Positions 1 to 31,792 of a DNA stretch of 31,792 bases are shown one piece after another (within the stretch, counting starts at the first letter, position 1; every line of letters starts with the position of its first letter). A program made the position numbers and the translations under genes. Location of the stretch: contig JBLFWS010000021.1 of the NCBI GenBank assembly GCA_047611865.1, forward strand, positions 1 to 31,792. The letters run 5' to 3'. This stretch comes from Chlamydiales bacterium (lineage in GTDB: Bacteria > Chlamydiota > Chlamydiia > Chlamydiales > JBDQID01). Below the pieces are notes generated by a model, which saw only the letters and a program-made list of their open reading frames with translations, was not told the origin of the DNA and did not search any database.

Positions 1-482
1 CCCTCTAGCTCGAAAGGAGGATCATCAGTCATATCTCGTGTTTCAAAATGCGCTGCTTTCACCATATATCCTTTACCAGGAACGATTGATAAGAGCGTAA
101 AACACAAAAAACCCTCAGGACTTATTGCTACTGGATTTTGTCTATCCAAATTCCCCCAAGGCACAAAGATCGCAAAATCATCACTTCGATATGAAATACC
201 CCCTTTTTCCAAAACGAGCCCAGAAAACCTCCGCCTTTTTAAGACTCCCGATATCACAGAAATGGCAAGAAAAGGAAGGCTCCAATACATACTTTCTTTG
301 CCCCAAAGGAAAAGTAAACTCACCAATAAAACACAGGAAGCTAAAAATGATGCTAAAATCCAACGCATTGAAAAAAAAGAGCGCCAAATACCTGGAGATT
401 TTTCAACGAAAGCAATATCCCTTTCGCCAATACCCTTCTCCTGGAAAATACTTTCTATAATATCCGGTGTAGCCTTGATCAC
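1..482 (-). CDS. hypothetical membrane protein, partial (runs off the window edge)
   Basis: Manual translation from GTG at 482 (GGGAG just upstream) stays open to position 1: VIKATPDIIESIFQEKG...WILASFLASCVLLVSLLFLW...YWSLPFLAISVISGVLKRRR... Two hydrophobic helices are followed by a soluble domain. It is absent from the ORF track because there is no stop codon in the window. Confidence 0.6.
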   Translation of the reverse strand, partial: MIKATPDIIESIFQEKGIGERDIAFVEKSPGIWRSFFSMRWILASFLASCVLLVSLLFLWGKESMYWSLPFLAISVISGVLKRRRFSGLVLEKGGISYRSDDFAIFVPWGNLDRQNPVAISPEGFLCFTLLSIVPGKGYMVKAAHFETRDMTDDPPFELE

Positions 483-655
483 AGATATCTCCCTATCAAA
501 CCACGCTCCTTAAACAGTCAATTAGACATTGTAGTTTCAAAATTACGAGTATTACACAATACTCTAATCTAAACATGGCGCTTTAACTTGATCAATGTTA
601 TTTTTCAGATGTTTCCTGAATTTAGACAGCAAGGTTTGAATCCGGGCCATTTGGT

Positions 656-2014
656 ATGCTACAAAAAATTGATTCACATTTCTTTCAGAAAAAACAACTC
701 CACATTGGGATAGTTGGATTCTACCTCCTGCCCATAATATTTTATTCCTCATACTTTCAGTTCTATCCCTCATCCGAAATGGCATGGGAGCTCTTTACCT
801 CTGGTCTCCTATTATCCCTAGTAGGCTGTACTTTTTTGTTTTATATCGCAGGCCGTTGGGAAGAAGCGATGAAGCAAAAGGTCTCCATCCTTGTTGAAAC
901 GAAGCTAAAAAAGCTTCTGGCAGAAGAGCTTCCCTCCAAAGAATACGCATCATCTGATGCTATCCACACAGATGAACCTACCCCTCAGAATTCCGCTGCA
1001 GCTCCTTTAGAAGCTCTCATTTCAGAACATAAAAGTGCACAAGAAACGATCCACTCCCTGAATTTATTATTACTGAATAAAGATCAAACGATCACGGAGA
1101 TAGAAAAAGAAATAGAACAAAAAAATCAGGATATCTTCCATAAAACCCAAGAAATTCAAGAAACTCACCAGGAAATTGAGAACCTCCGTGCTGGAATTGA
1201 AAAAAGAGAAGAAGAATTCCATAACTACCAGCTAAGCATGCAAGATCAACTCTCTCAAAAAGACAAACTCTTATCCGAATACCAAGAGACCATTTCTGAA
1301 CAAAGTGCTTTATTAGAAAAAAGACATAAAACCATACACAAATTAGAAAACAAGGTCCGCGACCTCAACTACGAAGTAAAAACCCTGCTACAACTAGGCT
1401 CTGTTCCAACTCCCCAAGAACATGTAGAAGAGACAGAGGAAAGTAGTAACCATCCATTGATGGAAGTTTTTGACTCCAATGAGTTCAAAAGTTCCAATAT
1501 AGACCACTTATACCAACCCATGAGTGTATCATCCAATAAAGAAATTCATACCCCCTACGATGCCGCTGTACGCCTCCAAAGATGCCTCGAAACAGCACAA
1601 AGACTTCGTGGTATTAATAACCTGGGCGGAAGCTCCCCTCGATTTTCAAATGTCAGCCTAGACCACTATGCCATCGATCTACGCCGCTTATTCGACAGCT
1701 TTCGTAATGAGAATTCCTGTACGATTCTTATATACTCCCAGTCTAAAGACAAACTATTGTTTGTAAATAATCACGTCAAAAGTTCCCTCGGATGGAGTCC
1801 TGAAAAATTTGTAAAAGACTTTCACAACCTCGTCCATAAAGGAGCGGGTGAATGGAAAACTTCACTCGATAAACTTAACCACGCTCCAGAAAGCCAAGCT
1901 CGTCTCATGATACAATCAAAAAACGGCGAAGATAAACTTATACACTGCCACTTGGGAATTATTCAGAGTGGTATCTTCAAAAATCATGTTATCGGAATAC
2001 TGTTCCCTGTCTAA
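656..2014 (+). CDS. UPF0242-like membrane-anchored coiled-coil protein with C-terminal PAS-like domain
   Basis: Two N-terminal TM segments, a long E/Q/K-rich coiled coil, and a C-terminal PAS-like segment (LIYSQSKDKLLFVNNHVKSSLGWSPEKF...HCHLGII...HVIGILFP) resembling the chlamydial UPF0242 family. Confidence 0.7.
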   Translation: MLQKIDSHFFQKKQLHIGIVGFYLLPIIFYSSYFQFYPSSEMAWELFTSGLLLSLVGCTFLFYIAGRWEEAMKQKVSILVETKLKKLLAEELPSKEYASSDAIHTDEPTPQNSAAAPLEALISEHKSAQETIHSLNLLLLNKDQTITEIEKEIEQKNQDIFHKTQEIQETHQEIENLRAGIEKREEEFHNYQLSMQDQLSQKDKLLSEYQETISEQSALLEKRHKTIHKLENKVRDLNYEVKTLLQLGSVPTPQEHVEETEESSNHPLMEVFDSNEFKSSNIDHLYQPMSVSSNKEIHTPYDAAVRLQRCLETAQRLRGINNLGGSSPRFSNVSLDHYAIDLRRLFDSFRNENSCTILIYSQSKDKLLFVNNHVKSSLGWSPEKFVKDFHNLVHKGAGEWKTSLDKLNHAPESQARLMIQSKNGEDKLIHCHLGIIQSGIFKNHVIGILFPV

Positions 2015-2838
2015 ATTCTTTGTTTTTGGAATATACCCAGCCCTTCAAGATCAAAAGAGTGGTAGAACTCTGATATTTTACAAATCTTCTTCACCTGCTC
2101 TTCTGAAAGAACTTCTTTCCCCCGACCAATTCGTCCTTCGTTAAAACGAATTTCCCTTTTCCTGTTTTTCTCAAGTTCTAGAACACACTGCAAAGTCATC
2201 GCCTCTGAGACCTCTTCTCCGATAAAATTAGCAGCTTTAATTACCGTTCCCACCTTATCTCCAATAAGCTCTTCATATGTAATAAATAGCGGATTGATCA
2301 CCTTATATTGAGCTGCTTCTTTCCAGGAAATATAGAAATCAAAGAACAAATGACAAAATCGTTCAATGAGAAAATCTAACTGTCTTTCATTTGATAAGAG
2401 CTTAAAATTCTTTAACCTACTCGGGGGGAATACAGAAAAAAACCAGCCCGTTTCCTCTGGCTTTGCTCTCGAAAGATGATCTCGTAAACTCACAATTGTA
2501 TCAAAAATATTCCTCGAAAGTACAATAGGTATCAACTGCCCCCTTTGAATCGAATAAATATTATCCTGGTTTCCAAGAGAATGATGGTGAGCGACAGTAT
2601 TTTGCCCCGATGCTTTCTCAGCCAATACCTTCGGCCAATATAGGTTGTGATGACTAAATCCCCCTTTATACGTAAACTGATTTTTCTTGTAGCGAAGCAC
2701 TTCTATAAGAGCAAAATGGAAAAAAGACCCTCCACTTTTGGGATTGGCCAGAACAATGACATTTCTATTGCTAGAACTGATTTGCACTTGTTCAAGAAAC
2801 TTTAGTTGCGAAAGAAGCTGATTTTGGTTCATCACCAC
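2011..2838 (-). CDS. PAPS-dependent sulfotransferase-domain protein
   Basis: 5'-PSB-like loop IVLANPKSGGSFF, 3'-PB-like RNIFDTIVSL, ITYEEL and C-terminal RFNEGRIGRGKEVLSEEQ. Overlaps the convergent gene by 4 nt. Confidence 0.75.
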   Translation of the reverse strand: MVMNQNQLLSQLKFLEQVQISSSNRNVIVLANPKSGGSFFHFALIEVLRYKKNQFTYKGGFSHHNLYWPKVLAEKASGQNTVAHHHSLGNQDNIYSIQRGQLIPIVLSRNIFDTIVSLRDHLSRAKPEETGWFFSVFPPSRLKNFKLLSNERQLDFLIERFCHLFFDFYISWKEAAQYKVINPLFITYEELIGDKVGTVIKAANFIGEEVSEAMTLQCVLELEKNRKREIRFNEGRIGRGKEVLSEEQVKKICKISEFYHSFDLEGLGIFQKQRI

Positions 2839-2961
2839 CCCTCCATTATCTACTGTTAATGCAAGAATTGTTCCAATCTTTTATCCATCCAGATTTGCTT
2901 CTTGAAAACTTTCCCCTCGCTTGATATGAAGGTAGCCTTTTATTACCCCGTGCTTGACGAA

Positions 2962-5130
2962 ATGAACTACAAAATAATTCTATTACTTCTTTTCTGCGCA
3001 AAATTTGTTTCTGCATATACAGAACAGGAATATCCTCCAGAGAACACAGCTATTACCCTTACAGAGAACGGCTTACTTCGTAATCTTGAAATCGTCAGCT
3101 ATTGGGAAAAAATGGAGAAAAATCCCCCTCCATCATTTTACAACCACCTTCTCCAAATGGGCTATTTCAACATGCCTTCCGCAAGAGTGGGTAAAAGCGG
3201 AACAGTAGCAGTAGGCTTCTCCTGGGTACCTCCTTATAGAAACTACAACCTCCACTTTCAGCCCCTCGAACGACTTGAAATCTCTGGAAACTACCGTGTT
3301 TTCAGCGGTGTCTCTGATGTCGTCCTATCTCCCCATGGATTTGGGGACTATGCTGACAAGGGCGCTAACGTAAAATTTAGTCTTATTCAGCCTCAGGATA
3401 GTGACTACGCTCTGCCAGGCATTGCAGTAGGCCTGGAAGACTTTCACGGCAGCAAGCTCTTCGAATCCCGATACCTCGTCTTCACACAAGTATGGCCTGA
3501 CTTTAATGCAGAAACAAGTATCGGCTTTGGCAACAAACGCATCAATGGAATATTTGGCGGTTTCAGCTGGCTACCATGGTATCACAAAAGAGACTCCGCC
3601 TTACAAAAGCTGGCAATTGTAGCAGAATACGACTCCACAGACTATGAAAGAAAAGAACCCAATCCACACGGGCGCAAACAAAGTAGTCCAGTAAATTATG
3701 GTCTGAAATATCGCTTTGCCGATTACTGGGACTTTTCCCTCAGTCATATTCGTGGAGAAGAATTGGCGGGTTCTATCAACGTCTCTCACAACCTAGGAGA
3801 AACAAAGGGCTTTCTTCCCAAAATTGACGACCCTCTCCCATACAAATCTCCTGTAAACACTGAACAACTTGGACTTATACGCCAAAAAAACATGCTTGCT
3901 CAAGACCTCACCTTTGCTCTTACAGAACAAGGATTTAAAGTCCTTGATATTATTCTGTCTCCTGATCCCAAAGACGAAAAGAAAGATTCCCTTTGGGTAA
4001 AACTCGAGAATAAGGTTTATCGTGAAGAACGGGAAACCCATAAACGTATCAGCTATGTTTTAAGAGCTTTGCTACCATCCAACTTGTCTAAAGTAACTGT
4101 TGTTATCGAATCTGACGATCTCCCTAGCCACCGCTATGACTTTCGTAACGAGGACCTTCAACACTATAGGACTGGCTCAATAAGTAAATACGAGCATAGC
4201 ATCCTTTCCCCTATGAAAGAAGTGACATACCCTCCAAAAGCCACTCGTGAAATCTTATACCACAAAAATAAGCCATGGACTGACTTCTCCTTCAGGCCCA
4301 GAATGGCTTCCTTTTTCGGAGGTGCCACCGGAAAATACAAATACGACCTTGGGCTTGCGGCTTTAATCAAAGGTTTTTTGTTTGATGATCTCATGTATCA
4401 ATGTCAGCTGGGCTACACCATTGCATCCACGACCGATGACCTGCGCGATACCGACCGCTTAAACCCTTCCCAAATTATTAATATTCGTAGTGACTACATT
4501 CGTTACCGGCAGGAAAACTCTTTCACGATCGATCAGGCATTTATTCAAAAAAATTGGTACTTGGGCAATGCTTTATATTCCAGAATTTCAGGAGGCCATT
4601 TTGAAGTAGCCTTCGGTGGAATAGCCTCAGAACTCCTTTATTACCCAGTAGGCAGCGATTGGGCAATCGGTGCGGAAGCAGCCCTCATAAGGAAACGAGA
4701 ATATAGTGGCTTGGGATTTCAAAATGAGGTTCGCAAGCTCAATGGCTTCACCCCCACATATCAAGAATATAAAGGAAGCCAGTACTTTTTAGACTTCTAT
4801 TACGACATACCCGCCGTCAACATGGATCTGAAAATCAGCGCAGGGCAATTTTTGGCATTTGACAAAGGCGTTCGCACTGAGGTTTCTAGAAATTTCGACA
4901 ACGGCTTTACCGTTTCTATGTGGTATACTGTCACCGATGCCATGGATATGATAAATAGCGAACGCTATTATGACAAAGGTGTCTCCTTCTCTATGCCTTT
5001 AGAAATTTTCTACACTAACAGCCGAAAAGACACGTGGGGATACGGAATGTCCGCATGGCTGAGAGACGTAGGTATTAGAAGCAGTACAGGCCAGTCTCTT
5101 TACTCCACCCTTAAGAACGAGCGAAAGTAA
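2962..5130 (+). CDS. YjbH/GfcD-family outer-membrane protein (exopolysaccharide-associated beta-barrel)
   Basis: GYFNMPSAR, PLERLEISGNY, DKGANVKFSL, PGIAVGLEDFHG, GQFLAFDKGVR and YDKGVSFSMPLE match YjbH-family motifs. A signal peptide starts at Met 2962 (MNYKIILLLLFCAKFVSA); the ORF is open from 2902. Confidence 0.8.
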   Translation: MNYKIILLLLFCAKFVSAYTEQEYPPENTAITLTENGLLRNLEIVSYWEKMEKNPPPSFYNHLLQMGYFNMPSARVGKSGTVAVGFSWVPPYRNYNLHFQPLERLEISGNYRVFSGVSDVVLSPHGFGDYADKGANVKFSLIQPQDSDYALPGIAVGLEDFHGSKLFESRYLVFTQVWPDFNAETSIGFGNKRINGIFGGFSWLPWYHKRDSALQKLAIVAEYDSTDYERKEPNPHGRKQSSPVNYGLKYRFADYWDFSLSHIRGEELAGSINVSHNLGETKGFLPKIDDPLPYKSPVNTEQLGLIRQKNMLAQDLTFALTEQGFKVLDIILSPDPKDEKKDSLWVKLENKVYREERETHKRISYVLRALLPSNLSKVTVVIESDDLPSHRYDFRNEDLQHYRTGSISKYEHSILSPMKEVTYPPKATREILYHKNKPWTDFSFRPRMASFFGGATGKYKYDLGLAALIKGFLFDDLMYQCQLGYTIASTTDDLRDTDRLNPSQIINIRSDYIRYRQENSFTIDQAFIQKNWYLGNALYSRISGGHFEVAFGGIASELLYYPVGSDWAIGAEAALIRKREYSGLGFQNEVRKLNGFTPTYQEYKGSQYFLDFYYDIPAVNMDLKISAGQFLAFDKGVRTEVSRNFDNGFTVSMWYTVTDAMDMINSERYYDKGVSFSMPLEIFYTNSRKDTWGYGMSAWLRDVGIRSSTGQSLYSTLKNERK

Positions 5131-5186
5131 ATTTCCACTAAATAAGGTTCTTTACGGGGAAATATTTTCCTCTTTGAAAGAATATA

Positions 5187-5214
5187 TAAAGTACTCGCGT
5201 GCCTTTTCCGATAC
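5187..5214 (+). promoter_or_regulatory. sigma28 (FliA)-type promoter of the stand-alone flagellin
   Basis: TAAAGTAC-N12-TCCGATAC, 38 nt upstream of the flagellin ATG. Same geometry as the four tandem flagellin promoters. Confidence 0.8.
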
Positions 5215-5252
5215 TACTTTCGGAGTATTAATGTCCCTCGGGGAGAAACGCC

Positions 5253-6998
5253 ATGCCAAGTATGTTAATGTTCAGTCGCATTTACGACATGCATACGAGC
5301 TATAATACCTCTAGAAACGAACTTGAAAAATCAATGGCTCGGATAGCATCAGGAGATAAATTTGTCAAATTAGGTAGTGGGCTGGGCGGTAATCTTGCCA
5401 TGTCCGAAAGGTTCCGCTACAGAATAGCCTCAGCGAAACAGTCAACTCAAGCATTAGAACACGCTAGAACTTATGTCGACCAAGCTGATTTTATGGCATC
5501 TACAGTCATGAGTATCACTCAAAGAATGAGTGAATTAGCAGCCGTCTCTGTCAACCAAACTATCACAGATAATGAACGCGGTGCTACCAATGCTGAATTT
5601 CAAGCTCTCAAAGATGAGATTTCACAAATAACAAGAACTAGCAAAATGTTCGATCAACAAACCGTTGGCCGCGATGCTATTGTTTCCTTTGATGATAGAA
5701 CTTCTAATCCCACGACTGGTAACGAAGTCAAACAAATACACTTTTGGAACGCTCTTGGTGGAGACGAAGGCAAGATCACTAGAGATTTTGATAGCAACGC
5801 AAAAGATAGCCACAACAACTTTATCGGTTTCAACGTAGCTAATGACTTTACCATGAGCCGAGACGGCCGAAGTCTTTACTACTTAGGGACAACAGATTCT
5901 GCCGGAGCCACAGTAGCCCTAAAACGATATGACATAAAAAATGACGTCGTACAAACCAGTACGGATACCTACGCCGCAACAGATAAACTCTTTGTTGACG
6001 AAGAAGGAAGTGTTTTTATAAACGGTGCTGGAACATTATATGGACTAAATCAATCCACTCTTGATAGACAATCTACTGCTACAGGAATAACTAATATGTC
6101 AACAGGATTGGAATTCTCTGTTTACAAAGATCAGGTTACTTACCATACCACTGCCAATGAGATCGTAAGATATGACTTAAATACCTCTACACAAACAGCT
6201 GTGGCAGTTGCCAACCCCGCAGGTGTCGTCACCCCTCCTCCCGCCGCTGCAGCCAACAACTTCGGCTTAGCAGGTGTCGATCATGCATTTAGTGCCTCAG
6301 GACGATATGCTGCTGACGAAATCTCAGACGGAGTACTACGGGTCATCGACACTGTCACCGGCACAGGCACCACATTAACTATTACGGGTGGAACTGGCAC
6401 GGCAGATGCAGTAAAGAATTTTGCTTTTGATGAAGATAGCCGCAAAATCTATTACGTCGACACAACAAGAAATGAAATACGCTACCTCAATGTTAACACC
6501 GATAATAGCAATAACGTAAATTTATCAGTTGGAAGTACTGTGGTAGAGGGGAAGCGCGACATCACCTTAAATGGCCTTAACATGGGCGGATCTAATTTTG
6601 GTTCTATAGTACCATTTGCCCTTTCAGAGGACTCTGTTAGTGACATCGAATATGAAGCTGCAGACTTACGTCTCTATAATCTTGGTCTTTTAGAATCAAG
6701 TGTAGATACCCTAGCGAATGCAAACACTGCATTAGTAGACATGCAGACAGCAATAAGTAGAATATCTCAACAGCGAGCAAAACTTGGAGCTTATGGCAGC
6801 CGCTTCGAACATGTTTTGGATTCTCATCAATCCTACATACAATCTGTAATGGAAGGCGAAGCAGCCATACGCAATGTTGATATAGCAGAAGAAAGCACAA
6901 CTTTGGCTCAACTCACAATGAGTCAACAAGCATCTGCTTCAATGATTACTCAATTCAACAGTTCGCTACAGAGCATATTAATGCTCTTAAACGGATAA
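5253..6998 (+). CDS. fliC: flagellin, divergent paralog with predicted beta-propeller variable domain
   Basis: Flagellin N-domain (LEKSMARIASGDK...LAMSERFR...QRMSELAA...EFQALKDEI) and C-domain (RAKLGAYGSRFE...EAAIRNVDIAEES...LMLLNG). Confidence 0.9.
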   Translation: MPSMLMFSRIYDMHTSYNTSRNELEKSMARIASGDKFVKLGSGLGGNLAMSERFRYRIASAKQSTQALEHARTYVDQADFMASTVMSITQRMSELAAVSVNQTITDNERGATNAEFQALKDEISQITRTSKMFDQQTVGRDAIVSFDDRTSNPTTGNEVKQIHFWNALGGDEGKITRDFDSNAKDSHNNFIGFNVANDFTMSRDGRSLYYLGTTDSAGATVALKRYDIKNDVVQTSTDTYAATDKLFVDEEGSVFINGAGTLYGLNQSTLDRQSTATGITNMSTGLEFSVYKDQVTYHTTANEIVRYDLNTSTQTAVAVANPAGVVTPPPAAAANNFGLAGVDHAFSASGRYAADEISDGVLRVIDTVTGTGTTLTITGGTGTADAVKNFAFDEDSRKIYYVDTTRNEIRYLNVNTDNSNNVNLSVGSTVVEGKRDITLNGLNMGGSNFGSIVPFALSEDSVSDIEYEAADLRLYNLGLLESSVDTLANANTALVDMQTAISRISQQRAKLGAYGSRFEHVLDSHQSYIQSVMEGEAAIRNVDIAEESTTLAQLTMSQQASASMITQFNSSLQSILMLLNG

Positions 6999-7015
6999 TC
7001 AGGGAGGTATAAATA

Positions 7016-7567
7016 ATGACTCATCCAGAACATCAGGGTAAAGAACAGCTCTCAAACAAAGAAATGCTAAAAAACTCTTTGCGACGTCTGGCTCCCGAAT
7101 ATCTCCGGGATCTAAGGTCCAAGGAGGGACTTAGCGGAACATTCCAGAAGCAAGTATCAAATATTGAAAGCACGCTGCAAAAATGTGAAAAGTCTATGAA
7201 AAGACTTGCTAGCGATTACCTCAAAGAACTTTCCACCTTTAATTCCACGGAGTCTCCTCTCGAAGCAACTGAGGCCCTGCAAAACTCTGAATCCATTTGG
7301 CGTGAAGAATCCAAAGTTATCCTCACACATAGCTTCAATGGTGACGAATCAGACTACTTAGAAAGATTACGTAAAAATGCTCTGCAAATCATGGAAAATA
7401 AACTAATCGAAAATTGCAGGGATAACTCAGCAAAAAATATCACCGCACGTGTTACTCTAAGCTCAGAAATCCTTGCTACTATGGATCAAATCTACGAAGG
7501 CCAAGGGTACCCTGGCAACTCACCCACAAGGAATAGGCTGCGCCGCATTGCTGAAAGCTTCATTTGA
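7016..7567 (+). CDS. hypothetical alpha-helical protein, probably co-transcribed with the flagellin
   Basis: 183-aa ORF 17 nt after the flagellin stop, with a GGAGGT Shine-Dalgarno and no intervening terminator. Its 3' end overlaps hemB by 48 nt. Confidence 0.7.
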   Translation: MTHPEHQGKEQLSNKEMLKNSLRRLAPEYLRDLRSKEGLSGTFQKQVSNIESTLQKCEKSMKRLASDYLKELSTFNSTESPLEATEALQNSESIWREESKVILTHSFNGDESDYLERLRKNALQIMENKLIENCRDNSAKNITARVTLSSEILATMDQIYEGQGYPGNSPTRNRLRRIAESFI

Positions 7568-8536
7568 CATGTATTCAAGCACCTGCTTTGCACCATAGGT
7601 AAAAATGTAATCTGCTCCAGCTCGCTTTATGCTCAAAATATTTTCATACATCACGCTATTAGCATCAAGCCAGCCCTTTTCGGCTGCAGCCATAACCATT
7701 GAATACTCTCCGCTTACATGGTAGGCTCCAAGCGGCAAAGTAGTTCTTTCGCGGATTTTTGTTAATACATCCAGATAAGGAAGAGCAGGCTTAACGAGTA
7801 ACATGTCTGCGCCTTCAGCCTCATCTAAAGCACCTTCCAATAAAGCTTCACGAACATTTGCCGGATTCATCTGATAGGTTTTTTTATCTCCAAATTTCGG
7901 CGCTGAAAAGAGAGCCTCTCGAAAAGGTCCATACAACGCCGAAGCATATTTGGCTGTATAGGAGAGAATATTGACATTCTGGTGTCCGTTCTTATCCAAA
8001 AGATCGCGAATATATAATACTCGACCATCCATCATATCACTAGGTGCCACTACATCTGCACCAGCTTCGGCATGAACCAGAGCCATTTCTCCCAAGACTT
8101 CAAGAGTATCATCATTTAAGACTTCACCACTGTTACTTACGATACCATCATGCCCATGATCTGTGTACGGGTCGAGAGCTACATCTGTCATGACACATAT
8201 TTCCGGAACTTCGCTCTTGATAGCTCTCACTGCTGCTTGGAGAAGATTGCCTTTACGGACACCCTCAGTCCCCTTTGCGTCCTTACGCTCAGCTGGAACG
8301 ACGGGAAATAACAGCACTGCTCTGATCCCTAAGCGATAAGAAGCTTTCACCTCCTCAACAAGATAATCTATTGAATAACGATTCACACCGGGCATACTTG
8401 AAATTGGTTCTCGGACTTTATACCCTTCGATCACAAAAAGAGGGACTATAAGATCACTAGGGACAAGGCGGGTTTCCTGGGTCAGAGTTCTTAACGCTGA
8501 ACTTTTACGGTTACGTCGTGGGCGTCTAATCATCAT
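7520..8536 (-). CDS. hemB: porphobilinogen synthase (delta-aminolevulinic acid dehydratase), Mg-type
   Basis: RPRRNR, DVALDPYTDHGHDG (Asp-rich, no Zn-binding Cys), APSDMMDGRV, YASALYGPFREA, KKTYQMNP, LVKPALPYLD, AYHVSGEY. Start probably at 8536 or 8533 (GGAG upstream); the ORF is open from 8560. Confidence 0.97.
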   Translation of the reverse strand: MMIRRPRRNRKSSALRTLTQETRLVPSDLIVPLFVIEGYKVREPISSMPGVNRYSIDYLVEEVKASYRLGIRAVLLFPVVPAERKDAKGTEGVRKGNLLQAAVRAIKSEVPEICVMTDVALDPYTDHGHDGIVSNSGEVLNDDTLEVLGEMALVHAEAGADVVAPSDMMDGRVLYIRDLLDKNGHQNVNILSYTAKYASALYGPFREALFSAPKFGDKKTYQMNPANVREALLEGALDEAEGADMLLVKPALPYLDVLTKIRERTTLPLGAYHVSGEYSMVMAAAEKGWLDANSVMYENILSIKRAGADYIFTYGAKQVLEYMSNEAFSNAAQPIPCG

Positions 8537-8711
8537 TATCTCCATTTTTACATGCTTCAAGAGGGCATTCTAAACATATTCTTACAATTACTCCAAGAAA
8601 TAGTCTTTCCTTATACCATTTAGGCTTGTTCCGAAACCCACGTATATCATTGTTATTTATATCTTTATTTATTAAACTACCCAAGAACCTACTAGAAAGA
8701 ACCTAATAATC

Positions 8712-9452
8712 ATGATCAGCGTAACGATACTCAATAAAGATAGCGAAAGAACCCTATTAAAAGTCTTAGACTCTTTAAAAAGTTTCGATGATATCCTCAT
8801 TTTAGATACCGGTTCCACTGACTCTAGTCTAGAAATTGCACAACGCTATCCCAACGTACAAATTCATAAAACTGCCTTTACTGGTTTCGGAGAGCTTCAT
8901 AATAAAGCTTCATCCTTAGCAAAACACGACTGGATTCTCTCTCTTGATAGCGATGAAGAAATGACACCCATGCTTCAAAAAGAACTTCAGAATACAAGTT
9001 TTAAAAAAGACTGTGTTTATTCTTTCCCTATGCACAACTACTACAATGGCAAATTTATTAAATGTTGTGGCTGGTACCCCGATAGGCATATCCGTCTCTA
9101 CAACAAAACAATCACTGCATTTACCAATGCTCATGTTCATGAAGGAATCATCTCTAAAGGTCTGCAAGAAATAACTCTTCAATCTCCTGTAAACCACTAT
9201 TCTTACGCCTCCATTTCAGATTTTCTCAGCAAGATGCAACGATATTCTGATCTTTTTGCTGAGCAAAATAAAGGGAAGAAAAAGTCTTCCTTGAGTAAAG
9301 CCATATTGCATGGAATTGGGGCCTTCGTGAAAAGCTTCTTTATCAAAAAAGGGCTTCTAGGGGGTTATGAGGGTTTTGTAATATCTATATACAATGCCAA
9401 TACCGCCTTCTACAAATACCTGAAACTGTATGAAGCAAACAATAGGCTCTAA
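8712..9452 (+). CDS. GT2 glycosyltransferase (WaaE/KdtX-like LPS glucosyltransferase)
   Basis: ISVTILNKD, ILDTGSTDSS, WILSLDSDE (DxD), WYPDRHIRLY, HVHE, KGLLGGYEGFVIS. Confidence 0.9.
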   Translation: MISVTILNKDSERTLLKVLDSLKSFDDILILDTGSTDSSLEIAQRYPNVQIHKTAFTGFGELHNKASSLAKHDWILSLDSDEEMTPMLQKELQNTSFKKDCVYSFPMHNYYNGKFIKCCGWYPDRHIRLYNKTITAFTNAHVHEGIISKGLQEITLQSPVNHYSYASISDFLSKMQRYSDLFAEQNKGKKKSSLSKAILHGIGAFVKSFFIKKGLLGGYEGFVISIYNANTAFYKYLKLYEANNRL

Positions 9453-9454
9453 TA

Positions 9455-10195
9455 ATGTTGCTTATCCTCATGTACCATCGAGTGGGACAAGGTAAACATA
9501 GCAACTCCCCCAGCACGCTAAAACAGCACCTCCAATATTTAGCTGACCACTACCCGATAGTTCTTCCTGGTGACCCTCTCCCCAAAAGGGAACTCAGTAT
9601 ATGCCTAAGCTTTGATGATGCTTCCTATGATTTCTATCATTATGCTTTTCCCTTGCTATCCCAGCTAAAAATGCGCTCTCTTCTAGGTGTTCCGGTAAAA
9701 TATATTGTAGAAAGCAGCAATGTCTCAGCTGAAGCCAGACTTTCAGTACCCTATTACGACGCTATGAAAGGAAATGTATTTCAAGAAAAGGCTCCCTTCT
9801 GTACCTGGAAAGAATTGCGTGAAATGATTGGAAGTGGAAATGTCGAAGTTGCATCACACTCCTTCAGCCACGACAATGTGACAGAAGAAAACTGTGACCT
9901 CCAAGCTGAACTCATCAACTCCAAAGAGATCCTCGAAGAAAAACTTCCTCAAAACATCTCTACTTTTATCTACCCTTTTGGAAAAGCATCCCCTAAAGCC
10001 AAAAAAGAAGTCCAAAAACACTATGCTTACTCCATGCGTATTGGCGGAGCTTTGAACTGGGGCTGGCACAACCCCAGCAAAATTTTATATCGTGTTCCTG
10101 CAGATAACTTACAAGACATCAAGCAAGCTTTAAAATGGAATAATTCCTTGAAAGGCTATCTAAAGCTCGCATACAATAGTGTGATGAATAAATAA
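9455..10195 (+). CDS. polysaccharide deacetylase (CE4/NodB domain)
   Basis: ILMYHRV, LSFDDA, TWKELREM, ASHSFSH, FIYPFG. Confidence 0.9.
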   Translation: MLLILMYHRVGQGKHSNSPSTLKQHLQYLADHYPIVLPGDPLPKRELSICLSFDDASYDFYHYAFPLLSQLKMRSLLGVPVKYIVESSNVSAEARLSVPYYDAMKGNVFQEKAPFCTWKELREMIGSGNVEVASHSFSHDNVTEENCDLQAELINSKEILEEKLPQNISTFIYPFGKASPKAKKEVQKHYAYSMRIGGALNWGWHNPSKILYRVPADNLQDIKQALKWNNSLKGYLKLAYNSVMNK

Positions 10196-10199
10196 GTAT

Positions 10200-11300
10200 C
10201 TACTTATTCCCCTCTAGAGCTGCCTTATAAATAGACTCCATATCATTCAGAGTCTTATTCATTGTAAATCGATCCATTACAAGTTTGTGAGCTCTTTCCC
10301 CCATAATCATCCTGTCTTCTATATTCTCACTAAGAAGGAGAACGCTTTCCGCAACTTCTAAAAAAGAAGATACCCCTACCTGATAACCGGTTTCTCCGTG
10401 TATACAAACCTCGGGTAGTCCACCTATAGTTGTGGTAATCAAAGGTTTTTTCAAATATGCCGCCTGTAAAGATGCCTGACTTACCCCTTCATTTCCTGTG
10501 CTCAACAAGGCGAAAATATCCATCGCGGCAATCGCTGTATAAGGATTATCCAAATGTCCTGTAAAAATTACACTCTTTTGGAGACCAAGATCTTTCCACT
10601 GATCACGAAAATACTTCTCACTAACTCCTCCACCTACAATCAACCACTTGATGTTTTCTCTTCCTTGCAAGGTTTTTGCAGCTTGTAAAAGATCACTGAC
10701 ACCTTTCCATGATCGCAAAATACAAGCTGTACCTACCAAACAGGTATCCTTAGATATCCCTAAGGACTCTCTGAGTTTTAATACCTCGTCTTCTGAAACA
10801 TTAAACGACTCAGGATTAATTCCCGTAGGAATAGACATACAGCGATGAGGAGGAAGCTTGGCTTGTAGTTGGATAGTCTCAACAATAGCTGCACAGGTCG
10901 TCACAACATTATCTGCAAGCCAGTTATACAAAGCGATACTGTTTAAACCTGGACGAATCGCTGTCGATAGGTGTCGAGTCCTAATGACTTTTTTTCTACT
11001 CAATCGTGCAGCAATACCTGCTGTCCAAGCATCTAGTGATGAATGAGTATTTACAATATCTATGTCATGCTTCCATATTATCTTTAAAAGATGAAAGAGT
11101 GTGAATAGCAGTTTCTTCTTTTCAAAGGAAAGCTCATAAACTTCAAATCCTGCCTGACGGGCAGGCCCAACGAGCCCCCCCCCTCGGTTTATTGCCATTA
11201 TCACTTCATGACCCCGTTTCCGCATCCCTTCCGCTTCACGAAGAATGCGAATCTCCTGCCCTCCCCATCCTGGAGATGCTTCAGTATGTAAAATGCGCAT
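10200..11300 (-). CDS. GT4 glycosyltransferase
   Basis: ILHTEASPGWGGQE, NTHSSLD, RTRH, WKG, NEGVSQASLQAA, GGLPEVCIHGETG. Confidence 0.92.
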   Translation of the reverse strand: MRILHTEASPGWGGQEIRILREAEGMRKRGHEVIMAINRGGGLVGPARQAGFEVYELSFEKKKLLFTLFHLLKIIWKHDIDIVNTHSSLDAWTAGIAARLSRKKVIRTRHLSTAIRPGLNSIALYNWLADNVVTTCAAIVETIQLQAKLPPHRCMSIPTGINPESFNVSEDEVLKLRESLGISKDTCLVGTACILRSWKGVSDLLQAAKTLQGRENIKWLIVGGGVSEKYFRDQWKDLGLQKSVIFTGHLDNPYTAIAAMDIFALLSTGNEGVSQASLQAAYLKKPLITTTIGGLPEVCIHGETGYQVGVSSFLEVAESVLLLSENIEDRMIMGERAHKLVMDRFTMNKTLNDMESIYKAALEGNK

Positions 11301-11303
11301 TGC

Positions 11304-12359
11304 TCACTCTATAGTTAAATGATTAATTATTTTCTTATGTCCAGATGAAAAAGGCAACTCAGAAAGCTCTGAAATGTTTACCCACTTATAGGCGTCCACC
11401 ACCTGGGTCTTTTTACTACTCATCAGAAAAGGACGCAAGAGAACTCGAAAGCGCGTGAAACTTTGACGGACTTCCGGGTAGGCCTTTATGAACACTGCCT
11501 CCAATTCCAAATCCTCTTTTACCCACTTTGCAAAATCTGTGTCTACGACAACCTCGGCCCCTGTATCAAGATAAGGTAGTTCATGCAAATCAGACATCAA
11601 CTTTCCTTTAGGAACACGCTTGATCAAAATTTTACTTTCACACCTAATCACAGCAACAGCTCTGTAGAGAGACTCATATTTCGTTTTTTTAGATTTGTAA
11701 GGAAGTGACGATACAGCATCAAAAGAAAATGCTTTGCAGGAATTTTGAACAGGACAAGCACCACACTGATCTTTACGACGGCATTGAACCGCTCCCAACT
11801 CTATAAGAGCTTCGTTAAAAACCCACGGCTCTTCATCGGGAAGAATTTCTTGAGCTATCTCTCGCAGCATCTTCTGTGTTCTAGCTTGAGTAATGTCATC
11901 CTGAATCATAAAATAGCGCGTTAACACTCGCATCACATTACCATCAACAGCTGCTGCTTTTTTGTGAAAAGCAAAACTCAAGATAGCCCCGATAGTATAG
12001 GGGCCCAATCCTTTTATTTTTTTTAAATCTTCTTCATTTGAAGGAAGCTCTCCCCCAAAATTCTCTATTACATAACGAGCACCTTCATGAAGGTTCCTCG
12101 CACGAGAATAATATCCCAAGCCTTCCCATAGCTTAATTACCTCCTCTTGAGAAGAGGCTGCTAAGCTTTCAATTGTAGGAAACCTTTTCATCCAAGAATT
12201 ATAGTATGGGATAACTGTTTCTACCCTTGTTTGCTGCAACATAACTTCGGATACCCAAACCTGATAAGGTGTAGGCTGATGACGCCAAGGTAGATCGCGT
12301 TTTTTTTTGCGAAACCACAATTTCAATTTATGAGAATCAAATTCGAAAGTCATTAACAT
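11304..12359 (-). CDS. mutY: A/G-specific adenine glycosylase MutY
   Basis: RDLPWR, PYQVWVSEVMLQQT, WEGLGYYSRARNL, HhH motif KGLGPYT, VDGNVMRV, Fe-S cysteines (CRRKDQCGACPVQNSC) and a C-terminal NUDIX-like domain. The real start is about 12359/12353; the extension to 12509 runs through the flagellin terminator. Confidence 0.96.
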   Translation of the reverse strand: MLMTFEFDSHKLKLWFRKKKRDLPWRHQPTPYQVWVSEVMLQQTRVETVIPYYNSWMKRFPTIESLAASSQEEVIKLWEGLGYYSRARNLHEGARYVIENFGGELPSNEEDLKKIKGLGPYTIGAILSFAFHKKAAAVDGNVMRVLTRYFMIQDDITQARTQKMLREIAQEILPDEEPWVFNEALIELGAVQCRRKDQCGACPVQNSCKAFSFDAVSSLPYKSKKTKYESLYRAVAVIRCESKILIKRVPKGKLMSDLHELPYLDTGAEVVVDTDFAKWVKEDLELEAVFIKAYPEVRQSFTRFRVLLRPFLMSSKKTQVVDAYKWVNISELSELPFSSGHKKIINHLTIE

Positions 12360-12403
12360 CAAGGATTTAAACTTATAGCAGTAAAAGGGTAGTGCAGTGC
12401 AAT

Positions 12404-12432
12404 AAAAAAGGCCAGTGAAGAATTCACTGGCC
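12404..12432 (-). terminator. intrinsic terminator of tandem flagellin 1
   Basis: mRNA GGCCAGUGAA-UUC-UUCACUGGCC followed by U6. Confidence 0.9.
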
Positions 12433-12438
12433 CCACTA

Positions 12439-12461
12439 ATCAGGTTTGAGGGGATAGGGTA
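12439..12461 (-). repeat. conserved flagellin 3'UTR element (copies at 14691-14713, 17398-17420, 19504-19525), complementary to the flagellin 5' leaders
   Basis: mRNA UACCCUAUCCCCUCAA(A)CCUGAU sits between the stop codon and terminator in all four tandem genes. Confidence 0.85.
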
Positions 12462-12471
12462 ATTAAATTTT

Positions 12472-14298
12472 TTAACCAGACAACAGTCCCAGAACCGCCT
12501 GTCTTGCAAGGTTTGCTTGTGACAAGACCGATATACTTGCCTGAGACATTATCTGTGATGAGACCAACTCGCTGGATTCTTTCGCAAAGTCTACATCTCT
12601 AAGACGGCTTTCCGCCTGAGCAATGTTGTTGTTATAACCATCGTTGGCTGAGAATACAAATCCCAGCCTACTTACTTGAGAACCTATTATCGCTCGCTGG
12701 TTAGCAACGATGTCAATAGCTTGAGAAGTCTCTTTAATAGCCTCTGAAGCACTCTCCAAGGTTAAAACATCGAGCGTACTAATTCCCAGTTTTGTGAGTC
12801 TAATATCACCAGTCGTGAATGATTGCGACATTCCGGAATCAGGTCCTACCTGAAATTCATAATTTGTCGCCGGACTTCCTCCCCCGACACTCAAGCCCAT
12901 GTTGTTCGCAGCTACGGCACTAGTCGGCGCTCCAAAATGTCCAGCATTCCCAAGACGCACTGTCCGAGTATCGGATATTTCCGGTACATCTCCAAAAGCA
13001 ATGGTCGCCTGGTTAATCGCATTCTGATCAGCTGTACCACCCGTATTAGTCCAGTACACCCTATTATTAGCGTCAAATTCTATCGATGCTATGGAGTTCG
13101 TCCTGGTACCTACTTGCAAGGAAGCTGACTGCCCTGAAAAAGCATTCACAACAACCATCGTACCTAACTTTGCAGCGTCTTCTTCCTCAAAGGCCAAATA
13201 TTGCCCGTCAGCAGAAATCGCCATGGCTTCTCCATTATCCAAGTCAAAAAGGGTATTCACATTTGCAATCAATACCTCTTTACTGGAAGTATCAAAAAGA
13301 CTTCTCTTAACATAGTTCAAGCTTGTTCCGGATCTGTCCACATAATACAAAAAGTCCCCGTGAACCGCGAACTCTGGCATGGCAGAAGCAGTCGTCGCAC
13401 CTCCACCCCATGCGTTGGTAGCGCCTACACCACCAGCATCGAGTGTCATATCCGTCACATTTAAAAGATTGATATCGTAGCCTTCTGTACCAGCATCTGT
13501 TGTTGCATTCGTCGGGTTCGAAACCCAAATACGACCTACATCATCCATAACTAATCTCGGCTGTAATGTTGCCGATGCAGCACCATCAAAAGCTAGATCC
13601 ACTTTTGTGAGGGTGTTACTATTAAGCTCCAGTTTCATTACTGTTTTTCGAGCTGAAATCGAAGTTCCCGCATCATTCTGAGCAATATATATTAGTTGTT
13701 TTCCATCGTCGCTAAAAAGATAATCTCCCACGGAACCATCAGTCGCATTTTCAAATGCAAATTCCAATCCATTTGCTGAAGTATTTCCCGCCCTCATATC
13801 GGTTCCCAATGTTCTTTCATCCGAACCATCGGACTGAGAAAAGACAATCCTCTTAAGGACAGAGTCCCATACTGAAACCGCTGTCTTACCATTAATTTGT
13901 AACCCATTATATTTACCAGCTTCAGAAATACGTGCTACTTCCGTTTTAAGCTGCTGAAATTCGAGATTAAGATTTACCCTGTCGTCTTGGCTCTTTGAAC
14001 CATCACTTGCTCCAACAGCCAGCTCACCCATACGATCAAGTATGTTATGAACTTCCTGCATCCAGGAGTCGGTGGACTGAAGCATGTTCATCGCGTTTTG
14101 TATGACACGACCTGCTTCCTCACTGTTTCTTATTTGAGAACGAAATCTTTCTGAAATACCCAAGTCCGCCGGAGCGTCCCCTGGAGATGTAAAACGAGAG
14201 CCAAGCGACAATCGTCCCATAGCCGTTTGCAAGCGACTATTTTGACGATTATAGTCGCTAATATACATCTGAAAAGTTGCATTGTTAGCGATAATCAT
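12472..14298 (-). CDS. fliC: flagellin (tandem copy 1) with predicted beta-propeller variable domain
   Basis: N-domain RLSLGSRFTSPGDAPADLGISERFRSQIR...DRMGELAVGASDGS...EFQQLKTEV; C-domain FQVG...ESRLRDVDFAKES...LSQAN...LGLL. Confidence 0.95.
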   Translation of the reverse strand: MIIANNATFQMYISDYNRQNSRLQTAMGRLSLGSRFTSPGDAPADLGISERFRSQIRNSEEAGRVIQNAMNMLQSTDSWMQEVHNILDRMGELAVGASDGSKSQDDRVNLNLEFQQLKTEVARISEAGKYNGLQINGKTAVSVWDSVLKRIVFSQSDGSDERTLGTDMRAGNTSANGLEFAFENATDGSVGDYLFSDDGKQLIYIAQNDAGTSISARKTVMKLELNSNTLTKVDLAFDGAASATLQPRLVMDDVGRIWVSNPTNATTDAGTEGYDINLLNVTDMTLDAGGVGATNAWGGGATTASAMPEFAVHGDFLYYVDRSGTSLNYVKRSLFDTSSKEVLIANVNTLFDLDNGEAMAISADGQYLAFEEEDAAKLGTMVVVNAFSGQSASLQVGTRTNSIASIEFDANNRVYWTNTGGTADQNAINQATIAFGDVPEISDTRTVRLGNAGHFGAPTSAVAANNMGLSVGGGSPATNYEFQVGPDSGMSQSFTTGDIRLTKLGISTLDVLTLESASEAIKETSQAIDIVANQRAIIGSQVSRLGFVFSANDGYNNNIAQAESRLRDVDFAKESSELVSSQIMSQASISVLSQANLARQAVLGLLSG

Positions 14299-14458
14299 TA
14301 ACTTCCTCCATGAAAATTACAAATGCTTTGCTTTGCCCAAACAATCCTTGTTTGAACTCCACTATCCAACAAAACATACCCACATATCCCCTGAAGGAAT
14401 CTTTCCTACCACCTGATGCGTATGACTCCCTATATTCAGTCATACTTTCTTTCCTCAA
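14299..14458 (-). promoter_or_regulatory. structured GGA-rich flagellin 5' leader with CsrA-type hairpin (14338-14354)
   Basis: Hairpins GUAUGACU...AGUCAUAC and CAAACA-AGGAU-UGUUUG, multiple GGA motifs, and a GGAGGA SD. Confidence 0.7.
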
Positions 14459-14463
14459 TCTAA

Positions 14464-14491
14464 GTATCGGAACTCTACGAAGCGTACTGAA
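14464..14491 (-). promoter_or_regulatory. sigma28-type promoter, flagellin 1
   Basis: TTCAGTAC-N12-TCCGATAC. Confidence 0.75.
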
Positions 14492-14520
14492 GAAAAAACA
14501 TCTCTTTCCTAAAAATAAAA

Positions 14521-14645
14521 AACAGAGAGAATTCCACAGGTCTCACTAATCCTATTGAAAGGGTGAGCTACGAGCCACATATACCCTCAAGACATTATCT
14601 ACGAAGAAACCAGCCCTCTTGATTCTTTCGCCATATCCATGCCTT
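14521..14645 (-). pseudogene. decayed flagellin 3'-end relic with degenerate 3'UTR/terminator
   Basis: The minus strand reads MDMAKESRGLVSS*IMS* versus intact VDFAKESSELVSSQIMSQ. It is followed by GATTAGTGAGACCTGTGGAATTCTCTCTG-TTTTT, which resembles the flagellin terminator region. Confidence 0.7.
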
Positions 14646-14654
14646 CGCATAAAT

Positions 14655-14684
14655 AAAAAAAGGCCAGTGAAGAATTCACTGGCC
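14655..14684 (-). terminator. intrinsic terminator of flagellin 2
   Basis: GGCCAGUGAA-UUC-UUCACUGGCC followed by U7. Confidence 0.9.
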
Positions 14685-14724
14685 CCACTAATCAGGTTTG
14701 AGGGGATAGGGTAATTAATTATTT

Positions 14725-16551
14725 TTAACCAGACAACAGCCCCAGAACAGCCTGTCTTGCAAGGTTTGCCTGTGACAAGACCGATATACTTGCCTGAGAC
14801 ATAATCTGCGATGAGACCAGCTCGCTGGATTCTTTCGCAAAGTCTACATCTCTAAGACGGCTTTCCGCCTGAGCAATGTTGTTGTTATAACCATCGTTGG
14901 CTGAGAATACAAATCCCAGCCTACTTACTTGAGAACCAATAATCGCTCGCTGGTTAGCAACGATGTCAATAGCATGAGAAGTCTCTTTAATAGCCTCTGA
15001 AGCACTCTCCAAGGTTAAAACATCGAGCGTACTAATTCCCAGTTTTGTGAGTCTAATATCACCAGTCGTGAATGATTGCGACATTCCGGAATCAGGTCCT
15101 ACCTGAAATTCATAATTTGTCGCCGGACTTCCTCCCCCGACACTCAAGCCCATGTTGTTCGCAGCTACGGCACTAGTCGGCGCTCCAAAATGTCCAGCAT
15201 TCCCAAGACGCACTGTCCGAGTATCGGATATTTCCGGTACATCTCCAAAAGCAATGGTCGCCTGGTTAATCGCATTCTGATCAGCTGTACCACCCGTATT
15301 AGTCCAGTACACCCTATTATTAGCGTCAAATTCTATCGATGCTATGGAGTTCGTCCTGGTACCTACTTGCAAGGAAGCTGACTGCCCTGAAAAAGCATTC
15401 ACAACAACCATCGTACCTAACTTTGCAGCGTCTTCTTCCTCAAAGGCCAAATATTGCCCGTCAGCAGAAATCGCCATGGCTTCTCCATTATCCAAGTCAA
15501 AAAGGGTATTCACATTTGCAATCAATACCTCTTTACTGGAAGTATCAAAAAGACTTCTCTTAACATAGTTCAAGCTTGTTCCGGATCTGTCCACATAATA
15601 CAAAAAGTCCCCGTGAACCGCGAACTCTGGCATGGCAGAAGCAGTCGTCGCACCTCCACCCCATGCGTTGGTAGCGCCTACACCACCAGCATCGAGTGTC
15701 ATATCCGTCACATTTAAAAGATTGATATCGTAGCCTTCTGTACCAGCATCTGTTGTTGCATTCGTCGGGTTCGAAACCCAAATACGACCTACATCATCCA
15801 TAACTAATCTCGGCTGTAATGTTGCCGATGCAGCACCATCAAAAGCTAGATCCACTTTTGTGAGGGTGTTACTATTAAGCTCCAGTTTCATTACTGTTTT
15901 TCGAGCTGAAATCGAAGTTCCCGCATCATTCTGAGCAATATATATTAGTTGTTTTCCATCGTCGCTAAAAAGATAATCTCCCACGGAACCATCAGTCGCA
16001 TTTTCAAATGCAAATTCCAATCCATTTGCTGAAGTATTTCCCGCCCTCATATCGGTTCCCAATGTTCTTTCATCCGAACCATCGGACTGAGAAAAGACAA
16101 TCCTCTTAAGGACAGAGTCCCATACTGAAACCGCTGTCTTACCATTAATTTGTAACCCATTATATTTACCAGCTTCAGAAATACGTGCTACTTCCGTTTT
16201 AAGCTGCTGAAATTCGAGATTAAGATTTACCCTGTCGTCTTGGCTCTTTGAACCATCACTTGCTCCAACAGCCAGCTCACCCATACGATCAAGTATGTTA
16301 TGAACTTCCTGCATCCAGGAATCCGTGGACTGAAGCATATTCATCGCGTTTTGTATGACACGACCTGCTTCCTCACTGTTTCTTATTTGAGAACGAAATC
16401 TTTCTGAAATACCCAAGTCAGCCGGAGCATCCCCTGGAGATGTAAAACGAGAGCCAAGCGACAACCGTCCCATAGCTGTTTGCAAGCGACTATTTTGACG
16501 ATTATAGTCGCTAATATACATCTGAAAAGTTGCATTATTAGCGATAATCAT
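14725..16551 (-). CDS. fliC: flagellin (tandem copy 2)
   Basis: 608 aa; differs from copy 1 at one visible residue (KETSQA versus KETSHA). Confidence 0.95.
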   Translation of the reverse strand: MIIANNATFQMYISDYNRQNSRLQTAMGRLSLGSRFTSPGDAPADLGISERFRSQIRNSEEAGRVIQNAMNMLQSTDSWMQEVHNILDRMGELAVGASDGSKSQDDRVNLNLEFQQLKTEVARISEAGKYNGLQINGKTAVSVWDSVLKRIVFSQSDGSDERTLGTDMRAGNTSANGLEFAFENATDGSVGDYLFSDDGKQLIYIAQNDAGTSISARKTVMKLELNSNTLTKVDLAFDGAASATLQPRLVMDDVGRIWVSNPTNATTDAGTEGYDINLLNVTDMTLDAGGVGATNAWGGGATTASAMPEFAVHGDFLYYVDRSGTSLNYVKRSLFDTSSKEVLIANVNTLFDLDNGEAMAISADGQYLAFEEEDAAKLGTMVVVNAFSGQSASLQVGTRTNSIASIEFDANNRVYWTNTGGTADQNAINQATIAFGDVPEISDTRTVRLGNAGHFGAPTSAVAANNMGLSVGGGSPATNYEFQVGPDSGMSQSFTTGDIRLTKLGISTLDVLTLESASEAIKETSHAIDIVANQRAIIGSQVSRLGFVFSANDGYNNNIAQAESRLRDVDFAKESSELVSSQIMSQASISVLSQANLARQAVLGLLSG

Positions 16552-16712
16552 TAACTTCCTCCATGGGATTACAAATGTTTTGCATCATCCAAACAATCCA
16601 TGTTTAGATTCCACTATCCAACAAAACATACCCACTTATCCCCTCAAGGACCTTAGTCCTACCCACCTGATCCGTATGGCCCCCTATATTTAGCCATACT
16701 TTCTTTCCTCAT
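16552..16712 (-). promoter_or_regulatory. structured GGA-rich 5' leader, flagellin 2 (CsrA-type hairpin 16588-16608)
   Basis: Hairpins GUAUGGC...GCCAUAC, AGGAC-UAAG-GUCCU and UCUAAACA-UGGAU-UGUUUGGA. Confidence 0.7.
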
Positions 16713-16717
16713 TATAA

Positions 16718-16745
16718 GTATCGGAACTTAATGCAATTCACTGAA
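16718..16745 (-). promoter_or_regulatory. sigma28-type promoter, flagellin 2
   Basis: TTCAGTGA-N12-TCCGATAC. Confidence 0.72.
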
Positions 16746-16942
16746 GAAAAACCTGCTTCGGATGAAAAATAAAGGCATGGTTCAATTCAAGGTAACACTT
16801 TTTCCTAAGCCTATAGGCTGTCTGACCAAAATTTCGGATGACTTAAGAGAAGCGAAGGAATTTGTGCTTATGTAACTGAGTCATGCCCGATCTTCTAAAA
16901 ATGCAGGGTATCAAAATTGATAAACGTTTTGTTCTTTGCTTA

Positions 16943-17219
16943 TATTGGAGAGGTGCCACTACCGTGGCACAGAATCTTTTTTTCCTATCCCCGAGCTAAA
17001 GCACGGGGCTATCAAGAGGGAAGACCACTACCGTGGCCTTAAGAAAAAATCACCTATACACCCCTATCCAACAAAGAAATGAAATTATCCCATGAATAAG
17101 CCGGCTATGGATAACTCCTAATAGCCACGGTAGTGCCTCTGTCTCCAAATAGCCCTGTGCTTTAGCTCAGGGGATGAACGATACACATTTCGTGCCACGG
17201 TAGTGGCACCTCTCCAATA
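16943..17219. repeat. inverted REP-like doublet (REPIN/BIME-like element)
   Basis: Two inverted ~95-bp units (16943-17037 and 17124-17219). There is a perfect 28-bp outer inverted repeat TATTGGAGAGGTGCCACTACCGTGGCAC, with internal palindromes GTGCCAC-TACC-GTGGCAC and CCCCG-AGCTAAAGCA-CGGGG. Confidence 0.85.
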
Positions 17220-17361
17220 CTTCAAGAACAGGTAGCTTAAGCATAGCTTTATTTTTCTCGATTTAGCCTTCGCAATTTTGGCAATTAGACATATTCTAAC
17301 GGCGTGATCCCACAACCCTTTTTGTTACCTAAAAAAGCCTCTTTCTGAACCATCCCAAAAT

Positions 17362-17391
17362 AAAAAAAGGCCAGTGAAGAATTCACTGGCC
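17362..17391 (-). terminator. intrinsic terminator of flagellin 3
   Basis: GGCCAGUGAA-UUC-UUCACUGGCC followed by U7. Confidence 0.9.
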
Positions 17392-17430
17392 CGACTAATC
17401 AGGTTTGAGGGGATAGGGTAATTAATTATT

Positions 17431-19257
17431 TTAACCAGACAATAATCCCAGAACAGCCTGTCTTGCAAGGTTGGCTTGCGACAAGACCGATATACTCGCC
17501 TGAGACATGATCTGCGATGAGACCAGCTCACTGGATTCTTTCGCAAAGTCCACATCTCTAAGTCGGCTTTCTGCCTGAGCAATGTTGTTGTTATAACCAT
17601 CGTTTGCTGAGAATACAAATCCCAGCCTACTTACTTGAGAACCAATAATCGCTCGCTGGTTAGCAACGATGTCAATAGCTTCAGAAGTCTCTTTAATAGC
17701 GTCTGAAGCACTCTCCAAGGTTAAAACATCGAGCGTACTAATCCCCAATTTTGTGAGTCTAATATCACCAGTCGTAAATGATTGCGACATACCAGAGTCC
17801 GGTCCTACCTGAAACTCATAGTTCGTTGCCGGACTTCCTCCACCAACACTCAAGCCCATGTTATTCGCAGCTACTGCACTCGTTGGCGCTCCAAAATGCC
17901 CAGCATTTCCGAGACGTACTGTCCGAGTGTCGGATATTTCCGGAACGTCTCCAAAGGCAATGGTCGCTTGGTTAATCGCGTTTTGATCTGCAGTACCACC
18001 CGTATTGGTCCAGTACACTCTGTTATTAGCGTCGAACTCAATCGAGGCTATGGAGTTCGTTCTGGTACCTACCTGTAAAGAAGCTGATTGCCCTGAAAAG
18101 GCATTCACAACTATCATCGTACCTAACTTTGCAGCGTCTTCTTCCTCAAAGGCTAAATACTGCCCGTCAGCAGAGATCGCCATGGCTTCTCCATTATCTA
18201 AATCAAAAAGGGTGTTAACATTTGCAATCAGCACCTCTTTACTGGAAGTATCAAAAAGGCTCCTCTTAACATAGTTTAAACTTGCTCCAGATCTGTCCAC
18301 ATAATACATAAAGTCACCGTGAACTGCGAACTCTGGCATGGCAGATGCAGTCGTCGCACCACCACCCCAGGCGTTGGTTGCTCCAACACCTCCAGCGTCA
18401 AGTGTCATATCCGTCACATTTAAAAGGTTGATGTCGTATCCTTCTGTTCCAGCTGACGTTGTTGCATTAGTCGGGTTCGAAACCCAAATACGTCCTATAT
18501 CATCCATAACAAGTCTAGGCTGTAGTGTTGCAGATGCATTTCCATCAAAAGCTAGATCTACTTTTGTGAGGGTGTTACTATTAAGCTCCAACTTCATTAC
18601 CGTTTTCCGAGCCGAAATCGAAGTGCCCGCATCATTTTGAGCTATGTATACTAACTGCTTCCCATCATCACTAAAGAGATAATCTCCTACAGATCCATCA
18701 GTAGCATTTTCAAAGGCGAATTCTAATCCGTTTGCTGAAGTATTTCCCGCCCTCATGTCGGTTCCCAAAGTTCTCTCATCTGTGCCATCGGACTGAGAAA
18801 AAATAATGCGCTTAAGAACAGAGTCCCACACTGAAACAGCTGTTTTACCATTAATTTGTAACCCATTATACTTACCCGCTTCAGAAATACGTGCTATTTC
18901 CGTTTTGAGCTGCTGAAATTCGAGGTTCAGGTTTACCCTGTCGTCTTGGCTCTTTGAACCATCGCTCGCTCCAACAGCCAGCTCACCCATACGATCAAGT
19001 ATATTGTGAACTTCCTGCATCCAGGAGTCAGTGGACTGAAGCATGTTCATAGCGTTTTGTATAACACGCCCTGCTTCCTCACTATTTCTAATTTGAGCAC
19101 GAAATCTTTCTGAAATACCCAGGTCAGCCGGAGCATCACCTGGAGATGTAAATCGAGAACCTAGCGATAACCGTCCCATGGCCGTTTGTAGTCGGCTATT
19201 TTGACGGTTGTAATCGCTGATATACATCTGAAAAGTTGCATTGTTAGCGATGATCAT
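17431..19257 (-). CDS. fliC: flagellin (tandem copy 3)
   Basis: 608 aa, near-identical protein to copies 1 and 2, with many synonymous differences. Confidence 0.95.
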   Translation of the reverse strand: MIIANNATFQMYISDYNRQNSRLQTAMGRLSLGSRFTSPGDAPADLGISERFRAQIRNSEEAGRVIQNAMNMLQSTDSWMQEVHNILDRMGELAVGASDGSKSQDDRVNLNLEFQQLKTEIARISEAGKYNGLQINGKTAVSVWDSVLKRIIFSQSDGTDERTLGTDMRAGNTSANGLEFAFENATDGSVGDYLFSDDGKQLVYIAQNDAGTSISARKTVMKLELNSNTLTKVDLAFDGNASATLQPRLVMDDIGRIWVSNPTNATTSAGTEGYDINLLNVTDMTLDAGGVGATNAWGGGATTASAMPEFAVHGDFMYYVDRSGASLNYVKRSLFDTSSKEVLIANVNTLFDLDNGEAMAISADGQYLAFEEEDAAKLGTMIVVNAFSGQSASLQVGTRTNSIASIEFDANNRVYWTNTGGTADQNAINQATIAFGDVPEISDTRTVRLGNAGHFGAPTSAVAANNMGLSVGGGSPATNYEFQVGPDSGMSQSFTTGDIRLTKLGISTLDVLTLESASDAIKETSEAIDIVANQRAIIGSQVSRLGFVFSANDGYNNNIAQAESRLRDVDFAKESSELVSSQIMSQASISVLSQANLARQAVLGLLSG

Positions 19258-19414
19258 TAATTAATCTCCTCCATAAACATGACTATTGTCTACGCAGATT
19301 CAAACATCCATTGTTTGAAAATACCATTTAACAATTGCCCTATATCCCTTGAAGGTAACTTTCCCACCTGACCTGTATGACCCCCTATATTTGGCCACAC
19401 TTTCTTTCCTTCAG
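19258..19414 (-). promoter_or_regulatory. structured GGA-rich 5' leader, flagellin 3 (CsrA-type hairpin 19299-19319)
   Basis: Perfect hairpin UUCAAACA-AUGGA-UGUUUGAA; GUGUGGCC...GGUCAUAC stem with G-U pairs. Confidence 0.72.
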
Positions 19415-19419
19415 TGTAT

Positions 19420-19447
19420 GTATCGGAACTAGGCAACTCGAACTTGA
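19420..19447 (-). promoter_or_regulatory. sigma28-type promoter, flagellin 3
   Basis: TCAAGTTC-N12-TCCGATAC. Confidence 0.78.
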
Positions 19448-19462
19448 GAAAAAAGTATTCAG

Positions 19463-19499
19463 AAAAAAAAGAGAGGTCAGTGAAGAACTCACTGACCTC
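19463..19499 (-). terminator. intrinsic terminator of flagellin 4
   Basis: GAGGUCAGUGA-GUUCU-UCACUGACCUC-UC-U8, with a compensatory change relative to the other three terminators. Confidence 0.9.
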
Positions 19500-19533
19500 A
19501 CTAATCAGGTTGAGGGGATAGGGTATGTTAAAA

Positions 19534-21360
19534 TTAACTCTGCAGAAGTCCCAGAACAGCCTGTCTCGCAAGGTTCGCTTGCGACAAAACCGATATACTT
19601 GCCTGAGACATAATCTGCGAAGAAACCAGCTCGCTGGATTCTTTTGCAAAGTCCACATCTCTAAGACGGCTTTCCGCCTGAGCGATGTTATTATTGTAAC
19701 CATCGTTCGCTGAGAATACAAATCCCAGCCTACTAACTTGAGAACCGATTATCGCTCGCTGCTGAGCAACGATATCAATTGCTTCAGATGTTTCCTTAAT
19801 CGCTTCTGAAGCACTCTCCAATGTTAAAACATCAATTGTACTAATTCCCAATTTTGTTAAGCGAATATCACCCGTCGTAAATGACTGCGCCATACCAGAG
19901 TCCGGTCCTACCTGAAACTCATAGTTTGTAGCAGGGCTTCCTCCACCAACACTTAAGCCCATGTTATTTGCAGCAACAGCACTGTTGATAGCACCAAAGT
20001 GACCGGCATTGCCAAGTCGTACCGATCGAGTGTTGGATATTTCCGGAATGTCACCAAAAGCAATAGTTGCTTGATTGACAGCATTCTGATCCGCTGTACC
20101 ACCCGTATTGGTCCAATACACCCTGTTATTTGCATCAAATTCTATCGCAGCTATTGAGTTAGTCCTGGTTCCCACCTGCAAGGAAGCTGACTGCCCTGAA
20201 AATGCATTAACCACAACTAAAGTCCCAACCTTTGCGGCATCCTCTTCCTCAAAGGCCAAATACTGCCCATCAGAAGAAATGGACACAGCTTCTCCACTGT
20301 CCAAATCAAAAAGAGTATCAACATTCGCAATAAGCACTTCTTTACTAGAGGTGTCAAAAAGGCTTCTCTTTACATAGTTTAGATTCGTCCCGGACCTGTC
20401 TACATAATACATGAAGTCCCCGTGAACCGCGAACTCGGGCATAGCTGATGCGGTCGTTGCGCCTCCACCCCATGCATTTGAAGCTGCTACTCCACCAGCA
20501 TCTAATGTCATGTCCGTTACATTTAAAAGGTTGATATCGTAGCCTTCTGTTCCAGCTGATGTTGCTGCATTTGCCGGATTCGAAACCCAAATACGTCCTA
20601 CATCATCCATTACTAATCTTGGTTGTAAAGTCGCCGATGCGGCTCCATCGAATTGGAGATCCACTTTTGTAAGAGTGTTGCTATTAAGCTCCAGCTTCAT
20701 TACAGTTTTCCGAGCAGAAATACTCGTTCCAGCATCATCTTGGGCAACATATACCAGCTGTTTTCCATCGTCAGAAAAAAGGAAGTCTCCCACGGACCCG
20801 TCAGTAGCATTTTCAAATGCAAATTCTAATCCGTTCGCAGAAGTATTTCCCGCCCTCATATCAGTTCCCAAACTCCTTTCATCTGTACCGTCCGACTGAG
20901 AAAAAATAATGCGCTTAAGAACAGAGTCCCATACCGAAACTGCTGTTTTACCATTAATTTGTAGCCCATTATATTTACCAGCTTCCGAAATACGTGCTAT
21001 TTCCGTTTTGAGCTGCTGAAATTCGAGGTTCAGGTTTACCCTGTCGTCTTGGCTCTTTGAACCATCACTTGCTCCAACAGCCAATTCTCCCATACGGTCA
21101 AGTATGTTGTGAACTTCCTGCATCCAGGAATCCGTGGACTGAAGCATGTTCATAGCGTTTTGTATAACACGCCCTGCTTCCTCACTGTTTCTGATTTGAG
21201 AACGAAATCTTTCTGAAATACCTAAATCCGCTGGTGCATCACCAGGCGAGGTGAATCGCGACCCTAACGATAATCGTCCCATAGACGTTTGTAATCGACT
21301 ATTCTGACGATTATAATCACTGATATACATCTGAAAAGTTGCATTATTGGCAATAATCAT
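19534..21360 (-). CDS. fliC: flagellin (tandem copy 4, most divergent of the array)
   Basis: The true start is MIIANN at 21360 (GGAGGA SD), giving 608 aa like the paralogs; the protein ends LGLLQS. Confidence 0.95.
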   Translation of the reverse strand: MIIANNATFQMYISDYNRQNSRLQTSMGRLSLGSRFTSPGDAPADLGISERFRSQIRNSEEAGRVIQNAMNMLQSTDSWMQEVHNILDRMGELAVGASDGSKSQDDRVNLNLEFQQLKTEIARISEAGKYNGLQINGKTAVSVWDSVLKRIIFSQSDGTDERSLGTDMRAGNTSANGLEFAFENATDGSVGDFLFSDDGKQLVYVAQDDAGTSISARKTVMKLELNSNTLTKVDLQFDGAASATLQPRLVMDDVGRIWVSNPANAATSAGTEGYDINLLNVTDMTLDAGGVAASNAWGGGATTASAMPEFAVHGDFMYYVDRSGTNLNYVKRSLFDTSSKEVLIANVDTLFDLDSGEAVSISSDGQYLAFEEEDAAKVGTLVVVNAFSGQSASLQVGTRTNSIAAIEFDANNRVYWTNTGGTADQNAVNQATIAFGDIPEISNTRSVRLGNAGHFGAINSAVAANNMGLSVGGGSPATNYEFQVGPDSGMAQSFTTGDIRLTKLGISTIDVLTLESASEAIKETSEAIDIVAQQRAIIGSQVSRLGFVFSANDGYNNNIAQAESRLRDVDFAKESSELVSSQIMSQASISVLSQANLARQAVLGLLQS

Positions 21361-21521
21361 TGACTTCCTCCGTGAATAATACTGTTGATTTCCTATCCAA
21401 ACATCCTTGTTAGATAGGTTGATTCCAAACAACAGCCCCGAGCATCCCCTCAAGGAACTGTAACTCTTTCCATCTAGCTCTTTCCAATAAAGGAAAGACT
21501 CCTAAATGAAATTACTTCCAA
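21361..21521 (-). promoter_or_regulatory. GGA-rich 5' leader, flagellin 4 (CsrA-type hairpin 21392-21418)
   Basis: CCUAUCUAACA-AGGA-UGUUUGGAUAGG contains ACAAGGAUGU, matching the core of the CsrA consensus RUACARGGAUGU. Confidence 0.72.
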
Positions 21522-21526
21522 AATGG

Positions 21527-21554
21527 ATATCGGAAATCCTCAGTATGTACTTGA
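21527..21554 (-). promoter_or_regulatory. sigma28-type promoter, flagellin 4
   Basis: TCAAGTAC-N12-TCCGATAT. Confidence 0.78.
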
Positions 21555-21793
21555 GAAAAAAAAGTAAAAACGAAATACTTTCATGGAAGGCATTAAAGAA
21601 TAAAGACTTAAAAGATCAGTCAGTAACAAACTGTACTTAAACCTGTATAAATAGATTACTTAGATCTCTGTCAGATATAATAATAGGACTTGAGAATCCT
21701 AGATTTTTTCATCTGGCAATACATGGAAATCGAAGTAAACATAAGAATGTTACTAGGATCAGACACAATGCCAGCTTAAAAAGTTTTGACAGA

Positions 21794-22246
21794 TTACGCT
21801 TCGACTTCCTCAAGGTTATCGATACGATATCTAACAGAATATTTCTGATGATTTTGCAAAATGACCTGCTTACCCAAGCGTTTTCTCCAATTAATCACCA
21901 CAGGGCCAACTAAGTTTGCAGTAATTCCTTCCTCTGGATCAGAACTAATATTTACTATGCCCAAAATCAATACATCTTCTTCATTTTCAATTTGCAATGC
22001 TTTGACATCATCGTCGCCTATATCAGGACGATATTTAGGATAAACGAGAAAGGGATCAATCGTAACAAATGCAAGATTTGGAGTAGACACTGCCTGCAAC
22101 CAAAGAAAGGGTGCTTCCTCCTCATTGGAGATAATTACAAATTCTTTTGCAGACTCGAACGCCGGGAGCCCATCTGGAAAATGAATGCTCTTGTGGTGCT
22201 GCTTAGCTTTTTTGTCTAAGACATCGATTTTCTCTGACTGCATCAC
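21794..22246 (-). CDS. fliW: flagellar assembly factor FliW
   Basis: IHFPDGLPAFE, PFLWLQAV, LAFVTIDPF, ITANLVGPVVIN, GKQVIL. Confidence 0.95.
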   Translation of the reverse strand: MMQSEKIDVLDKKAKQHHKSIHFPDGLPAFESAKEFVIISNEEEAPFLWLQAVSTPNLAFVTIDPFLVYPKYRPDIGDDDVKALQIENEEDVLILGIVNISSDPEEGITANLVGPVVINWRKRLGKQVILQNHQKYSVRYRIDNLEEVEA

Positions 22247-22280
22247 TTATCCCCTAATTTTTGACCTTTAATTACGGCCT

Positions 22281-23231
22281 TTATATAAAATTCAGAAGGC
22301 TTTGTTGGATAATTCGCCCTCCAGAAGCTAGTGCGGCTTCATATACATTCTGTACGTTATTAAGTTCCAGGATCAATGATGCTACGTCGGCATCTTCGAT
22401 CTCTGATAGAAACTGCTGTATATCCGAATTCTCTTGGATGATCCGGTTTCTGTCAAGATCGAGACGCTCTTGCGTTCCTCCCAAGCGAACTTGAGACGAT
22501 GTTAAGTTTGAAGCCGCTGTTTCAATTTTAGATAATACTCCTCCAGCCCCCGATATACCTGTTATATCATTGTTCAACAGCTTATCTCTAAGTTGTATAA
22601 GAATCTTAAATGAGTCCGTATCCGTATTAGTATCTACAAAAGCTCCTTTCTTGGAGGGGTCTCCTCCATTAGAGCCTATTATACTCACTGTCGTCGAAGA
22701 CTCATCCTTTGTCTTTACATTACGGGAAAAGCTGTCACCTTCATAAAAAACTCCTGTAATTCTACCGGTATTTGCATTTTTTTCAGCGCGAAATGGAGGG
22801 TTATCTGTTTTTGTTCCACCAAAGATGAAACGATTTCCATTCGTTGTATTAGAAATCTGAATAAAATGCTCCAAGAGTTGTTCAAGTTCTTCCGACATCG
22901 CAACTCTATCAGCTTGTGTCTTTGTACCATCAGCAGCTGAGAGAGCAATCTCATTAACACGCTTCCACGTTTCAACTGAATTATCAAGGGCCGCAGCAGT
23001 TATGTTTGTCCAAATTTCTCCCACGTTGATGATATCCTCGTACTCGCCATTACGTTGCAACTGGTCGCGAGAACTTAATGACTTACTAACTCCAAATGGA
23101 TCAGAAGATGGGCGCAAAATTCTTTTGTTAGAAGAAATTTGTTCAAAAATATCTTCCTGATTAGTCAGTTGAGTCCTAATATTATATAGAATTTTTCTAA
23201 CCAACTGATTGTTTGCTACGCGTCCTACCAT
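22281..23231 (-). CDS. flgL: flagellar hook-associated protein 3 FlgL
   Basis: QISSNKRILRPSSDP, RFIFGGTKTDNPPF, YEGDS, IEDADVA, YEAALAS...SLLNFI. Confidence 0.93.
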   Translation of the reverse strand: MVGRVANNQLVRKILYNIRTQLTNQEDIFEQISSNKRILRPSSDPFGVSKSLSSRDQLQRNGEYEDIINVGEIWTNITAAALDNSVETWKRVNEIALSAADGTKTQADRVAMSEELEQLLEHFIQISNTTNGNRFIFGGTKTDNPPFRAEKNANTGRITGVFYEGDSFSRNVKTKDESSTTVSIIGSNGGDPSKKGAFVDTNTDTDSFKILIQLRDKLLNNDITGISGAGGVLSKIETAASNLTSSQVRLGGTQERLDLDRNRIIQENSDIQQFLSEIEDADVASLILELNNVQNVYEAALASGGRIIQQSLLNFI

Positions 23232-23242
23232 AATCCTACCTA

Positions 23243-25477
23243 TTACCCTTTAGATGTTTGCAGGAACTCTGCTATCATTTCATTAAACGTTCTTATCATC
23301 CTTGAGCTGGCATCAAAAGCTCTCTGATAAATAATCATATTAGCCAGTTCCTCGTCTATATTCACTCCAGAATTCTGATCTTTAGCTGTCAAAAAGCTCT
23401 GTAATAATAGGCTTTCATTTTTAGCAAGATTCTCTGTTTTCTGAACGTCTGTCCCTATTTCTGATACTAAATTCTGGTAGCTTTCACCCAAGGTAAATTG
23501 ATTGCTCAAAGCTACCCTCGCATGCTGTAGACCAGCCATATCCAACGCCAGGGTATTATGACCTGAAGCACGTATATACCCTGTATTGATTTGATCTGCT
23601 GATGTGATAAATTCATCTAACTTAATATCACTAGCTGTGGACCCTTGGAGCAATGTATTAAATTGCATTTTAGCCAAGAGCCCCGTGCTGTCCCCTTTCC
23701 CATTGTAAAGGGAAGGAGGCTCGTCAGCAGCAACTAGTGGAAATTGGTAAGTGTTAGCAAAAGACATACGCAGATAATCTGTACCCGTTGCCAGCTGCAA
23801 TTCACCCTCGGTATCTGTTCTTGCAGAACTCGTTACTACAATCTGATTCGAACCATTTATAGATGCTGAAACACCAAAGTTTGTTGTCAAAGCATTGATT
23901 TTTGCAATAATACTGTCGATTGTATCTGTGCTCACCACTTCAACTGACAACTGCTGAACGTGTTGGCCATTAGTTTTCCCCGTAGATTCTGTTCCTGTCT
24001 CAAAACCATTAATTGTAAATCTACCCGCCAGATTTAAGACATGCGATCTCACCGAAGTAACATCAGGCTCGCCTAAAGCTGTCTGCAGTGTACTCAAATC
24101 TACACCAGTAAGTGTCGGGGCTGCAGCCGAAGTATTCGTTGACTTACTTGTTTGGCTAAAACCCGCCAAAGACAAAAAGCCACTCGTATCATACCCCCCT
24201 ACATTATCACTTACAGCAAAGGAAACTTCTCCCAATGAGTTAACTCCTGAGACTGTGTCTAATTCCAAACGAAGCTTACCGTCATCCGTAGTAGCTGATA
24301 CTGTTGAGGCATTGACACCCCTAATGTTATTTAACTTGTTGGCGATATCAGCCAACGTGTCAGCGCTATCAATAACAATTCCAGAAGAACGAACTATATC
24401 CCCAGATGAATCATAAAAAGAGAGATGGATATTTCCGTTCTGACCAGTAGGAACAATACCTAATGCCGTTGTCGTATTTTTCACTCCCAGAGATTCGAAG
24501 CCCAAACGGCTTTCCATCAAGACTTTTGTATCAGGTGAAACTCCTTGAGAATAAATTTTATTTACTTCTGTAATTAGAGTGGAAACAAAGGAGTTTAGAT
24601 CTGTTCTAATCCCTGGAATAGTCGTATTTCTCACTTCCATAACTCCGGCAATTTCGCCTCCAGTGGGAAAAAAATCATTCGAACCATTTTCCCAAACTGT
24701 TTGAATTTTACTTGCATCGAGGGGATCAGGCCTGGTCTTAAGCCCCGTCGCCGTATTTTGATAGACCAAAGCATTTTGTCCTACGTAGAGGCTAAGCATA
24801 CCATTACTTTCTTCTCTAACAGTAAAACCCACTTGTTTGGCAAGCTCCCCAATAGATGCATCTCTCTGATCTCTAAGATCATTAGCTTCACTAACTCTAC
24901 CAACCTCTACCTTGAAAATTTCTTCGTTTAATGCCGCAACTTCTTTTGACAAAGAATTAATTTTACCCACAAACTGTGTTGATTCCTGGTCAATTTCTTG
25001 ATCGAAATCACTAAGCTTCTCTTCTATATTACGCACTAATTCCGTTAGGTTTTCGGTTTTTGCAATAACATTCGTTCTAGTAGAAAAGTTTTCAGGGTCC
25101 GAAGACAACTCGGACCATGACTCCCAAAAATCAGAAAGAGCTTGGTTAATTCCGTTTTCTGAAGGCTCATTGTAAATGGCTTCCAACTTCCCTAACCACC
25201 GAAGTTGAGAGTCAAAAATAGTCGAAGATGATTGGGATGATCTAAGCTGTTTTTCTAACAAATCATCATGAATCCTGACAATATTGTTAATTTGGGATCC
25301 CTGCCCAAAAGGAAGATCTCCCTTATACGTTGTCCCAACAGTACCCAGTTTAACTTGCTGCCTGGAGTAGTTTTCATTCGCTGCGTTGGCAATATTATTG
25401 CCCACCACCTCGATCATACTCTTATGAACAGCAGTTCCTCTAAATCCTATTCGTATACCGTCAAAAAGTCCTGGCAT
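23243..25477 (-). CDS. flgK: flagellar hook-associated protein 1 FlgK (extended)
   Basis: GNNIANAANENYSRQ, NDLRDQRD, GGEIAG, SGVNIDEELANMIIYQRAFDASSRMI. Confidence 0.95.
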   Translation of the reverse strand: MPGLFDGIRIGFRGTAVHKSMIEVVGNNIANAANENYSRQQVKLGTVGTTYKGDLPFGQGSQINNIVRIHDDLLEKQLRSSQSSSTIFDSQLRWLGKLEAIYNEPSENGINQALSDFWESWSELSSDPENFSTRTNVIAKTENLTELVRNIEEKLSDFDQEIDQESTQFVGKINSLSKEVAALNEEIFKVEVGRVSEANDLRDQRDASIGELAKQVGFTVREESNGMLSLYVGQNALVYQNTATGLKTRPDPLDASKIQTVWENGSNDFFPTGGEIAGVMEVRNTTIPGIRTDLNSFVSTLITEVNKIYSQGVSPDTKVLMESRLGFESLGVKNTTTALGIVPTGQNGNIHLSFYDSSGDIVRSSGIVIDSADTLADIANKLNNIRGVNASTVSATTDDGKLRLELDTVSGVNSLGEVSFAVSDNVGGYDTSGFLSLAGFSQTSKSTNTSAAAPTLTGVDLSTLQTALGEPDVTSVRSHVLNLAGRFTINGFETGTESTGKTNGQHVQQLSVEVVSTDTIDSIIAKINALTTNFGVSASINGSNQIVVTSSARTDTEGELQLATGTDYLRMSFANTYQFPLVAADEPPSLYNGKGDSTGLLAKMQFNTLLQGSTASDIKLDEFITSADQINTGYIRASGHNTLALDMAGLQHARVALSNQFTLGESYQNLVSEIGTDVQKTENLAKNESLLLQSFLTAKDQNSGVNIDEELANMIIYQRAFDASSRMIRTFNEMIAEFLQTSKG

Positions 25478-25480
25478 AAC

Positions 25481-26029
25481 CTAACCCTCACGGTTAATGA
25501 TAGTAACCGCAGCTATCTTTTGTTTTTTCTTATAATCCCCCTGAACATCGTAGGTAGGATTTTTTTCTTCCGGCTGAAGTCTTCTCATAAATTCTTTGTG
25601 AAAAGCCACCCTATTTTCCAAGAGATAGCTATTTCGAGTGTTCTGAGTATTCATCTTTTCCAATAGAGCGACAATCTGATCACGAAGATAAAGGATTTCT
25701 ATGCTGTCGCTATCTGCCTGATTCAGTATGTTCTCAAGATCTATTTGTTTTCCCATCTGTCCATCATGACTCACTTCGCCTCCTAGAGATTTTGATAACT
25801 CCTTTACAATCTCTATTCGCTGCTCGCGGGCTTCATTCATTCTAAAAATGCGGGGCTCTCTGTCTGATAAAACAAGCTTTAAAGCTTCCGTATTATTGTG
25901 TAATATAGCTCCCTGCTCATCTAGCATATTCCCCAAAACTTCCCGCATTATGCTAATTTCGGTATTCATAATGCTTTGAAGGCTTTCCTGGATGCTTTTT
26001 AAATGCTCTTTTGATTGTTTCGTTTCCAC
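25481..26029 (-). CDS. flgN: FlgN-like export chaperone
   Basis: Helical 182-aa protein directly upstream of flgK, with EQGAILHNN...NTRNSYLL...TYDVQG, which follows the FlgN pattern. Confidence 0.7.
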   Translation of the reverse strand: METKQSKEHLKSIQESLQSIMNTEISIMREVLGNMLDEQGAILHNNTEALKLVLSDREPRIFRMNEAREQRIEIVKELSKSLGGEVSHDGQMGKQIDLENILNQADSDSIEILYLRDQIVALLEKMNTQNTRNSYLLENRVAFHKEFMRRLQPEEKNPTYDVQGDYKKKQKIAAVTIINREG

Positions 26030-26038
26030 TTCTTTTCC

Positions 26039-26428
26039 TCAGCTCTTTAGTAATCCGCCACTTACATCAAATCTATCCTTAAACTTCTCTGGAGAAATCA
26101 CGTTCGTGCCCTGAGTTTTCTCTATAAATTCTTCGACCATATCGCGAATTCCCAGGTGTCCTAGTGATCCCAAATTGTTTGCCATCTCGTCATCACGCAT
26201 TTCTTTCATCGTATTCATTTCCTGACCACCGACTAAAGGATCTTCCATCATTGAATCTCTATTATTTTTAAAAAGAAGCCTGTAAAAAATAGCTTCAAAC
26301 ATCGCGGCAACTTTTTTGGGGTCCTTACTATCTTTACCCTGAGAATTCTCTGCCCCATAAAAGCTGTTTATCTTGTTCTTAGCCAGGGCCTGTTCCATTA
26401 CTGTGTTCGTCGCCATAAAATCTTGCAT
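26039..26428 (-). CDS. flgJ: single-domain FlgJ (rod-binding domain only)
   Basis: KVAAMFEAIFYRLLFK...MRDDEMANNL...LGIRDMV; follows flgI; no muramidase domain. Confidence 0.8.
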   Translation of the reverse strand: MQDFMATNTVMEQALAKNKINSFYGAENSQGKDSKDPKKVAAMFEAIFYRLLFKNNRDSMMEDPLVGGQEMNTMKEMRDDEMANNLGSLGHLGIRDMVEEFIEKTQGTNVISPEKFKDRFDVSGGLLKS

Positions 26429-26478
26429 TTCGACCTCTTATTCTTTCGTTCAGGCAATCCTTTCCTCAATTACTTCCT

Positions 26479-27699
26479 TTACCTTGGTAATACAATAATC
26501 TCTGCATGAATCATGCCAGCTTTGTGCATCGCGGTAAAAACACTGATGATGCTTGTAGGCTGTAGCTTTAAAGCATTGAATGTTTCTTGTACTTTTCGCA
26601 AATCCGTACCCGCTGGAAGAGTCAAAAAATTTGCTCTGTCTTCAGAAACTGTCAACTGCGGTGCATCCACGAATGATGTTTCTCCATCAAAATCCCCCTG
26701 CCGGGTAACAGGCGTTATATCAGAAGATACCGTGACTGTTAGTCCTCCAACCGCAATGGAACCTGGCTCCATCTTTACACCCTCAGTCATAGCTATCACT
26801 CCTGTCCCCTGATCTATCGTAATAATAGCCTTCCTTGCAACCGAAGCTGACAAGTCTCCGATATCCGCCATCAAACGTGTAAGCTTTCCTTCTTGCTGTT
26901 CGTATCCAGGAGGTAGCCTAAGTACTACTGTAGAAGCATTCTTTGGTATTGCCTCTACGCCAATATCTTTCATATAATCATTAATAATATTCGCTATATT
27001 CGTTGCAGTTCTTTCATTAGGATGCTTTACAAATAGTGTTACCTCACCATTCTGTAATCGATGAGAAGGGATTTCTTTCACAAGCTCTCCCCCACTTAAC
27101 ACATGCCCAACAGTTGGATGTCCCAGCGTGACAGAAGTCGTCCCTCCAACAGCTCCCGCTCCTGGTTCGGCCTCAAAAAATCGCGCTCCCAATGCTAAGG
27201 GACCTGAAGTGATAGCAAAAACTGTTGAACTCCCAATCGGACTTAATGTAGATGCTTCCAAAAAACCATTTTGCAATGATTTCGAATCGCCAATAGATTT
27301 CACTGCCACATCAAAAGTTCTTTGGTGGGGACTTACAGAAGCTGAAATAGAAACTAACGCCACATTCTTTTGTTGCAAAGCGTTGGGGTCAATCCGTATT
27401 CCCTGTTTCTTTGCCACTTTAAGGAGCATCTCCAAGGCAACTTTGGATGAATCTCCCGTCTTGTTCAAGCCCGTTACCACACCGAATCCAGATAACCTAA
27501 CACTCTCTTCTCCAACAACATCCACAAGATTTTGAACTTTTATCCCCCCCTTAGGTGCTGGGGAATAACGATATTCTTCCATCCTTTCTTCGTAAGCCTC
27601 GCGAACCAATTCTGGAACCAGCTCATGGACCTGAGCAGATACGCCTCCGAAAGCAACCACAAAGTAAAAAAGTATTATTCCTGTTAAGTCTTTCTTCAT
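26479..27699 (-). CDS. flgI: flagellar P-ring protein FlgI
   Basis: Signal peptide; LSGFGVVTGLNKTGD, KNVALV, DVAVKSIGDSKSLQNG, C-terminal AGMIHAEII. Confidence 0.93.
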   Translation of the reverse strand: MKKDLTGIILFYFVVAFGGVSAQVHELVPELVREAYEERMEEYRYSPAPKGGIKVQNLVDVVGEESVRLSGFGVVTGLNKTGDSSKVALEMLLKVAKKQGIRIDPNALQQKNVALVSISASVSPHQRTFDVAVKSIGDSKSLQNGFLEASTLSPIGSSTVFAITSGPLALGARFFEAEPGAGAVGGTTSVTLGHPTVGHVLSGGELVKEIPSHRLQNGEVTLFVKHPNERTATNIANIINDYMKDIGVEAIPKNASTVVLRLPPGYEQQEGKLTRLMADIGDLSASVARKAIITIDQGTGVIAMTEGVKMEPGSIAVGGLTVTVSSDITPVTRQGDFDGETSFVDAPQLTVSEDRANFLTLPAGTDLRKVQETFNALKLQPTSIISVFTAMHKAGMIHAEIIVLPR

Positions 27700-27714
27700 G
27701 ATCTCTTCCCTTAA

Positions 27715-28335
27715 TTAGAAAAACATTTTATCAAATATTGTCCCTATATACCCTGGGGCTAACTCCCCACCGACAACTTTTCCGTCAATCTCAATAACTG
27801 CATCAGCAATTAGATGTGACTCAATAGTATTATCATCACCAATATCTGATGACCGTATGATTCCACTCAGATAGATATCTTTATCAGTGCCATCAATTGT
27901 TACCTTACGGGTTCCTCTAACTACAAATTGACCTTCAATGATTTCTTCAATGATGCGCACTTGAAATTCCGTTTTTACGGAATGTTCTGAATTTTTAGTG
28001 GCTTTCGTGGTGTATTTTTGCTCTGTCTTCATCTCCATTCCTGGCGCAGTGCCTGTCGCGACAGTATCATCAGGCCCGACATTGGGTAGAAAGTAAGGGA
28101 AGAAAAATTTCCCCAACTCCCATGTTAATTCGTGCTTCTTTGTTCCGTCCCTTTTCCCTGTATCCGATGTTACCGCAGACTCCATGACAATAACTGTCAA
28201 GATATCACCTGCTTTGCCAGCGACATCTGAAGCAAAAGGAGATTTGTCCAATTCGTAAAGACTTCCCATCTGAGCCACAAGAGGGCAAGAAATCAAAAGA
28301 AATAAACTGACGACCCTTCCAACTGTTACCCTCAT
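27715..28335 (-). CDS. flgH: flagellar L-ring protein FlgH
   Basis: GDILTVIVME, VRGTRKVTID, LSGIIRSSDIGDDNTIESHLIADAVI, PGYIGTIFD. Confidence 0.9.
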   Translation of the reverse strand: MRVTVGRVVSLFLLISCPLVAQMGSLYELDKSPFASDVAGKAGDILTVIVMESAVTSDTGKRDGTKKHELTWELGKFFFPYFLPNVGPDDTVATGTAPGMEMKTEQKYTTKATKNSEHSVKTEFQVRIIEEIIEGQFVVRGTRKVTIDGTDKDIYLSGIIRSSDIGDDNTIESHLIADAVIEIDGKVVGGELAPGYIGTIFDKMFF

Positions 28336-28352
28336 AAGATCTCCTATCTATG

Positions 28353-29336
28353 CTAGTTGAGGTTAATCATCGCCAAGCCGGCTTCCATCACGCGACACTT
28401 CAAAACTTCCTTTTCGTTCAAAGGGTTGGAAAATAGGATCGACTCTCCTTTTTTTCCACTCTGAAGAGCCTTGGCCCCAGCGATACTCATTCTAATAGTT
28501 CCGTTTACGACCAAAAGACGGTTTAATGACCCTCTTTCAATTAACAACGGCATTTCAAAATCATTCACCGACAGAATCTTCCCCATCGGCAAGTCCCTTT
28601 TCGCGATCATCCCAACAAAAGCTTCCACATTACCCACAATCATTCCATCCGAAAACGTCACATCCGACCGGCGAATAATCACATGATCTTCCAAAAGAAC
28701 TTGCCCCCTTTTCAAAGGACGTATTACAACAGGTACATGGCTAAAGTGAGCTATATTAATTCGTGCATGCGCCGAAGACATGATGTAGTCTCCTACAACT
28801 GCACGAACTGTCAACGACTGCTTTCCGCCTAATTGTTTTTTCTTGGAAGAATGAACTACATACTCTATCTCTTCACCTTCGGGAACCTCCCACCTTCGTG
28901 GTAAAAGCAAAAACTCAACTTCAGTTTGTTTCCCCTTTTTCGCTTTCGTCAATACCCAATCTCTTATTATTTTTTTTAGCTCGTCCTTCTCCATCATACG
29001 AGTCTCAATAGAGACCGTACTCTGAACCCCATGGACATTCACTCCCCTCAGACCTCCCCTGCTCAGGATGCCTTTTATTTTATAAGAAGAGACAATCTTG
29101 GAAGCTCCCACCCTCGGCGCCTCACCAACCACGAGATTGATGAGGCGCTTCTTCAACAAGTCATCCTCTGTTTCAATGCTCGCTATTTCGCCGAGAGTCA
29201 CATTCGGGGCTCGGACAACAATGGCATCTACAAGGCGGACATCTGCAAGATCTCTAACATCAGCTTCCAGGTAAGGGAAACCCCACATCCCCAGTACGAA
29301 AAAAACGACTGTTATTATTTCACTTACTCGCATCAC
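28353..29336 (-). CDS. flgA: P-ring formation chaperone FlgA (long form)
   Basis: VTLGEIA N-domain; SAF domain (VVIRPLKRGQVL...GMIAKRDLPMGKIL); LIERG...ALQSGKKGESI. Confidence 0.88.
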   Translation of the reverse strand: MMRVSEIITVVFFVLGMWGFPYLEADVRDLADVRLVDAIVVRAPNVTLGEIASIETEDDLLKKRLINLVVGEAPRVGASKIVSSYKIKGILSRGGLRGVNVHGVQSTVSIETRMMEKDELKKIIRDWVLTKAKKGKQTEVEFLLLPRRWEVPEGEEIEYVVHSSKKKQLGGKQSLTVRAVVGDYIMSSAHARINIAHFSHVPVVIRPLKRGQVLLEDHVIIRRSDVTFSDGMIVGNVEAFVGMIAKRDLPMGKILSVNDFEMPLLIERGSLNRLLVVNGTIRMSIAGAKALQSGKKGESILFSNPLNEKEVLKCRVMEAGLAMINLN

Positions 29337-29356
29337 ATCACCTTCTAGTTTACCAA

Positions 29357-30142
29357 TTATCTAGCCAACTGGGTTGCTGCTGAAAGCATCTCGTCGGTAG
29401 CTTTAATAACTTTTGAATTGATCTCGTATGCCCTTTGGGCCGAAATCATATTCACCATTTCTTCCACTACAGAAACATTAGACAGCTCCAAAAAGTGTTG
29501 CTGAATAGTTCCTGAAGCATCCGATCCAGGTGTCGAAAGTGTTGCCGTACCCGAAGCTGGACTTTCCGTATAAAGGTTACTCCCTTGAGCGCTCAGTCCT
29601 GAAGGATTCAAAAACATCGCCAACTGAAGTGTTCCAATAGTCGTTGCTGCTCCTGTATCGTCAACGTAACTAACCTCGCCAGTAGGACTAAAGTTCACTG
29701 CACGAGCATTACTGGGTACTGTTCCCAAGTCGACCATGGCAAGACCATCAGAATTGACAATGGTTCCTTGATTACTTACCTTGAGAGCCCCATCTCGAGA
29801 ATAAAGTACATTTCCTCCCGGACCCTGAACCTGAAAAAAACCTTGTCCAGCAATGGCCACATCAAGGTCTCTCTCCGTTTGCGTCAAGGATCCAATAGTG
29901 AACTGCTTCGTAATACCTGACAGCTTTGTACCAACACCGACCTGCTGGCCAACAGGATGAATACTTTCAGGACCAGTAGCTTCACCTGGAGACTTCATTG
30001 TCTGATAAAGAAGATCTTGAAAATCAGCCCTGCTCTTTTTAAATCCCACGGTATTGACGTTTGCCATGTTGTTGGCAATCACATCCAAATTAGTCATCTG
30101 GGCTTTCATCCCTGTGCTCGCTGTCCAGAGAGATCTGATCAT
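29357..30142 (-). CDS. flgG: flagellar basal-body distal rod protein FlgG
   Basis: MIRSLWTASTGMKAQ, DVIANNMANVNTVGFKKSRADFQDLLYQ, LELSNVSVVEEMVNMISAQRAYEINSKVI. Confidence 0.97.
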   Translation of the reverse strand: MIRSLWTASTGMKAQMTNLDVIANNMANVNTVGFKKSRADFQDLLYQTMKSPGEATGPESIHPVGQQVGVGTKLSGITKQFTIGSLTQTERDLDVAIAGQGFFQVQGPGGNVLYSRDGALKVSNQGTIVNSDGLAMVDLGTVPSNARAVNFSPTGEVSYVDDTGAATTIGTLQLAMFLNPSGLSAQGSNLYTESPASGTATLSTPGSDASGTIQQHFLELSNVSVVEEMVNMISAQRAYEINSKVIKATDEMLSAATQLAR

Positions 30143-30163
30143 CTCTTACCTCCGTGTATGTTA

Positions 30164-31021
30164 TTAAGTCCTGACGACTTGAAATAATTTTGTTAGCCCT
30201 TCCATTTGCTTGGTTATCCCAGCAAGATTCGAAGCATGTCCCTTTGAAGCTTCCATCATATAAAGAAGCTCGTTAATTGGATTTACGTTGGAACCCTCAC
30301 GCATTCCTTGAGCGAGAAGCCTGGTAACTCCATTCTCTCCTATCTCTAGCCGAAAGGGATTGAACTCGTTTTTTAAGCTTGGGGGGATTTTAAAAAGGGA
30401 CTCCCCCTCCTGCAAAAGCTGCTGCAAGTTGGCACTAGTTTGTGTATTCGCATCGGGGCTCCTGTTCAGACGGAAAATGGGAATTTCTCCTACAATCGTC
30501 TCTCCTTGTCTCACTACACCGTCTTCACCAATATGTAAGTCCCCAGCAGTAGCATCAACAAGTAAAGGGCTGCCTGCTTCATCAAGGGCTATGTGACCAC
30601 CAAGGTATAGAACAGTGTCGCTATCAGGATTCGAAGGATTTTCAAGACCCATAGAAAGAGTCCCGTTCCTTGTGTAGTAAGTTTCGTTGTCGTTCCCACC
30701 TATTTTTTTAACATTAAAAAATGCATTTTTTAACTCTGGAGGAATAGCAACATCAAAAGGATTATTCGTTTGCTTTAAGGTCCCGGTATCATCATAAATT
30801 TTGTATATACCTGATCTTCTGACCCCATATTGCGCCGGAAGACGCTCCCTAACTTGAGAGTCTATGCGATTTGTTTTGCCGTTTTTGTCGCGAGTATGAT
30901 GAAGAAGCAAAGACCGACGAAATCCTGCCGTATCAACGTTTGCAAGGTTACTGCTCGTTACCTCAAGTTTTTCCTCGTTATATATTGCTCCTGAAACACC
31001 TGAATAAAATCCCAGTAACAT
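30164..31021 (-). CDS. flgF: flagellar basal-body rod protein FlgF
   Basis: SSNLANVDTAGFRR, GTLKQTNNPFDVAI, YTRNG, QGMREGSNVNPINEL; directly precedes flgG. Confidence 0.88.
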   Translation of the reverse strand: MLLGFYSGVSGAIYNEEKLEVTSSNLANVDTAGFRRSLLLHHTRDKNGKTNRIDSQVRERLPAQYGVRRSGIYKIYDDTGTLKQTNNPFDVAIPPELKNAFFNVKKIGGNDNETYYTRNGTLSMGLENPSNPDSDTVLYLGGHIALDEAGSPLLVDATAGDLHIGEDGVVRQGETIVGEIPIFRLNRSPDANTQTSANLQQLLQEGESLFKIPPSLKNEFNPFRLEIGENGVTRLLAQGMREGSNVNPINELLYMMEASKGHASNLAGITKQMEGLTKLFQVVRT

Positions 31022-31056
31022 ATTTAACCCCTTGTGGTTGAAATCACATCTGGGTT

Positions 31057-31074
31057 ATGCGAATCGTATGCCAA
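31057..31074 (-). promoter_or_regulatory. sigma54 (RpoN)-type -24/-12 promoter of the flgF operon
   Basis: TTGGCATACGATTCGCAT (GG-N10-GC spacing; consensus TGGCAC-N5-TTGCW), 35 nt upstream of the flgF ATG. Confidence 0.75.
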
Positions 31075-31320
31075 GGGATTCCGCGTTTACGTAAGAACTT
31101 AAGAAAAAAGGCAATGAATGAATCTAATCAGATAAAAAAGAAAAGCTTTCGAGAAAATATTACCAGAAGTTACCCTCATAAAATTCTCATTTGCGTGACA
31201 ATCGGAACTCGATAAAGAGCTCTGTCTTCCATATAGATTCAGAATATTTAAGAGGCTAAAGACCTATAAGGCGTAAAGGCATGCCGATAGGTAAAGAAAA
31301 CGTAGCAAACAGAAAGCTTG

Positions 31321-31677
31321 CTACTTACGAATTATACTGCTGACACCAACACCTGCCAGCACGCCAAAAAATAATGATGGGGTCGCAAATAAAACACAGA
31401 GGCTTATGCCTGCCAAAAGTAAAGTTTGAAACTGATCCTTTCCTTCCACCAATGCTTTACCATGCTGAGCCCAGTTCTTTACCTCTTCTGCATAAAACAA
31501 CCCAGCTACAACACCCACAACTACCGCTCCCGACCAATGATACAGAGAGATCAGTACACCTACTGCAACTACAGCAATAACAGCTGCTTCCTTCTTATTC
31601 ATAGTGAATAACCTTTTCATTCCGCTAACGAAAGAACTATCACTTAGCGAATTTTCTTCGGGGTTTGTTCCTGACAT
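31321..31677 (-). CDS. small hypothetical membrane protein
   Basis: 118 aa with two long hydrophobic hairpin-like stretches; AGGAAGTAGG upstream. Confidence 0.7.
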   Translation of the reverse strand: MSGTNPEENSLSDSSFVSGMKRLFTMNKKEAAVIAVVAVGVLISLYHWSGAVVVGVVAGLFYAEEVKNWAQHGKALVEGKDQFQTLLLAGISLCVLFATPSLFFGVLAGVGVSSIIRK

Positions 31678-31792
31678 AAGCCTACTTCCTAAAACATTAC
31701 ATTATGTACCAACTAGTGTATGCAATATATTGAATCCACTCAAGGTTTCTTAACAAGTACCTGAAATTTTCCCTTTATTATTGCTCTTTTTT

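Follow-up and report, generated by a model that had tools for sequence, protein, structure and literature searches.

Probable RNA pairing between a 3′UTR box and the leaders of four tandem flagellin genes in an uncultured chlamydia, a proposed control of flagellin translation

The flagellin gene hag of Bacillus subtilis is governed by a partner switch between FliW, CsrA and flagellin, a system that is not known to have a 3′UTR component. The icaR mRNA of Staphylococcus aureus carries a 3′UTR of several hundred nt. According to the report on icaR, the C-rich 3′UTR motif UCCCCUG is complementary to a purine-rich, ribosome-binding-linked segment of the mRNA’s own 5′UTR, where it pairs with the Shine-Dalgarno (SD) site itself and represses (PMC3868564). 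[quoted passage not shown] FliX of Escherichia coli is an sRNA processed from the 3′UTR of the sigma-28-dependent fliC mRNA; it is described as working with Hfq and pairing inside coding sequences, and it also contacts the flagellin mRNA, as RIL-seq chimeras linking the 3′ end of fliC to its 5′ end show (PMC10578931).

Here we analysed a tandem array of four flagellin genes (c1 to c4) in one uncultured flagellated chlamydia with a genome of 3.59 Mb that is 95.5% complete. As described for icaR (PMC3868564), the flagellin 3′UTRs contain a C-rich motif, UAUCCCCUC, that is complementary to a purine-rich leader segment. [quoted passage not shown] Whereas the SD site itself is the reported target in icaR, the flagellin target lies 65–75 nt upstream on the anti-SD strand, and by prediction pairing there exposes the SD site. 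At ~75 nt, the flagellin 3′UTR also differs from the several hundred nt of icaR. With hbs (PMC5737220) the array would share long-range leader-trailer pairing of one abundant mRNA, overlapping a functional site of a leader that is itself folded; the hbs pairing is tied to RNase Y cleavage, and that of the flagellin mRNA is predicted from sequence. The box and terminator at the 3′ end of the flagellin mRNA are laid out as in FliX (PMC10578931), but the box target is in the leader and not in the coding sequence, and sequence similarity between the two is not to be expected. A Pfam search of the 95.5%-complete genome gave no match to Hfq. As in the FliW-CsrA-hag system, fliW lies beside flagellin, csrA is present, and a GGA-loop hairpin accompanies a GGA-containing SD site, judged from sequence and predicted folds. 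The proposed pairing may add a further variant to icaR-, hbs- or FliX-type control, a placement we make tentatively and with a little less than even confidence.

Flagellin array, 3′UTR box and terminator

In the window, i.e. the whole stretch of 31,792 nt that was analysed, the four genes with Flagellin_N and Flagellin_C domains are located on the minus strand at 12472..14298 (c1, 608 aa), 14725–16551 (c2), 17431–19257 (c3) and 19534–21360 (c4), separated by spacers of 276 to 879 nt. The gene fliW (21794..22246, minus strand; Pfam FliW, E = 8e-40) is found directly upstream of the array. A putative sigma-28-type −10 box, TTCCGATAC, precedes c1 at 14464..14472, and further boxes are located at 16718–16726, 19420–19428 and 21527–21535, all on the minus strand. 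The window contains five such matches against 0.4 expected, all five of them upstream of flagellin genes. The flagellin mRNA is ~2.06 kb long. An Rfam scan of the window yielded no family match above the gathering score in the leaders or 3′UTRs; its sole match, HgcC in the c3–c2 spacer, scored 20.5 bits where the gathering score is 50.

A 23-nt element between stop codon and terminator had been noticed in all four genes, and its sequences and coordinates were verified in each of them. This box is an exact 23-mer on the minus strand in c1 (UACCCUAUCCCCUCAAACCUGAU, 12439..12461), c2 (14691..14713) and c3 (17398..17420), while in c4 (19504..19525, minus strand) one A is deleted. The sequence TACCCTATCCCCTCAAACCTGAT has three exact copies in the 3.59-Mb genome, all of them on the minus strand in the 3′UTRs of c1–c3. 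The box is identical in three copies and differs by one indel in the fourth, despite a c2–c4 third-codon identity of 0.63. Intrinsic terminators with stems of 11–12 bp followed by runs of 6–8 T are located on the minus strand at 12408..12434 (c1), 14660–14686 (c2), 17368–17392 (c3) and 19473–19499 (c4). Compensatory changes were found at 4 of the 12 stem pairs across this genome, the related genome G001 and the related locus L067, and box and terminator form a conserved unit.

An orthologue of 71% identity retains the box, as do two metagenome contigs in which synonymous sites are close to saturated. In G001, 19 of 20 positions are conserved at a third-codon identity of 0.37–0.41; it is also conserved in the related locus L066 and more diverged in L067. 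These comparisons indicate that the box is under purifying selection.

Complementarity between box and leaders

The initial annotation had described reverse complements of the box in the flagellin leaders, and this complementarity is confirmed. The c2 target (16629..16671, minus strand) consists of AUCAGGU, a 17-nt hairpin, UUGAGGGGAUA, AGU and GGGUA, and its three collinear blocks (7+11+5) pair Watson-Crick with 23/23 box positions, as perfectly as had been claimed. In c1 (14377..14417, minus strand; AUCAGGU, hairpin, UUCAGGGGAUA, UGU and GGGUA), 22 of the 23 positions pair, with one C·C mismatch. The c3 target (19333..19372, minus strand) is the weakest, with ~20/23 positions including one G·U, plus four further A-U pairs. 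In c4 (21431..21453, minus strand) the central block UUGAGGGGAUG plus GGG is retained; the central 11 positions pair (10 Watson-Crick, 1 G·U) together with short flanks, giving ~17/23 overall. The leader core UCCUUGAGGGGAU is the same in c2 and c4, though the whole leaders are only 62% alike. The paired block does cover a GGA motif, and the hairpin inserted between blocks A and B is substantiated by a compensatory exchange of A-U to C-G between c1 (AGGAA/UUCCU) and c2 (AGGAC/GUCCU). The argument from G-U substitutions as a sign of RNA pairing was only partly right, because just two of the six leader changes relative to c2 keep a G·U pair and the other four break the pair. Covariation between box and leader did not materialize: none of the leader changes is made good by a change in the box, and no box is connected to its own leader by a compensatory change.

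Each leader paired with its own 3′UTR better than with shuffled controls, strongly in c2, moderately in c1 and c4 and weakly in c3 (RNAduplex with 200 shuffles, z = −3.0, −6.1, −2.1 and −3.2 for c1–c4). Cofold ddG values were −19.4, −24.0, −16.4 and −17.3 versus about −11 ± 3 in shuffles, i.e. better by 5–12 kcal/mol in 4/4 copies, and a fraction of at most 0.02 of the shuffles reached a value as low as the native one. Smith-Waterman alignments on DNA gave p = 0.009, <0.001, 0.003 and 0.198 for c1–c4, the best alignment of c3 covering the SD site and the AUG and not the site noted earlier. Unlike in icaR, the target is not the SD site itself but the anti-SD strand; the alternative SD/AUG alignment exists in c3 only. 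Among 2594 upstream regions genome-wide, the c2 leader ranked first and the c1 leader fourth for the box; one of the best 10 non-flagellin regions belonged to the FliP family (flagellar/other type III export), the other nine to neither.

The duplex survived competition by local folds in silico, since the full-length 2.06-kb minimum free energy (MFE) folds contain it in 4/4 copies, with 20, 31, 41 and 14 5′–3′ pairs in c1–c4; the target-box pairing probabilities in the cofold ensemble were 0.69, 0.92, 0.18 and 0.96. Stricter tests weaken c1, c3 and c4. In a whole-mRNA scan with a shortened 26-nt core, p was 0.86, 0.03, 0.96 and 0.04 for c1–c4, thus not significant for c1 and c3. Composition-matched box shuffles still formed 0–26 5′–3′ pairs in full-length MFE folds, the native MFE gain over them was large in c2 alone (11–17 kcal/mol), and one c3 box shuffle folded better than native c3. 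Moreover, the four copies are paralogues and therefore represent one evolutionary event, not four independent ones.

Relatives and rival explanations

Conservation of the leader match in relatives, to which the initial annotation had looked, was not found, in part an outcome that it had named as refuting: the match is absent in the closest ones (RNAduplex z = +0.46 in G001 and −0.88 in L066), where leader-3′UTR cofolds were no better than shuffles (fractions 0.67 and 0.40) and Smith-Waterman alignments gave p = 0.90 and 0.76. Across related flagellin genes, 0/11 had a Smith-Waterman p < 0.05 for a leader match, and full-length MFE folds of nine related flagellin mRNAs contained 0–15 5′–3′ pairs. 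The rest of the 68%-complete G001 yielded no extended box complement, and no conserved box target was found in G001, L066 or L067, though the box is conserved there. Since the box persists in G001 and L066 although the complement is missing there, whatever role is conserved in it cannot depend on the extended leader match. The extended match itself appears to be specific to the lineage of this genome.

A real, probably functional and lineage-specific RNA pairing of leader and box, in cis or in trans, is in our estimate quite possible, at somewhat below an even chance. The box could instead have a job independent of the leader, in 3′-end stability or processing, as a protein site or as a short C-rich seed for another partner, with the leader match as a by-product of ancestry and opposite composition (pyrimidine-rich 3′UTR, GGA-rich leader). 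We regard this as doubtful but worth serious thought: G001, L066 and, in more diverged form, L067 carry the box although their leaders lack the complement, long-range folds still join shuffled boxes to the leader, GGA is enriched at p < 0.05 in 9/18 chlamydial flagellin leaders, and TCCC occurs in 4/10 flagellin 3′UTRs outside the family (three genes without a detected terminator being left out) versus 8.3% of 2314 post-stop segments of this genome. Composition alone, however, fails to explain the perfect collinear 7+11+5 match of c2 (p < 0.001; rank 1/2594) and its landing on the anti-SD strand, and searches of this genome and G001 returned no alternative partner. That the match is a functionless relic of an inverted duplication, carried along in the four-copy amplification and decaying in c1, c3 and c4, is unlikely. 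The complementarity does drop from 23/23 in c2 to 22 in c1, ~20 in c3 and ~17 in c4 with uncompensated mismatches, and the leader match was found in this genome alone, but box and leader core stand as conserved islands amid diverged flanks, and a neutral 23-mer would stay unchanged c2–c4 with a probability of roughly 0.63^23, as estimated from the third-codon identity of 0.63.

In the box-leader matrix every box pairs with every leader equally well; an end-to-end clamp, a 3′ fragment acting in trans and pairing in read-through RNA look alike by sequence. The last of these would confine the pairing to the box of gene N and the leader of gene N-1, ~130–700 nt downstream, silencing or processing read-through transcripts. 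Such neighbour pairs are as stable as the own pairs (c1 leader/c2 box −27.5, c2 leader/c3 box −34.4), but with strong terminators (11–12-bp stems, 6–8 T), spacers varying from 276 to 879 nt and no such partner for the leader of c4, the first of the array, or for the box of c1, its last, we consider this very improbable. Hardly any credence is left for the arms being DNA inverted repeats through which a recombinase inverts a gene or a terminator-promoter segment between neighbouring genes, which would give flagellar phase variation. Flagellar invertible switches are known in other bacteria, and in formal terms the arms bracket every coding sequence as well as every intergenic terminator-promoter region. 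Yet the leader arm is broken by 17 nt and 3 nt, no recombinase family was detected among the 24 window ORFs scanned, and a contig of run X1 is identical over 14263–14685, with no strand-switch joint among the contigs listed, which can miss rare forms.

Leader folding and a possible role in translation

The SD sites GGAGGA are located on the minus strand at 14304..14309 (c1), 16557–16562 (c2), 19267–19272 (c3) and 21366–21371 (c4). In predicted folds of the leader alone, the SD site pairs with UUCCUU directly 5′ of the target block, which itself sits 65–75 nt 5′ of GGAGGA. RNAalifold of the four leaders pairs columns 73–78 with 164–169 and 82–84 with 158–160. The modelled structure is thus a conserved helix predicted to sequester the SD site, with the box target as its 5′ strand. 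The predicted probability of an unpaired SD site was 0.02, 0.21, 0.17 and 0.51 for the leaders of c1–c4 alone and 0.50, 0.53, 0.28 and 0.79 with the 3′UTR added; in c1 and c3 the maxima obtained with shuffled 3′UTRs equal or exceed the native values.

RNA pairing between box and leader probably serves to adjust flagellin translation. The C-rich box before each flagellin terminator would be a conserved riboregulatory module, and in this genome its RNA would pair with a G-rich stretch in flagellin leaders whose transcription sigma-28 would drive, UCCUU-GAGGGGAU being the 5′ strand of the putative SD-sequestering helix. Once the box occupies blocks A and B, the small hairpin between them may take up the anti-SD bases, changing the accessibility of the SD site and of CsrA-readable GGA motifs; the SD site is predicted to open. 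In cis, the box could act on its own finished 2.06-kb mRNA; in trans, whole mRNAs or a stable fragment of box and terminator could act on all four paralogues. The sequences themselves show the complementarity, a conserved box, a conserved SD helix and a compensated hairpin; we infer that pairing takes place in the cell, that it would activate rather than repress, and that it may interplay with CsrA and FliW. More specifically, flagellated chlamydiae of this family, apparently without Hfq, might use box and terminator as an ‘anti-anti-SD’ RNA that here opens the self-sequestered, CsrA-readable leaders of all four paralogues, which is a rather speculative proposal and somewhat unlikely as it stands. 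If true, completed or accumulated flagellin transcripts would license flagellin translation, an RNA layer would be added to the FliW-CsrA partner switch, and a riboregulator would for the first time have been proposed for a chlamydial flagellum.

A link of CsrA to the flagellin leaders is plausible because fliW adjoins the array and csrA is present elsewhere in the genome (C269:2896-3051, 83 bits). GGA is enriched in the leaders of c1 (p = 0.021), c2 (p = 0.013) and c4 (p < 0.0005), and enrichment was not significant in that of c3 (p = 0.21). According to predicted folds, the leaders of c1–c4 have both a GGA in a hairpin loop and a GGA in the SD site. The hairpin of c2 (16588..16608, minus strand), delineated by MFE folds and alignment, is also predicted in c1, c3 and c4, and is a candidate CsrA site ~35 nt before the SD site.

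Organisation of the flagellin array

The four tandem flagellin genes are located on the minus strand at 21360–19534 (c4, first in order), 19257–17431 (c3), 16551–14725 (c2) and 14298–12472 (c1, last), encode 608 aa each, and are followed by a MutY-like gene. They come after fliW (21794–22246, minus strand). The same strand of the window holds flgF, flgG, flgA, flgH, flgI, a rod-binding (FlgJ-like) gene, flgN and flgK, and, between flgK and fliW, a FlgL-like flagellin-fold gene (316 aa). A UPF0242 protein is also encoded in the window. The nearest relatives of the flagellins in named genomes carry the labels Chlamydiales, Waddliaceae and Simkania.

The motif TTCCGATAY, a putative −10 box of sigma-28-type promoters, occurs five times in the window versus 0.4 expected, 160–175 nt upstream of each of c1 to c4 and, closer in (~45 nt), upstream of a fifth, divergent flagellin-fold gene (5253–6998, plus strand, 581 aa). 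The latter is preceded by a TTCCGATAC promoter motif of its own, its leader is short, and 17 nt after the gene an ORF of 183 aa without a Pfam family is found (7016–7567, plus strand). The csrA gene is situated on a separate contig (C269, 2887–3201), at the end of a row of fliP/fliQ/fliR-like export genes, and its product has a C-terminal extension of ~50 residues. RNase III and RNase E/G are encoded; a search of the genome, which is 95.5% complete, revealed no Hfq.

The 3′UTR box and its counterpart in the leaders

Every one of the four genes carries a C-rich box downstream of its stop codon and ahead of a strong terminator. The 3.59-Mb genome contains just three exact copies of the 23-nt sequence UACCCUAUCCCCUCAAACCUGAU, those of c1 to c3, and the c4 box is the same sequence minus one A. 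The initial annotation had proposed that this element pairs with the leader of its own mRNA, and all of its coordinates and quoted sequences agree with the DNA. In the c2 leader, the target consists of AUCAGGU (block A), a 17-nt hairpin, UUGAGGGGAUA (block B), AGU and GGGUA (block C), and pairs with 23 of the 23 box positions. The c1 leader differs by a single C·C mismatch, the c3 leader has one G·U, three mismatches and four additional A-U pairs, and the c4 leader has retained the central block, with 10 Watson-Crick pairs and one G·U, as well as CAG and GGG. At the fifth flagellin gene neither box nor leader target is present.

G-U substitutions had been regarded as a sign of RNA pairing. Relative to the c2 leader, two substitutions indeed keep the pairing as G·U, but four break pairs, and among c1 to c4 no box change compensates a leader substitution. 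The hairpin between blocks A and B shows a compensatory change between c1 and c2, AGGAA/UUCCU versus AGGAC/GUCCU, which supports an RNA fold with the blocks flanking a formed hairpin. Presentation of the box itself in a hairpin loop (AUUAAUUA/UGAUUAGU) was rejected: among individual folds, just those of c2 and c3 show it, and it is missing from the RNAalifold structure.

Compared with 200 shuffles, which here as in all these analyses keep mononucleotide composition only, the RNAduplex energies of each leader with its own 3′UTR were 2.1–6.1 sd lower, and the cofold gains for c1 to c4 were −19.4, −24.0, −16.4 and −17.3 kcal/mol versus −11 ± 3 in 100 shuffles. Smith-Waterman alignment on DNA yielded p = 0.009, <0.001, 0.003 and 0.198, respectively, with the best c3 alignment in the Shine-Dalgarno (SD)/AUG region and not at the site annotated initially. 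Of the 2594 upstream regions ranked across the genome, the leader of c2 pairs best with the box (−37.4; next −29.6) and that of c1 comes fourth. When the 2.06-kb mRNAs are folded at full length, the minimum free energy structure of each copy includes the long-range duplex (20, 31, 41 and 14 pairs for c1 to c4), compared with 0–15 long-range pairs in nine related chlamydial flagellin mRNAs.

The proposed pairing thus beats the shuffles in energy, but when a truncated core was scanned against the whole mRNA, only c2 and c4 reached significance (p = 0.86, 0.03, 0.96 and 0.04 for c1 to c4), and shuffled boxes pair too: composition-matched ones still reach 0–26 end-to-end pairs, the native fold is clearly better only in c2 (11–17 kcal/mol), and one c3 box shuffle folds better than native c3. 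These results indicate that base composition, with pyrimidines in the trailer against abundant GGA in the leader, accounts for much of the affinity. As an exact match, the complementarity convinces chiefly in c2 and c1, and the four copies, being paralogues, count as one event.

Four other 11-mer complements in the genome were discarded as antisense to ORFs or lying at a contig end, two of the latter being the same repeated sequence, and a 13-nt match on contig C253, located between genes for Bro-N and DUF4328 proteins, runs in the orientation of the box and not of a target. Nine of the ten best non-flagellin predicted targets are neither flagellar nor related to type III export; one belongs to the FliP family. 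In the relative G001, of which 68% of the genome is assembled, no target with up to three mismatches was found beyond its own box; there were two weak forward matches versus six in the reversed control, and a site at +552 in the coding sequence was neither significant (p = 0.17) nor present in the genome studied here.

Leader fold and possible modes of action

RNAalifold analysis of the four leaders yielded three elements. A 5′ stem-loop of 8 bp (14421–14445 in c1, 16675–16699 in c2, 19375–19400 in c3) starts ~13 nt after the predicted transcription start, has the loop (A/G)AAUAUAGGG and three pairs with compensatory changes among the copies, and may act as a 5′ stabiliser. A predicted hairpin with GGA in its loop is located ~35 nt before the SD site. 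In a predicted long-range helix, UUCCUU and GGG of the target pair with the SD sequence GGAGGA and the pyrimidines preceding it, making the box a mimic of the SD-proximal strand. After adding the 3′UTR in silico, target-box pairing probabilities for c1 to c4 were 0.69, 0.92, 0.18 and 0.96, and the mean unpaired probability of the SD site shifted from 0.02, 0.21, 0.17 and 0.51 in the leader alone to 0.50, 0.53, 0.28 and 0.79; shuffled controls averaged 0.20–0.26, with maxima overlapping the native value for c1 and c3.

From the helix and the shift in SD accessibility, we lean towards a leader with two states. When closed, it would have its SD site bound by the anti-SD strand; when open, it would have the anti-SD bases placed within the small covarying hairpin, with blocks A, B and C bound by the box. 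The direction of such an effect is predicted to be activation, but the gene content would permit an icaR-like outcome, with RNase III cleaving the duplex, just as well. Enrichment of GGA motifs was seen in the leaders of c1, c2 and c4 and, across chlamydial flagellin genes, in 9 of the 18 leaders analysed. Because of this enrichment and the presence of fliW and csrA, control of the flagellin leaders by CsrA is likely on general grounds, and CsrA might compete with the box for the leader.

Few bacterial mRNAs are known to have interacting ends. Every box pairs every leader about equally, the boxes are, but for the A missing in c4, identical whereas the leaders vary, and box plus terminator form a self-contained conserved unit; an end-to-end clamp therefore fits no better than a trans-capable RNA. 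One flagellin mRNA, fliC of E. coli, is known as the source of a regulatory RNA, FliX, released from its 3′UTR (PMC10578931), to which the flagellin box with its terminator is comparable as a trans-capable RNA. The alternative model is represented by the icaR (PMC3868564) and hbs (PMC5737220) mRNAs, whose two ends interact as end-to-end clamps. Both 5′-3′ UTR pairing and 3′UTR-derived regulators are known kinds, and the flagellin box constitutes no new category.

Conservation and competing explanations

Between c2 and c4, 37% of third codon positions differ and the leaders are only 62% alike; the box differs by one indel and the leader core UCCUUGAGGGGAU is identical. G001, the only other species in the GTDB family, has a single flagellin gene followed by mutY (71% protein identity, third-position identity 0.37–0.41) and retains AAUCCCCCUCAACCUGAUUAG plus the terminator. 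Two metagenome contigs retain CCCUAUCCCUCAACCUGAU (L066, 70% identical) and the more diverged UUUCCCCAAACCUGGAUUGG (L067, 75% identical), and 4 of 12 pairs of the terminator stem are compensatory. A survey of 401 genomes of the order located the box pattern beside flagellin only in the genome studied here and in G001; the eight matches outside the family (seven genomes) include none beside a flagellin gene or terminator and look like chance, six lying inside sense ORFs and the reversed control giving six. These comparisons show the box to be under purifying selection in this family.

The complementarity did not follow the box: in neither G001 nor L066 does the leader match its own box, and among 11 more distant chlamydial flagellin genes none showed own-end complementarity at p<0.05 by Smith-Waterman and one did by duplex z. 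The observation in the initial annotation was confirmed, but its interpretation is supported only in part. Two layers appear defensible at the sequence level: an old, family-conserved flagellin 3′UTR box under selection, and, specific to the lineage studied here, its extended complement on the predicted anti-SD strand of the leaders.

A terminator stem, GGCCAG(C/T)G...C(G/A)CTGGCC, present in c1 (12408–12434) and likewise in the other copies, recurs after flagellin genes at six chlamydial loci (L038, L043, L048, L051, L070, L071) whose flagellins are only 45–60% identical and whose 3′UTRs are otherwise unalignable. A TCCC/TCCCC tract just before the terminator occurs in 4 of 10 flagellin genes outside the family (L039, L045, L049, L051), against a background of 8.3% of post-stop segments in the present genome, with kinship and base composition uncontrolled. 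C-rich flagellin trailers facing GGA-rich leaders may be a wider habit.

Functional RNA pairing of box and leader is a tentative reading to which we give somewhat less than an even chance. That the box has a leader-independent role and the complementarity is incidental, we consider somewhat less likely; the box kept in relatives with non-complementary leaders is what it would lead one to expect. Smaller odds fall to a neutral relic, to pairing in read-through transcripts only and to a DNA inversion switch. For the last, inverted arms exist, but with interruptions; a scan of 24 window ORFs turned up no recombinase family, and contigs of four ice-metagenome runs, fragmented by the paralogues, contained no inversion joint. 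Such a switch is therefore unlikely. An ice-metagenome joint going back 1817 agrees with the tandem flagellin array.

No study of flagellar regulation is known from the phylum of chlamydiae. A literature search for flagellin UTR pairing with CsrA/FliW returned nothing, a weak negative because primed spellings of UTR escape matching, and the main text of a paper on flagella in marine chlamydiae makes no mention of flagellin, FliW or CsrA. If true, control by a 3′UTR box in these uncultured, flagellated chlamydiae would reach this phylum, would operate in an organism apparently without Hfq, and would touch a leader also bearing CsrA-FliW hallmarks. Box and target provide a concrete and testable site pair with natural variants graded in strength (c2, c1, c4, c3).

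The c3-c2 spacer measures 879 nt versus 276 and 426 nt elsewhere because of a ~280-bp MITE-like insert (16943–17219), a nested inverted-repeat pair with 50 nt at 80% and 49 nt at 78% complementarity. Rfam gave nothing above threshold on the window, the sole match, HgcC, lying far below threshold inside this insert. One contig of the ice-metagenome run X1 matches the flagellin start-codon region (loose end at 14299) and continues upstream into a different leader; it would represent either another flagellin copy or a related strain, absent from the window. Over the central ~1200 nt, the coding sequences of c1 and c2 do not differ at all; the 8 and 9 differences they have are confined to regions near the two ends. 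The leaders of c1 and c2 are 84% alike, a pattern that suggests recent gene conversion or duplication confined to the gene body.
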